Shown here: piece after piece, positions 1 through 64,000 of the stretch | How positions within the stretch are numbered: position 1 is the stretch's first letter | Layout of the letters: each line of letters starts with the position of its first letter | NCBI GenBank assembly: GCA_964575795.1 | Contig: CAZNSP010000014.1 | Location: forward strand, 22,886 to 86,885 | Reading direction: 5' to 3' | Source: an uncultured Rhodobacterales bacterium | GTDB taxonomy: Bacteria; Pseudomonadota; Alphaproteobacteria; Rhodobacterales; Rhodobacteraceae | Length of the DNA: 64,000 bases | Translations under genes and position numbers: made by a program | The notes under the pieces: model-generated | The model's input: the letters and a program-made list of their open reading frames with translations, nothing else | Database searches by the model: none | What the model was told of the DNA's origin: nothing

Positions 1-527
1 CCGCCTCGGGCATAGCCACCGGAAAAGCCGTTCGTGGCCGCGAGATGGACGCGGTTCAGGCTCCAGCCCGCGCCGGCGCTGTCGATCTTGCTGACGCCGT
101 CGACGCCAAGGGCCGCCGCTTCGGCCGCCCGCGCCGCCTCCTGCAACGCCTCCGGTCCGGGCGGCGGTGCCGGGTCGAACAGTTCCAGCCCTGCGACGTC
201 CCACTCCCGGATCAACTGGTCGGGATCGGCGAGCCCGCAATACGGATCCTCGGGCGCCTCGCGGGCCATGGCGACCGCCCGCTCGGCCATCGCGGCGATG
301 GTCTCGTCGCGGGTGTCGCTGGACGAGACGCAGGCCTGCCGATGACCGATCAGCACGCGCAGGCCGATGTCCACGCCCTCGGCGCGCTCGGCATGCTCGA
401 GCTTGCCCTCGCGAACCTCGATCGACAGGCTGTCGCCCGCCACCGCGATCGCGTCTGCCGACTCGGCACCCGCCCTGCGCGCGGCATCCAGCAGCGCCCC
501 GGTCAGCCGCTCCAGGTCCTGTGCCAT
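1..527 (-). CDS. pmbA: TldD/PmbA family metalloprotease subunit (PmbA/TldE-like); 3' end runs off the window
   Basis: Manual translation from ATG at 527 (not in the ORF track): MAQDLERLTGALLDAARRAGAESADAIAVAGDSLSIEVREGKLEHAERAEGVDIGLRVLIG, the typical PmbA N-terminus; frame stays open to the window edge. Confidence 0.85.
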   Translation of the reverse strand, partial: MAQDLERLTGALLDAARRAGAESADAIAVAGDSLSIEVREGKLEHAERAEGVDIGLRVLIGHRQACVSSSDTRDETIAAMAERAVAMAREAPEDPYCGLADPDQLIREWDVAGLELFDPAPPPGPEALQEAARAAEAAALGVDGVSKIDSAGAGWSLNRVHLAATNGFSGGYARG

Positions 528-530
528 GTC

Positions 531-941
531 TCAGATCCCCCGTGCCAGCGCGTGGCCGATCAGCCCGAGGCTGCCCGCGAGCAGCACGAGCATCGTCAGG
601 CCCGCGCCCAGCCCACGCTGCCAGGCCGGTGCATCGGCCTGCACGAAATGCCAGCCATGGGCGAGCCGCCCGATCGTCAGGGCAATCCCGAAGAGATGGA
701 GCACCCAGCCCGGCGCCCCGACCGCCGCCATCAGGGTCAGGAGGACCAGGCAGAGCGGTACGTATTCCACGAAATTCGCCTGCCCCCGCATCGCCCGGAT
801 CATCGCGGGGTTGCCGCCGTCGCCCATCATCACGCGCTCCCGCATCCGCACGCGCCCCACGTTCACCGACAGCCACAGCAGGATCAGGCCGTTCAGCCCC
901 GCGTAGAGGGCAACGATCGGAAATGTCTCGACGGGGGTCAT
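531..941 (-). CDS. MAPEG family membrane protein
   Basis: C-terminal 136 aa of ORF 531..1463; start MTPVETF after GGAG; motif RAQANFVEYVP, then LHLFG...GRLAH; hydrophobic helices. Confidence 0.85.
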   Translation of the reverse strand: MTPVETFPIVALYAGLNGLILLWLSVNVGRVRMRERVMMGDGGNPAMIRAMRGQANFVEYVPLCLVLLTLMAAVGAPGWVLHLFGIALTIGRLAHGWHFVQADAPAWQRGLGAGLTMLVLLAGSLGLIGHALARGI

Positions 942-1119
942 GCGGGCTCCTTCGCGCGGTCGCGGCCGGGGCGCCGCTTGCCTGCGGTAACTAGGACGTC
1001 GGCGCGGGTGAAACAACCGCCGCGCACAGGCCGCCCTGCGCCGCGTTGTCCCTTGCCTTTCGGCGCGGCAGCGCCTTTGATCGGAACCTCGACACAGGCT
1101 TCGGCAAGGGATCAGGCAC

Positions 1120-1881
1120 ATGGCTTCGCTTTCGGGCAAGAGCGCGATCGTCACCGGCGCGAGCCGGGGAATCGGCGCCGCCACCGCGAGGGCGCTGGCC
1201 GCCGAAGGCGCGGCGGTGACGCTGCTCGCCCGCGGACGCGAGGCCGTCGAGGCGCTGGCGGCCGAACTGCGCAGGACCGGCGCGCAGGTCCAGGCGATGG
1301 CCTGTGACGTGGCGGATTTCGTCCAGGTCCAGACCGCCGTGAACGGCGCACGCAACGCCTTCGGCCGCGTCGACATCCTCATCAACAACGCCGCGGTGAT
1401 CGAGCCGATCGGCTCGCTGTCGTCCTCCGACCCGGTTGCCTGGGCACGCGCGATCGACATCAACGTGAAGGGCGTCTACCACGGCATGCGCGCGGTCCTT
1501 CCGGGGATGCGGGCGCAGGGGTCGGGGATCATCGTCAACATCGGCTCGGGGGCTGCCCACAACCCGCTGGAAGGGTGGAGCCAGTACTGCAGCTCCAAGG
1601 CGGCGACGGCGATGCTGACCCGCTGCGGCCATCTCGAGAACAAGGGCCGCGGCATCCGCGTCGTCAGCCTCTCGCCCGGCACGGTCGCCACCGACATGCA
1701 GCGCAAGATCCGTGCGAGCGGCATCAACCCGGTCAGCCAGATCGAATTCTCGGCCCATGCGCCGGTCGAGGCGCCCGCTAAGGCCGTCGTCTGGATTTGC
1801 GGACCGGACGCGGCTGAATTTGCCGGGCAGGAGGTCAGCCTGCGGGACCCCGCCATCCGGGCCCGGGTCGGTCTCGACTGA
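1120..1881 (+). CDS. SDR family oxidoreductase
   Basis: TGASRGIG Rossmann motif, NNAA, catalytic YCSSK (YxxxK). Confidence 0.92.
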   Translation: MASLSGKSAIVTGASRGIGAATARALAAEGAAVTLLARGREAVEALAAELRRTGAQVQAMACDVADFVQVQTAVNGARNAFGRVDILINNAAVIEPIGSLSSSDPVAWARAIDINVKGVYHGMRAVLPGMRAQGSGIIVNIGSGAAHNPLEGWSQYCSSKAATAMLTRCGHLENKGRGIRVVSLSPGTVATDMQRKIRASGINPVSQIEFSAHAPVEAPAKAVVWICGPDAAEFAGQEVSLRDPAIRARVGLD

Positions 1882-1887
1882 GGCCGG

Positions 1888-2523
1888 TCACTCCGCCGCC
1901 GTCAGCACGTCGACCACGTTCGCGCGGACTAGCTCCGCAGCGCCGGGATACCACATCGCATCGTGCGGCGTCGCCCTGACCGCGTCGAGGAAGGCTTCCG
2001 GCACCGCCCGGCGTCGAAAGGTGTCGAAGTCCTTTTCGAGTTCACGGGCGGGATCGCGCATCATGACCGCGAGCGGCCCGAGCATGGCATAGCGGTGGAA
2101 GCCGAGGCGGGCGCCCGGCGGGAGGTGGCGCTTCTGCCCGCTGACGAAGACCAGAGTGCAGACCGAGGTGCAGTCCCCCTCGGCCACGGTGTCGAGCCCG
2201 TGGCGCTCGATCAGCCGCGCCAGCCCGCGCGCTTCGGCAACCCGTCCGCCCGGGCTCTCGAGGCGGATCAGCCTTATGCCGGGGGAACCTTCCACGAGCT
2301 CGGTCATGCGCCGGGTCGCCCCGAAATCGATGACGCCGGCAAGCACGATGCTGCGGCCGTCGGCGGAGCGTTCGATCTGGTAGGGTTCCTGCGTCACGGG
2401 CATCTCGGCCCTGGCCGGCGCCCGGGTCCCGGCGATCACCAACGCAATCAGCGCGACAGCGCTCGCGACACCGATCGCGGCGAGCGCCAGACTGCCGACC
2501 GTCCCCGTCCTCAGTTGCGCCAT
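1888..2523 (-). CDS. Membrane-anchored periplasmic protein with ClpP/crotonase-like domain (COG3904-like); start uncertain (2523 or 2559)
   Basis: N-terminal hydrophobic segment; LESPGGRVAEA, CTSVCTLVF and RLGFH motifs. Confidence 0.6.
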   Translation of the reverse strand: MAQLRTGTVGSLALAAIGVASAVALIALVIAGTRAPARAEMPVTQEPYQIERSADGRSIVLAGVIDFGATRRMTELVEGSPGIRLIRLESPGGRVAEARGLARLIERHGLDTVAEGDCTSVCTLVFVSGQKRHLPPGARLGFHRYAMLGPLAVMMRDPARELEKDFDTFRRRAVPEAFLDAVRATPHDAMWYPGAAELVRANVVDVLTAAE

Positions 2524-2599
2524 AGGGATCCTCCGACGCCCGCGCCGTCCGATGCGCATGTCGATCCTACCACGCCTGCCCGCGAATGCCTGCGACGTT

Positions 2600-2899
2600 T
2601 CAGCGCCGCCGTCGTCGCGGTCCGGCGGTGCGCGCGTGGAAATGCGGCGGTCGCTCGGCGACCCAGGCGAGGAACCGCGCGATCCGCGGATCGGCCCGCA
2701 GCGCCTCGACGGTCGAACGGCCGCGCGCAAGTTCCGCCTCGGTGAAGGCCGCGTGCACCGCGTTGTGGCAGATCTGGTGCAACAGCACGGTGGGCCCGTG
2801 CGTCCCGCCCTTCAGCCGCGGCGTGAGGTGATGCCGGCTCTGCGGCGCGCCGGGCGGAATCGGCCGCAGACACAGCGGACAGACCGGGTCATCGCTCAC
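2600..2899 (-). CDS. Small HNH endonuclease family protein
   Basis: GTG start; CPLC...SRHHLTPRLKGG...LHQICHNAVH zinc/HNH signature; 99 aa. Confidence 0.8.
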   Translation of the reverse strand: MSDDPVCPLCLRPIPPGAPQSRHHLTPRLKGGTHGPTVLLHQICHNAVHAAFTEAELARGRSTVEALRADPRIARFLAWVAERPPHFHARTAGPRRRRR

Positions 2900-3065
2900 C
2901 GAAGCCCTCCCCCATCCGCTGTCGCCTGAAAGCCCGTACCGTCCGGCGCATGCATCCCTTTTCCATACCGGCCGCCCCGCGAATTCGCCAGCGCGCCCCG
3001 ACGCTACCCCTTGTCGCAGCACCGACCGCGCTTGCGGCCCGCGGCGGGTTCGGCGATGTGGGGAC

Positions 3066-4271
3066 ATGGAACGGGTGGATACACTGGTGATCGGCGGCGG
3101 ACCCGCGGGGCTGATGGCGGCCGAGACCATCGCCGCGCGCGGCCACCGGGTGCTGATCGCCGAGGCAAAGCCGTCGCTCGGCCGCAAGTTCCTGATGGCT
3201 GGCAAGTCCGGGCTGAACCTGACCAAGGACGAGCCACCCGACACGTTCGCCGCCGCCTATCCCGAAGGTGCAACCTGGCTCGCACCGATGCTCGCGGCCT
3301 TCGGGCCGGAGGCGGTCCGGGACTGGGCGCGCGGACTGGGCCAGGAAGTCTTCACCGGCTCCTCGGGACGCGTCTTTCCGGTGGCCATGAAGGCCTCGCC
3401 GCTCCTCCGCGCCTGGGCCCTGCGGCTGGCGGAACTCGGCGTGACGGTGCGCACGCGCTGGCGGTGGCAGGGCTGGCGCAACGGCGCGGCGGTCTTCGCG
3501 ACCCCCGAGGGTGAGGTGCTCGTGGACGCCGGCGCGACCGTGCTCGCACTCGGCGGCGGATCCTGGGCGCGGCTGGGATCGGACGCGGCCTGGGTCCCGA
3601 TCCTGCGCGATGCGGGGGTGGAGGTCGCAGCCTTCCGGCCCTCGAACGTCGGATTCGACCTGCACTGGACCGATCACATGGCCCGCCACTACGGCACACC
3701 CGTCAAGGCGGTGGCGCTGACCGCCGGCGGACGCCGGGTGACGGGCGAGTTCGTCATCACGCGCCACGGGATCGAGGGAGGGGCGGTCTATGCGCTTGCG
3801 CCTCTTCTCCGGGAGGGCGCCGCTCTGGTTCTCGACCTCGTCCCCGACCTCCCGGCCGACAGGATCGCGCAGCGGCTCGGCCGGCCCCGGGGCAAGGCCA
3901 GCCTGTCGAACCACTTCCGCAAGACGCTCGGCCTGCCGGCGGTGAAGCTCGCGCTCCTGCGGGAATTTGCGCCCGCCGCCCTCGCCGATCCCGCGGCCGC
4001 GGCCCGAGCCCTGAAGGCCCTGCCCGTGCCGCTGGCCGTGCCGCGCCCGATCGACGAGGCGATCTCGACGGCCGGCGGCGTGACGCGGGCGGCGCTCGAC
4101 GAGGCGCTGATGCTGCGCTCCCGCCCCGGTACGTTCTGCGCCGGCGAGATGCTCGACTGGGACGCGCCGACCGGCGGCTACCTCCTGACCGCCTGCCTCG
4201 CCACCGGTCGCTGGGCCGGAAAGGGCGCCGCCGACCGGCTCGAGACCGCAGGTGCGCCGGCGGGGCCCTGA
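3066..4271 (+). CDS. HI0933/BaiN-like NAD(P)/FAD-dependent flavoprotein
   Basis: GGGPAG FAD motif, GRKFLMAGKSGLNLT, GRVFP, TAGGV, GEMLDWDAPTGGYLL. Confidence 0.9.
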   Translation: MERVDTLVIGGGPAGLMAAETIAARGHRVLIAEAKPSLGRKFLMAGKSGLNLTKDEPPDTFAAAYPEGATWLAPMLAAFGPEAVRDWARGLGQEVFTGSSGRVFPVAMKASPLLRAWALRLAELGVTVRTRWRWQGWRNGAAVFATPEGEVLVDAGATVLALGGGSWARLGSDAAWVPILRDAGVEVAAFRPSNVGFDLHWTDHMARHYGTPVKAVALTAGGRRVTGEFVITRHGIEGGAVYALAPLLREGAALVLDLVPDLPADRIAQRLGRPRGKASLSNHFRKTLGLPAVKLALLREFAPAALADPAAAARALKALPVPLAVPRPIDEAISTAGGVTRAALDEALMLRSRPGTFCAGEMLDWDAPTGGYLLTACLATGRWAGKGAADRLETAGAPAGP

Positions 4272-4280
4272 GCGCCGCCG

Positions 4281-5303
4281 CTATCGCGGCGCCAGCATGG
4301 CGATGCGGATGAAGGTGCGCTCGACCATCGCCATGCTCGGCACCGGCCGCGACGACCGCAGGGCGAGATCGGTATCCATGATCATGCCGAGCGCGCGCTC
4401 CAGCCGCCCCTGACCCAGCCGCCGCACCTGAGCCGCCATCCGGTCGCGGCGCGGGCCGAAGACCGGCGGGCGGGCACGGCCCAGCGCCGCCTCGGGCGCC
4501 TCGCCGGACACGGCGGCAGCATGGAGCGTGCGGAAATGCCGCGCGGCCCCGATCATCAACCCGGTCGGGCTCGCGCCCTGCGCGGCCAGGCGCTGCATCT
4601 GGGCGCCGAGCGCGGCGGTCTCGCCCTCGGCCACCATGTGCAGCATCTCGTCGATATCCGCCTCGACCGAGAGCGGCGCGCAGGCCGCGACATCCGCCGG
4701 CGTCAGCGGCGCAGGATCGTCGCCCTTGTAGAGCGCGAGCTTCTCGACGAACTGCGCGAAGTCGCCCGGATCGACGGCACGCGCATGCGCGGTCAGCGCC
4801 GCCAGCGCATCCGGCGGCACGCGCGACAGGCCGGCGCGGGCAAGGGCGGCCTCGACCTCCGCCTGTCCGGGGGGATCGGCATGGACCGCCACCGCGAAGG
4901 CGTTCCGCGCCGCCTCGACCCCCTTGCGCAACCGCGACTTCGCCGCGAGCGCGCCCGCGGTCACGACGAGTTCCGCATCGCCCGACCGCCAGTCCGCGAA
5001 GGCGGCGAGAATCGTGTCCGCCTGGCCTTCGCCCGCGTCCTCGACCAGGACGACGCGGTGGCCCGGAAAGAAGCCGACCGCCTTCATCGCATCGACCAGC
5101 GCGGCGGGATCGCGGCGCAGATCGCCCCCCTGCAGCCGGGTCAGCCGCATCTCGCCCTCGCCGCCGGGTCCGATCAGCGCCGCCACCAGATCCCGGCGCA
5201 GGAGCGCGATCCGCATCGGGTCGGGACCGAACATCAGCACCCCCGCCCGGGCCGGGTCCGGACGCCCGAGGTCGCGCAACAGGTCCCGCGCCGCGAGCTT
5301 CAC
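4281..5303 (-). CDS. holA: DNA polymerase III subunit delta
   Basis: 340 aa; VLMFGPD, ELVVTAG, EKLALY motifs; conserved leuS-lptE-holA order. Confidence 0.9.
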   Translation of the reverse strand: MKLAARDLLRDLGRPDPARAGVLMFGPDPMRIALLRRDLVAALIGPGGEGEMRLTRLQGGDLRRDPAALVDAMKAVGFFPGHRVVLVEDAGEGQADTILAAFADWRSGDAELVVTAGALAAKSRLRKGVEAARNAFAVAVHADPPGQAEVEAALARAGLSRVPPDALAALTAHARAVDPGDFAQFVEKLALYKGDDPAPLTPADVAACAPLSVEADIDEMLHMVAEGETAALGAQMQRLAAQGASPTGLMIGAARHFRTLHAAAVSGEAPEAALGRARPPVFGPRRDRMAAQVRRLGQGRLERALGMIMDTDLALRSSRPVPSMAMVERTFIRIAMLAPR

Positions 5304-5809
5304 CCCGGCCAGTCCCCCGCCGTGACGGCCAGCCGCATGACGATCCGATCGGCGAGCGTCCGCGCGAGCCGCCGTTCCGCATCCTGCCGCGCGACCCGGC
5401 TCGCATAGGCGAAGGACGTGGTCGACACCGGCGCGGTATAGGCGGTCTGCTGGGTCAGGCGCTCTTCCAGCACCGCCGGACCCCCGCCGAGCGGGACCAG
5501 CCGCATGTCGGCGGTGGCGATCACGCTGTAGGTCACGATCTCGCTCTGCTGGGTGATGCCCGATTCGACCTCGCGCAGCGTCAGATCCACCGTCAGCCGA
5601 TGGCTCGGTGCATCCGGCACGCCCAGCCGCTCGGTCAGACGCTCGCGCATCACGAAGCCCGCGTCACCGTCGATCGTCGCCACCTCCACACGGCCGACCA
5701 TCTCGCCCGCCGGCGACCCGGTGCCGTAGAGCGGCTCGAAGCCGCAGCCCGCCAGCAGCGGCAGCGCCGCGAGCAGGCCGAGCGCCCGGCGGCGCTCAGA
5801 CGACCACAT
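5300..5809 (-). CDS. lptE: LPS assembly lipoprotein LptE
   Basis: Lipobox LAGC followed by GFEPLYG; lies between leuS and holA, overlapping both. Confidence 0.85.
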
Positions 5810-8393
5810 TGACGATCCGGCCCGGCACCACGATCAGCTTGCGCGGTGTCGCACCGTCGAGCGCCCGCAGCACCGTGCCGTCCGAAAGGACCGCGGCCTC
5901 GATCGCGGGACCGTCGGCATCGGCGGGTACGACGATCTCGGCCCGCCGCTTGCCGTTGACCTGCACCGGCAGCGTGATCGTGGCCGCGCGCAGATACTCC
6001 GGATCCGGCTCGGGCCACGGCGCCTCGACCAGCAGACCCTCACCCCCGACCAGCGCCCAGATCTCCTCGGCCAGATGCGGCGTCATCGGCTGCATGAGCT
6101 GCGCGAGCGTGCGCACAGCGAACCGGCGGGCCGCCGCCACACCGGGCCCGTCGGCCCCGGCCTTCGCGAGCACGTTGGTGAATTCGTAGAGCTTCGCGAT
6201 CGCCTTGTTGAAGGCGAAACCCTCGATCCCGTCGCTCACGTCGCGGATCGCCCGGTGTGTCGCCTGCAGGAGCGCCCGCGCCGCCTCCCCCTGCCCTTCC
6301 GCGGCGGAGGGATGCGCGGCGGCGGCTGCGGCGGTCTCGGATGCCGTCTCCACCGCGATCCGCCAGACCCGCTGCAGGTGCCGCGACGCTGCCTCCGCGC
6401 CCGCCGCCGTCCATTCGACGTCGCGCTCGGGCGGGCTGTCGGACATCACGAACCAGCGCGCGGTATCGGCCCCGTACTGCGCCACGATCGCGTCCGGGTC
6501 GACCACGTTCTTCTTGGACTTCGACATCTTGATCGAAGGCCCGATCTCGACCCGGGTCCCGTCCGCCAGCCGTGCCCCCGCCTCGTCGCGGATCACCGCG
6601 GCGGGCTCGTGCCAGACCGGCCGGCCAGCCGCGTCGCGCGTGCTGTAGGTCTCGTGCGTCACCATGCCCTGGGTGAAGAGCGCATCGAACGGCTCGATGG
6701 CGCTTGCCGGCAGATGCCCGGTGCGCTGCATCGCGCGGGCGAAGAACCGCGAATAGAGCAGGTGCAGGATCGCGTGCTCGACGCCGCCGATGTACTGGTC
6801 GACGTTCATCCAGTAGCCGACCTCGGCCGGGTCCGTCGGCGTCGCGGCATGGGGCGCGGTGAAGCGCGCGAAATACCACGACGAATCGACGAAGGTGTCC
6901 ATCGTGTCGGTCTCGCGCCGCGCCGCGCCGCCGCATGCGGGACAGGTGGTGCGCGCCCAGCTCGGATGCCGCTCCAGCGGGTTGCCGGGCCGGTCGAAGG
7001 TGACGTCCTCGGGCAGGCGCACCGGCAGGTTCTCGCGCCGCTCCGGCACCACGCCGCAGGTCTCGCAATGCACCACCGGGATCGGGCAGCCCCAGTAACG
7101 CTGCCGGCTGATCCCCCAGTCACGCAGCCGGAACTTCGTCACCCCCCGCCCGATGCCGAGCGCCTCGCAATGGGCGACGGCGGCGGCCACCGCCTCGTCC
7201 CCGGTCATCACCTGCCCGCCCGCGAAGCCGCGCACATAGGTGACCGGCTGGCTCTTCGGCGGCACGAAGGCCTCGTCCGTCACGTCCGGAGCGTCTGCGC
7301 CCGCCTTGAAGACGTCGATCACCGGCAGGCCGTACTTCCGCACGAAGTCGAGGTCGCGCTGGTCGTGCGCCGGACAGCCGAAGATCGCGCCCGTGCCGTA
7401 GTCCATCAGGATGAAGTTGGCGATCCAGACCGGCAGCTCCCAGTCGGGGGCGAGCGGATGGCGCACGCGGATGCCGGTGTCGATCCCGCGCTTCTCGGCG
7501 GTCTCGAGCTCCTCCTCCGAGGTCCCCATGCGCCGGCATTCCGCGACGAACGCAGCCACCCGCGGGTCGCCTTCCAGTGCCTTCGCCAGCGGATGGTCGG
7601 GCGAGATCGCGGCGAAACTCGCACCCATCAGCGTGTCGGGCCGGGTGGTATAGACCTCCAGCCGTTCGAAACCCTCGGGCGCGCCCACCGTCTCGAAACC
7701 GAACTGCAGGCCCTGGCTCTTGCCGATCCAGTTCTTCTGCATCAGCCGGACCTTCTCGGGCCAGGCCGGCAACCCGTCGATCGCGGCCAGAAGCTCCTCG
7801 GCCATGTCCGAGATGCGGAAGAACCACTGGGTCAGCTCGCGCCGCTCGACCGGGGCGCCCGACCGCCAGCCCTTGCCGTCGATCACCTGCTCGTTGGCGA
7901 GCACGGTCATGTCCACCGGGTCCCAGTTCACCACTGCGGCCTTCCGGTAGACCAGCCCCGCGTCCAGCATGTCGAGGAACAGCCGCTGCTGCTGGCCGTA
8001 ATACTCCGGGTCGCAGGTCGCGAACTCGCGGCTCCAGTCGATGGAATAGCCGAAGGGCTTCATCTGCGCCCGCATCTGGGCGATGTTCTCGTAGGTCCAG
8101 GACCCCGGATGCACGCCGCGCTCGATCGCGGCATTCTCCGCCGGCATGCCGAAGGCGTCCCAGCCCATCGGATGCAGCACGTTGAAGCCCCGCGCCTTGC
8201 GCCAGCGCGCGACCACGTCGCCCATGGTGTAGTTGCGCACATGCCCCATGTGGATGCGCCCCGACGGATAGGGGAACATCTCCAGCACATAGTACTTCGG
8301 CCGGGACGGATCGTGCTCGGCACGGAACGCGCCCGCGTCCTCCCAGGCCTTCTGCCACTTTCCCTCGATCTCGCGGGCGTCGTAGCGCGACAT
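5796..8393 (-). CDS. leuS: Leucine--tRNA ligase
   Basis: [12 protein letters not shown] (HIGH), KMSKS, editing domain, 865 aa. Confidence 0.98.
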
Positions 8394-8444
8394 GTCACCT
8401 TCCCCCGTGCGACGCGCCCGCGCCGCCCTTGTCCCGTTCGAAGT

Positions 8445-9023
8445 TCAGGACCCGCGCCGCGATCCGGCGATGCGCAGCTGCCGCGCGCGGGTCAGGATCG
8501 CGTCCTCGAGCCGCCGGTTGTCGGCCTCGGCGATGGGGACCGACCGCCCGCCCTGCTGGCGGAAGCCCGCGACCTTCAGCGAGGTCGCGTCGAGGTCGGG
8601 CGCGTTGATCAGCACCGTCACCCGGTACGGCGCGCCGCCGCCCCCGACCTGCCCCCAGTCGGTCACGATCAGCCCCGAGAAGGGATCGGCCCGCTCGATC
8701 GGCAGGAAGGACAGCACGTCGAGGCTCGCCGTCCAGAGATAGCGGTTCACGTTGATCTCGCGGCCCGGATCGGCGCTGCCGCGGAAGAGGTCGAGGAAGG
8801 TCTCCTCGGGAATGTCGAATTCCCGGTCCTGGCTCTCGATCGCCGCCTGCCGGTTGCGCTCGGCCGCCTCGGACCGCGCCACCGGATCGCCGGTGCCGGG
8901 GCCGCTGCCGATGCTACCGGGACCGCTCCCGATGCTCCCGGGGCCGCTGCCGATGCTGCCCTGACCGCATCCGGCCAGCGCCAGCGCGAGCGCCGCGATT
9001 CCCGCCAGATGATGCAGCTTCAT
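8445..9023 (-). CDS. DUF3576-like lipoprotein with GSIGSGP repeats
   Basis: Start MKLHHL; lipobox LAGC; VNRYLWTASLDVLSFLPI..DPFSGLIVTDW motif; usual position upstream of leuS. Confidence 0.8.
   Translation of the reverse strand: MKLHHLAGIAALALALAGCGQGSIGSGPGSIGSGPGSIGSGPGTGDPVARSEAAERNRQAAIESQDREFDIPEETFLDLFRGSADPGREINVNRYLWTASLDVLSFLPIERADPFSGLIVTDWGQVGGGGAPYRVTVLINAPDLDATSLKVAGFRQQGGRSVPIAEADNRRLEDAILTRARQLRIAGSRRGS
8896..8958. repeat. 3 x 21-bp imperfect tandem repeat encoding (GSIGSGP)3
   Basis: Units ccggggccgctgccgatgcta / ccgggaccgctcccgatgctc / ccggggccgctgccgatgctg. Confidence 0.9.
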
Positions 9024-9268
9024 TCGGGGCGCCCTTGCCGGTCCATCTCGATCCATGGTCTCTAAAGGCTGCTCCGCGCGCGGGCAAGTCCCGATTCCCC
9101 GAAGGCCCGCAAGGCCAGTGTGGCATAGCTGCATCAATTGCGCGGACAACGAAACCGGCGTCCTGCCATTCGCTTGACCGTGCACCGCCCCGTGATGGAT
9201 GAAAGATGCACTTGGTCCGGATGTCCCGGATTTGAGATGGGTTTCAAACCAGAAGAATGAGGAAAGCG

Positions 9269-10417
9269 ATGAAGAAGGTACTCTTCGCCTCGACCGCTCT
9301 CGCCGCGATGGCGATCGGCGGCGCGGCTTCGGCCCAGGGCATCACGCTGTTCGGCGACGCCCGTCTGGGTCTCGGCTACAACATCGACAACGCCGGAGCG
9401 CCCCTGCTCTTCGCAGAGGACGAGCAGATCGAACTGATCGCACCGGACGGCAATTCCATTTTTGTCGACGACCTGCGCGAAGACGGCGAAGTGCGCGCCG
9501 TTTCCCGCGTCCGTTTCGGCGTCCGCATGAGCGGCCAGACCAACTCGGGCATCACCTTCGGCGCGACGATCCGCGCGGACAACGCTTCGGGCGGCCAGGG
9601 CGGCGACGGCGTCAACTCCGGCATGCGGTCCGGCAGCGTCTTCGCCTCGGGCGCCTGGGGCACGATCACCATGGGCGACACCAACGGTGCCGACGAACAG
9701 CATGTCGGCGACGTGAACGGCACCGGCTCGCTGACCAACTTCGACGACCTGAACGAGACGCTCTACTTCACCAACGGCGGCCAGCTCAGCTCCGACTCCG
9801 GCCTGACTATCGCGCCGGGCAAGCGTCCGACCGTCCGCTACGACTACAACTTCGCGGGCTTCGGTCTGTCGGCCTCGACCGATCGTGACCTCGAGGACAT
9901 CGCCGTCGGCGGCAGCTACACCTTCGACTTCCAGGGCGGCAGCTTCGACATCGGTGCCGGCTGGGCGCAGGTCGACGGCCGTGGCGTCGTCAACGACATC
10001 GAGCAGTGGTCGGTCGGCCTCGGCGGCACCTTCGGCGACTTCAACGCGAAAATCCTCTACTCCGAAGCGAGCACGGACGGCGGTGGACCCGAGGGGCTTG
10101 AGGAAGCCGAGCTCAACCAGTGGGCCATCGGCGCTGGCTACAACATGAACGAGTGGAGCTTCAACGCCTACTACCGGGGCTATTTCGACGCGACGGGAAG
10201 CGCGGCAGGCTTCGACGACACCGAGAGCTACGGCATCGGCGTCGCCTACGACCTCGGCGGTGGCGCGGTTCTGGCCGGCGGTATTGCCAAGTCCTTCGGC
10301 AGCAGCGCGGTTGTATTCCAGTCGGGCGTCGACGGTGCAGGCGATCCGATCTACAGCGGCACGAACGAGCGCGAAGACGCCGTGCTCGCCGACTTCGGCA
10401 TCCGGATGAGCTTCTGA
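9269..10417 (+). CDS. Outer-membrane porin (Rhodobacter-type)
   Basis: Signal peptide MKKVLFASTAL..ASA; ITLFGDARLG, SRVRFGV, TVRYDY; C-terminal Phe (GIRMSF). Confidence 0.92.
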   Translation: MKKVLFASTALAAMAIGGAASAQGITLFGDARLGLGYNIDNAGAPLLFAEDEQIELIAPDGNSIFVDDLREDGEVRAVSRVRFGVRMSGQTNSGITFGATIRADNASGGQGGDGVNSGMRSGSVFASGAWGTITMGDTNGADEQHVGDVNGTGSLTNFDDLNETLYFTNGGQLSSDSGLTIAPGKRPTVRYDYNFAGFGLSASTDRDLEDIAVGGSYTFDFQGGSFDIGAGWAQVDGRGVVNDIEQWSVGLGGTFGDFNAKILYSEASTDGGGPEGLEEAELNQWAIGAGYNMNEWSFNAYYRGYFDATGSAAGFDDTESYGIGVAYDLGGGAVLAGGIAKSFGSSAVVFQSGVDGAGDPIYSGTNEREDAVLADFGIRMSF

Positions 10418-10444
10418 TAGTCCGAACAACGGACAGTGAGAGGG

Positions 10445-10473
10445 AAAGGCGGGCTTCGGCCCGCCTTTTTCTT
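10445..10473 (+). terminator. Rho-independent terminator of porin
   Basis: AAAGGCGGGC-TTCG-GCCCGCCTTT followed by TTCTTT. Confidence 0.9.
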
Positions 10474-10596
10474 TGCCGGAACGGCCGCCGCTGCCTTCGC
10501 CCGTTCGACTGCCGCCCCGACGACACGGCCTTTCCGTGCGTCCGGGCAGCCTGGCGTCTGACCGCACCGCAGGGCGCAAGAAAATGGGCCGGGCCG

Positions 10597-10620
10597 GCCC
10601 CCCTCGCTTCGGGGGCTTTT
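10597..10620 (+). terminator. Second terminator-like hairpin upstream of yggS
   Basis: GCCCCC-ctcgcttc-GGGGGC followed by TTTT. Confidence 0.45.
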
Positions 10621-10651
10621 CCCGGGCCGGCGGGGGCGCTAACAAGACCCC

Positions 10652-11311
10652 ATGCCGCTCGCCGATATCCAGTCCCGCATCGCCGCCGCCCTCGCCCGGG
10701 CCGAACGCCCTCTCGATGCCGTCACGCTGATCGCCGTCTCCAAGGTCCAGCCCGAGGACCGTGTCCGCGCCGTGCTCGAACAGGGCCACCGCACCTTCGG
10801 CGAGAACCGCGTGCAGGAGGCCGAGGGCCGCTGGCCACCCCTCCTCGCCGAATACGGCCCCCTCTCGCTGCACCTGATCGGACCGCTCCAGACCAACAAG
10901 CTGAACCGCGCGCTCGACCTCTTCCAGGCGATCCACACGCTCGACCGCGACCGCCTCGCCCGCAAGCTCGCCGACGCGGTGCAGGCCCGCGGCACCTGCC
11001 CCACCCTTTTCGTCGAGGTGAACACCGGCGCCGAGCCGCAGAAGGCCGGGGTGCTGCCCGACGCGGTGGACGCCTTCGTGCGCGCCTGTCGCGACACCTA
11101 TGCGCTGCCGATCGAGGGGCTGATGGCCATTCCCCCGGTGGACGAGGATCCCGCCCCGCATTTCGCCATGCTGCGCGACATGGCGGCGCGGAACGGCCTG
11201 ACCGGTCTCTCGATGGGCATGAGCGCGGATTTCGAGACCGCGATCGAGATGGGCGCCACGCATGTCCGCATCGGATCGGCGATCTTCGGCGCCCGCGCCT
11301 ACGAACCCTGA
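10652..11311 (+). CDS. yggS: PLP homeostasis protein YggS/PipY
   Basis: [42 protein letters not shown]. Confidence 0.95.
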
Positions 11312-11799
11312 CGCACGATCACCCGGCTCCGCGGCGTCCAGCGGGCCAGCACCCAGCAAAGGTCGCGGCGCGACAAGGCGATGCACCCCGCCGTCGGATG
11401 CCGCGGCTTGCGCCAGCAATGCAGAAAGATCGCGCTGCCCCGCCCCTTCACCACCGGATGGCGGTTCCAGTCCAGCACCGCCACCAGGTCGTACTGCCGG
11501 TCCGCCCGGCGCAGCGCCTCGTGGCTGAAGGCATGCGGCCGCCGGACCATCCGGTTGTAGGCAGGGTCCGTGGGGTCGTCGGACCAGCCGTCCGCCGGCC
11601 CGATCGCCCGGCCCTGCACGGCACCCGGGCCGCGATCCCGGCGCAGCAGCACCGCCTCGATCCGGTGCACGCCCGCCGGCGTGATCCCGTCGCCCTCGGC
11701 CCGCTTGCGCCCGATGCCGCCCCGGCCGACCGAGCAGGGCAGCATCCGGCCGCGAAACCGCGCGCCCCAGTGCCCGACGACCAGATCCTCCGCCCTCAC
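11299..11799 (-). CDS. L,D-transpeptidase (YkuD-like) family protein
   Basis: GTG start overlapping the ribA stop (GTGA); GSAIFLHCW...TAGCIAL (H-X15-C); EGDGITPAG. Confidence 0.85.
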   Translation of the reverse strand: MRAEDLVVGHWGARFRGRMLPCSVGRGGIGRKRAEGDGITPAGVHRIEAVLLRRDRGPGAVQGRAIGPADGWSDDPTDPAYNRMVRRPHAFSHEALRRADRQYDLVAVLDWNRHPVVKGRGSAIFLHCWRKPRHPTAGCIALSRRDLCWVLARWTPRSRVIVRQGS

Positions 11800-12887
11800 A
11801 GCAGATGGCCGCTCTTCGCCGCCTTGGTCCGCAGATAGCCGATGTTCTGCGCGGTGTGCCCCACCTTCAGCGGCACCCGCTCCACCACCTCCAGCCCGCA
11901 GGCGTTCATCATCGCCACCTTCGCCGGGTTGTTCGTCATCAGCCGCACCTTGCGGAACCCCATGGCCTTCAGCATCTCCGCCCCGGTCCGGAAATCCCGC
12001 TCGTCGTCCTCGAACCCCAGCCGATGGTTCGCCTCCACCGTGTCGAAGCCCTGGTCCTGAAGCGCATAGGCCCGCATCTTGTTGGCGAGGCCGATCCCCC
12101 GGCCTTCCTGGTTGAGATAGAGCAGCACGCCCGCCCCCGCCTCGCCGATCTGCGCGAGCGCGGCGCGCAGCTGCGGCCCGCAGTCGCATTTCAGGCTGCC
12201 CACCAGATCGCCGGTGAAACAGGCCGAATGCAGCCGGCAGAGCACCGGCTCCGCCCGGTCGGGACTGCCGATCTCGACGGCATAATGCTCTTCCGCGCCG
12301 TCCCGCGGACGAAACACCCGCACCCGTCCCGCCTCCGAGACCTCGAGCGGCACCCGCGCCGCCGCGACCTCGACCAGCGGCCAGCCGACCCGCGCCTCGC
12401 CGACCAGCCCCGCGTCGACCGCCTGCAACCCGTGCCGCGCGGCGAGCACCGCCGCCCCCTCGCGCGCCATCGGCAGCACCAGCGCCGCCGGCAGCAGATG
12501 CGCCTGCTTGCAGAGCGCCAGCGCGGCCCGGTGCAGTCCCGCATCGCCGCCGCGCCGGCTGACGAAGGGTCCCTTCATCGGCCAGGCGAGGTCCGAGGAC
12601 GGATCGGCCGTCGCCCGCACCCACGCCGCATCCGCCTCGTCCGGCACGACGATCCGGGCGAGGTCCTCGTCATAGGCCGTCGCCTTCAACGTCCCCGCCC
12701 GCCGCGCAGTCAGGGCGAGGTCAACCGCCCCGAGTGCGCGCAGGTCGGCCAGCCGGTCGGCGGTCGCCACCTCGCAGGCCACCACCAGCGCGCCGTCCTC
12801 CGCGCCGAGCAGCACCACCACCGCACCCATCCGCAGATCGGCGCGGGCACGGGCGAGTATCTCCTGCGATGTAAGGCCAAGACTCAT
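11796..12887 (-). CDS. ribA: GTP cyclohydrolase II with N-terminal DHBP-synthase-like extension
   Basis: RLHSACFTGD, SLKCDCG, QEGRGIGL, LMTNNP. Confidence 0.93.
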   Translation of the reverse strand: MSLGLTSQEILARARADLRMGAVVVLLGAEDGALVVACEVATADRLADLRALGAVDLALTARRAGTLKATAYDEDLARIVVPDEADAAWVRATADPSSDLAWPMKGPFVSRRGGDAGLHRAALALCKQAHLLPAALVLPMAREGAAVLAARHGLQAVDAGLVGEARVGWPLVEVAAARVPLEVSEAGRVRVFRPRDGAEEHYAVEIGSPDRAEPVLCRLHSACFTGDLVGSLKCDCGPQLRAALAQIGEAGAGVLLYLNQEGRGIGLANKMRAYALQDQGFDTVEANHRLGFEDDERDFRTGAEMLKAMGFRKVRLMTNNPAKVAMMNACGLEVVERVPLKVGHTAQNIGYLRTKAAKSGHLL

Positions 12888-13039
12888 TGAAACCCCTTCG
12901 CCGCGCCCCGGGCGGCTCCGCCGGTGTCACCGCGTGAAACATAACCCATGCGAGGGACACAGCTCCGTGAAATTCCATGCGCATATATTGCGCGCATCGC
13001 AAGGCTCAAACAGATCGATCACGAAATGGAGGCAGACCC

Positions 13040-13726
13040 ATGAGCAATCTGAAAAAGATCCTGATGGTCGACGACGATGCCGACCTGCGCGAAGCCCTTG
13101 CCGACCAGCTCGTGCTCACCGAGGAGTTCGACGTCTTCGAGGCCGAGAACGGCGCCGACGGCCTGAGCCGCGCCAAGGACCAGCACTACGACCTCGTCAT
13201 CCTCGACGTCGGCCTGCCCGACATGGACGGCCGCGAGGTCTGCCGGCTGATGCGCAAGCAGGGCGTGAAATGCCCGGTCATCATGCTGACCGGCCACACG
13301 ACCGACAGCGACCAGATCCTCGGACTCGACGCCGGCGCCAACGACTACATCGCCAAGCCCTTCAAGCTCCCGGTGCTGCTCGCCCGCATCCGCGCCCAGC
13401 TCCGCCAGCACGAACAGTCCGAGGACGCCGTCTTCGGGATCGGCCCCTACACGTTCAAGCCGTCCATGAAGCTCCTCTTCGACGAGAAGGACAGGAAGAT
13501 CCGGCTGACCGAGAAGGAAACCAACATCCTCAAGTACCTCTACCGCGCCAACAGCTCGGTAGTCGCGCGCGACGTGCTCCTGCACGAGGTCTGGGGCTAC
13601 AACGCCGGCGTCACCACCCACACGCTCGAGACGCATATCTACCGCCTGCGCCAGAAGATCGAGCCCGATCCCTCGAACGCCCGCATCCTCGTCACCGAAC
13701 AGGGCGGCTACCGGCTGGTGGCCTGA
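13040..13726 (+). CDS. OmpR-family DNA-binding response regulator
   Basis: ATG after GGAGG; receiver LMVDDD...LDVGLPDMDG...YIAKPF; winged helix TLETHIYRLRQKIE. Confidence 0.93.
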   Translation: MSNLKKILMVDDDADLREALADQLVLTEEFDVFEAENGADGLSRAKDQHYDLVILDVGLPDMDGREVCRLMRKQGVKCPVIMLTGHTTDSDQILGLDAGANDYIAKPFKLPVLLARIRAQLRQHEQSEDAVFGIGPYTFKPSMKLLFDEKDRKIRLTEKETNILKYLYRANSSVVARDVLLHEVWGYNAGVTTHTLETHIYRLRQKIEPDPSNARILVTEQGGYRLVA

Positions 13727-13734
13727 GCGGGGGC

Positions 13735-14163
13735 TCAGCCCGCGAAGGCGAGCACCGCGAAGAGGACGGCGAGCAGCGAGGACGCCCCCGCCGCGGGCCC
13801 GGGCTTCGGCAGCCGCGCCGCGGCGGCTGCATTGCCGCGGCGGACCTCGGCATGGGTCAGCCGGCTCGCCACCGCCGCCGCCGTCAGGGTCAGGATGAAG
13901 GCGAACTTGACCCGGAAGACCCCGGGCAGGCTGCCCGGGCCGTCCCACAGGTTCCAGACGAGGACGACGCCGCTCCCCCACAGGAGGGCGAGGCCTGTCA
14001 GCGTGACATTGGCGAACATCGGGCCGACCTCGCGCAGCGGACGCGCGGCTTCGGGCGGTACGGCCTTCGTCCGGCGCGCGATGAGCGCCGAAGCGAACCC
14101 TCCGGTCGCCCCGAGCATCAGCCCGACGAAATGCAGGAAGATCAGCGTCTGGTTCACCGGCAT
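13735..14163 (-). CDS. Four-helix membrane protein of unknown function; start uncertain (14157-14172)
   Basis: Four hydrophobic segments; LIFLHFVGL, F.VKFAFI; host-like codon usage. Confidence 0.55.
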   Translation of the reverse strand: MPVNQTLIFLHFVGLMLGATGGFASALIARRTKAVPPEAARPLREVGPMFANVTLTGLALLWGSGVVLVWNLWDGPGSLPGVFRVKFAFILTLTAAAVASRLTHAEVRRGNAAAAARLPKPGPAAGASSLLAVLFAVLAFAG

Positions 14164-14297
14164 CTCCGACAACGCCGGGGCAGCCTGGCGCGCCGCCGAC
14201 CCCGCGGCAACGCGCGGGACGGAACCCCTGCGGCCCTGATCCGCATCGTACTCCCCCCGGGGTTGTCTCGCTCGCCCCCCCGCGATATGAGCGCCGC

Positions 14298-15086
14298 ATG
14301 ACCGTCAGGATCGCCACCTGGAACATCAACTCGGTGCGCCTGCGCGAGGAGACGGTGCTGCGTCTCCTGCGCGAGGAGGCTCCCGACATCCTCTGCCTTC
14401 AGGAAACCAAGTCGCCGGTCGAAAAGCTGCCGCGCGACGGTTTCGCCGCGCTCGGCTACACCCACGCCGTCTCGCGCGGCGAAAAGGGCTACAACGGCGT
14501 GATGATCCTCAGCCGCCTGCCGATCGAGGACGCGGGCCACCGCCATTTCTGCGGCCGGTCCGACGCGCGCCACGTCGCCGGGCGGCTCGCCGACGGCACG
14601 GTGATCCACAATCTCTACATCCCCGCCGGCGGCGACGTGCCCGACCCCGGTGCGAACCCGAAGTTCCGGCACAAGCTCGACTTCCTCGACGAGTTGCGCA
14701 ACTGGTTCGCGGCCGAGCGCCCGCACAAGGCGATCCTCGTCGGCGACCTGAACATCGCCCCGCGCGAGGACGACGTCTGGAACCACAAGCAGCTGCTGAA
14801 AATCGTCAGCCACACGCCGGTCGAGACCGAGGGGATGGCCGCCATGCAGGCCGCCGGGAACTGGGTCGACGTGACCCGCAAGGACATCCCCCACGGCAGG
14901 CTCTATTCCTGGTGGTCCTACCGCAGCCCCGACTGGGACGCGGCCGACAAGGGCCGCCGGCTCGACCACATCTGGGCCACGCCCGATCTCGCCGCCCGCA
15001 TGGGCGGCAGCCGCATCGCCCGGCACGTGCGCGGCTGGGACCAGCCCTCCGACCACGCGCCGGTCTTCGCCGAGCTCGACCCGTGA
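14298..15086 (+). CDS. xthA: Exodeoxyribonuclease III
   Basis: ATWNINS, CLQETK, GDLNIAP, RRLDHIW, SDHAPV. Confidence 0.93.
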   Translation: MTVRIATWNINSVRLREETVLRLLREEAPDILCLQETKSPVEKLPRDGFAALGYTHAVSRGEKGYNGVMILSRLPIEDAGHRHFCGRSDARHVAGRLADGTVIHNLYIPAGGDVPDPGANPKFRHKLDFLDELRNWFAAERPHKAILVGDLNIAPREDDVWNHKQLLKIVSHTPVETEGMAAMQAAGNWVDVTRKDIPHGRLYSWWSYRSPDWDAADKGRRLDHIWATPDLAARMGGSRIARHVRGWDQPSDHAPVFAELDP

Positions 15087-15826
15087 TCGAGGAGCGCCTC
15101 GACGGCGCGATCGGCCGCATCACGCTCGACGCGCCCGCGGCGCACAACGCCCTCGACCAGGCCGCCATGCGGCGGCTGACGGCGCTGCTCGACGACTGGG
15201 CGGGGCGCGACCTGCGGGCGCTCGTGCTGACCGGCCGCGGACGCAGCTTCTGCGCCGGCGCCGCCCTCGGCGACGTCGGAGCGGCCGACTGGACCGAGAA
15301 CCCGCTGACCCGGCTCTGCGACCGGCTCGAGGACTTCCCCGCGGTCACCGTGGCGGCGCTGAACGGCGGGGCCTACGGCGGCGGCGTGGAACTCGCGCTC
15401 TCCTGCGACTTCCGCGTGGGCGTCACCGGCATGCGCGCCTTCGTCCCGCCCGCCCGGCTCGGCATCCACTACGAGCCCGCCGGCATCCGCCGCGCGATCG
15501 ACCGTCTCGGCAGCCAGACCACGCGGCGGATGTTCCTGCTGGCCGAAACCTTCGGCGACGAGGCGCTGCTGGCGGCGGGCTTCCTCGACCATCTGGTGGC
15601 GCCGGAGGCGCTCGAAGCGAAAGCCCTCGAGATCGCCGAGACCGCCGCCGCCCTCGCCCCGCTCGCGGTGCAGGGCATGAAGCGGACCATCGTTGAGTTG
15701 TCCCGCGGAACGCTCGATACCGCGGCGGCGCGCGCACGCATCGCCGCCTGCTTCGCCTCGGCCGACCTTGCCGAGGGCCTCGCCGCCCAGCGCGAGAAGC
15801 GCCCGCCGGTCTTCCAGGGCCGCTAG
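15083..15826 (+). CDS. Enoyl-CoA hydratase/isomerase family protein
   Basis: GTG start overlapping the xthA stop; SFCAGA, NGGAYGGGVELALSCD. Confidence 0.88.
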   Translation: MIEERLDGAIGRITLDAPAAHNALDQAAMRRLTALLDDWAGRDLRALVLTGRGRSFCAGAALGDVGAADWTENPLTRLCDRLEDFPAVTVAALNGGAYGGGVELALSCDFRVGVTGMRAFVPPARLGIHYEPAGIRRAIDRLGSQTTRRMFLLAETFGDEALLAAGFLDHLVAPEALEAKALEIAETAAALAPLAVQGMKRTIVELSRGTLDTAAARARIAACFASADLAEGLAAQREKRPPVFQGR

Positions 15827-16434
15827 CCGCCCTGCTGCCGCCGGTTCAGCTCGGCCATCTCGATGTTGAACAGGGTGCGCTCGAGCGCCACGTTCGTCTG
15901 CATCTCGGTCAGAGCCACCTGGGTCCGTTGACCCTGGGCCGTGGTGATCACCCATTCGCGCAGCACGATCGGGTTGTCGCCGAAGGTCATCACCATGCGG
16001 CCGTCCTGCGGCGCGCGCGGATCGACGACGGTGATATGCGTGCCCCGCTCGTCCCTCGTCGCGCCCAGCACCATTCCCGGCTCGCGCAGGCTCAGATCCT
16101 CGCGCAGGAGCAGGCCGAGCGGCGTGCGCCCCAGCGGATAGCGCGATGACACCCGCGTCGACTTCGGATCGAATACGGCCACGTTGATGCCGTCGGCGAT
16201 CACCATCGAATTCGCCGGAGTGTCGTATTCGAAGCGGATCCGCCCCGGCTTCTGAAGGAAGAACGCACCGGTCTGGACCGAGCCGTTCGGATTGACCTGC
16301 CGGAACCGGCCCCGGGCGCTGCGCAACCGGTTGAGATAGGTGTTGATCGCCGAGACGTCGACGCCCTGCGCCACCGACGGCAGCGGCATCAGCGGAAGGA
16401 GCGCCAGTGCGCCGAGAAGGGTCCTGCGGTTCAT
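15823..16434 (-). CDS. lolA: Outer-membrane lipoprotein carrier LolA
   Basis: Start MNRRTLL; F.Q, KPGRIRFEY, TPLGLLL; downstream of ftsK. Confidence 0.88.
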   Translation of the reverse strand: MNRRTLLGALALLPLMPLPSVAQGVDVSAINTYLNRLRSARGRFRQVNPNGSVQTGAFFLQKPGRIRFEYDTPANSMVIADGINVAVFDPKSTRVSSRYPLGRTPLGLLLREDLSLREPGMVLGATRDERGTHITVVDPRAPQDGRMVMTFGDNPIVLREWVITTAQGQRTQVALTEMQTNVALERTLFNIEMAELNRRQQGG

Positions 16435-16511
16435 GCCCCCGATATAGCCTTTGCGCGCCGCCCACGCACCGGGCCGCCGCTCACTTGTGCGACAGCCCGG
16501 CGTGATCCCGC

Positions 16512-19127
16512 TCACCGTTCCGGCACCAGCACCTCGCGCTTGCCGACGTGGTTGGCCTGGCTGACCACGCCCTGTTCCTCCATCAGTTCCACGAGCTTCG
16601 CCGCCTTGTTGTAGCCGACGCCGAGCTTGCGCTGGATGTAGGAGGTCGAGCACTTGCGGTCCTTGGCGACGATCGCCACCGCCTGATCGTAGAGCAGGTC
16701 GTCGCCCGTGGTGTTGCCGCCGAGGCCGAGCACCAGGTCGATCTCGGATTCCTCCTCGGCATCGGGTCCCTCGACCACGCCCGCCTCGTATTTCGGCGCG
16801 CCATAGGCCTTCAGATGCGTCACCACCTCCTCGACCTCCTCGTCCGAGACGAAGGGCCCGTGCACGCGGGTGATCCGCCCGCCGCCCGCCATGTAGAGCA
16901 TGTCGCCCTGCCCGAGCAGCTGTTCGGCCCCCATCTCGCCGAGGATCGTGCGGCTGTCGATCTTCGAGGTGACCTGAAAGCTGATCCGCGTCGGGAAGTT
17001 CGCCTTGATCGTGCCGGTGATCACATCGACCGAGGGCCGCTGCGTCGCCATGATCAGGTGGATGCCCGAGGCCCGCGCCATCTGCGCCAGCCGCTGGATG
17101 CAGGCCTCGATCTCCTTGCCGGCGACCATCATCAGGTCGGCCATCTCGTCGACGATGACCACGATGAAGGGCATCGTCTCGGGCAGGAACGACTCGGTCT
17201 CGAACATCGGCTCGCCGGTGTCCTCGTCGAATCCGACCTGCACCGTGCGGGTGAAGCCCTCGCCCTTCTCCAGCGCGTCGCGGACCCGCGCGTTGAAGCC
17301 GTCGATGTTGCGCACGCCCATCTTCGACATCTTGCGGTAGCGCTCTTCCATCTCGGCCACGACCCACTTGAGCGCGACCACCGCCTTCTTCGGGTCCGTC
17401 ACGACCGGCGACAGGAGATGCGGAATGCCGTCATAGACGCTCAGTTCCAGCATCTTCGGGTCGATCATGATCAGCCGGCATTCCTCCGGCGACAGCCGGT
17501 AGAGCAGGCTCAGGATCATCGTGTTGATCGCCACCGACTTGCCCGAGCCGGTGGTCCCGGCGATCAGCAGGTGCGGCATCCGCGCGAGGTTCGCCACCAC
17601 CGGCTCGCCACCGATGTCCTTGCCGAGCGCCAGCGGCAGGGCATGGGCGCTGTCGCCGAATCCCTTCGCCGACAGGATCTCGCGCAGGAGCACCTTCTCG
17701 CGCAGCTCGTTCGGCAGCTCGATGCCGATCACCGACCGCCCCGGAATGGTCGAGACGCGGCAGGCGAGCGCCGACATCGAGCGCGCGATGTCGTCGGAGA
17801 GCCCGATCACCCGGCTCGCCTTCAGCCCCGCCGCCGGCTCCAGCTCGTACATGGTGACGACCGGCCCCGGACGGATCGCCACGATCTCGCCGCGCACCCC
17901 GTAGTCGTCGAGCACGTTCTCGAGCATGCGGGCATTCTCTTCCAGCGCGTCCGAGCTCAGGTGATGGCGCACGATGGTGGCGGGGTTCTGCAGGAGCGAA
18001 AGCGGCGGCGTCCGATAGGCCTCCGCCGCATCCTCCTCGAGCGCGAGCTGCGGCTGTTCCTCCGACTTCGCCCGGGCGCTCTTGGCGAGCGGCTTCGGCA
18101 CCGCCTTCTGCACGCGCGGCTCCGCCACCACCTCGGCCCCGGCCGCCGCCGCGCGCAGCGGCGGCACATCTGCCGGGTCGTCGTCAAGGACGTCCGCGGC
18201 GGTCAGCGGCGGAATGGTCCGCAGGCCCGTCCGCGGCGCCGCGACCTCCGGCTCGGTCCGCGAGCGCACCGCCGCGCCGATCCGCGCCATCATGCCGTCC
18301 TCGGCGACGCGCATCGCGGCCGGGTCGTAGCGCGGGATCGCGCCGGCACCCGAGCCGGGCTTCGGCAGGTCCGGATCCGACGGCTCCATCCGGCCCGCGC
18401 GCGCCGCCTGGGCCGCCAGCGCCAGCTCGCGCGCCTGCCGCGCCCCGCGCGTTGCGCCGCTGACCGCACCGCTCACCGCCTGGCCGGTCAGGCGCAGGAT
18501 TCCGGCATAGACCAGCACCGAGCCCTGCTGCACGAAACGGGCGAAGGCGGTGAACTCGGCCCAGTTCACGCCGAGCGCATAGGCCGAGGTCAGCACGAAG
18601 ACGATGCCGAGCCCCAGCGTCGCGATCAGGAGCGCGGTATGCAGCTCGAAGGGCAGCGCCGTCATCACGCTGGCCACCGTTGCATCGCCCAGGAGGCCGC
18701 CCAGCCCGTAGCCATGCGGCCAGCCGTCGGGCGGCACATGGGTCGAGGCGAAGGCCGCCGCGGCGAGCAGCGCCGCCGGGCTCAGGATCGACCGGCTCAC
18801 CGCGCGGGTCTCGCCCTGGTGCAGCACCAGCCGCAACCCCCAGACCCCGAAGACCAGCGCCGGGCCATAGGCGGCCCAGCCGAGCGCCCGGTGCAGCGGA
18901 TCGGCGATCGAGGCGCCGATCAGGCCCAGCGCGTTCTGCGGCGCCGCGTCGGTCGCGCTGAAGAGGCTCGGGTCATCCGGCGAATAGCTCCAGACGATCA
19001 GCCCGAAGATGGCCCCGATCCCCAGCAGGATCAGGCCCAGAAGCTCCGCCCCGCGGCGGCGCAGCGCCTCCTCGGTGTCGCTCTCGACCAGTCTCGCCCG
19101 GCGCTTGCCCTTGGTGCGTACGGCCAT
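16512..19127 (-). CDS. ftsK: DNA translocase FtsK
   Basis: N-terminal TM domain; GTTGSGKS Walker [17 protein letters not shown], gamma domain. Confidence 0.97.
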
Positions 19128-19133
19128 TCCGTC

Positions 19134-20336
19134 CTACCCTCTCACTGTCTCGGCCGCGGTGCCGAGCACGTCGCGGATCGCCTCCAGCCCGCGCTCCACC
19201 GCCCCGGCCTCCGCGACCAGCGCCACGCGTATGTATTCCCGTCCCGGATTGCTGCCGTCGGGCATGTCCCGCGACAGGTATTCGCCGGGCAGCACCCGCA
19301 CCCCGGCCGCCTGCCACAGCCGCAGCGCCGCCGCCTCGCCGTCACCCACGCGCAGCCACAGGAAGAACCCCGCGCGCGGCGGCAGATAGCCCGGCATGCC
19401 GCCGAGGATGCGGTCCGCCATGTCGAACTTCGCGGCATAGAGCGCCCGGCTCTCCGCCACATGCGCCTCGTCCCGCCAGAGCGCCGTCGCCGCGTGCTGC
19501 AGCGGCAGCGGCAGCGGCGCACCGCCATAGGCGCGCAGCTGGCGCATCGCCGCGATGCTGCGCGGCCCGCCGGCGGCAAAGCCCGACCGCAGCCCCGGCA
19601 CGCTCGACCGCTTGGAAAGCGAATGGAACACCACGACCCGCTCTGGATCGGCCCCCGCGGCCGCGGCCACCTCCAGCATCCCCGGCGGCGGCTCGTCGCG
19701 ATAGATCTCGGAATAGCATTCGTCGGCGAGGATGCGGAAATCGTGCCGCTCGGCCAGCGCGAGCAGCGCCCGCCAGTAATCGGCCGAGGCCACCGCGCCC
19801 TGCGGATTGGAAGGCGAGCAGACGTAGCAGAGCGTCACCCGGTCGAGCAGCGCGGGATCGAGCGCGGCGAAATCCGGCAGGAACCCCGTCGCCTCGGTCG
19901 CCGGCACCTGCACCGGGTCGGCCCCGCAGGCCCGTGCCGCCGCCGCATAGCACTGGTAGAACGGGTTCGGCATCAGCACCGCCGGCCGCTTCCCCGCCTT
20001 CGTCTCGGGCGAGAGCGCCAGCGCCGCGTTGAACAGGCCCTCGCGCGTGCCGTTGAGGGCGATCAGCCGCTCCGGCCCGACCGCCACGCCATAGCGCATC
20101 TGCAGCCAGTCCCCGATTGCGCCCAGCAGGCCCGGCGCGCCCTCGTTCGGCGGATAGAGCCCGAACTCCGCCGCATGCTGCGCCACGATCCGCGCCACCA
20201 GTTCCGGCACGCCGTGCTGCGGCTCGCCGATCGACATGGCGAGCACGGGGCCACCGGCCTGCGTCCCGTCGAGCAGGCGCCGCAGCCGCGGAAAGGCATA
20301 CTCCGGCAGATCGGAGAACCGCTCAGGAAACTGCAT
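19134..20336 (-). CDS. PLP-dependent aminotransferase class I/II (DapC-like)
   Basis: SIGEP, PNPFY, SPSNPQG, ADECY, SLSKRSSVPGLRSG. Confidence 0.9.
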   Translation of the reverse strand: MQFPERFSDLPEYAFPRLRRLLDGTQAGGPVLAMSIGEPQHGVPELVARIVAQHAAEFGLYPPNEGAPGLLGAIGDWLQMRYGVAVGPERLIALNGTREGLFNAALALSPETKAGKRPAVLMPNPFYQCYAAAARACGADPVQVPATEATGFLPDFAALDPALLDRVTLCYVCSPSNPQGAVASADYWRALLALAERHDFRILADECYSEIYRDEPPPGMLEVAAAAGADPERVVVFHSLSKRSSVPGLRSGFAAGGPRSIAAMRQLRAYGGAPLPLPLQHAATALWRDEAHVAESRALYAAKFDMADRILGGMPGYLPPRAGFFLWLRVGDGEAAALRLWQAAGVRVLPGEYLSRDMPDGSNPGREYIRVALVAEAGAVERGLEAIRDVLGTAAETVRG

Positions 20337-20426
20337 TCACGTGCCTCGTTCGCCGGGATCTGGACGCCCCGATCTTGGCCGGGAGTGTAGCCCGCGAAGC
20401 CCAACAGGTCCAGCGGCTTGCACCGC

Positions 20427-21752
20427 TCAGGTTAAGGCGGCCTCCATCGCCGCGCCCAGCCGCAGCAACGCCCGGTCGCGCCCCGGGGCGGCCATGGCCA
20501 TCACCCCGCAGGACGGCATGTCCGTCGGCAGGGTCAGCGCACACAGCCCCATCAGGTTGCCCACCACCGTGTTGCGCAGCGCCAGCACGTTCTCGGAGCG
20601 ATAATGGTCCGACTCGGCCAGCAGCCGCTCGACATTCGGCGGCAGGTTCGCCGTCGTCGGCAGGATCACCGCGTCATAGCCCGCCGTCGCCGCGTGATAC
20701 TCGCCGCGCAGGCGCTCGAGCTTGCGCAGCGCCTCGACGTACTGCGCGCCGGTGAAGGCGGCCCCGGCCCGGAAACGGTCCCGGATCTGGTGGAACATCA
20801 CGTCGGACCGGGCCTCGATCAGCGCGCCCCATTCCCCGTAACCCTCGGTGGTATAAAGGCAGGCCGGCAGCGGCAGCGCCTCGACCACGCAGTCGAGCGC
20901 CCGCCGCTCGATCCGCGCGCCCGCCGCCTCGAGCCGCCCCACGGCGTCCTCGAAGGCGGCCTCCGGCGCCTCGCGCAGCGGGCCGATCCCCTCCAGCACC
21001 ATCAGCCGCACACCATCGAGCCGGGCGCCCTCCAGATCCGCCGGCGCCTCGCCCGCCAGCACCGCGAGCAGGAGAGCGGCATCCTCGACCGTCCGGCAGA
21101 GCGGCCCGACCGTGTCGAACCGCCGCGCCAGCGGCACCACCCCGTCCATCGGCAGCAGACCATGCGTCGTCTTCAGCCCGACCAGATCGTTCCACGCCGC
21201 CGGGATCCGCACCGAGCCGCCGGTGTCCGACCCGATTCCCGCCGCCGCCAGCCCGAAGGCGACCGATGCCGCCGCACCCGAGGAAGACCCGCCCGGCGCC
21301 AGTTCCGGATCATTGATGTTCGGCGGCGTCGCCGTCACCGGGTTGACCCCGAGCCCCGAGAAGGCCAGCTCGCTCAGATGGGTCTTGCCGAGACAGACGA
21401 GGCCCGCACGGCTCGCCCGCGCCAGGACCTCCGCATCGCGCCCCGGCACCCGCCCCTTCAGGAGCGCCGATCCCGACTCGGTCTCCACGCCCGCGCTGTC
21501 GAACAGGTCCTTCCAGCTGACCGGCACCCCGTCGAGCGGCCCGCGCCGCACGCCCGCCCGCGCCCGCTCGGCGGCCGCATCGGCCTCGGCGCGCGCCCGC
21601 TCGGGCGTGGTCCGGGCATAGATGCCCTCGGTCTGCGGATGGGCGTCGATCGCCGAGAGATAGACCTCGGTCAGCTCCCGCGGATCGATCCGGCCTTCGC
21701 CGATCCCCCGGCCCAGATCCGCGGCGCTCATCCAAAGCCAGCTGTCCGACAT
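20427..21752 (-). CDS. Amidase signature family protein
   Basis: KD motif, GGSSSG, GSDTGGSVRIPA. Confidence 0.92.
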   Translation of the reverse strand: MSDSWLWMSAADLGRGIGEGRIDPRELTEVYLSAIDAHPQTEGIYARTTPERARAEADAAAERARAGVRRGPLDGVPVSWKDLFDSAGVETESGSALLKGRVPGRDAEVLARASRAGLVCLGKTHLSELAFSGLGVNPVTATPPNINDPELAPGGSSSGAAASVAFGLAAAGIGSDTGGSVRIPAAWNDLVGLKTTHGLLPMDGVVPLARRFDTVGPLCRTVEDAALLLAVLAGEAPADLEGARLDGVRLMVLEGIGPLREAPEAAFEDAVGRLEAAGARIERRALDCVVEALPLPACLYTTEGYGEWGALIEARSDVMFHQIRDRFRAGAAFTGAQYVEALRKLERLRGEYHAATAGYDAVILPTTANLPPNVERLLAESDHYRSENVLALRNTVVGNLMGLCALTLPTDMPSCGVMAMAAPGRDRALLRLGAAMEAALT

Positions 21753-21892
21753 CTCCGTCCCCGCATTGCGCCGGTCCCCGGCCCGTGCCGCAGGTTAGAA
21801 CCGGAGCGCGGCGCTTGGAAACCGGTTTTTCACCGCCCGGCGCACCAACGGCGCGGGATGGACAATCGCCCGCCGCCGCCCATACTTGCGGC

Positions 21893-23119
21893 ATGCAGAC
21901 GGATTGCGATGTCCTGATCGTCGGCGGCGGCCTGAACGGCCCTGCGCTCGCCCTTGCCCTCGCCGCTGGCGGGATCGGCTCGATCGTGCTCGACGCCCAG
22001 CCGCGCACGACCCATGCCGACCCGGAGTTCGACGGCCGGGCCTATGCCCTCGCGCTCTCCTCGCGGCGCATGCTCGCGGCCCTCGGCCTCTGGTCCCGCG
22101 TCGGCCAGCACGCCCAGCCGATCAACGAGATCAAGATCAGCGACGGCCGCGCCGGCGAGGGCGCCGCGCCATGGTTCCTGCATTTCGACCACCGCGAGAT
22201 CGAGGAGGGCCCGATGGGCCATTTCCTCGAGGACCGGTTCCTCCGCGCCGCCCTCCTCGAGGCGATGGACGCCAGCCCCCGCATCGACCATCGCCCCGGC
22301 ACCGAGGTCGTGGCCCAGTCCGTCGAGGGCCCAACCGCCTGCGTCACCCTCGCCGACGGCACCGTCCTGCGCGCCCGGCTCATCGTCGGCTGCGACGGCC
22401 GGGCGAGCGGCACCGCGGCCCGCGCCGGCATCGGCCGGATCGGCTGGGACTACGGCCAGACCTCGCTCGTCTGCGCCGTCGAACACGAACTTCGCCATCA
22501 CGGCGTGGCGCATCAGTTCTTCATGCCCGAAGGTCCGCTCGCGATCCTGCCGCTGCCCGGCAACCGCTCCTCCATCGTCTGGACCGAGGAAACCGGCCGT
22601 GCCGCGGCGATCCAGGCCATGGACGACGAGGCCTACCTCGCCACGCTCCGCCCGCGCTTCGGCGACTTCCTCGGCGACATCCGGCTCGCCGGCAGCCGCT
22701 ACACCTATCCGCTCTCGCTCTCGCTCGCCGACAGCTTCACCGCCGAGCGCCTCGCGCTCGCCGGCGATGCCGCCCACGGCATCCACCCACTCGCCGGCCA
22801 GGGGCTGAACCTCGGCCTGCGCGACGTGGCAGCGCTGGCCGAGGTCGTCGTCGCCGCCCATCGCCGGGGTCAGGACATCGGCGCGCCGGACGTGCTCGCC
22901 GAATACCGCCGCTGGCGGCGCATCGACACGCTGATGCTCGCCGCCGCGACCGACGGCATCAACCGCCTCTTCTCGAACGACAATCCGATCCTGCGCGCCG
23001 GCCGCGACCTCGGCCTCGGCCTCGTCAACCGCCTGCCCGCGCTGCGCCGGACCCTGATCCGCGAGGCGGCCGGCCTCTCGGGCGACCTGCCGCGCCTCCT
23101 GCAGGGCCGCCCGATCTGA
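21893..23119 (+). CDS. UbiH/UbiL-family FAD-dependent hydroxylase (ubiquinone biosynthesis)
   Basis: GGGLNG, CDG, GDAAHGIHPLAGQGLNLGLRD. Confidence 0.9.
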   Translation: MQTDCDVLIVGGGLNGPALALALAAGGIGSIVLDAQPRTTHADPEFDGRAYALALSSRRMLAALGLWSRVGQHAQPINEIKISDGRAGEGAAPWFLHFDHREIEEGPMGHFLEDRFLRAALLEAMDASPRIDHRPGTEVVAQSVEGPTACVTLADGTVLRARLIVGCDGRASGTAARAGIGRIGWDYGQTSLVCAVEHELRHHGVAHQFFMPEGPLAILPLPGNRSSIVWTEETGRAAAIQAMDDEAYLATLRPRFGDFLGDIRLAGSRYTYPLSLSLADSFTAERLALAGDAAHGIHPLAGQGLNLGLRDVAALAEVVVAAHRRGQDIGAPDVLAEYRRWRRIDTLMLAAATDGINRLFSNDNPILRAGRDLGLGLVNRLPALRRTLIREAAGLSGDLPRLLQGRPI

Positions 23120-23135
23120 TCGCCGCAAATTCCTC

Positions 23136-23164
23136 TGGACAGCGCGGTTTCGGTGTCCTAGTCA
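23136..23164 (+). promoter_or_regulatory. Candidate sigma70 promoter of tRNA-Phe
   Basis: TGGACA-N17-TAGTCA about 30 nt upstream of the tRNA. Confidence 0.4.
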
Positions 23165-23195
23165 CGGGCGCGTCGGCGGCCAGCGGTCCCGACAC

Positions 23196-23270
23196 GCCCG
23201 GGTAGCTCAGGGGTAGAGCAGCGGATTGAAAATCCGCGTGTCGGTGGTTCAAATCCGCCCCCGGGCACCA
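23196..23270 (+). tRNA. tRNA-Phe (GAA)
   Basis: Cloverleaf: acceptor GCCCGGG/CCCGGGC, D arm GCTC/GAGC, anticodon arm GCGGA-TTGAAAA-TCCGC, T loop TTCAAAT, encoded CCA. Confidence 0.97.
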
Positions 23271-23410
23271 CAGCCCCCGAGACCCGACAGCACCCGGCCG
23301 ATCCACCGCACGACGCCGCTGGACATCACCGCTATCCGGCACGAGAATCGGGCAGCCGCAACTTCCGAGGACCCCATGACGGCCTTCCCCGGCGCCTTGG
23401 ACCGCCGCTG

Positions 23411-24082
23411 ATGCACGTCGTCGTCCGCGACATCCCCCGCGCCGAGCCCGAGATCATCGCCGGCCTCGCGGCCTGCGGCGTCGCCACCGTGCACGAGGCG
23501 CAGGGCCGCACCGGTCTCATGCGCGCCTTCATGCGCCCGATCTGGCCCGGCGCGCAGATCGCCGGCTCGGCCGTCACGATCTCCGCCCCGCCCGGCGACA
23601 ACTGGATGCTGCATGTCGCGATCGCCGAGCTGACCCCCGGCGACATCCTCGTGCTCGCCCCCACCAGCCCCTGCGACGACGGCTATTTCGGCGACCTCCT
23701 CGCCGTCTCCGCCCGCGCCCGCGGCTGTGCCGGGCTGGTCATCGAGGCCGGGGTGCGGGACGTCCGCGACCTGACCGCCATGGCCTTCCCGGTCTGGTCG
23801 AAATGCGTCAGCGCCCAGGGCACGGTTAAGGAAAGCCTCGGCTCGGTCAACGTGCCAATCGTCTGCGCCGGCGCCCGGGTGAACCCCGGCGACGTGATCG
23901 TGGCCGACGACGACGGCGTCTGCGTCGTCCCCCGCACCGATGCCCCGGCCGTGCTGGAAAAGGCCCGCGCCCGCCTCGCCGCCGAGGAGGACAAGCGCCG
24001 TCACCTCGCCGCCGGCGAATCGAGCCTCGACCTCTACGACCTGCGCGCGCGGCTGGCGGCGAAGGGCCTCAGGTACATCTGA
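23411..24082 (+). CDS. ligK: 4-carboxy-4-hydroxy-2-oxoadipate aldolase (RraA/LigK family)
   Basis: [37 protein letters not shown]. Confidence 0.85.
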
Positions 24083-24084
24083 CC

Positions 24085-24114
24085 GCGGACCGGGTGACGT
24101 GCCGCCCGGTCCGC
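24085..24114 (+). terminator. GC-rich hairpin directly after ligK (no U-tract)
   Basis: GCGGACCGGG...CCCGGTCCGC, a perfect 10-bp stem. Confidence 0.4.
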
Positions 24115-24255
24115 AGCCGCGCGACCGCACCCAGGCCGCCCCGGCACACCGATTCGCCCCGCACCCACGGGGCGACGACAACGCCCACCGGCATCCGCTT
24201 CCCCGCCCGCGGCATTCCCGCTAGGCTCGCGGCAACCGCCGTCTGCGAGGATTCC

Positions 24256-25875
24256 ATGCCCCACGCCCATGCCGACCTGCCCCGCACGCCCGCCAACCAC
24301 GTGCCGCTCTCGCCCACGGGCTTCCTGCGCAAGGCGGCGGCGGTCTTCCCGGACCGCACGGCGGTCGTCTACGGCGCGACCCGGCGCAGCTGGGCCGAGA
24401 CCCACGCCCGCTGCAAACGCTTCGCCTCGGCGCTGACCCGCGCCGGCCTCGCCCCGGGCGAGACCGTCGCGGTCATGGCAACGAACACGCCCGAACTCTA
24501 CGAGGCGCATTTCGGCGTGCCGATGGCGGGCGGCGTGCTCAACGCGCTCAACTGCCGGCTCGACGCGCGGACGATCGCCTACATCCTCGACCATGCCGAG
24601 GCGAAGGTGCTGATCACCGACCGCGAATTCTCCGCCACCATCGCCGAGGCGCTGTCCCTCGCCACCGCCCGCCCCATCGTCATCGACATCGACGACCCCG
24701 CCGCGCCCGGCGGCGACCTGATCGGCACGATGGAATACGAGGCCTTCCTCGCCGGCGGCGACCCGGATTTCGCGCCCCTGCCCGTCGCCGACGAATGGGA
24801 CGCCATCTCGATCAACTACACCTCGGGCACCACCGGCAACCCGAAGGGCGTGGTCTACCACCACCGCGGCGCGTATCTGAACGCCATCGGCAACACGCTC
24901 GAATGGTCGATGCCGATGCACCCGACCTACCTCTGGACCCTGCCGATGTTCCACTGCAACGGCTGGTGCTTCCCCTGGACCATCGCCGCCAAGGCCGGCA
25001 CCAACGTCTGCCTGCGCAAGGTCACGGCCCGCGCGATCTACGACGCCATCGCCGACCACGGCGTCGACCATCTCTGCGGCGCGCCGATCGTGCTCGGCTT
25101 CATGATCAACGCAGGGCATGACGAGCGTCGCTCCTTCACCCACCGCTGCCGGGTCATGACCGCCGCCGCCCCGCCGCCCGCCGCCGTGCTCCAGGCCATG
25201 GCCGAGCAGGGCTTCGACGTCACCCATGTCTACGGCCTGACCGAGGTCTACGGCCCCGCCGTCGCCTGCGCCTGGCACGACGACTGGTCCGATCTGCCGA
25301 TGGCCGAACAGGCCGCGCTCAAGTCCCGGCAGGGCGTCGCCTATCTCGTGCAGGAGGAGGTGACGGTGGCCGATCCGCAGACCCTCGCCCCGGTCCCCGC
25401 CGACGGCGCGACCATGGGCGAGGTCATGATGCGCGGCAACATCACCATGAAGGGCTACCTGAAGGACCCGGATGCCACCGCGAAGGCCTTCGCCGGCGGC
25501 TGGTTCCACACCGGCGATCTCGGCGTGATGCACCCCGACGGCTATCTCCAGCTCAAGGACCGCGCCAAGGACATCATCATCTCCGGCGGCGAGAACATCT
25601 CCTCGATCGAGATCGAGAACGTGCTGCACGCCCATCCCGCCGTCGCCCTCGCCGCGGTGGTGGCGCGGCCCGACGACAAGTGGGGCGAGACCCCTTGCGC
25701 CTTCGTGGAACTGAAACCCGGCGCCAGCCTGACCGAGGCCGAGGTCATCGCCTTCTGCCGCGACAACCTCGCCCACTTCAAATGCCCGCGCGCGGTCGTC
25801 TTCGGCGAACTGCCCAAGACCTCCACCGGCAAGGTCCAGAAGGGGCCGCTCCGCACCGTCGCCGCCGGGCTCTGA
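24256..25875 (+). CDS. Acyl-CoA synthetase (AMP-binding family)
   Basis: YTSGTTGNPKG, YGLTE, TGD, GGENISS. Confidence 0.92.
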   Translation: MPHAHADLPRTPANHVPLSPTGFLRKAAAVFPDRTAVVYGATRRSWAETHARCKRFASALTRAGLAPGETVAVMATNTPELYEAHFGVPMAGGVLNALNCRLDARTIAYILDHAEAKVLITDREFSATIAEALSLATARPIVIDIDDPAAPGGDLIGTMEYEAFLAGGDPDFAPLPVADEWDAISINYTSGTTGNPKGVVYHHRGAYLNAIGNTLEWSMPMHPTYLWTLPMFHCNGWCFPWTIAAKAGTNVCLRKVTARAIYDAIADHGVDHLCGAPIVLGFMINAGHDERRSFTHRCRVMTAAAPPPAAVLQAMAEQGFDVTHVYGLTEVYGPAVACAWHDDWSDLPMAEQAALKSRQGVAYLVQEEVTVADPQTLAPVPADGATMGEVMMRGNITMKGYLKDPDATAKAFAGGWFHTGDLGVMHPDGYLQLKDRAKDIIISGGENISSIEIENVLHAHPAVALAAVVARPDDKWGETPCAFVELKPGASLTEAEVIAFCRDNLAHFKCPRAVVFGELPKTSTGKVQKGPLRTVAAGL

Positions 25876-25887
25876 GCGGCGGCGCGC

Positions 25888-26853
25888 TCAGCCCGCGGTG
25901 ATCGTCCGCGCGAAGAGGCCCGCGTCCACGTTCCCGCCCGTCGCCACCGCGATCACCGCCTCGCCCGCGACCTCCTCCGGCCGGAAGAGCGCCGCGGCCA
26001 GCGCCACCGCGCCGCCGGGCTCCAGCACGATCCGCAGGTGCCGGAAGGCGAGCCGCACCGCCGCCAGCGCCTCGTCGTCGCTCACCACCAGCCCCGGCCC
26101 GGCCAGCCGCTGCAACACCGGAAAGGTCAGCCGCCCCGGCATCGGCGTCAGGATCGCGTCGCAAACCGAGCCCGAGGTCCTCGCGTTGCCGACCCGCTCC
26201 CCCGCCGCCAGCGACCGCGCGGTGTCGTCGAAGCCCTCCGGCTCCACCGTGCGCACGCGCAGTCCCGGCGCCTCCGCCTCCAGCGCCAGCGCGATCCCCG
26301 CGCTCAGCCCCCCGCCGCCGCAGCAGACCAGCACGTCGGCACGCTCCACGCCCTCCGCCGCCGCCTGTTCGGCGAGTTCCAGCCCCACCGTGCCCTGCCC
26401 GGCGATCACCTCCGGATGATCGAAGGGCGGGATCAGGACCAGCCCCCGCTCGGCGGCCAGCCGGGCGCCGAGCGCGTCGCGGTCCTCGCGCGACCGGTCG
26501 TAGGTCACCACCTCCGCCCCCCAGTCCCGCGTCGCCGCGATCTTCACCTCGGGCGCATCCGCCGGCATCAGGATCACCGCCGGCAGCCCGTGCGCCGCCG
26601 CCGCCCGCGCCACCCCCTGCGCATGGTTGCCCGAGGACATGGCGAGCACCCCCGCCGCCCCCTCCGTCAGCGCCGAGACCGCCGCCCAGCCGCCGCGGGC
26701 CTTGAAGCTGCCGGTCAGCTGCAGGCTCTCGGACTTCACCAGCACCCGCCGCCCCGCGATCCGGTCGAGCGCCGCGGCCGACAGGATCGGCGTCACCCGC
26801 ACATGCCCCTTCAGCCGCGCCGCCGCCGCCCGGATCGCGGCGATGTCGCTCAC
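25888..26853 (-). CDS. Threonine/serine dehydratase (PLP fold II)
   Basis: GTG start overlapping the upstream stop; KSESLQLTGSFKARG, SSGNHAQG, GQGTVG, TGGN. Confidence 0.88.
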   Translation of the reverse strand: MSDIAAIRAAAARLKGHVRVTPILSAAALDRIAGRRVLVKSESLQLTGSFKARGGWAAVSALTEGAAGVLAMSSGNHAQGVARAAAAHGLPAVILMPADAPEVKIAATRDWGAEVVTYDRSREDRDALGARLAAERGLVLIPPFDHPEVIAGQGTVGLELAEQAAAEGVERADVLVCCGGGGLSAGIALALEAEAPGLRVRTVEPEGFDDTARSLAAGERVGNARTSGSVCDAILTPMPGRLTFPVLQRLAGPGLVVSDDEALAAVRLAFRHLRIVLEPGGAVALAAALFRPEEVAGEAVIAVATGGNVDAGLFARTITAG

Positions 26854-27683
26854 GCCTCCACCCGCGCGATCAGCGCCTCCAGCGCGCCGAGGCTCTCCGG
26901 CTCGTCGAGGAACGGCACATGACCGCGGTCCGGCACCTCCGCGACGATCAGGTCGGGCCGCCGCGCCAGCATCGCCGCCACCGTCTCGGCACTCAGCAGC
27001 GTCGAGTTCGCCCCCCGCACCACCGCGGTCGGCACGCCCGCCAGCGCATCGAAGAGCGGCCACATGTCCCCCGCCGGCTGGGCCGAGGCCGCCTCGACCG
27101 CGTCGCGCAGCTTCGGGTCGTAGTTCAGCACCAGCCCCTCCGGCCCCTCGTCGAACCAGCGCCGCGCCAGCACCTGCCACTTCTCCTCCGGCAGCCCGGG
27201 GAACTCCGCCCCCATCCGCGCCTTCAGCGCGCCCGCGACCTCCGCATGGGTCTTCGCCCGCGGGGTCACGCCCAGATAGGTCATGATCGTGGCCAGCCCC
27301 TCGCCGCCGATCTCCGGCCCGATGTCGTTCAACAGGACCCCGGCCAGCCGCTCCTTCGCCGCCATCGCCAGCACCATGGCGATCAGCCCCCCGCGCGACG
27401 TGCCGACGATCACCGCCCGTTCCAGCCCCAGATGGTCGAGGAACTCCAGCACGTCCCGCGCCTCGACCGGCACCACGTAGTTGAGGAAGTTCGGATCCCG
27501 GTCCGACGCCCCCCGCCCGCGCAGCGTCAGCCGGATCAGCCGGTGCCGCCCGCCCAGCGCCGCGGCGAGGTCGTCGAAATCCGAACCGTTCCGCGTCAGC
27601 CCCGGCAGGCAGACCAGCGGCAGGCCGCTGCCATCGTCGGAATAGGCGAGCGAAAGCCCGTCCGAGGTTGTGAACCGCATCAT
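26850..27683 (-). CDS. Alpha/beta hydrolase
   Basis: LPGLTRN, GTSRGG nucleophile elbow, GHVP. Confidence 0.88.
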   Translation of the reverse strand: MMRFTTSDGLSLAYSDDGSGLPLVCLPGLTRNGSDFDDLAAALGGRHRLIRLTLRGRGASDRDPNFLNYVVPVEARDVLEFLDHLGLERAVIVGTSRGGLIAMVLAMAAKERLAGVLLNDIGPEIGGEGLATIMTYLGVTPRAKTHAEVAGALKARMGAEFPGLPEEKWQVLARRWFDEGPEGLVLNYDPKLRDAVEAASAQPAGDMWPLFDALAGVPTAVVRGANSTLLSAETVAAMLARRPDLIVAEVPDRGHVPFLDEPESLGALEALIARVEA

Positions 27684-28366
27684 CCCTCCCGCGCCAGTTC
27701 CGGAATCCGGGTCAGGTCCGGCAGCACCCGCCGCGGCGTCCATGGGAGCCGGTCCATCGGCTCGCCCGCCCGGTTCACCCAGACCGTGTCGAAACCGTAG
27801 CCCGCCCCCGCCGCCGCGTCCCAGCCGTTCGACGACACGAAGAGCACGGCCTCGGGCGGCACTCCGAAGGTCTCGCCCACCAGGTCGTAGACCGCCCGCG
27901 CCGGCTTGAAGATGCCCACCGCCTCGACCGACAGGATCGCGTCGATCAGATCGCCGATCCCCGCACTCTCCACCGCCCCGTCCAGCATCGCCGGCGCCCC
28001 GTTCGACAGGATCGCGGTGCCGAGCCCCGCCTCGCGCAGCGCGGCCAGCATCCCCGGCACCTCCGGATAGGCCTCGAGCTGCCAGTAGAGCGCCAGCAGC
28101 CGCTCCCGCAGCTCCGCATCGCCCGCCAGACCGGCCGCCTCCAGCGCCCAGTCGAGCCCGTCCTGCGTCACCGTCCAGAAATCCGCATGGGCCCCGGTCA
28201 CCGCCCGCAGCCACGAATACTGCAGCTGTTTCGCCCGCCAGTCCCGCGCCACCTGCGCCCAGACCGCCGCCAGCGCCGCGCGCCCCGGTTCCTCCGCCGC
28301 CCGGCGCGCCGCGGCATTCACGTCGAAGAGCGTGCCATAGGCGTCGAAGACCACGACCTTGATCAT
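27680..28366 (-). CDS. Haloacid dehalogenase type II
   Basis: FDAYGTLFD, LSNG, FKP, VSSNGWD. Confidence 0.9.
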   Translation of the reverse strand: MIKVVVFDAYGTLFDVNAAARRAAEEPGRAALAAVWAQVARDWRAKQLQYSWLRAVTGAHADFWTVTQDGLDWALEAAGLAGDAELRERLLALYWQLEAYPEVPGMLAALREAGLGTAILSNGAPAMLDGAVESAGIGDLIDAILSVEAVGIFKPARAVYDLVGETFGVPPEAVLFVSSNGWDAAAGAGYGFDTVWVNRAGEPMDRLPWTPRRVLPDLTRIPELAREG

Positions 28367-28398
28367 CTCTTCGCCCCCCTGACGGCGCGGCCGCCGCC

Positions 28399-29185
<787 letters not shown>

Positions 29186-29193
<8 letters not shown>

Positions 29194-30412
29194 GATAGCG
29201 GCTCAGCGCCAGCGTGGCGTTCGTCCCCCCGAAGCCGAAGGAGTTGGAGATCACCGTGTCGAGTCCCGCGTTATCTATCCGCGTCGTCGCGATCTCGCCG
29301 GGGCGCAGCGCGGGGTCGAGCTCGGTGATGTTCGCCGAGGCGGTGATGAAGTCGTCCTTCAGCATCAGCAGGCAGTAGATCGCCTCCTGCACCCCGGTCG
29401 CGCCGAGGCTGTGCCCGGTCAGGCTCTTCGTCGAGCTGATCTTCGGCATGTGCTCCTCGCCGAAGACCCGGCGGATCGCCTCGACCTCCGAGATGTCGCC
29501 GACGGGCGTCGATGTGCCGTGGCTGTTCACATAGCCGACCTTGCGGTTGCCGATGGTCGAGGTCGCGAGCCGCATCGCCCGCTCGCCGCCTTCACCGCTC
29601 GGCGCCACCATGTCGTAGCCGTCCGAGGTCGCGCCATAGCCCGTCACCTCGGCATAGATCTTCGCCCCCCGCGCCTTCGCCCGCTCCAGCTCCTCCAGCA
29701 CCACGACCCCGCCGCCGCCGGCGATCACGAAGCCGTCGCGCGTCGCGTCATAGGCGCGGCTCGCCGTCGTGGGCGTGTCGTTGTACTTGGAGCTCATCGC
29801 CCCCATCGCGTCGAAGAGGCAGGAGAGCGTCCAGTCGAGCTCCTCGCCGCCGCCGGCGAAGACGATGTCCTGCTTGCCCCACTGGATCTGCTCGACACCG
29901 TTGCCGATGCAATGCGCGCTGGTGGAACAGGCCGAGGTGATCGAATAGTTGATCCCCTTGATCCGGAACGGCGTGGCCAGACAGGCGGAGTTCGTCGAGC
30001 TCATGCCCCTCGTCACCATGAACGGCCCCATGCGCTTGGGGCTGCCCTTCTCGATCACGATGCGATGCGCCTCGAACAGGTTCCTCGTCGAAGGCCCGCC
30101 CGAGCCCATGATCAGCCCGGTACGCTCGTTCGACACCTCGCCCGGCTCCAGCCCGCTGTCGGCGATCGCCTGCTCCATGGCGAGATAGTTGAACGCCGCC
30201 CCGTCGCCCATGAAGCGCATGTGCCGCTTGTCGATATGCTCGGCGGGGTCGAGCTTCGGCTTGCCGTGGACCTGGCTGCGGAAGCCGTGCTCGGCATAAT
30301 CGGGCGCGAAACTGATCCCCGACCGGCCCTCCTTCAGCGAGACCATGACCTCATCGGCGTCGTTGCCGATCGAGGAGACGATGCCGAGGCCGGTGATGAC
30401 GACACGGCGCAT
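29186..30412 (-). CDS. fabB: Beta-ketoacyl-ACP synthase I
   Basis: [27 protein letters not shown]. Confidence 0.95.
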
Positions 30413-30430
30413 GGCGGTCCTCCTTCGCGC

Positions 30431-30937
30431 TTATTCCTGGAACAGGCCGACCTTCATGTCGGTGGTGGTGTAGATCAGCTCGCCGTCCGCGCGCATCTCG
30501 CCGTTGGCGACGCCCATCTTCAGCTTGCGGTCGATCACCCGGGTGAAGTTCACCCGGTATTCGACCAGCTTCGTCTTCGGCGTCACCATCCCGGTGAACT
30601 TCACCTCGCCGACCCCGAGCGCCCGGCCCCGCCCCTGCATCCCGCGCCAGCCGAGGTTGAACCCGGTCAGCTGCCACAGCGCGTCGAGCCCGAGGCAGCC
30701 GGGCATCACGGGGTCGTTGATGAAATGGCAGGCGAAGAACCACAGGTCGGGGCGGATGTCGAACTCGGCCACCACATGGCCTTTGCCGTCCGGCCCGCCG
30801 TCGGCCGAGATGTCGGTGATCCGGTCGAACATCAGCATCGGCGGCGCGGGCAGCTGCGGGTTGCCGGGCCCGAACATCTCGCCGCGGGCGCAGGCCAGCA
30901 GCCCCTCGTAGTCGATGCTGCTCGGTCGATCGCCCAT
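30431..30937 (-). CDS. fabA: 3-hydroxydecanoyl-ACP dehydratase/isomerase
   Basis: Start MGDRPSS; [28 protein letters not shown]. Confidence 0.95.
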
Positions 30938-31052
30938 GCCCGGGGGTCCTCCGCGTGGTTTCCTGCGCCTCCCGGCGACCTCTAGCACCCCCGCCGCCGC
31001 GCGTGCAATAGCTTGACAATTGCGGGTCCGGCACACAGTTCCGCGTGAAGAG

Positions 31053-31068
31053 GCTGGAAATTTCCGGC
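31053..31068. promoter_or_regulatory. Imperfect palindrome in the fabA/irr divergent promoter
   Basis: GCTGGAAA-TTTCCGGC (core GGAAATTTCC is perfect); TTGACA at 31013-31018. Confidence 0.35.
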
Positions 31069-31090
31069 CCGTTCTGCTTAGGTTCGGACC

Positions 31091-31543
31091 ATGTCCCCGC
31101 AAGGCACCAGTGAGGAGAGCCTGCCCGACACCGCCGCGCGCCAGCGCGCCGCGGCCTGGCTCGGCGCCGCGGGCCTGCGCCCCACCCGCCAGCGCCTCGC
31201 GCTGGCCGAGCTCCTCGTCGGCGACGGCCGCAACCGCCACGTGACGGCCGAGAGCCTGCACGAAGCCGCGCTCGCCCAGACCGAGCCCGTCTCGCTCGCC
31301 ACCGTCTACAACACGCTCCGCGCCTTCTGCGACGCCGGCCTCCTGACCGAGGTCACCGTCGACGGCACCCGCTCCTATTTCGACACCCGCATCGACGACC
31401 ACCCCCACTACTACTGGGAAGAAAACGGCCACCTCACCGACGCCCCCGCCGACGCCATCCGCCTGATGGGCCAGCCCCGCCTCCCCGAAGGCGCCGAGCT
31501 GTCGCGGATCGACGTGGTTATCAGGTTGAGGAGAAGGGGGTAG
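31091..31543 (+). CDS. irr: Fur-family iron response regulator Irr
   Basis: [30 protein letters not shown]; divergent from fabA as in other alphaproteobacteria. Confidence 0.88.
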
Positions 31544-31562
31544 GCGGCTTCGGTCTCGCCTA
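31541..31562. terminator. Hairpin between convergent irr and toxin-like ORF, with both stop codons in its arms
   Basis: TAGGCG-gc-TTCG-gt-ct-CGCCTA. Confidence 0.45.
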
Positions 31563-31982
31563 CGGCAGGCAGCCGAGTTCCTGGACGATGACTCGTACTC
31601 GAGCCGGAGACAGCTTGGGCGAAGCACGGACCGCTGCGCAAACCGCCTCCCGATCCGAGGCATGAATCGCCCCGACGATACCCTGCCGGCTCGGATTCAT
31701 CTGCCTGCCCAGCAGCAACTCGAGTTCCGCATCTGTAACGGTGATCAGATCACCGCCGCACCCGATGAAACTGTCATGTGCAAGAAACCGTGGATAAAGC
31801 GCATTAGAAAGCGGCGCGCACAATTCGGTATACTTCTGCGAGTTGATTCTCAGGAACCACAGATCGGCCCGCGAGACACAGACCCACATCTTGTGCTTGC
31901 TCGGGTTGGCCCTGTCGTCGAACGGGAACACGACATCCCAGGGCGCGAGTGCAGCAACCGTCGCAACCGGATCAAAGCACAA
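31560..31982 (-). CDS. Putative toxin, divergent PemK/MazF-like fold
   Basis: TTG start overlapping the upstream gene by 11 nt; block order [40 protein letters not shown] parallels PemK/MazF; low GC (31741-31860: 59/120 A+T by hand count). Confidence 0.6.
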
Positions 31983-32520
31983 GGCGCGGACCCATCGCCT
32001 CCAGATCCTCGATCAGCTCGGCACGGCCCGGAAGATCGGGCCGGATCATGTCCTCGTAGGCCATCCGCTGCCCGTCCCGGCGAGTACCCTCGACCCAGTC
32101 CATGCCATGGGTCTCGCGCGTCCGCTGGTCGAACGTCATGGCTCTGCACTGCGCGAACGCGTCCCGCAGGATGTCCATTTCAACGGGCGCGATCTCGCTG
32201 TAGATTCGGGGCTCATTCCACCCCGGATTCAGCTTGACCCGGTAGCCCGTCCGCTCCCACGGGTATTCGTCTCGGGCGAGTTCGGTGAGCCAGTAGGGCT
32301 CGCACTTGAGCATCTCGTAGATCTCGAGCGGCACCGGACCGTAGTTCATGGCACGATAATTCGCCCCGAAGACCGGACGGCCGTGCTCGTTGAGCATCTG
32401 CTTGTCGGCGAAATACGCCGCCTTGAGGATAGTGTGGAAATCCACTTCCTTGCCGGCGTTCTCAAGCATCCACTCCACGGCCTGCAGAGCCTTCAAGGGA
32501 TTGAAGCGGAACTGGATCAC
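31972..32520 (-). CDS. Panacea-domain (DUF4065, SocA-like) antitoxin PanA
   Basis: GTG start 6 nt after GGAGGA; ILKAAYFAD, PVFGANYRAMNYGPVPLEIYEMLK, RETHGMDW match Panacea motifs (KLLY, GPV, TH..W). Confidence 0.85.
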   Translation of the reverse strand: MIQFRFNPLKALQAVEWMLENAGKEVDFHTILKAAYFADKQMLNEHGRPVFGANYRAMNYGPVPLEIYEMLKCEPYWLTELARDEYPWERTGYRVKLNPGWNEPRIYSEIAPVEMDILRDAFAQCRAMTFDQRTRETHGMDWVEGTRRDGQRMAYEDMIRPDLPGRAELIEDLEAMGPRLVL

Positions 32521-32596
32521 CGGCTTTCCTCCGCACACATTTCACCACTCCGGCCAAAGTTTAGCACATGATGTCAAGCCCGGCCTAAATCCTCCC

Positions 32597-33163
32597 CTAC
32601 TCCACCCCCCACAACACCCCCTTCGCCACCCAGCCGTCGATCCGCCCGGCGCTGATCCGGCACCACACCCCCTCGCATTCCTCCGGCGACTCCGCGCTGA
32701 TCCGGCACCAGTCGCCGTCGCAGCCTTCCAGCCGGGCGATCGCCCCCGGCTCCATCCAGGCGATCAGCCTGCCCCGGTCCGAGGGCTCGGTCAGCATCGG
32801 CGCCATCTCCGCGCCCTGCACCATCACCGTCCGCGCCCCGGAGAGAAGCCCGTGGTGCATCCAGCCGCCCTGCCCCTCGGCATCCTCGACCCGCCGCCAC
32901 TGGCCGTATTCCGCCACCACCTTCAGCGGCAGCCCGCGGCGCCGGAATTCCCAGTCGACCCGGTAGCTCAGGTTCGGCCCCCGCCGCGCATTGGCCGAGC
33001 CGGCCTTGAGCGAGACGTAGCGCGGCAGCGGCAGGTTCGTCACCGGCCCGCGCTCGGCCTCGGCCACCGCCTCCTCCGCCGCCGCATACAGCACTCCGCC
33101 CGGCGCAGGCACCACCGCCAGCACCGCGACGAGCACGGCCAACCGCAAGGACAAAGCCCGCAT
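32597..33163 (-). CDS. Tandem bacterial SH3 (SH3_4) domain protein
   Basis: Signal peptide; PVTNLPLPRYVSLK, NARRGP, WRRVEDAEGQGGWMH. Confidence 0.85.
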   Translation of the reverse strand: MRALSLRLAVLVAVLAVVPAPGGVLYAAAEEAVAEAERGPVTNLPLPRYVSLKAGSANARRGPNLSYRVDWEFRRRGLPLKVVAEYGQWRRVEDAEGQGGWMHHGLLSGARTVMVQGAEMAPMLTEPSDRGRLIAWMEPGAIARLEGCDGDWCRISAESPEECEGVWCRISAGRIDGWVAKGVLWGVE

Positions 33164-33280
33164 TCCCGGTTCCGCTCACTGCCTCTCGACCGCCGGGAAG
33201 TGTCTGGATATTTCCGACCTGCCCGGTCATTATCACCGCAAAGATAAGATAATTTCGCGGCCAGAGGAACAGGAAACCGC

Positions 33281-34267
33281 ATGCCCTCGCCCCAAGTCAA
33301 AGTCGTCGTCACGCGCCGCCTGCCCGAACCGGTCGAGGCGCGCATGCGCGAGCTCTTCGACGTGACGCTCAATTCCGACGACCACCCGATGAGCCCCGAG
33401 GAACTCGGCCGCGCCCTGTCCGAGGCCGACGTGCTGGTGCCCACAATCACCGACCGCATCGACCAGCGCCTGCTCGCCCAGGCAGGTCCCCGGCTGCGGC
33501 TGATCGCCAACTACGGCGCGGGCTTCGACCATATCGACGTGGCCACCGCGCTCCAGCGCGGGATCATGGTCTCGAACACCCCCGGCGTGCTGGCCGAGGA
33601 CACCGCCGACATGGCGATGGCCCTCATCCTCGCCGTGCCCCGCCGCCTGCCCGAGGGCTGGCGCCTGATGCAGGGCGGCGAATGGCAGGGCTGGAGCCCG
33701 ACCGCGCTGATGGGCCACCGCATCGCCGGCAAGAAGCTCGGCATCCTCGGCCTCGGCCGCATCGGCCGCGCCATCGCCGCCCGCGCCGCCCCCTTCGGCC
33801 TCGAGGTCCACTACCACGCCCGCCGCCGCGTCCATGCCGACATCGAGGCGAGCCTGAACGCCACCTGGTGGGAAAGCCTCGACCAGATGCTGACCCGGAT
33901 CGACATCCTCTCGATCAACGTGCCGCACACGCCGTCGACCTTCCACCTGATGAACGCCCGGCGGCTGAAACTGATGAAGCCCACCGCCTACATCGTGAAC
34001 ACCGCCCGCGGCGAGGTGATCGACGAGAACGCGCTGACCCGCATGCTGCGCGCGGGCGAGCTCGCCGGCGCCGGCCTCGACGTCTTCGAGCACGGCCACG
34101 AGATCAACCCCCGCCTGCGGGAACTGCCGAACGTCATGCTGCTGCCGCACATGGGCTCGGCCACGCTCGAGGGCCGGCTCGAGATGGGCGAGAAGGTGAT
34201 CATCAACATCAAGACCTTCGCCGACGGCCACCGCCCGCCCGACCAGGTCGTGCCCTCGATGCTCTGA
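33281..34267 (+). CDS. D-2-hydroxyacid dehydrogenase (glyoxylate reductase-like)
   Basis: GILGLGRIG, NTARG, GLDVFE, PHMGS. Confidence 0.92.
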   Translation: MPSPQVKVVVTRRLPEPVEARMRELFDVTLNSDDHPMSPEELGRALSEADVLVPTITDRIDQRLLAQAGPRLRLIANYGAGFDHIDVATALQRGIMVSNTPGVLAEDTADMAMALILAVPRRLPEGWRLMQGGEWQGWSPTALMGHRIAGKKLGILGLGRIGRAIAARAAPFGLEVHYHARRRVHADIEASLNATWWESLDQMLTRIDILSINVPHTPSTFHLMNARRLKLMKPTAYIVNTARGEVIDENALTRMLRAGELAGAGLDVFEHGHEINPRLRELPNVMLLPHMGSATLEGRLEMGEKVIINIKTFADGHRPPDQVVPSML

Positions 34268-34350
34268 CCGCGCCGCATTTACGATAAACCCTCACGGCTT
34301 TTGCCGCGGGGGGCTCGGGCGCGTACACTCCTCCACCGGGGGAAGTGTAC

Positions 34351-35856
34351 ATGGTTCGCGTCGTTTTTCTGGTGATCCTCCTGTCGGTGACCTGTGCCCT
34401 GCCGAAGGGCGGACGGGCCGACGATCTCGGCGTGCTGCACGCCGGCTTCGCGCTGGCGCCGCTCGACCGGTCCGAGCGGCGGCTCCTGCAGACCGCGCTC
34501 GCCGCGCTCGGCGACTACCGCGGCATGCTCGACGGCATCTGGGGCCCCGAGAGCCGGACCGCGCTGGAACGCTACGTCCGCCGGATGTTCGACGACGAGG
34601 TGCGCAACCTCCACGCCGCGGCCCTCGTCCTCACCCTCGCCGACGAGGTGGAGCGTCACCGCTGGGAGGCCCGCGACTTCGCCGACATCGGCGTCTCCTT
34701 CGCCCTGCCGCTGGCCGAGCTGACGGCGCCGGAACTCGAAGGCGACGGCCTGCGCTGGTGGAGCACGAAGGGCGCGCTCTCGGTGCTCGCGCTGCCGCAC
34801 ACGCCCGACGACGCCCGGCTCTGGCACGAGGTCGGCCGCGAGCGCAACGCCCGCCCCGAGGCGCTCTTCACGATCCGCCGCCCCGAGCTTCTCGTCACCT
34901 CCGGCCTGCTCCCGGACGGGCGACAGTTCCATTCCCGCTCCGACCGGGTCGGGGACCGCTGGGCGACGGTCTATGTGGTCGCGGGGCCCGACCAGTCGCG
35001 CTTCCTCAACCTGATCGCCGCCAGCATCCGCCCCGGCCCGCCCGAGGCCTGGGACCTGCCGCGCGGCGGCCGGCTGGAACGCCTGACCGCACTGACGCTC
35101 GAGCTGATCGAGGAAAGCTGGCCCCCCTCCGCGGCGCTGCCGGCCCCGCTCCCGGAAATCGTCGCCCGCGCGCCGGTCGCCGCCGCGCCCCCCGTGCCTG
35201 CGCCCCGCACTGCATCGGCCACGGCGCCGGTCCCGCCGGTCGCGCCGATGGCCTCCGGGACCGGCTTCTACCTCGGCGCGCGCACCATCGTCACCGCCGA
35301 GCATGTCGTCGCCGGCTGCACCCGCCTCACGCTTCCCGACGGCAGCCTGCTCGCGGTCGCCGCCGCCGACCCCGCGCTCGACGTCGCGGTCCTGACCGCG
35401 CCGCGCCCCTCGCCGGCCTGGCTGACGCTCGCGCCACCGCAGGGACTGCGTCTCGGCCAGCGCCTCCACGCCCTCGGCTATCCCTACTATTCGATCGCCG
35501 GCACCGCGCTGCACCTGACCAGCGGCAACGTCAGCGCGCTCGCCGGCATCGGCGACGACGCCCGCTTCTTCAGCTTCAGCGCCCCGGTCCAGCCCGGCAA
35601 CAGCGGCGGCCCGCTGATGGACCAGTCCGGCCGGGTGATCGGCGTCGTGGTCGCCCGCCTCTCCGAGGCATTCATCGCCGAGACCACCGGCACCCTGCCG
35701 CAGAACGTCAACTACGCGGTCAGCACCGCCGAACTCTTCACCTTCCTGCGCCGCAGCGGCATCCGGGCCCAGCCGCGCGGCCTCGGCGGGTTCGAGATGG
35801 AAGGCGGCGCCCCCGAGGCGATTTCCGCCGCCATCGTCCCGATCCTCTGCGACTGA
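34351..35856 (+). CDS. Secreted trypsin-like serine protease with N-terminal peptidoglycan-binding-like domain
   Basis: Signal peptide; LQTALAALGDY.GMLDGIWGP; Pro/Ala linker; triad TAEH, DVAVL, GNSGGP. Confidence 0.8.
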   Translation: MVRVVFLVILLSVTCALPKGGRADDLGVLHAGFALAPLDRSERRLLQTALAALGDYRGMLDGIWGPESRTALERYVRRMFDDEVRNLHAAALVLTLADEVERHRWEARDFADIGVSFALPLAELTAPELEGDGLRWWSTKGALSVLALPHTPDDARLWHEVGRERNARPEALFTIRRPELLVTSGLLPDGRQFHSRSDRVGDRWATVYVVAGPDQSRFLNLIAASIRPGPPEAWDLPRGGRLERLTALTLELIEESWPPSAALPAPLPEIVARAPVAAAPPVPAPRTASATAPVPPVAPMASGTGFYLGARTIVTAEHVVAGCTRLTLPDGSLLAVAAADPALDVAVLTAPRPSPAWLTLAPPQGLRLGQRLHALGYPYYSIAGTALHLTSGNVSALAGIGDDARFFSFSAPVQPGNSGGPLMDQSGRVIGVVVARLSEAFIAETTGTLPQNVNYAVSTAELFTFLRRSGIRAQPRGLGGFEMEGGAPEAISAAIVPILCD

Positions 35857-35906
35857 CCCGGGCGCCACGCCCCCGCAGCCCCCGGTTTCATACTGACAAG
35901 CTTACC

Positions 35907-36004
35907 TGGAGAGCAGTTCGCGCGGGCCGAACACGGCCCGCGCCAGCAAAAGGACTCGCGCGCACCCGCGCGCTCCGAATGGCCGCCAACGGGCGGCCTC
36001 TCCA
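35907..36004. ncRNA. Candidate structured RNA (four-way junction); family unknown
   Basis: Closing helix TGGAGA/TCTCCA around three hairpins with 4-nt loops (10-, 6- and ~7-bp stems). Confidence 0.3.
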
Positions 36005-36086
36005 CGATCCTGCAAACGCGCCGTGCCGGCGTCATGCGGACGACCGCAGCCGCTTGCGCCAGCAACCCGACCGGCGCTGCCGGCCC

Positions 36087-36833
36087 TCAGCCCGCCTTGT
36101 GCCGGACCGCCTCGCCGAAGGCGCTGAACAGCGGCCGCGACACCGGGTCGTTCGCCGCGTTCCATTCCGGATGCCACTGCACCGCCAGCGCAAAGGCGCG
36201 GGCATCCACGATCTTCAGCGCCTCGGGCGTCTCGTCCGGCGCGTAGCCCTCGATCTCCACCCGCGCGGCCTTGTCGAGGATGCCCTGCCCGTGCAGCGAA
36301 TTGACCAGCACCTCCGGCGCGCCGAGGATGCGGTGGAACTGCCCGCCGGGCGACAACCGGACGATGTGGCGATAGGCGAACTTCTCCTCCAGCGTGCCGT
36401 CGGGCGGCATCCGGTGGTTCATCCGGCCGGGGATCTCGCGGATCTCGGGATGCAGCGTGCCGCCGAAGGCCACGTTGAATTCCTGGAACCCCCGGCAGAT
36501 GCCGAAGACCGGCACGCCGCGGGCCACGCATTCGCGGATCAGCGGCAGCGTCACCGCGTCCCGGTCGAGGTCGAAGGCGCCGTGCTTCTCGGTCGGCTCG
36601 TGGCCGTAATGGCTCGGATGCACGTTCGGCCTCCCGCCGGTGAAGACGAAGCCGTCGCAGGCCTCGATCAGGTCGCTGATCGCGCCGACCTTGGGCAGGG
36701 CGGGCACGATCAGCGGGATCGCCCCGGTGACCTCCGCCACCGCCTCGATGTTCGACACCCCTACCGCCTGGACGGGATATTCGTCGTTCAGAAGATGTGC
36801 GTTTCCGATGATGCCGATGACTGGCTTTGACAT
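36087..36833 (-). CDS. Peptidase C26 / gamma-glutamyl-GABA hydrolase (PuuD-like)
   Basis: FTGG, GICRGFQE nucleophile, VQWHPE. Confidence 0.88.
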   Translation of the reverse strand: MSKPVIGIIGNAHLLNDEYPVQAVGVSNIEAVAEVTGAIPLIVPALPKVGAISDLIEACDGFVFTGGRPNVHPSHYGHEPTEKHGAFDLDRDAVTLPLIRECVARGVPVFGICRGFQEFNVAFGGTLHPEIREIPGRMNHRMPPDGTLEEKFAYRHIVRLSPGGQFHRILGAPEVLVNSLHGQGILDKAARVEIEGYAPDETPEALKIVDARAFALAVQWHPEWNAANDPVSRPLFSAFGEAVRHKAG

Positions 36834-36998
36834 GGTCCGAAAGCGCTGCCCGGCGCCCCTCGTGACGGTTTCCCCGCAAGATAGGCGCTCGCCCCCGCCA
36901 CGTCGAGGGGGGTTCGCTCACGTCTTCGCCCCCCGTCTTCGCCATTGACCCTCCCGCACCCGCGTGACACCGTCCCCCTTCGCCAGACGGAGGCTCAG

Positions 36999-39608
36999 AT
37001 GCGCGACGAAGCCGGGGCCGAGATCACCCGCCTCTCCGACTACGCCCCGCCCGCCTGGCTGGCCGAGAGCGTGCACCTCACCTTCTCCCTCGCGCCGCGG
37101 GGAACCCGCGTCCTCGCCCGCATCGACTTCCGCCCGAACCCCGCCGCCGCCGCCGGCCCGCCGGCGGACCTCGTGCTCGACGGCCGCAGGCTGCGGCTCA
37201 TCTCCGCCGCGATCGACGGCGCGCCGGTGCCGGAGAACGCGCTCGCCACCGAGCCCGAGGGCCTGCGCATCCCCGCCGCCCTCGTGCCCCGCCGCCCCTT
37301 CACCTGGCATTGCGAGACCGAGATCGACCCCGCCGACAACACCGCGCTCGAGGGCCTCTACATGTCGAACGGCATGTACTGCACCCAGTGCGAGGCCGAG
37401 GGCTTCCGCAAGATCACCTACTTCCCCGACCGCCCCGACGTGATGGCCGAATACCACGTCCGCATCGAGGACCCCTCCGGCACCGCCCCCGTCCTGCTCT
37501 CGAACGGCAACCCCGTCGCCCGCGGCCCCGGCTGGGCGGAATGGCACGACCCCTTCCCCAAGCCCTCCTACCTCTTCGCCCTCGTCGCCGGCGACCTGCA
37601 CGCCGTGCGCGACCGCTTCACCACCCGCTCGGGGCGCGAGGTCACACTCGAGATCTGGGTCCGCGACGGCGACCAGCCCCGCTGCGGCTACGCCATGGAC
37701 GCCCTCAAGCGCGCCATGGCCTGGGACGAGGCGGAATACGGCCTCGAATACGACCTCGACCTGTTCATGATCGTCGCGGTCGACGACTTCAACATGGGCG
37801 CGATGGAGAACAAGGGCCTCAACATCTTCAACTCCCGCTACGTGCTCGCCAGCCCCGAGACCGCCACCGACGCCGACTACAAGAACATCGAGGCGATCAT
37901 CGCCCACGAATACTTCCACAACTGGACCGGCAACCGCATCACCTGCCGCGACTGGTTCCAGCTCTGCCTCAAGGAGGGCCTCACCGTCTTCCGCGACCAG
38001 CAGTTCTCCGCCGACATGCGCTCGGCCGGGGTCAAGCGGATCGAGGACGTGAACCGCCTGCGCGCCCAGCAGTTCCGCGAGGATGCGGGCCCGCTCGCCC
38101 ACCCGGTCCGGCCCGCGGAATACATCGAGATCAACAACTTCTACACTGCCACCGTCTACGAGAAGGGCGCCGAGCTGATCCGCATGCTGCGCACCCTCGT
38201 CGGCCCCGAGACCTGGCGCCGCGCGATCGACCTCTGGTTCGCCCGCCACGACGGCCAGGCCTGCACCGTGGAGGACTGGCTGCGCGTCTTCGAGGACGCC
38301 TCCGGCCGCGACCTCACCCAGTTCTCCCGCTGGTACACCCAGGCCGGCACGCCCCGCCTCACCGCCGAGGAGGACTGGGACGGCAGCCGCTACACCCTGC
38401 GCTTCCGCCAGACGACGCCGCCCACCCCCGGCCAGCCGGACAAGGCGCCGCTCGTCATCCCCGTCGCCTACGGCCTGATGGCGCAGGACGGGCGCGACAT
38501 GGCCGCCGGCGTGCTGGAACTGACCGAGGCGGAACAGGCCTTCACCTTCGACCTGCCCGAACGCCCGGTGCCCTCGCTCCTGCGCGGCTTCTCGGCCCCG
38601 GTGATCCTCGACCGGCCGACCGCGCCGGGCAAGCGCGCCTTCCTCTTCGCCGCCGATCCCGACCCGTTCAACCGGTGGGAGGCGGGGCGCGACCTCGCGC
38701 TGTCGCTCCTGACCCGGCTCTGCGACGACCCCGAGGCGCCGCCCGACCCGGAATTCCTCGCCGCCGTCGCCGCCGTCGCCCGGGACGACCGCCTCGACCC
38801 GGCCTTCAAGGCGCTCGCCCTCACGCTGCCGTCCGAGGACGACCTCATCGCCCATCTCGCCGGGGCCGGGCTCGTCCCCGACCCGCTGGCGGTGCACCGC
38901 GCCCGGCGGGCGCTCGACGCGCGGATCGCCGTCCAGCTCGCCCCCAACCTCGCCGCGCTCTACCGCGACAATGCGGTTCCGGGTCCCTACGCACCCGATG
39001 CCGCCGCCGCGGGACACCGCGCGCTGCGGGCCCGCGCGCTCGCGCTCCTCACCCGGCTCGACCCCGCCGCCCCTATCGCCCGGGCGCAATACGCCGCCGC
39101 CGACAACATGACCGAGCGCATGACCGCGCTCACCCTGCTCGTCGCCCACGGCCGGGCGGCCGAGGCGCTCGCCGACTTCCACGCCCGCTGGCGCCACGAC
39201 CGGCTGGTGCTCGACAAGTGGTTCGCGGTCCAGGCCGGCCACACCCCGCCCGAGACCGCCGTCGCCACCGTCGAGGCGCTCACCCGCCACCCGGATTTCG
39301 ACTGGAAGAACCCCAACCGCCTGCGGTCGCTGATCGGCACCTTCGCCATGGCGAATCCCGCGGGTTTCCACGCCCCCGACGGCGGCGGCTACCGGCTGGT
39401 CATCGACTGGCTGATCCGGCTCGACCCGGTCAATCCGCAGACGACGGCCCGCCTCGCGGCCGGGCTCGGAACGTGGCAACTCTTCGACGCCGACCGGCGG
39501 CGGCTGATGCGCGACGAACTCGAACGCCTCGCCGCCCAGCCTTCCCTTTCGCGCGATACTGCCGAGATTGTCGGCAGATTGTTGCAGACCGGCGAGGACG
39601 GGGGCTGA
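36999..39608 (+). CDS. pepN: Aminopeptidase N
   Basis: ATG after GGAGG; GAMENK, HEYFH...E zinc motif. Confidence 0.96.
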   Translation: MRDEAGAEITRLSDYAPPAWLAESVHLTFSLAPRGTRVLARIDFRPNPAAAAGPPADLVLDGRRLRLISAAIDGAPVPENALATEPEGLRIPAALVPRRPFTWHCETEIDPADNTALEGLYMSNGMYCTQCEAEGFRKITYFPDRPDVMAEYHVRIEDPSGTAPVLLSNGNPVARGPGWAEWHDPFPKPSYLFALVAGDLHAVRDRFTTRSGREVTLEIWVRDGDQPRCGYAMDALKRAMAWDEAEYGLEYDLDLFMIVAVDDFNMGAMENKGLNIFNSRYVLASPETATDADYKNIEAIIAHEYFHNWTGNRITCRDWFQLCLKEGLTVFRDQQFSADMRSAGVKRIEDVNRLRAQQFREDAGPLAHPVRPAEYIEINNFYTATVYEKGAELIRMLRTLVGPETWRRAIDLWFARHDGQACTVEDWLRVFEDASGRDLTQFSRWYTQAGTPRLTAEEDWDGSRYTLRFRQTTPPTPGQPDKAPLVIPVAYGLMAQDGRDMAAGVLELTEAEQAFTFDLPERPVPSLLRGFSAPVILDRPTAPGKRAFLFAADPDPFNRWEAGRDLALSLLTRLCDDPEAPPDPEFLAAVAAVARDDRLDPAFKALALTLPSEDDLIAHLAGAGLVPDPLAVHRARRALDARIAVQLAPNLAALYRDNAVPGPYAPDAAAAGHRALRARALALLTRLDPAAPIARAQYAAADNMTERMTALTLLVAHGRAAEALADFHARWRHDRLVLDKWFAVQAGHTPPETAVATVEALTRHPDFDWKNPNRLRSLIGTFAMANPAGFHAPDGGGYRLVIDWLIRLDPVNPQTTARLAAGLGTWQLFDADRRRLMRDELERLAAQPSLSRDTAEIVGRLLQTGEDGG

Positions 39609-39614
39609 ATTCGA

Positions 39615-39629
39615 TTAACGAAAGGTTTA
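39615..39629. promoter_or_regulatory. Candidate CtrA box
   Basis: TTAA-cgaaagg-TTTA, 7/8 match to TTAA-N7-TTAA. Confidence 0.35.
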
Positions 39630-39675
39630 TATGTTCCGTCACGCCACTGTGAAATCGGAGCGGTAGTGTGATGCC

Positions 39676-40557
39676 ATGAGACCGATCATCGATCAGCTGA
39701 TCGAGGAACGCGCGCCGTGGCTACGGCGCCAGGGCCCCGGGGTCGCCACCGCCCGCGCGCTCCTCTACCGCGTCCTGCAGTACGAGCGCACCGTCCGGAT
39801 CGCCGAGACGATGGAGCCGCTGCCGGCCGACCGCATCATGGACGCGATGGCCGAGATGATCGCCCACCACCTCGAGGTGGAGGGGCTCGAGAACGTCCCA
39901 GCCGAGGGGCCGGCGATGGTGGTCTGCAACCATCCCACCGGCATCGCCGACGGCATCGTGCTCTACGGCGCGCTGGCGCGCCGGCGGCCCGACCTCTTCA
40001 TCTTCGCCAATGCCGACGCGCTGCGCGTCCTGCCGCAGCTGCACGACCTGATCGCCCCCGTGGAATGGCGAGTCGACAAGCGCACCCACAAGCAGAACCG
40101 CGAGACGCTCTGCTATGCCCAGCGCGCCTTCGAGCGGGGCCGCCTCGCGGTGCTCTTCCCCTCCGGCCGCCTCGCCAAGCGCCGCTGGTGGTCGCTGCAC
40201 GAACGGCCGTGGATGGCCTCGGGCGCGATGATGGCACGCAAGTTCAACCTGCCGGTCGTGCCGCTGCACATCACCGCGCGCAACTCCGCGCTCTTCTACC
40301 TCTTCGACCGCATCCACCCGACGCTGCGCGACATCACCCTTTTCCACGAGGTGCTGAACAAGGCACGCCAGCCCTACCGCATCCGCATCGGCGAGGCCAT
40401 CGACCCGATGACGCTTCCCTCCGGCCATGCCGAAGCGACCGAGGTCCTGCGCCTGCGCACCCTCGCGCTCGGCGGCGAGCGGCCGCAGACCGTGCTGACC
40501 GCGCCGCGGCCCGCCCCCCGGGCGGGCAAGCTCCGCCCCGCCAGCCTGATGATCTGA
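39676..40557 (+). CDS. PlsC-family (lyso)lipid acyltransferase
   Basis: NHPTGIAD (HX4D), LFPSG. Confidence 0.85.
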   Translation: MRPIIDQLIEERAPWLRRQGPGVATARALLYRVLQYERTVRIAETMEPLPADRIMDAMAEMIAHHLEVEGLENVPAEGPAMVVCNHPTGIADGIVLYGALARRRPDLFIFANADALRVLPQLHDLIAPVEWRVDKRTHKQNRETLCYAQRAFERGRLAVLFPSGRLAKRRWWSLHERPWMASGAMMARKFNLPVVPLHITARNSALFYLFDRIHPTLRDITLFHEVLNKARQPYRIRIGEAIDPMTLPSGHAEATEVLRLRTLALGGERPQTVLTAPRPAPRAGKLRPASLMI

Positions 40558-40598
40558 GCCCGGCGCGGGGGCGCGGCGGACGGGAAAACGTGGGACCG

Positions 40599-40630
40599 AA
40601 ATAGCACCCAAATAGCACCCAAATAGCACC
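40599..40630. repeat. 3 x 11-bp AT-rich tandem repeat AAATAGCACCC
   Basis: Copies at 40599-40609, 40610-40620 and 40621-40630 (last base of the third copy differs). Confidence 0.92.
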
Positions 40631-40729
40631 TGCCCTCCCACGCCGGCACGGGCCGCTTCCAGCCCCTTGCCCCCGCAACGCCATGGCCCTAGAACCTCCT
40701 CACGGACAGAACCGCGACAGGTGACCCGA

Positions 40730-42214
40730 ATGGCTGAACTCGCCTATTCCGAACCCGAACCCAAGATCATCGCGGGTGCGAAGGGCGACTGGGAAATGGT
40801 CATCGGCATGGAAGTCCATGCACAGGTCCAGTCGAAGGCCAAGCTTTTCTCGGGCGCTTCTACCGCTTTTGGGGCACCGCCCAACACGAACGTCAGCCTC
40901 GTCGATGCCGCGATGCCGGGAATGCTTCCCGTTGTCAACGGATACTGCGTCGAGCAGGCCGTCCGGACCGGCCTCGGTCTGAAGGCGAAGATCAACCTCT
41001 ATTCTCGGTTCGACCGCAAGAATTACTTCTATCCCGACCTGCCGCAGGGCTACCAGATCAGCCAGCTCTACCACCCGATCGTCGGCGAGGGCGAGATCCT
41101 CGTGGACCTCGCACCCGGAATAGCGCGCAAGGTCCGCGTCGAACGGATCCACCTCGAACAGGACGCCGGCAAGTCGATCCACGAAATGCATCCGAACATG
41201 TCCTTCGTCGATCTCAACAGGTCTGGCGTCGCCTTGATGGAGATTGTTTCCCGTCCCGACATCCGGGGCCCCGAGGAAGCCGCCGAATACATTCGGAAAC
41301 TGCGCCAGATCCTGCGTTACCTCGGCACCTGCGACGGCAACATGCAGGAAGGCAGCCTGCGCGCCGACGTGAACGTCTCGGTCCGGCCAAAAGGATCGAC
41401 CGAACTCGGCACGCGCTGCGAAATCAAGAACATGAATTCGATGCGCTTTATCCAGCAGGCCATCGAATACGAGGCGCGCCGGCAAATCGCCATCCTCGAG
41501 GATGGCGGCGAGATCGAGCAGGAAACCCGCCTTTACGATCCGAACCGAGGCGAAACCCGCTCGATGCGCTCCAAGGAGGAGGCGCACGACTACCGTTACT
41601 TCCCCTGCCCCGACCTTCTGCCGCTCGAACTGGAACAGGCATGGGTGGACGGCATCGCCGCCGGCCTGCCGGAGCTGCCGGACCAGAAGAAGGCGCGCTT
41701 CGTTCTCGACTACGGGATGACCGAATACGATGCCGGTGTCCTGACCGCCGAAGTCGCCAGCGCCGATTACTTCGAGTCGGTGGCCCGCGGCAGGGACGGC
41801 AAGCAGGCCGCCAACTGGGTGATCAACGAACTGTTCGGACGGCTCAACAAGGAAGGCCACGCCATCGAGGACAGCCCGATCAGCCCCGACCAGCTCGGCG
41901 GGCTGATCGACCTGATCGCGCGCGGCGACATTTCCGGCAAGATTGCCAAGGACTTGTTCGAGATCCTCTGGACCGAGGGCGGCGACCCTGCGGCCATCGT
42001 CGAGGAACGCGGCATGCGTCAGGTCACCGACCTCGGCGCAATAGAAGCCGCAGTCGACGAAGTAATCGCGGCGAACCCCGACAAGGTCGCCCAGGCCCAG
42101 GCAAAGCCGGCGCTCGCCGGATGGTTCGTCGGCCAGGTGATGAAATCGACAGGGGGCAAGGCGAACCCCCAGGCAGTAAACGAGCTTGTCCGCAAGAAGA
42201 TCGGCATCGAATAG
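40730..42214 (+). CDS. gatB: Asp-tRNA(Asn)/Glu-tRNA(Gln) amidotransferase subunit B
   Basis: [39 protein letters not shown]. Confidence 0.97.
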
Positions 42215-42244
42215 AATCCGGAAACGTATGAACAGGGGGCCGAG

Positions 42245-42718
42245 ATGACCCACTACGACTACAAGGTGATCCCGGCCCCGCGCCGTCTGAAGAAGGTCAA
42301 GGGAATCAAGGACACCACGGAACTCTTCGTCCACACCCTGACCGACGCGATCAACGAGATGGCCCGTGACGGCTGGGAATACGTTCGCGCCGAACAACTA
42401 TCCGCCGAAGAACACCACGGCTGGTTTCGCCGCAGTACTGAAGTCATTCAGACCGTCATGATCTTTCGTCGTGAGCGTTCGGACCTCCCCGGCCCGCGCC
42501 TCACCGCGACCGAGCCCGAAACACCCGCGGCACGCCGCCTCCCCGACCCCGTCCGCCGCGACCCGCACCCCCGCGAACCCCAACGCCCGTTGACCGAACG
42601 CCCCCACGCCGCCCCGACGCCACGTCCAACTGCCCCCCGCGCCGAGCCAAGGATTGGCGAGGCATCGGGTGCGCCCCTCCGACCCACCCCGCGCCTCGGC
42701 CCCGCCGACAACCCCTGA
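42245..42718 (+). CDS. DUF4177-like protein with Pro/Arg-rich tail
   Basis: YDYKVIPAP...INEMARDGWEYVRAE. Confidence 0.75.
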   Translation: MTHYDYKVIPAPRRLKKVKGIKDTTELFVHTLTDAINEMARDGWEYVRAEQLSAEEHHGWFRRSTEVIQTVMIFRRERSDLPGPRLTATEPETPAARRLPDPVRRDPHPREPQRPLTERPHAAPTPRPTAPRAEPRIGEASGAPLRPTPRLGPADNP

Positions 42719-42724
42719 CGCGGC

Positions 42725-42982
42725 TCACGAAGGCGCGGTCAGCTCCAGGGCCAAGGCATGGATACTACTGGATAATTCCGCCTCCAGCGCCCGATGCACG
42801 GCCCGGCTGCGTTCCACCCGGCTCATCCCGGCCAGCGCAGCCGACCGCATCACCACCCGGAAATGCGTCTCGCCCCCTTCCCGCCAGCCTGCGTGACCAC
42901 GGTGACGCTCGCTCTCGTCGACGACCTCGAGATGCTCCGGCGCGAAGGCCGCGGTCAGTTTTTCCCGGATCGTCTCTTCCAT
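42725..42982 (-). CDS. bolA: BolA family protein
   Basis: VVDES.RH.GH, GETHF, IHALAL. Confidence 0.9.
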   Translation of the reverse strand: MEETIREKLTAAFAPEHLEVVDESERHRGHAGWREGGETHFRVVMRSAALAGMSRVERSRAVHRALEAELSSSIHALALELTAPS

Positions 42983-43029
42983 CGGTTTGCGTTTCTCGAT
43001 CAAGTCACCACCTCGCTGCATGATCCCTA

Positions 43030-43057
43030 TTGGCCCTCGCGTTCCAGACGATACAAT
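43030..43057 (+). promoter_or_regulatory. Candidate sigma70 promoter of the J-domain gene
   Basis: TTGGCC-N16-TACAAT. Confidence 0.45.
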
Positions 43058-43080
43058 CACCGACCCGAGTCGAAAAAATC

Positions 43081-43740
43081 ATGCCCCGTCGTCCACCTTT
43101 CGAATTCGACATCTCCGTTGCCGCCGACAAGAAGCGCCGCGCGCGCGGGCGCGGCTTGTCCGGCGCCGTGGAGAGCTCGAGCCGGGTCTGCTCCAGGGCC
43201 GGCTGCAACCGGCCCGGGAAGTACCGCGCCCCGATGTCGCCCGAGGTCCTGAACGAATTCAGGTGGTTCTGCCTCGAGCACGTGCGCGAGTACAACCTGA
43301 AATGGAACTTTTTCGAGGGCCAGTCCGAGGAAGAGCTTGAGCGGCAGTTCGCGGCCGACCGCGTCTGGGAACGTCGCACGCGGCCTTTCTCCGGCACCAC
43401 CGAAGACCGGCAGCCGCATTCCGACGGCAAGGCCTGGCAGCGTTTCGGCTTCGACGACCCTCTGGAGCTTCTGGGCAGCAAGGGCACGCTGAATCCGGGG
43501 ACGCCCCGCGCCGAAGGCAGCCGCCCACAACGCCGCCTTCCTCCGACCGAGCGGCGTGCTCTCGAAATCCTCGAGGCGCAGGACGGCCAGACGAAGGCCG
43601 AGATCCGCAAGCAATACAAGGCATTGGTCAAGGACCTCCATCCCGACATGAATGGAGGACGACGCGACGACGAGGCGCGCCTCGCCGAAGTCGTCTGGGC
43701 CTGGGAACAGATCAGGGCGAGCCGAAGCTTCCCTGACTGA
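43081..43740 (+). CDS. J-domain (DnaJ-family) co-chaperone
   Basis: N-terminal C..AGC...WFCLEH motif; C-terminal HPD. Confidence 0.88.
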
Positions 43741-43849
43741 GCCTATCTTCGTCCCGCGGACCCTGCTCACCTTGCAACCCGGGGGGATTTGCGACACATA
43801 CCGCGAAGGCGGCTCGAAGATGTTACCGCCTCGGAAAAGGCAGACGGCA

Positions 43850-44836
43850 ATGGCTGACGGCGCATTGGACATGGCAGCGGAACCCACCGTGGATCTCGGC
43901 GTGCGCGATCTTTTCGGGATCGACAGCGACCTGACGGTCAAGGGATTTGCCGAGCGCAGCGACCGGGTGCCGGACATCGATCCCACCTACCGTTTCGATC
44001 GCGATACCACTTTGGCGATCCTCGCCGGTTTCGCCCACAACCGCCGGGTACTGATCCAAGGCTACCATGGCACCGGCAAGTCGACACATATCGAACAGGT
44101 GGCGGCGAGGCTGAACTGGCCTTGTGTGCGCATCAACCTGGACAGCCACATCAGCCGCATCGACCTGATCGGCAAGGACGCGATCAAGCTGCGCGACGGC
44201 GTGCAGGTGACCGAGTTCCAGGAGGGGATCCTGCCCTGGGCCCTGCGCAATCCCGTGGCGATCGTCTTCGACGAATACGATGCGGGACGACCGGACGTCA
44301 TGTTCGTGATCCAGCGCGTTCTCGAGGTCGACGGCAAGCTGACCCTGCTCGACCAGAACAAGGTGATCAAGCCGCACCCCTATTTCCGGCTCTTCGCGAC
44401 CGCGAACACGGTGGGGCTCGGCGACACGACCGGACTCTACCATGGCACCCAGCAGATCAACCAGGGCCAGATGGATCGCTGGAACCTCGTGGTGACACTC
44501 AACTACCTGCCCCATGACGCCGAGGCGGAGATCGTCCTGGCGAAGTACCCGGAGTATGGCACCCCGGAGGGGCGGAAGACGGTCAGTCGCATGGTCACCG
44601 TCGCGGACCTGACCCGCTCCGCCTTCATGAACGGCGATCTCTCGACCGTGATGTCCCCCCGCACCGTCCTGGCCTGGGCCGAGAACGCCCGGATCTTCGG
44701 CGACGTCGGCTTCGCCTTCCGCCTGACCTTCCTGAACAAGTGCGACGAACTGGAGCGGCAGACCGTGGCCGAGTTCTACCAGCGCTGCTTCGACAAGGAA
44801 CTGCCGGAAAGCGCGGTCTCACTCAGTCTGGGCTAG
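43850..44836 (+). CDS. cobS: Cobaltochelatase subunit CobS (AAA+)
   Basis: [29 protein letters not shown]. Confidence 0.93.
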
Positions 44837-46732
44837 ATGACAAGGCCGCCGGACAATCCCGCCGAGCCTTTCAAGAAGGCGCTGGCCGAAGCCACCAAGG
44901 CGCTCGCCGGTCAGCCGGACCTGACGGTGGCCTATTCGGTCGATCCGTCCGGATACTCGAGGGAATCGCTGCGCCTGCCCCAGATCACCCGTCGGATGAC
45001 GCGTGACGAGGTGATGCTCGCCCGCGGCACGGCCGATGCCTATGCGCTTCGCCTGCGCTTTCACGATGACGCCACGCACCGGCGCTACACGCCGAGCGGC
45101 GAGACGGCCGTGGCGCTTTTCGAGGCGCTCGAGACTGCCCGGTGCGAAGCCATCGGGGCCCGGGCCATGCCGGGGACCGCTGCCAACATCGACGCCAAGA
45201 TCGCGGACGAGGCCCGACGGCTCGGCTTTGCCGAGATAACCGATGCCTCGCGGGCGCCATTGGCCCAGGCCGCCGGCTATTTCGTCCGACATCTCTCGAC
45301 CGGACGACCGCTCCCCCCCGGCGCTCATAACGTGATGGAGCTCTGGCGGGGCTTTCTCGAGTCGCATGCCGGAAACACCTTCGACCGTCTCGAATCCGTC
45401 CTGGACGACCAGCAGGCATTCGCGCGCTTCGCCCGGCAATTGATCGAGGACCTCGGCTATGGCGATCAGCTGGGCGAGGATCCGGACGCCGAAGAGCCCG
45501 GGGCCGAGGAGGACGAGGGTACGGAGGCCGAGCAGGACCAGGAACAGTCCGAGGGGGGCGACGAACAGCAATCGACCGACTCCGACGGACCTCAGGACAC
45601 TTCCTCTGACCGCCAGTTGGACCCGCAGCAGCTCCAGGCCGCAATGGAAGAGGCCGACGCGACCGATGTCGCGGAAGAAGTGGAAGTCGAGGACGGCCAA
45701 TCCCCCGAAGATCGCGCGCCACCTCCCCGCTCCGAGGCAGATCCGGCCTACAAGGTCTTTTCCACGAAGTTCGATGAAGAGATCGCCGCCGACGAACTCG
45801 CCGATCCGGCGGAGCTGGAGCGTCTGAGGACGTATCTCGATCAGCAGCTGGAGCCCCTGAAAGGCGCGGTCTCGCGACTGGCCAACCGCCTGATGCGACG
45901 TCTGCAGGCCCAACAGAATCGCGCGTGGGAGTTCGATCTCGAGGAAGGCACCCTCGATGCCGGGCGCCTCGCGCGTGTCGTCGCCAATCCCATGACGCCG
46001 CTTAGTTTCAAGCGCGAGCGCGAGACGGATTTCCGGGATACGGTGGTGACCCTGCTGCTCGACAACTCGGGTTCCATGCGCGGGCGTCCGATATCGATCG
46101 CGGCGATCTGTGCGGACGTGCTCGCGCGCACACTCGAGCGTTGTCAGGTAAAGGTCGAGATCCTCGGCTTCACTACCCGAGCATGGAAGGGCGGGCAGTC
46201 GCGGGAGACGTGGCTCGCCGCGCACAGGCCGAGCCTCCCCGGGCGCCTGAACGACCTCAGGCACATCATCTACAAGCCCGCTGACGCGCCCTGGCGCCGG
46301 TCGCGCCGGAACCTCGGGCTCATGATGAAGGAAGGACTTCTGAAGGAGAACATCGACGGGGAAGCGCTCGAATGGGCGCACCGCAGGCTTGCGACCCGCC
46401 CGGAGTCGCGGCGCATCCTGATGGTGATCTCCGACGGGGCCCCGGTCGACGATTCGACCCTGTCGGTGAACCCCGCAAACTTTCTGGAGAAGCATCTGCG
46501 CGACGTCATCGCCATGATCGAACGACGGGGCGCCGTCGAACTTGTCGCGATCGGCATCGGGCACGACGTGACGCGATACTATCAGCGTGCCGTCACCATC
46601 ACCGACGTGGAACAACTGGCGGGCGTCATGACCGAGCAACTGGCCTCCCTGTTCGACAACGATCCCGTGCGGATCGTTCGCCAGCAGAGACGGCGATCGT
46701 CAGCCGGAATTGCCGCGGGTGTGCGGGCATAG
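44837..46732 (+). CDS. cobT: Cobaltochelatase subunit CobT
   Basis: Acidic linker; vWA MIDAS motif LDNSGSMRG; KENIDGEAL; directly follows cobS. Confidence 0.93.
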
Positions 46733-46780
46733 TGCCGCAACGCATGGATCGATCCTCCCCAAAACGGAAGCACATGCGCG

Positions 46781-48583
46781 ATGTTTCAGACCTTCGAGGA
46801 CAAGTCTGACCCGGCCGCAAGCGCGGAGCGCATCTATGCGCTGCGCGCGCTCATGCGGGCCCGGAACATCGACGTCTTTCTGGTCCCACGTTCCGATGCC
46901 CATCAGGGCGAGAACGTGGCCCCCCGGGACGAGAGACTGGCCTGGCTGACCGGGTTCACCGGCTCCGCCGGCTACTCCATCGTTGCGGTGGACGACGCTG
47001 CAATCTTCGTCGACGGTCGTTACCAGCTCCAGGTCAGGAACCAGGTCGACCCCAAGCTCTTCGCCATAAGGAAGCACCCCGATGAACGGGCCGCCGACTG
47101 GATCCGGCAGAAGGTCCGCAATGGTGCCACGGTCGGGTTCGACCCATGGCTCCACACCGCCGAACAGATCGAGGAGTTGCGGACCGCGCTCGCACCGGAC
47201 GGCATCGCCCTCAAGCCCGTCGCGAACCTCATCGACGAGGTCTGGTCCGATCAACCTGCCCCGCCCGCTGCCCCCATCGTCGTGCATCCGAACGCGCTGG
47301 CCGGTCGAAGCTCGTCCGACAAGCGGGAAAGTCTCGCCGCCGAACTGGCGAAAGACGGGATATCGGCAGCGATACTGACGCTGCCGGATTCGCTTTCTTG
47401 GCTGCTGAACATCCGGGGGAGCGACGTCGCCAGGACACCCTCCGTGGCGGCCGCCGCCATACTGCACAACAACGGGCGCGTGGACCTCTTCTGCAATTCC
47501 GCGAAACTGGATGAAGGTGCCCGGCATCATCTCGGAGCCGATGTGACACTGCATGAACCGGAGGCGTTCGGTTCACATCTGGATGGACTGTCCGGCAAAG
47601 TCGCCGTCGACCGCCGGACCGCGCCGCTCTGGGTATCCGAGCGGCTCCGGAACCGGGGTACCGAAGTCGTCTGGCGTCCGGACCCCTGCATCCTGCCAAA
47701 GGCCTGCAAGACGCAGGAGGAGATCGCCGGGGCGCGGAACGCGCATCTGAGGGACGGTGCCGCTGTCATCGAGTTCCTCGTCTGGCTCGACGCGGAACGG
47801 GGATCGAAGGACCTGACGGAGATCGACCTCGTCAAGCGCCTCGAGCAAGCGAGAGCTGCGTCGGGCGAATTGAAGGATCTCGCCTTCGACACGATCTGCG
47901 GATCCGGACCGAACGGGGCGATCGTGCACTATCGGGTGACCGAAGCGACAAACAGGGCGATCAGGGACGGCGACATCGTCCTGATCGACAGTGGCGCGCA
48001 ATATCGGGACGGAACGACAGACATCACGCGGACCCTGGCGTTCGGGGAACCCTCGGCCGCAGCGATCCGGCCCTACACTCTAGTGCTCAAGGGCCTGATC
48101 GCCCTGTCCCGCCTGCGCTTTCCCGAAGGTTGCAGCGGCCGGGACATCGACGCCATTGCCCGCCAGGACCTGTGGCGGGCGGGCTTCGACTTCGATCACG
48201 GGACCGGCCACGGGGTCGGTTCCTTCCTGTCGGTTCACGAGGGACCCCAAGGCATCTCCCGCCGCAGCATGGAGCCCCTGCGAGCCGGAATGATCGTCTC
48301 GAACGAACCCGGCTACTACCGCGAGCATGCATTCGGGGTGCGCCTCGAGAATCTTCTCCTCATCCGGGAGCCCGAGAAGACCGATGGTGGCGACAGGGCG
48401 ATGCTTTCCTTCGAGACCCTCACCCTCGTTCCCTTCGACCGCCGCCTGATCGACCCGACCCTTCTGACAACCGAAGAGACCGAATGGCTGGATTCCTATC
48501 ACCGCCGGGTCTTTGAAGCACACCGTTCCAGCCTGTCGGGCGAGGCTGCCGATTGGCTCGGGGCCGCCTGCGAGCCGATCTGA
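46781..48583 (+). CDS. Aminopeptidase P (M24B) family protein
   Basis: IDSGAQYRDGTTDITR, HGTGHGVG, HEGP, SNEPG. Confidence 0.93.
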   Translation: MFQTFEDKSDPAASAERIYALRALMRARNIDVFLVPRSDAHQGENVAPRDERLAWLTGFTGSAGYSIVAVDDAAIFVDGRYQLQVRNQVDPKLFAIRKHPDERAADWIRQKVRNGATVGFDPWLHTAEQIEELRTALAPDGIALKPVANLIDEVWSDQPAPPAAPIVVHPNALAGRSSSDKRESLAAELAKDGISAAILTLPDSLSWLLNIRGSDVARTPSVAAAAILHNNGRVDLFCNSAKLDEGARHHLGADVTLHEPEAFGSHLDGLSGKVAVDRRTAPLWVSERLRNRGTEVVWRPDPCILPKACKTQEEIAGARNAHLRDGAAVIEFLVWLDAERGSKDLTEIDLVKRLEQARAASGELKDLAFDTICGSGPNGAIVHYRVTEATNRAIRDGDIVLIDSGAQYRDGTTDITRTLAFGEPSAAAIRPYTLVLKGLIALSRLRFPEGCSGRDIDAIARQDLWRAGFDFDHGTGHGVGSFLSVHEGPQGISRRSMEPLRAGMIVSNEPGYYREHAFGVRLENLLLIREPEKTDGGDRAMLSFETLTLVPFDRRLIDPTLLTTEETEWLDSYHRRVFEAHRSSLSGEAADWLGAACEPI

Positions 48584-48616
48584 GAGCCTTCCGACGCCTG
48601 TCCTTCCCCGCCGGAT

Positions 48617-50290
48617 CTACTCCGACAGCAGCTGACGGGCCGCCTCCCTGACGGCCTCGGTCACCTGACCGCCTGCCACCATGCGCGAGATTTCGTCGAC
48701 CCTCTGTGACCGGTCCAGGGCGACGATGTCCAATCGCTCACCCTCGGCCCCGTGGAGCCGCCTCACCGCAAGATGACGATCGGCGCGTGCAGCGACCTGA
48801 GCCGAGTGCGTCACGACGATCACCTGTCCGGATCGGGACAATCTCTGCAAGCGGTTCGCCACCGCCTCGGCCGTGATCCCGCCGACGCCCCGGTCGATCT
48901 CGTCGAAGACCATCGTCAGATTGCTGGACCGTCGCGAGAGACAAACCTTGAGCGCGAGCATCAGGCGCGACAATTCTCCGCCCGAAGCGACCTTGCCGAT
49001 CGGCCCGGGCGCAAGATCGGCTATGGTCGAGACACAAAAGCTCACGCTATCGACGCCATCCGGTCCCGGCTCGCTGCTGGCGACCCGTGTCTCGAACCTC
49101 GCCCTTTCGAGGCGCAGCTGCGCCAGTTCCTCGGCCACGGCACGATCCAGCCGCGAGGCGCCCTCCCTCCGGGCATCCGAGAGATGCCCCGCCACTTCCT
49201 CGTATCGCCGGCGTGCGTCACTGGCCGCTTCTTCCATTGCGGCGATCCGACCGTCGGCATCCTCGTACGCGAGCAGCCTTTCCCGGTACTCGGCAGCGAC
49301 CTTCCAGAGTTCGTCGGGAGACACCTGGTGCTTTCGGGCGAGCCCTCGAATGGCAAACAGGCGCTCCTCGATCGACTGGAGCTCGTCCGGATCGACACCG
49401 ACAAGGTTCAGGCATTCGCCGACCGCGCTCTGGACTTCCGCAAGTTCGTCGAGGATGCGATTCAGCCCTCCGATGGACCGATCCAGTTCGCTGAGGATCT
49501 GCCCCTCACTCGCGATGTCGGGCTGTTGTGCCGCGTTCTCCAGCGCCTTCAACGCCTCGAGTGCATTCAGCTCGATACCTTCGGTTCCCACAAAGACGGA
49601 GGCTCGTTCGATCGCCGACCGAATACGCTCCATCGCCTTGATCGCTCGACGCCGCAGCTCGAGAGCTGCCACCTCGTCCGGTCGGGGATCGAGCTTGGTG
49701 AGTTCTTCCACCGCGTGGGTGAGATACTCGGCTTCGCGCCTGACTTCGCTGCGGGCTGCAAGGGCCGCCTCGAGCGCGTTCTGCCGCTCCTGGAGCGTTC
49801 GCCAGGCAGCGCGTGTCGCGGCAACGGGTCCGTCGAGTTCAGCGAACGTATCCAGAAGCGAGCGGTGGCGCCGCTCGTCCATCAGGCCTCTGTCGTCCTG
49901 CTGTCCATGCAGCTCGACCAGGACCTCGGAAAGCAGCTTGAGGGTGTCCGCCGTTACCCTGCGGTCGTTGACATAAGCCTGCCGGCGTCCGTCGGAGGAC
50001 AGGGTCCGCCGGATCATCAGTTCTTCGCCGGGAGGTACGCCGACCGACTCGAGGATACCGGCGACAGGGTGATCGGGCGGCGGAACGAATACGGCCAGCG
50101 CCTCGCCCTGCTCCGCACCGTGTCGAACCTTCAGCGCCCGGTTCTGCCAACCGAGGACGAAGCCGAGGCATTCGAGCAGGACCGACTTTCCGGCGCCGGT
50201 CTCACCAGTGATGACATTCAGACTGCTGCTGAAGGCGACTTCCAGCGACTCGACCAGGAACAGGTCCCGGATGCTCAGTGTGCGCAGCAC
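48617..50290 (-). CDS. recN: DNA repair protein RecN
   Basis: GTG start (LRTLSIRD); GETGAGKS, SGGELSR, FDEID, THSAQVA. Confidence 0.93.
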   Translation of the reverse strand: MLRTLSIRDLFLVESLEVAFSSSLNVITGETGAGKSVLLECLGFVLGWQNRALKVRHGAEQGEALAVFVPPPDHPVAGILESVGVPPGEELMIRRTLSSDGRRQAYVNDRRVTADTLKLLSEVLVELHGQQDDRGLMDERRHRSLLDTFAELDGPVAATRAAWRTLQERQNALEAALAARSEVRREAEYLTHAVEELTKLDPRPDEVAALELRRRAIKAMERIRSAIERASVFVGTEGIELNALEALKALENAAQQPDIASEGQILSELDRSIGGLNRILDELAEVQSAVGECLNLVGVDPDELQSIEERLFAIRGLARKHQVSPDELWKVAAEYRERLLAYEDADGRIAAMEEAASDARRRYEEVAGHLSDARREGASRLDRAVAEELAQLRLERARFETRVASSEPGPDGVDSVSFCVSTIADLAPGPIGKVASGGELSRLMLALKVCLSRRSSNLTMVFDEIDRGVGGITAEAVANRLQRLSRSGQVIVVTHSAQVAARADRHLAVRRLHGAEGERLDIVALDRSQRVDEISRMVAGGQVTEAVREAARQLLSE

Positions 50291-50312
50291 GGATGCACCC
50301 TCCGAGCGTGCG

Positions 50313-51140
50313 TCAGAGCCACTGCCCTCGCACGACCTGGCGATAGACCTGGGTGAGCCAGCTTTCGCCCACATCCTCGGGACGGAGGCCCTGCCCGGTC
50401 AGCAGGATGTAGGTATCCTGATACCAGTCGGAACCCTGGAAGTTGTAGCCGAGGATCGCGCCCGCGGTCTGCGCTTCCGACACGAGGCCCAGCGAGAGAT
50501 AGGATTCTACAAGACGGTGAAGCGCCTCAGGCGTGTGGTCGGTGGTCTGATATTCTTCAACGACGACACGGAACCGGTTGATCGCGGCCGCATAGTGGCC
50601 GCGTTTCAGATAGTATCTCCCGACTTCCATCTCCTTGCCGGCCAGATGGTTGAGTGTCAGCTCGAACTTCATCTCGGCCGATTTTGCATACTCGCTGTCC
50701 GGGTAGCGTTCGATGATGTCCCGCAGCTCCTGCAGTGCATCGAATGTATTTCGCTGGTCCCGGCTCACGTCCACGATCTGATCGTAGTAGCTCAGGGCCA
50801 CCAGGAACTGCGCGTAGGGAGCGTCCACATCGGCGGGGAAGAAGTCCAGGTACCGATTGGCCGCCGCGCGGCTCTCGGCGTACAGACTTCCCTCGTGATA
50901 GGCGAACGCTGACATCAGCATCGCCCTCTTGGCCCACTCAGAATACGGATAAAGGCGCTCCACCTCGGAGAACTGCTCCCCCGCCTCCCTCGGCCTTCCG
51001 GCAGCGAGGAGCGCCTCCGCGCCGAGATAGATCTCCTCGGGCGAGCGGGATTCGATCGGAGCTTCGCGGGTTCCGCCCCCGCAGCCGGCGAGGGAAATGA
51101 GGAGTGCAATCCAAAGGCCTTTGATTGCTCCCCGCCACAT
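50313..51140 (-). CDS. bamD: Outer-membrane assembly lipoprotein BamD
   Basis: Lipobox LAGC; TPR helices; EMEVGRYY; between lpxC and recN. Confidence 0.92.
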   Translation of the reverse strand: MWRGAIKGLWIALLISLAGCGGGTREAPIESRSPEEIYLGAEALLAAGRPREAGEQFSEVERLYPYSEWAKRAMLMSAFAYHEGSLYAESRAAANRYLDFFPADVDAPYAQFLVALSYYDQIVDVSRDQRNTFDALQELRDIIERYPDSEYAKSAEMKFELTLNHLAGKEMEVGRYYLKRGHYAAAINRFRVVVEEYQTTDHTPEALHRLVESYLSLGLVSEAQTAGAILGYNFQGSDWYQDTYILLTGQGLRPEDVGESWLTQVYRQVVRGQWL

Positions 51141-51256
51141 AGCCGAACACCTTCAATCTATCCGTTCAAGCCGACTGGAACGACGGCGGCATGATCAGTT
51201 AGCACATCCCGTCAGACCCCGACAACGGGTGTCGCGGCGACCATATGTCAGGGGCC

Positions 51257-52174
51257 TCAGGCAGTCCGACGGAGTTCCATGTCGACTGCACCCGCTCCCG
51301 GAAGGGACCTGGCCAGCTTCCGGTCGACCTGGACGATCCGCCGCGCATCGGGAGTCGCGAACAATTTCCGCAGAAGCCTGTTCGTGGCTCCGTGACCAGC
51401 GCGCACGCCCTTGTAGAGACCGATGATCGGCATGCCCGCAAGCGCGAGATCTCCGACGGCGTCGAGCATCTTGTGCCGAACGAATTCGTCGGACCGACGC
51501 AGCCCACCGGGATTGAGGACGCGATCACCGTCCACCACGATCGCATTCTCTAGCGACCCGCCCAGCGCGAGGCCGGCCTGCTGCATCATCTCGACGTCCG
51601 CGCGCCGGCAGAACGTCCGGCAATCGGCCAGTTCGTGAACGAAGGTACCGTTGACGATCTCGAACGACTGGCTCTGGCTACCGATGGCCGCGTCCGGGAA
51701 CTCGATCCGGAAGTCGACCCGGAACTCTGGCGCCGGCAGCAGCTCCGCCCGGACGTCGCCGTCCACGAACGCAACCGGCTTCACGATTTCGAGCGCCATC
51801 AGTGGCAGTGGCAGTTCACGAATTCCCGCACGCTCTATCGCCTTGACGAAGCGCTTCGCACTTCCGTCCATGATCGGCACTTCCGGGCCGTCGAGATCCA
51901 CGATCGCATTGTGCACACCGCATCCGGCGAATGCCGCCATCACGTGCTCGACCGTCGAAACCGAAACGCCGGCATGGTTCGTCAACTGGGTGCAAAGGGT
52001 CGTATCGCTCACCAGCGAATACTCCGCAGGAACGACGTTGTCGCGATCGGCAACATCCACCCGTCTGAACCTGATACCGGAATGCTCGGCCGGCCGGATC
52101 ACCATGCGCACGGGACGCCCCGAGTGAAGCCCGGTGCCGACCAGTGTCACATCACGTCTCAGGGTCGTCTGCAT
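51257..52174 (-). CDS. lpxC: UDP-3-O-acyl-GlcNAc deacetylase
   Basis: GTGLHSG, TVEH, HKMLDAVGDL. Confidence 0.96.
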   Translation of the reverse strand: MQTTLRRDVTLVGTGLHSGRPVRMVIRPAEHSGIRFRRVDVADRDNVVPAEYSLVSDTTLCTQLTNHAGVSVSTVEHVMAAFAGCGVHNAIVDLDGPEVPIMDGSAKRFVKAIERAGIRELPLPLMALEIVKPVAFVDGDVRAELLPAPEFRVDFRIEFPDAAIGSQSQSFEIVNGTFVHELADCRTFCRRADVEMMQQAGLALGGSLENAIVVDGDRVLNPGGLRRSDEFVRHKMLDAVGDLALAGMPIIGLYKGVRAGHGATNRLLRKLFATPDARRIVQVDRKLARSLPGAGAVDMELRRTA

Positions 52175-52269
52175 ATGCCCGTTCCCAGAACCCGATCACA
52201 TTGCGAAGTTGACCGCGCAATCACGTGACCTTTTTTTGGCCTTCACGCGCGGTCTGGCTGCTCGCGTTG

Positions 52270-52298
52270 AAGATACGAACGGGCACTATCGCATTCAA
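52270..52298 (-). promoter_or_regulatory. Candidate sigma70 promoter of lpxC
   Basis: TTGAAT-N17-TATCTT on the minus strand, downstream of the ftsZ terminator. Confidence 0.55.
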
Positions 52299-52353
52299 AT
52301 CAAGCTTTATGATCGAATGCTTCAACCGCTGGCGAGGTGTATCGAGCCAAAGG

Positions 52354-52381
52354 AAAAAGGCACCCGAGTGATCGGGTGCCT
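52354..52381 (-). terminator. Rho-independent terminator of ftsZ
   Basis: Minus strand: GGCACCCGA-TCAC-TCGGGTGCC-TTTTT. Confidence 0.88.
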
Positions 52382-52421
52382 CGCGGGTTGTCAAGCAGCA
52401 CTCTTGGGGGATGCTTCCCGC

Positions 52422-53969
52422 TCAGTTGGCCTGCCGTCTGAGGAAGGCAGGTATGTCGACGCGTTCGCGCTCTGTTTGATCCAGCTGTTCGTCCCGCGGC
52501 CGGTTCGCGCGTGCGTCCGGCGCCGGTTCGGCACGGAACCGCACCGCTGCGTCGTCGCGCGTCGCATGGCCCGTCATCCGATGGATGAGACTGTTGATGG
52601 TCATCCGTCCGACCCGTTCGGAATCCCGAACCGCCGATGCGACCGGCGCGGGTGCGGCTGGCGCCTGCGGCACGTTCTCGACGGCTCTCTGCAGGCGGAG
52701 CATCGTCTCCGGCGAAGGCTCGGGGGAACGGTGCAACCTGTCCGTCTGGGCCGCAAATGGCGCTCCGCTCGCCGCCGCTTCGCCCGCATAGCGCGCGACG
52801 GTCCGCTCTTCCTCCGCTGCGACCGAGGCTTCGTCGTGCAGCTGGGCGTCCGCGAAACTGGCGGCCGGTGCAGCAACGGGCTGCGGCTCGACCACCCTGG
52901 GCTGCTCGACCGCGACCGGAGCGGGTTTCGGCTTGGGGGCAGGCGCGGCCACGGGCTCGATGATCGAGCGGCGCACCGCGACCGGTGCCGTCTCGGTCCG
53001 GGCGACGGCGTCGATCCCCGTCGCCACGACCGAGACCCGCATCATGCCGGTCATGTCCGGATCGAGGGTGGAACCGACCATGATGTTGGCATCCGGATCG
53101 ACTTCCGAGCGGATGCGGTTCGCAGCCTCGTCCAGCTCGAAGAGCGTAAGATCCGGCCCGGCGGTGATGTTGATGAGAACGCCCTTCGCCCCCTTGAGGC
53201 TGATCTCGTCGAGCAGCGGGTTGGCGATCGCCTTCTCGGCGGCCTGGACCGCGCGGTCCTCGCCGGAGGCCTCGCCCGTCCCCATCATCGCCTTGCCCAT
53301 CTCGTTCATGACCGAACGGACATCGGCGAAGTCGAGGTTGATGATACCGGGCCGGACCATGAGGTCTGTGACGCCCTTGACGCCCTGGTAGAGAACGTCG
53401 TCGGCAAGGGCAAAGGCTTCGGTGAAGGTCGTCTTTTCGTTGGCGAGACGGAACAGGTTCTGGTTCGGAATGATGATGAGGGTATCGACGTGCTCCTGCA
53501 GCGCGTCGACACCCGATTCTGCCTGCCGCATGCGGCGGGCACCCTCGAACTGGAAAGGTTTGGTCACGACGCCGACCGTCAGCACACCCATTTCACGCGC
53601 TGCCCTCGCGATGATCGGGGCAGCACCTGTGCCGGTTCCGCCGCCCATCCCGGCGGTGATGAAGCACATGTGGCAACCGGCCAGACGCTCGACGATCTCC
53701 TCGATCGACTCCTCGGCGGCAGCCGCACCCACCTCCGGACGGGCACCGGCACCCAAGCCCTCGGTCACCCGCGCGCCGAGTTGAAGCTTGTTGGTGGCCC
53801 GCGATTGCTGAAGGGCCTGTGCGTCGGTGTTGGCGACGACGAACTCGCAACCCTCGAGAGCCTTCTCGATCATGTTGTTGACCGCATTGCCCCCCGCCCC
53901 GCCGACACCGATGACGGTGATCCGCGGGCTCAGGTCGTTCGTGATGGGTATGCTCAAGTTCAAAGCCAT
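52422..53969 (-). CDS. ftsZ: Cell division protein FtsZ
   Basis: [15 protein letters not shown], long linker, C-terminal [11 protein letters not shown]. Confidence 0.98.
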
Positions 53970-54139
53970 GTTCTACCGCCTGTCCTCTCGTGCCCCTGCA
54001 TTTCGCCTTGATGCCTGCGCATCGCTTGATTCGAAATCGTATCCCATGACGCCACTACCGTCACGACATTTTTAGGCAGTTTCTACCATATTTAGCCTGT
54101 CTCTCAAGATCGGGTGTAACTTCAGCCCACAACCCCAAT

Positions 54140-55468
54140 CTACCAGTTTTCCCGGAACCAGCGCAGCGCGCGGGTGACGCGGCGCGCGCCTTGCCGGTCG
54201 TGCGGCATGTCGAAATCCCAGCACTCGTCCTGTGGATGCGCGACGTGCAGCGCGAGCCCGACCGCCGTCGAGAATGCCGTTCCCGTCGCCGACAGCGGCA
54301 GACCCTGAACGCGTATCGGCTTGCCGATCCTGCACTGTGTTCCCAGAATCCGGCTCGCGACCATCTCGAGCCCCGGGATCTGCGCGCTCCCTCCCGTGAT
54401 GACGACCCTCTGGCTGGGCAGGCAATCGAACCCGGCCGCGTCGAGCCGGGCCCGCACTTCCTCGAGGATCTCCTCCACCCTCGGCCGCATGACACCGATC
54501 AGTTCGGAGCGGCTGATCTGCCGGCGATCGTTGTCCCAGTCCCCGAGGATGGAGGGCAGTTCGATCATGTCCCTGTCGTCGAGGCCGGTCGCCACGAGCC
54601 CGCCGTGCATGGTCTTCAGCCGTTCGGCATCCTGGTATGAGACCTGGAGGCCCTGACAGATGTCGGAGGTGATGTCGCCACCACCCATGCGGACGGCGTC
54701 AGCATAGATCAGCTGCCGCCGCACGAAGATGGAAATGCCGGTGGTGCCGCATCCGATGTCGACGCAGGCGGCGCCGAGCTCCTGCTCGTCCTCGATCAGG
54801 CTGGCGAGCCCCGATGCGTAGGACGAGACGACCACGCCGGCGAGTTCGAGATCGCAGCGCCCGAGGCACTGCAGGATGTTCCGCAGCGGGGTCGAGGCAA
54901 CCGTCAGAAGATGCATGTCGACCGCCAGCGTCCGCCCGACCTGCCCTCTCGGGTCGATCAGGCCGGTCCGGTGATCCAGCACGAAATTGACGGGAAGCGC
55001 ATGGATGGCGTCACGGTCGTTGCCATAGTCGGGCACCTCGCAGGCAGCGAGCACCGCACCGACCTCACGTTCCGTGACGACGCCGTTCACGACGTCCACC
55101 TGACCGGTCACGCCGTAGGAACGGGGCCGTCCGCCCGAGAACGCCGCGATGACGTGGTCGACCCGAAGGCCGGCCATCTTCTGCGCACCCTGGATCGCCG
55201 TCCTGACCGCCGCTTCGGTCTCGTCCATCTCGGCGACCTCGCCGAACCTGACGCCCCTCGACCGAGTGTTGGACGCACCGATCACCCTGAAGGCAGCCTG
55301 CTGGAGCGGGCCCATGCCCTCCGCATCGAGGTCAGGGGGAACGAACTGCAGCACGAGGCACGACACCTTGGCGCTTCCGATGTCCAGCACGGCGACCACA
55401 CCGCGGCGGAAGGCGGCCTCGCGCCGCGCCCGCATTGCCCGTTGCACTTCGTAGATCTTGGCCTTCAT
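54140..55468 (-). CDS. ftsA: Cell division protein FtsA
   Basis: LDIGS, VDIGCGTT, TGGSAQ. Confidence 0.95.
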   Translation of the reverse strand: MKAKIYEVQRAMRARREAAFRRGVVAVLDIGSAKVSCLVLQFVPPDLDAEGMGPLQQAAFRVIGASNTRSRGVRFGEVAEMDETEAAVRTAIQGAQKMAGLRVDHVIAAFSGGRPRSYGVTGQVDVVNGVVTEREVGAVLAACEVPDYGNDRDAIHALPVNFVLDHRTGLIDPRGQVGRTLAVDMHLLTVASTPLRNILQCLGRCDLELAGVVVSSYASGLASLIEDEQELGAACVDIGCGTTGISIFVRRQLIYADAVRMGGGDITSDICQGLQVSYQDAERLKTMHGGLVATGLDDRDMIELPSILGDWDNDRRQISRSELIGVMRPRVEEILEEVRARLDAAGFDCLPSQRVVITGGSAQIPGLEMVASRILGTQCRIGKPIRVQGLPLSATGTAFSTAVGLALHVAHPQDECWDFDMPHDRQGARRVTRALRWFRENW

Positions 55469-56340
55469 GCGTCTTCTCCGGGCCTTCCTGACCGATGCCT
55501 CGAAAGCTCCTCGAGGGATGATTCACTCAAGCGGATCGCAGGCCGTCGCGGGTCGCGCAGATCGAGAACCACGAAGTCGCGCCGCGTCAGGTCCTCTTCC
55601 CTGTCCATCCGCAAGACCGCGGAAACGGCCGCCTCCGGTGCTGCCTCCGGAAGCTTGATGGTCTGATCCTGATCGAGGACGATGTCCCACCGCCGGTCGC
55701 CGACGCGGATCAGACCCCGCATCTTCGGCACCAAAGGCCCCGCGGCGGCGATCACCTCCAATGCTTCGGAGACCGCCCGATCCGCACCGACCCCGACAAT
55801 CAGGGGAAGGTCCGCGCGCCGCCGGCGATCATCGATCTCCGCGACCCGGACGCCGTTGACATCCAGCAGCTGCAATCCATCCGGCGACCGCCAGACCACG
55901 GCGGGGACGCGCTCGATGGCGCGAACTTCCAGGACGCCATTGGCAAGAATACGCACCCGGGCGCGTTCGACGGCATCCAGGGCTTCGATGCGGCTGCGAA
56001 TGCTCGCCACATCGATGTCGAGGGAACTGATCGGAAGGCTCACGAACGACGCTTCCTCGATCTGCTCGGCGAGATCGGGCGACACGTCGGGGATGGAAAG
56101 TCGAGAGACGGTGAACTGGGGCCGCTCGATGAAGGCTTCCCGCATGCCCGTGACGGCATCCGCAACCGTCCGCCGCAGCTGCAGTTCCTCGGCGAGCGTC
56201 CAGACGAGCCCGATCGTGGCCAGCGCGGGGACGCCGACGTTGATCGTCCGGCGGAACGGAGCCCAGAGCCAAAGGCGTGTCAGCCGATATCGCAGACGCG
56301 ACGGTGCAGGATCACGACGCCGGGCCTTCACCGGCAGCAT
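55465..56340 (-). CDS. ftsQ: Cell division protein FtsQ
   Basis: Single TM plus POTRA domain; RRWD and DLR motifs; between ddl and ftsA. Confidence 0.92.
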
Positions 56341-57242
56341 GAGGCATCCTCCACCATCCAGCGCACGAGCTCACCGAAGCTCATGCCGGCATGGGCCGCC
56401 TGTTCCGGTGCCAGCGACGTGGGCGTCATCCCGGGCTGGGTATTGACCTCCAGCAGGAACAGCCCCGAAAGTCCCCGGCTCTCGTCCCAGCGGAAGTCCG
56501 TCCTGCTGACCCCGCGGCACCCCAGCGCGTTGTGCGCGCGCAGCGCGAAGTCGAGGCATGCAGCCGAAATCTCGTCGGGTATGTCCGCGGGCACGACATG
56601 GCGCGAACCGCCCGGCGCATATTTCGCGTGATAGTCGTACCAGCCTTCCGCCAGAATGTCCGTCACCGCCAGGGCACGATCCCCCAGAACGGTCGACGTC
56701 AGCTCCCGCCCAGGCACATATTCCTCGACCATGACCTGCTCGGGCATGTCGTCGGACAACTTGGCCGGCCCGTTCGCCCCGACCCCGACCAGGTAGACCC
56801 CGACCGAGGAACCCTCGTTGTTCGGCTTCACCACATAGGGCGGCGGCATGGGATGAGCGGCGGAGGCGGAGTTCCTGTCGACGAGGATGCTTTGCACAAC
56901 GGGAAGGCCGGCCGCGGCAAAGACCTGCTTCGAACGCGTCTTGTCCATTGCGAGCGCAGAGGCCAGCACGCCGGAATGCGTGTACGGGATCGCCAGCCAT
57001 TCCAGGATGCCCTGGACGCACCCGTCCTCGCCCCACCGGCCATGCAGAGCATTGAAGGCGACGTCGGGCCGCAGTTCCGTCAGCCGCTGCGCGAGGTCCG
57101 CGCCAGCGTCGATCTCAACGACGTCGAAGCCTTCCGACCGCAACGCGGCTGCGCACTCCCGCCCGGAGACGAGCGACACTTCTCGCTCGGCCGAACGGCC
57201 GCCCATCAGAACCGCGATGCGGGCGCTTGTCCTGCTCGACAT
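56328..57242 (-). CDS. ddl: D-alanine--D-alanine ligase
   Basis: [27 protein letters not shown]. Confidence 0.96.
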
Positions 57243-57448
57243 GCCCGCCTCAGTTTTGCCTTCCCCGGCCTTTTGACCTGGGGGGTGTTTTCCACCGGTC
57301 CCGCGCCTGAACGGGACCTGCTTCGCGCGCCACTGTAGCGCGATTCAACCCGGGCCCAAACCCCTTTTTCGAGGTAATTCGCGTGAATCCGCCGGGCCGG
57401 CAAGACGCGGGTCCAACTGGCGGCGCAGCCAGTTCCGCCGCATAGGCT

Positions 57449-58369
57449 TCACGGCCGTCCGACGCGCATCACTTCCCACTCGAGTGTAATGCCGGTTCGC
57501 GCCTTGACGGCCGCGCGCACGTCCTCGCCAAGCCCTTCAAGGTCTGCCGCAGTCGCCCCTCCAGCGTTGACGAGGAAGTTCGCGTGCTTGTCCGACATCC
57601 TCGCGCCGCCCCGCCGTGCCCCGCGCAGGCCCGCGTCCTCGATCAGCTTCCAGGCCTTCAGCTCGTGGGTATCGTCGGCCCGCCCCGTCGACGAATACCC
57701 GGCCGGGTTGCGAAAGGTGGACCCCGCCGAACGCTCCCTTGTCGGCTGGCTCGCGTCGCGCATGGCGACCTGTCTGGCGATCCGTTCCTCGATCGCCTCG
57801 GGTGCGTCGATTGGCCCGCGCAACGTTGCCTCGGTCAGGATCAGACCGTCGGGCAGTCCGCTCGTCCGGTAGCCAAAGCCCATGTCCTCGGGCGACAGGA
57901 AGACCGTCTCGCCCCGACGCGTGACCCCGCGGGCCGAGACGAAGACATCCGCGATGTAGCACCCGTAGCATCCGGCGTTCATCTTGACCGCACCACCGAG
58001 CGTGCCCGGTATCGTGGCGAGAAAGGCGAGGTCCAACCCCGCCGCTGCTGCCTGCCGTGCGATCCGGGCGTCCAGAGCGGCCGCGCCGGCGGTGACCGTG
58101 TCGCCCGTGACCGTGATCGCATTGAACCCGCGGCCGAGACGGATCACTACGCCCTCGATCCCGCCGTCACGCACTATCAGGTTGGAGCCGACACCCACCG
58201 GCATGACCGGGACCGAAGGATCCAGTTCGGCGAGGAAGGCGATCAGATCGTCTTCGTCCGCCGGCTGGAAGAACCAGTCGGCAGGGCCGCCGACCCGGAG
58301 CCAGGTGAGATCCGCCATGCCGCGCCCGGCAACGAGGCTCCCCCGCACCTTCGGCAGAACCAAGGTCAA
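57449..58369 (-). CDS. murB: UDP-N-acetylmuramate dehydrogenase
   Basis: TTG start overlapping the murC stop; [28 protein letters not shown]. Confidence 0.93.
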
Positions 58370-59793
58370 GCCTCGACCTTTTCCACCGCTGCCTTTTCGG
58401 CGCCGAGGCGTCCCGGCAGGGCGTTCGCCCAGCTGCTGATAGTGCCGGCGCCGAGGCAGACCAGCATGTCGCCCGGCCGGCATTCCGCCTTCACGAACTC
58501 CGCCAGCGCCTCCTCGCCCGAGATCGGCAGCGCACGACGATGCCCGTGCGCGACCAGCCCGCCGACCAGCGTGTCCCGGCTCATGCCCTCGATCGGCGCC
58601 TCGCCGGCGGAATAGACATCCGAGATGGCGACCACGTCGGCATCGTTGAAGCAGGCGCAGAACTGCGTGAACAGGTCGCGCAGCCGCGTGTAGCGGTGCG
58701 GCTGATGCACCGCGATGACACGGCCCTTGGTGGCCTGCCGGGCCGCCTTCAGCACTGCGGCGATCTCGACCGGGTGGTGCCCGTAGTCGTCGATGATCGT
58801 GACGCCGTTCCAGTCGCCGACATGGGTGAAACGGCGGTTGACGCCACCGAAGGCCGCCAGCGCCGCCTTGATCGCGGTCGGGGAAATGCCGAGATGGCGG
58901 GCGACCGCGATCGCCGCGAGTGCGTTCGACACGTTGTGGTCGCCGGTCATCGGCAGCCGGAGCCCTTCGATCACACGTCCCTCGGCGTTGAGGGCCACGT
59001 CGAAGCGCGCGCCGCCGCCCTCGAAGCTGAGATTTCTGGCCTGGACGTCGGCCTGCGGCGAGAAACCATAGGTCCGCACCCGTCGATCGGTCACCCGGCC
59101 GATCAGTGCCTGCACCTCGGGGTGGTCGATGCAGCACACGGCGAGCCCGTAGAACGGGATGTTCGAAACGAACGTGTCGAAGGCGGTTCTCAGCGCATCG
59201 AAGTTGCCGTAGTGATCCAGATGCTCGGGATCGATGTTGGTCACGATCGCGATGGTCGCTGGCAGCTTGTTGAACGATCCGTCGCTCTCGTCGGCCTCGA
59301 CCACCATCCAGTCGCCGGCACCGATCCGCGCATTGGAGCCATAAGCGTGGATCACCCCGCCGTTGATCACGGTCGGATCCATCCCGCCACCGTCGAGCAG
59401 CGCGGCGACCATGGAGGTGGTCGTCGTCTTGCCATGCGTGCCCGCAACCGCGACGTTCGACTTCAGACGCATGAGCTCGGCCAGCATCTCGGCGCGACGA
59501 ACCACGGGCAGGCCGCGCGCGCGGGCCGTGTCGAGTTCGGGATTGCCCGGCTTGATGGCCGAGGAGATCACCACGACGTCGACGCCCTCGAGGTTCTCGG
59601 CCGTCTGCCCGATCAGGATCCGGGCGCCACGCGCCTGCAGGCGATCCGTGATCGGGCTGGCCTTCAGGTCCGAGCCCTGAACCGTGAACCCGTGGTTGAG
59701 CAGCACTTCTGCGATGCCCGACATCCCGATGCCTCCGATCCCGACGAAATGGATCGGGCCGATGTCATGGGGCAGCCGCGTTTGACCGTTCAT
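58366..59793 (-). CDS. murC: UDP-N-acetylmuramate--L-alanine ligase
   Basis: [24 protein letters not shown]. Confidence 0.97.
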
Positions 59794-60890
59794 TCCTTTG
59801 CGCCTCCTCGGGCGAGCCGTTCGACGAGTTCTGCGAGTGTCTTCGTGGCATCGGGCGCGCCATGGGCGCGACTTGCCGCTGCCATTTCAGCGGCCTTCGC
59901 GGGACTTGCCACGATGGCGGCAACGTGTCCAGCCAGGGACTCCGCGGTGAGATCACGCTCGCGCAGGACGACCGCGGCGCCCGCGGCGGTCAGCGCGGCG
60001 GCGTTCGCCGTCTGGTGGTCATCCATCGCCGCGGCATAGGGCACGAGGATCGCGGGCCGCCCGATCGCGGCGATCTCCGCAATCGAACTCGCCCCCGCCC
60101 GGGCGATCACCAGATGCGCCGAGGCGAGGCGATCCGGCAGGTCGTCGAAGAACGCGCGCAGGTCGGCAGTCACACCGATCGCGCGCAGACGCTCCGCCGT
60201 CGCGTCCAGATCCTCCGGCCGTACCTGGAGCGTCAGCCGAATCCGGGCGCGCAGGTTCGCGTCGAGCGATGCCATGGCTTCTGGAACGACCCGCGCGAAC
60301 AACGCCGCCCCCTGGCTGCCCCCGAAGGCGAGCATGGAGATCGGGCCCTCGGCAGGCAGATCGTACGGCGCGTCCCGCCACGCCAGCACCTCGGCGCGCA
60401 CCGGATTGCCCGTCGCGACGTGCCGCGCCCCCTTCGGCAGCTTCGTCGGCCAGATCCCGCAGGCGACGAGGTCGACATGCGGGGCGAACCGCCGGTTGAC
60501 GCGCCCCAGAACGCCATTCTGTTCGTGGATCAGCCGCGGCCGGTCCAGATACCATGCCGCCAGAACCGACGGCAGGCTCGGATAACCGCCGAAGCCCGCG
60601 ACACAGGCAGGCGGATCCCGACGCATCCGTGCGATGCTCTCGACGGCGCCGCGCACGATCTCGAGGACCGCCCGCACGCGGAACGTGAGCCCCGAGCCTT
60701 GCGCGAAGCTCGCGGAACGCACCACGGATTTCTCGACCTCCTCGCGGAAACCGCCCGAGTATCTGAGCCCCCGTTCGTCCGTGGTCAGGCGGACACGCCA
60801 GCCGCGCGCAAGCATCTCGTGGGCGAGCGCCTGCGCCGGATACATGTGGCCGCCGGTGCCTCCGGCCGCGATGACGAGCAGCGGAGCCAT
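59790..60890 (-). CDS. murG: MurG glycosyltransferase
   Basis: GGTGGH, HEQN, GGSQGA, HQTANA. Confidence 0.96.
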
Positions 60891-60893
60891 GGC

Positions 60894-62057
60894 TCAGCCG
60901 TTCGGCCCGAGGATGTCGTGCATCTCGCGCTGCGGCCGCTTCCGCGTGAGGGCGAGCAGCATCCCGACGCCGATCGACGCGGCAATCAGCGACGAGCCGC
61001 CATAGCTGATGAACGGAAGCGTCATCCCCTTGGCCGGCAACAGCCGCACCGCCACGCCCATGTTGATGAGCGCCTGCAACCCGAGCAGCCCCGCGAGCCC
61101 GGTCCCGGCGAGCCTCACGAAGGGATCGCGCTCACCGAGCAGACGCAGCAGCGAGCGGACGACGATCGTCGTGTAGAGCGCCATGATCAGGATGCAGAAG
61201 AGCACCCCGAATTCCTCGGCCGCCACCGCGATGATGAAATCGGTATGCGCATCGGGCAGGGTCCATTTCACGCTGCCGTTGCCGATGCCGACCCCGAACA
61301 GCCCACCCTCCTGGATGGCGTTGGTGGCATAGCCGATCTGGGTTCTGGGATCGATCTCGGAGGCGAGGAACCCGTCGATCCTGCGGGCGACATGCTCGGA
61401 GTTGTGATAGGCGAGCCAGCCCGCGCCGACGACCGCGCCGGCAACCCCGCCGAGCAGGAAGATCGGCGCGCCGGCTGCGAAGTACATGATGCACCAGCCG
61501 ACCACGATCAGTCCCGCCTGGCCGAAGTCCGGCTGGAGCGCGAGGATCAGCGCAAGGAGCACCGCGGTGACGAAGGAAAGCGCCTTGCCCGGAGGGCCGC
61601 TCGGGTCGAAGCTCGCGGCCATCAGCCAGGCCCCGAACGCCACGAAGGTCGGCTTCAGGAATTCCGAAGGCTGCACCGAGACCACGCGCAGCGAATACCA
61701 CCGCACAGCGCCCTTGCCGAAATCCGTCCCGAACACCGGAAGCAACGCCAGTGCAATGACGGCCCCTGCGAAGCCTAGGACCGCCAGGCGGCGGATCGTC
61801 ACCGGCCCGAGCATCGAGACCCAGATTAGCACGCCCATCGCCAGAAAGGCGAACCCGACCTGCCGCCAGACGTAGTGGAACGGGTCGAGCCCGTTCCTGA
61901 CGGCGAGCGGCGGTGAAGCCGCGAGGGCGAGCAGCAATCCGCAGAGGAAGAGGCCGACAACCGCGAGCAGCGACCAGTGGTCGATGGTGCGCCACCAGAG
62001 CGGCAGAATCGCTTCGCCCTCTCGCGCCGGTCCGGCGCGGAACACCATGTCGGTCAT
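60894..62057 (-). CDS. ftsW: Peptidoglycan polymerase FtsW
   Basis: Start MTDMVF; QPSEFLK, QPDFG, PDAHTDF, LPFISYGGSS. Confidence 0.95.
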   Translation of the reverse strand: MTDMVFRAGPAREGEAILPLWWRTIDHWSLLAVVGLFLCGLLLALAASPPLAVRNGLDPFHYVWRQVGFAFLAMGVLIWVSMLGPVTIRRLAVLGFAGAVIALALLPVFGTDFGKGAVRWYSLRVVSVQPSEFLKPTFVAFGAWLMAASFDPSGPPGKALSFVTAVLLALILALQPDFGQAGLIVVGWCIMYFAAGAPIFLLGGVAGAVVGAGWLAYHNSEHVARRIDGFLASEIDPRTQIGYATNAIQEGGLFGVGIGNGSVKWTLPDAHTDFIIAVAAEEFGVLFCILIMALYTTIVVRSLLRLLGERDPFVRLAGTGLAGLLGLQALINMGVAVRLLPAKGMTLPFISYGGSSLIAASIGVGMLLALTRKRPQREMHDILGPNG

Positions 62058-62215
62058 CTGCTCTGCCCTTGCCCAACGCAATCAGTGCGGCATTCTTTCC
62101 GCATTTTCAGCAAGGATAACGCAAATTTGCCGACTGGACCAGTGTCCACGCACGGCCACAGGCGAGCGCGTCCGCAGGCCTGCTGCGGGCACTGCCGCCG
62201 CTGGCTTCCGTACGT

Positions 62216-62890
62216 TCAGGCGGCGATGAAACGCTGGCCCTCCAGCGACGCGCCGAATACGTCGATGGCTTCGCTGGCCGGCTTCCAGTTCGGCAGTGCC
62301 TTCATCCGGTCGAGCCATGCCGCAACGTTGGGATGCCGACCGAAGTCATGGCGGATCAGGTCCCCAAGCGCGACGATCGACGAGGCGAAGTAGTCCGCGA
62401 CCGTGATCTGTTCGCCGGTCCGATACTTCCGCCCGCCCACCAGGAAACGATCGTTGAGGATCTGCAGCCAGAACGCGCTGCGTTCGCTGCCCCATACGAC
62501 GGCAAAACCTGTGATCTTCTTCGGTCGGGCGCCTGGGATGGGGGGAAAGCTGCAGGTGGCAGAGGTTGGAACCCCAGTCCCGATGGAAGTTCGAATTCAC
62601 CCAGTCCACGAACTCGGCAACCGTCGCGCGCGCCTTCAGGTCCACCGGATACTCGGGAAGCCCGCGCCTGGCGGCGAGATACCCGATGATGGCAACGCTC
62701 TCGCCGATGCGCAGGTCGCCGCCTTCGAGCGCCGGCACGAGACGGCTTGTGTTGATCGAGCTGAACGGTTCCTGGTGATGGGGCAGCTGAAGAGGTCGAC
62801 GGTCGCGTCCTCGATCGTCAGTCCCATCTCGGCGATGAACAGGCGCACGGGGCGGCTCGCGATCGAGGCCGGGTGCATGTAGGGCTTCTT
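62216..62890 (-). pseudogene. Glutathione S-transferase, disrupted
   Basis: GST motifs are split over three frames (YMHPAS..RPVRLF / HHQEPF..LVPALE..ESVAI / ITVADY..PNVAAWL). Frameshifts near 62780-62788 and at the A4 run 62504-62507. The codon 6 nt after the AGGAG site is AAG rather than ATG. Confidence 0.8.
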
Positions 62891-62893
62891 GGA

Positions 62894-63490
62894 TCACTCC
62901 TGTCGCCGGGCATAGGGGTTCTTCGGACCGCGGTCGCTCGACAGCGACTCGCGCCCGCGGGACACAAGCGCCTCGATCGCGTCTGCCAGATGCACCTCCG
63001 TGATGTTGTAGTCGCCCCTCGCCGTGCGGATCTTGTGCGCCTCCAGCAGGACCTCGCCATGGGTCCAGCCCGCGGGCGGCTCGAACCGGTATGCGGCCAG
63101 TTCGACGTGCAGTCCGAGCGGATCGTTGAAGTAGATCGAGTCCATGAAGCCGCGATCCTTCGGGCCGCTGTGCCTGATCCCCCGCTCGTCGAGCCGCTCC
63201 ACCGTCTGCCGGAATTACGCCTGCGAGACGGCAAGGGCGAGGTGGTGGACGCAGCCGATCTCCGTCGGCGTGCGTGACGGATCGGGTTTCCGGCTTTCGT
63301 TGGTGAAGACCGTGATCAGGCGTCCGTCGCCCGGGTCGAAATAGAGATGGCTTTCGGCGGGCACGTCGAGGTTCGGCTGCTCGAACACGAAGGGCATGCC
63401 GAGCACCCCCTCCCAGAAGTCGATCGAGGTCTGCCGGTCGGCGCCGACCAGTGTTATGTGGTGGAGGCCCTGGGTCTGCAACTTGCGCAT
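62894..63490 (-). pseudogene. VOC/glyoxalase family protein with internal stop
   Basis: GLHHITL...HHLAL, then in-frame TAA at 63215-63217; the same frame continues FRQTVERLDERGI...SIYFNDPLG..VELA. Confidence 0.8.
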
Positions 63491-64000
63491 GTGCCCTGCC
63501 TTTCAAGGCAGTGCGGCAATCCTCCCGCGCACGGGCCCGGCAGGCCGCAACAGCTCATTATCCGGCCGGCCGAGGGGCCGCGAACGACCCGTCAGGCCCC
63601 GTTCCGGCGCGGCGATCCTCAATGGGCCTGCGGGTCGCGGGGTCACCCGATGGTTGCCCGAATGCGGGCGGCCTGTCCACGGCGCTGCGGCCGTTCGGAT
63701 CGGGTCGGAGGGACGCAAGCCGCGGCATGCGGCGGAATGGTTGACAGCAGGTTGCGTGAACGCGTTCGCAAGGAAAGGGGCGAAAGGCATGAACAATCGA
63801 TTGATTTGCGTGCATTTTCGCGTGCACCGGAAATCCGGCGGATCCGACGGCAGCAAGGACCTGCAGAATCGCGCCGATCCGCCGATCATAGCCGGGCAGG
63901 GTTGATGCCCGGCTAACGCAGACTCAGCGGCGGGCGACCGTGGGACTGGGCACCTGGCCGAGTGCCTGCTGACGGCGGATGTCCGCGGTGGCCTGCCGGA

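Follow-up and report, generated by a model that had tools for sequence, protein, structure and literature searches.

Introduction

Panacea antitoxins (PanA) pair with dozens of toxin folds, and MazF/PemK-like folds are among them (Kurata et al. 2022 PNAS, PMC8832971). In that study, the partner toxins (PanT) of Pseudomonas moraviensis and Bifidobacterium ruminantium were validated and were found to inhibit translation. These two PanTs have no CDD hit and are matched by HHpred to EndoA/PemK/MazF. Complex formation between PanA and PanT was demonstrated for several pairs, and neither ClpXP nor Lon was required for neutralization (PMC8832971). The accessible part of Dataset S1 of Kurata et al. 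2022 gives T5, T6 and T9 as MazF-like toxin clusters, and cluster T10 contains SocB. According to the same part, T5 toxins match EndoA/MazF in HHpred at 99.5%, which is above the CcdB score. The sole T5 toxin assayed by Kurata et al., from Chryseobacterium bovis, was toxic, but its PanA did not neutralize it in E. coli (PMC8832971).

In this study, we analysed a pair of genes in a 64,000-nucleotide stretch of DNA (the window). We consider it very probable that this pair is a PanAT toxin-antitoxin module. Besides the PanAT pairs with a MazF-like PanT, SocAB from Caulobacter crescentus (type VI) and MazEF / PemIK (Kid-Kis) are the described systems with which the locus was compared. An earlier note on this DNA had regarded the pair as a candidate for an undescribed system. 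As described below, the pair is only an unannotated toxin sub-family of a described class.

Results

Layout of the module

The module consists of two co-oriented ORFs on the minus strand, panA (31972..32520; 182 aa, GTG start) and panT (31560..31982; 140 aa, TTG start). The antitoxin gene comes first, and its 3′ end overlaps the TTG start of the toxin gene by 11 nt (CTTGTGCTTTGA, 31972-31982). On one side, the module is flanked by a Fur-family (irr-like) gene on the plus strand (31091..31543) and on the other side by a gene for an SH3_4 protein on the minus strand (32597..33163). The segment between the stop codons of these convergent genes (31544..32596, read on the minus strand; 1,053 bp) contains nothing but the two-gene module, a 76-bp leader and the 16 bp that follow the toxin stop codon. 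The leader of panA (32521..32596, minus strand) is non-coding.

The panA ORF is 31972..32538 (188 aa) when it is read from the first GTG and 31972..32520 (182 aa) when it is read from the GTG after a ribosome-binding site, GGAGGA (32532-32527, minus strand). Because GGAGGA and a 6-nt spacer precede the second GTG and because 182 aa fits the length of the homologues (180-186 aa), we placed the start of PanA at 32520. Thus, the order, direction and overlap of the two genes, their position between the irr and SH3 genes and the strong ribosome-binding site of the upstream gene are all as the earlier note had read them.

The leader also contains an exact TTGACA hexamer (32577-32572, minus strand), read from the sequence. 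A consensus promoter scan of the module strand found neither a complete sigma-70 promoter nor an intrinsic terminator. The module may be transcribed from its own weak promoter or by read-through from the co-oriented SH3 gene.

PanA is a stand-alone Panacea protein

The upstream protein matches Pfam SocA_Panacea (PF13274) with 44.9 bits (cutoff, 25.7; E 2.6e-11) over residues 38-145 of the 188-aa ORF. It also matches PHROG 1281 (E 8e-12). The GPV motif is important in the Panacea domain (PMC8832971). In PanA, this motif is part of G61-P62-V63-P64, and GPVP is invariant in nine partner PanAs. Therefore, the proposal that the upstream gene encodes a Panacea/DUF4065 antitoxin was correct. The protein is a stand-alone Panacea (DUF4065) domain without an N-terminal DNA-binding domain. 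Past the Pfam match, residues 140-182 form an acidic C-terminal tail (43 residues; charge, -4.5), which is conserved as YEDMI-PD-P-R-ELI-DLE--GP-LVL.

Against the NCBIfam SocA equivalog, PanA scored 24 bits, over residues 33-78 only, and the cutoff of this model is 190. Because the score is far below the cutoff, we regard the protein as a PanA that is not an orthologue of SocA. A single-sequence structure model of PanA was too poor for use (pLDDT 38).

The toxin belongs to an unannotated family with a conserved TTG start

The toxin had no match in Pfam, NCBIfam, PADLOC, PHROGs or the PDB sequences. In the accessible part of Dataset S1, the T10 toxins likewise lack an informative hit to any protein whose structure is known. 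Close homologues of the window toxin form 21 clusters at 90% identity and are 47-64% identical to it. This close family has 20 invariant and 16 near-invariant positions, all of which are kept in the window toxin, and its motifs include LWFLRINS and HDSxxGCGGDLI. With a profile, an exhaustive search recovered 275 representatives at E <= 1e-3, of which 63 reached E <= 1e-10; most are 80-150 aa in length. None of the Pfam or NCBIfam models matched any of the scanned family members above threshold, and for 88 members scanned, no NCBIfam hit bore the name SocB. The family member whose RefSeq label was checked is a 'hypothetical protein'.

Public gene callers give a 123-aa product from a later GTG or miss the window copy of the toxin gene. 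However, conserved residues lie upstream of this GTG, and some homologues begin there with ATG. The TTG at 31982 is the sole start codon upstream of Trp15 in the toxin frame. Because only this codon includes the conserved first strand, we take it as the start. All seven of the close-family loci (the window, L001, L002, L005, L007, L008 and L011) share a TTG that overlaps panA in this -11 register (CTTGTNCTNTGA). The overlap together with the conserved TTG suggests translational coupling of the two genes.

The close family is rare: it was found in two of 185,579 GTDB species genomes. It was absent from PLSDB and INPHARED, as searched by tblastn with the window toxin, and from IMG/VR, as searched by a pattern scan. 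When three distant relatives were used as tblastn queries against PLSDB, only the records of the Sinorhizobium query itself were returned. The primer-derived ends of the Pseudomonas moraviensis PanT matched none of the 150 family representatives listed. Named relatives come from Hyphomicrobiales and Rhizobiaceae metagenome-assembled genomes and from Sinorhizobium. The branch of the window toxin appears to belong to high-GC organisms.

The toxin model has a MazF/PemK fold

The AlphaFold2 model of the toxin, which was built with a 21-sequence alignment, has a pLDDT of 93.9 and a pTM of 0.88. When this model was compared with the PDB by Foldseek, the top 17 matches were all MazF (probability, 0.99-1.00; TM, 0.55-0.69 by target length). 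They comprise M. tuberculosis MazF-mt3, MazF-mt9 and MazF-mt1 and S. aureus MazF, and the best is MazF-mt3 (5hk0; E 6e-4, TM 0.69 by target length). No CcdB was present among the 50 PDB matches listed. Of the top eight matches among viral models, seven are named 'PemK-like protein' or 'Endoribonuclease'. Judging from this model, we are confident that the toxin has the MazF/PemK fold (SH3-like barrel), with one extra N-terminal helix and one extra C-terminal helix as compared with MazF. The name 'PemK-like', which the earlier note had given to the toxin, is thus right at the level of the fold.

At the sequence level, no MazF or PemK model recognizes the toxin. Pfam PF02452 (PemK_toxin) did not match the window toxin at E <= 1 and matched one of 88 family members, at E 0.099. 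Profile-to-PDB searches with the toxin family were not significant. The hhalign comparison of the 88-member family profile with an E. coli-type MazF profile covered 90 columns with a probability of 38% (E 3.3e-4).

We compared the positions of the MazF catalytic residues, which are an Arg (R29 in E. coli, R25 in B. subtilis) and a Thr (T52 and T48, respectively). An N-terminal strand pattern of the toxin, D-V...P-x-K-x-K-hydrophobic, aligns with the MazF loop and the catalytic Arg; the hhalign alignment with E. coli MazF, whose probability is only 38%, places Lys31 on Arg29. Weak alignments with S. aureus MazF and B. subtilis MazF (a sequence identical to PDB 4ME7) bring the beta-4 strand, a D-S motif and the helices into topological order. 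By strand order only, Asn47/Ser48 would occupy the position of the catalytic Thr. In the wide family, Lys31 and Asn47 are each at least 90% conserved. Thus, both canonical residues seem to be replaced in the toxin.

The toxin gene is strictly linked to a Panacea gene

Starting from the toxin, we inspected twelve loci (the window, L001, L002, L005, L007, L008, L011, L012, L015, L099, L100 and L102), in which toxin identities range from 64% to ~20%. A Panacea gene lies immediately upstream of the toxin gene in all twelve. The linkage of toxin homologues to Panacea genes, on which the earlier note had made its reading depend, was therefore found throughout. Two more pairs were found from PanA, one in Sinorhizobium (L097) and one on a Candidatus Megaera plasmid (L098), and the Sinorhizobium toxin matches the family profile at 99.3%. 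Across nine pairs, the pairwise identities of PanA and those of the toxin co-vary (r = 0.97), PanA being the more conserved partner. Because of this co-variation, we consider that panA and panT are inherited as one unit.

The neighbourhoods of the relatives differ. In L001, the pair adjoins a phage tail tape-measure gene, and in L005, it sits in an integrase-bearing element. In L011, it lies beside an MmeI-type restriction-modification gene and three further Panacea genes, and in L012, beside helicase, PD-(D/E)XK and Vsr genes. Among the neighbours of relatives are also an NAD-dependent DNA ligase and an integrase with Arc repressors.

The module is inserted between two convergent core genes

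To find relatives of the insertion site, a metagenome scan was performed with the Irr protein, and 80 related loci were returned. Of the loci whose contigs continue beyond irr, L019 and L023 are the closest relatives. Their FabA and Irr proteins are 87-88% and 79-80% identical to those of the window, respectively, and their SH3 proteins each have 53% identity; the dehydrogenase is 81% identical in L019, the only one of the two contigs that reaches this gene. The order fabA-irr-SH3-dehydrogenase is thus common to the window and its close relatives. In L019 and L023, irr and SH3 converge with 2 nt between their stop codons (TGA-TC-TCA). In the window, by contrast, 1,053 bp separate the two stop codons. 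Because the stop codons are only 2 nt apart in these syntenic relatives, we conclude that the module is a 1,053-bp insertion. The same junction carries different cargo in L020, L034, L094 and L042/L076, and therefore it is a variable spot.

Neither an integrase nor credible flanking or terminal repeats were found with the module. Two inverted repeats (31504-31514 / 32635-32645 and 31530-31541 / 32616-32627) were considered as ends of an element. They were rejected because they fall in coding sequence that is native to the 3′ ends of irr and SH3, and relatives without the insertion conserve the C-termini encoded there.

We also analysed the base composition. The GC content is 69.1% in the window, 59.3% in the toxin gene (GC3, 68.8%) and 62.1% in panA (GC3, 82.5%), and the GC3 of the immediate neighbour genes is 93-95%. 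The lowest-GC 120-nt stretch in the toxin gene has 49.2%, at 31731. These values agree well with the earlier description, about 51% GC over 120 nt of the toxin gene in a setting of about 70%. However, three core genes from other parts of the window, gatB, bamD and lpxC, are as GC-poor as the module (GC3, 0.77-0.80). Because of these genes, composition alone is weak evidence of foreign origin. The horizontal acquisition that had been proposed is instead supported by the empty site in the syntenic relatives. The locus shows cleanly, in a natural setting, how a minimal TA module can be placed precisely between two convergent core genes.

The toxin family is related to T5 toxins

A Parabacteroides distasonis plasmid in PLSDB carries the PanA WP_005777276.1 and, at +5 nt, the toxin WP_005836787.1. 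The accessible part of Dataset S1 lists this PanA together with a T5 toxin located at +5 nt (PMC8832971). We counted WP_005836787.1 as a T5 toxin by its position beside WP_005777276.1, not by an entry of its own in that part of the dataset. In hhalign, this toxin matches a profile of the window family (profile A2) at 97.2% (E 2.8e-11), and the toxin of a Bacteroides finegoldii plasmid matches the same profile at 97.6% (E 3.5e-12). Because profile A2 matches these toxins at 97%, we assign the window toxin to a divergent branch of the T5-type MazF-like PanT superfamily.

Discussion

Comparison with described systems

PanA/MazF-like PanT pairs have been described and validated (PMC8832971), and therefore the window pair falls in a known class. 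The toxin being a remote relative of T5, the idea of an undescribed system does not hold. The novelty lies in the toxin, which represents an unannotated sub-family of its own, starts at a conserved TTG in the -11 register and appears to have substituted catalytic positions, and in the clean insertion site. Like the PanAT pairs with T5, T6 or T9 toxins, the module has the antitoxin first, a stand-alone Panacea domain and a small downstream toxin, which has no CDD/Pfam hit and a MazF-type structure. In contrast, the window family is ~20% identical to the T5-type toxin and has its own motifs and the extra N- and C-terminal helices. Its conserved TTG start, which overlaps panA by 11 nt, and its great rarity also set it apart from these pairs.

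With MazEF / PemIK, the module shares an antitoxin-first operon with overlapping genes, the toxin fold (TM 0.61-0.69 by target length for M. tuberculosis and S. aureus MazF) and a MazF-like arrangement of strand, loop and basic residue at the N-terminus. However, its antitoxin is a Panacea-domain protein and not an AbrB/SpoVT-type MazE. Moreover, the PemK_toxin model misses its toxin, which seems to have Lys for the catalytic Arg and Asn/Ser at the expected position of Thr. SocAB resembles the module in having a Panacea antitoxin without an N-terminal domain and a small downstream toxin gene. It differs in its antitoxin, since the PanA of the window falls far short of the SocA cutoff, and the fold and the T5 link of the toxin point to an RNase rather than to a clamp binder.

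This study adds a well-defined, strictly Panacea-linked toxin family (~275 representative clusters) to the catalogue of PanAT systems, and a high-confidence model of its MazF fold is now available together with a defined set of conserved positions.

Proposed mechanism and alternatives

We propose, with a probability of about 0.7, that the locus is a chromosomally inserted type II PanAT module, in which PanA would bind and inhibit a MazF-like RNase whose release arrests translation. The two genes are probably transcribed together because they overlap and no separate toxin promoter was found in the scan. Translation of panT may be coupled to the end of panA, and initiation from the weak TTG would keep the toxin sub-stoichiometric to the antitoxin. 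By analogy with the validated pairs, PanA would bind the toxin directly and hold it inactive. The tail of MazE occupies the groove of MazF, and the acidic C-terminal tail of PanA may bind the toxin in the same way. If a trigger caused PanA to be lost or displaced, the MazF-fold toxin, probably as a dimer, would cleave RNA and arrest translation and growth. That the toxin works as an RNase seems to us less certain than that the module is a PanAT pair, although we still favour it. The apparent replacement of both canonical MazF residues, the lack of recognition by MazF/PemK sequence models, the non-significant profile-to-PDB searches, the 38% probability of the MazF profile match and the failure of PanA to rescue the Chryseobacterium bovis T5 toxin count against the proposal.

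Two other modes of action have to be weighed against RNA cleavage. The toxin might block replication via the beta sliding clamp, as in SocAB, and PanA would then be a ClpXP adaptor instead of a sequesterer. In the accessible part of the table of Kurata et al., the SocB cluster T10 is almost entirely alphaproteobacterial, and the host of the window, judging from its fabA-irr gene context, is probably alphaproteobacterial too. The T10 PanAs are given there as 'noNTD', and the cluster has no informative HHpred hit; the window family likewise lacks a PDB sequence match, and part of PanA is matched weakly by the SocA model. However, this match reaches 24 of the 190 bits at which the equivalog is called, and the toxin family links to T5 (MazF-like) and not demonstrably to T10. 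The fold matches of the toxin are RNases, and its C-terminus, which is variable across the close family, shows by eye no conserved candidate clamp-binding motif. Furthermore, other PanAs neutralize without ClpXP or Lon (PMC8832971). We therefore think that a SocAB-like action is improbable. In a related idea, the Panacea-linked toxin family could include cluster T10, and SocB would be a MazF fold re-targeted from RNA to the sliding clamp. We think this unlikely. If it were true, the Arg-to-Lys and Thr-to-Asn/Ser changes would mark a non-RNase branch or one of altered specificity, and the PanA of the window branch might act partly through proteolysis. Otherwise, the understanding of PanAT systems is unchanged by the module. 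MazF and CcdB have a common fold, and thus the same SH3-like barrel could trap DNA gyrase instead of cutting RNA. The apparent substitution of Arg and Thr and the near-neutral pI of the toxin (6.8) would suit such a gyrase poison. In contrast, the 17 MazF chains at the top of the listed PDB matches with no CcdB among them, and the alignment of the N-terminal pattern with the MazF loop and catalytic Arg, argue for a MazF-type toxin, and in the accessible part of Dataset S1, the HHpred scores of T5 relatives for MazF exceed those for CcdB. We consider a gyrase poison to be very improbable indeed.

The type II RNase mechanism that we prefer is compatible with a role in abortive infection, in which PanA would sense a phage cue and free the toxin. 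Relatives of the pair are found in a phage (L001) and in an integrase-bearing element (L005), and those in L011 and L012 neighbour a restriction-modification gene and helicase, PD-(D/E)XK and Vsr genes, respectively. Panacea has been proposed to be a sensor (Ernits et al. 2023). However, no PADLOC model matched, the close family is absent from INPHARED, IMG/VR and PLSDB in the searches described above, and the window module stands alone between core genes. A role in phage defence is thus possible, but the odds are against it. Chromosomal TA modules often erode, and the module could be a decaying or domesticated remnant with an inactive toxin. The weak TTG start, and the fact that public gene callers truncate or miss panT, would fit such a remnant. 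We nevertheless think it unlikely: neither ORF is disrupted, every invariant and near-invariant position of the family is retained in the window toxin, and the -11 TTG start is the conserved arrangement of the family. In addition, the window sequence is identical in four independent DNA runs from one sludge-metagenome study.

The irr/SH3 junction and its surroundings

The convergent junction between irr and the SH3 gene, at which the PanAT module is inserted in the window, is a variable spot among relatives: its cargo differs between related genomes. We located this cargo at five irr-related loci (L020:534-1466, L034:383-879, L094:3317-4297, L042:927-2279 and L076:344-1680). The cargo types at these loci were ORFs of 285 aa (lying in a 55%-GC stretch), 126 aa, 272 aa and 418 aa; none of the cargo at the five loci was related to the PanAT module.

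Two adjacent inverted-repeat pairs (window 31504-31541 and 32616-32645) lie on either side of the insertion, one of 11 nt and perfect, the other of 12 nt at 92%. We considered whether these repeats are the ends of an element. They fall within irr and SH3, at the 3′ ends of the two coding sequences, and the C-termini encoded there (a ten-residue stretch and LWG) are kept in relatives without the insertion. Because of this conservation, we rejected the repeats as element ends and judged them to be chance or native sequence.

Base composition was also examined. GC dips in the window are an unreliable marker of foreign DNA. The core genes gatB (window 40667-42214), bamD/YfiO (50313-51140) and lpxC (51257-52174) have a GC content (62-64%) and GC3 values (0.77-0.80) well below those of most window genes, in which GC3 is 0.93-0.95. 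A search of the 64-kb window with Rfam and ARAGORN gave no match beyond a single tRNA-Phe (GAA) at 23196-23270. Within the SH3 gene, there is a 39-nt direct repeat (window 32649-32732; 79% identity, 45-nt spacing). Because three stretches of this gene match the SH3_4 model, the direct repeat may reflect its repeated domains.

Annotation of the toxin gene and other Panacea loci

Annotation tends to overlook or shorten members of the toxin family. In Logan contigs from the same organism, the toxin gene is present at L009:1189-1616 and L010:1205-1576. At L009, it is absent from the public gene calls. At L010, the public call (P0001) starts from an internal GTG and gives a 123-aa protein, which loses the conserved first strand.

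At L097, on pC101a of Sinorhizobium sp. C101 (NZ_CP104135.1, 3.52 Mb), the genes for a PanA (WP_275596840.1) and for its partner toxin, annotated as "hypothetical protein" (WP_275596839.1), overlap by 4 nt. This toxin is a member of the wide family, and the pair is missing from the PLSDB gene table. The replicon is classed as a plasmid despite its 3.5 Mb, and its PLSDB table holds only six features. On the Phaeobacter inhibens plasmid NZ_CP081254.1 (L105:1498-3213), a Panacea-domain gene is convergent with a gene labelled "abortive infection family protein", and no small toxin gene is annotated between the two.

At L011:1279-5334, on a 4.1-Mb contig (ENA ERZ25072384), one of four Panacea genes has as its partner, at -11 nt, a gene for a 179-aa protein homologous to the window toxin. 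The cluster resembles a PanA(T) module array in a setting similar to a defence island. The four Panacea-domain genes lie inside 4 kb and adjoin an MmeI/Eco57I-type restriction-modification gene.
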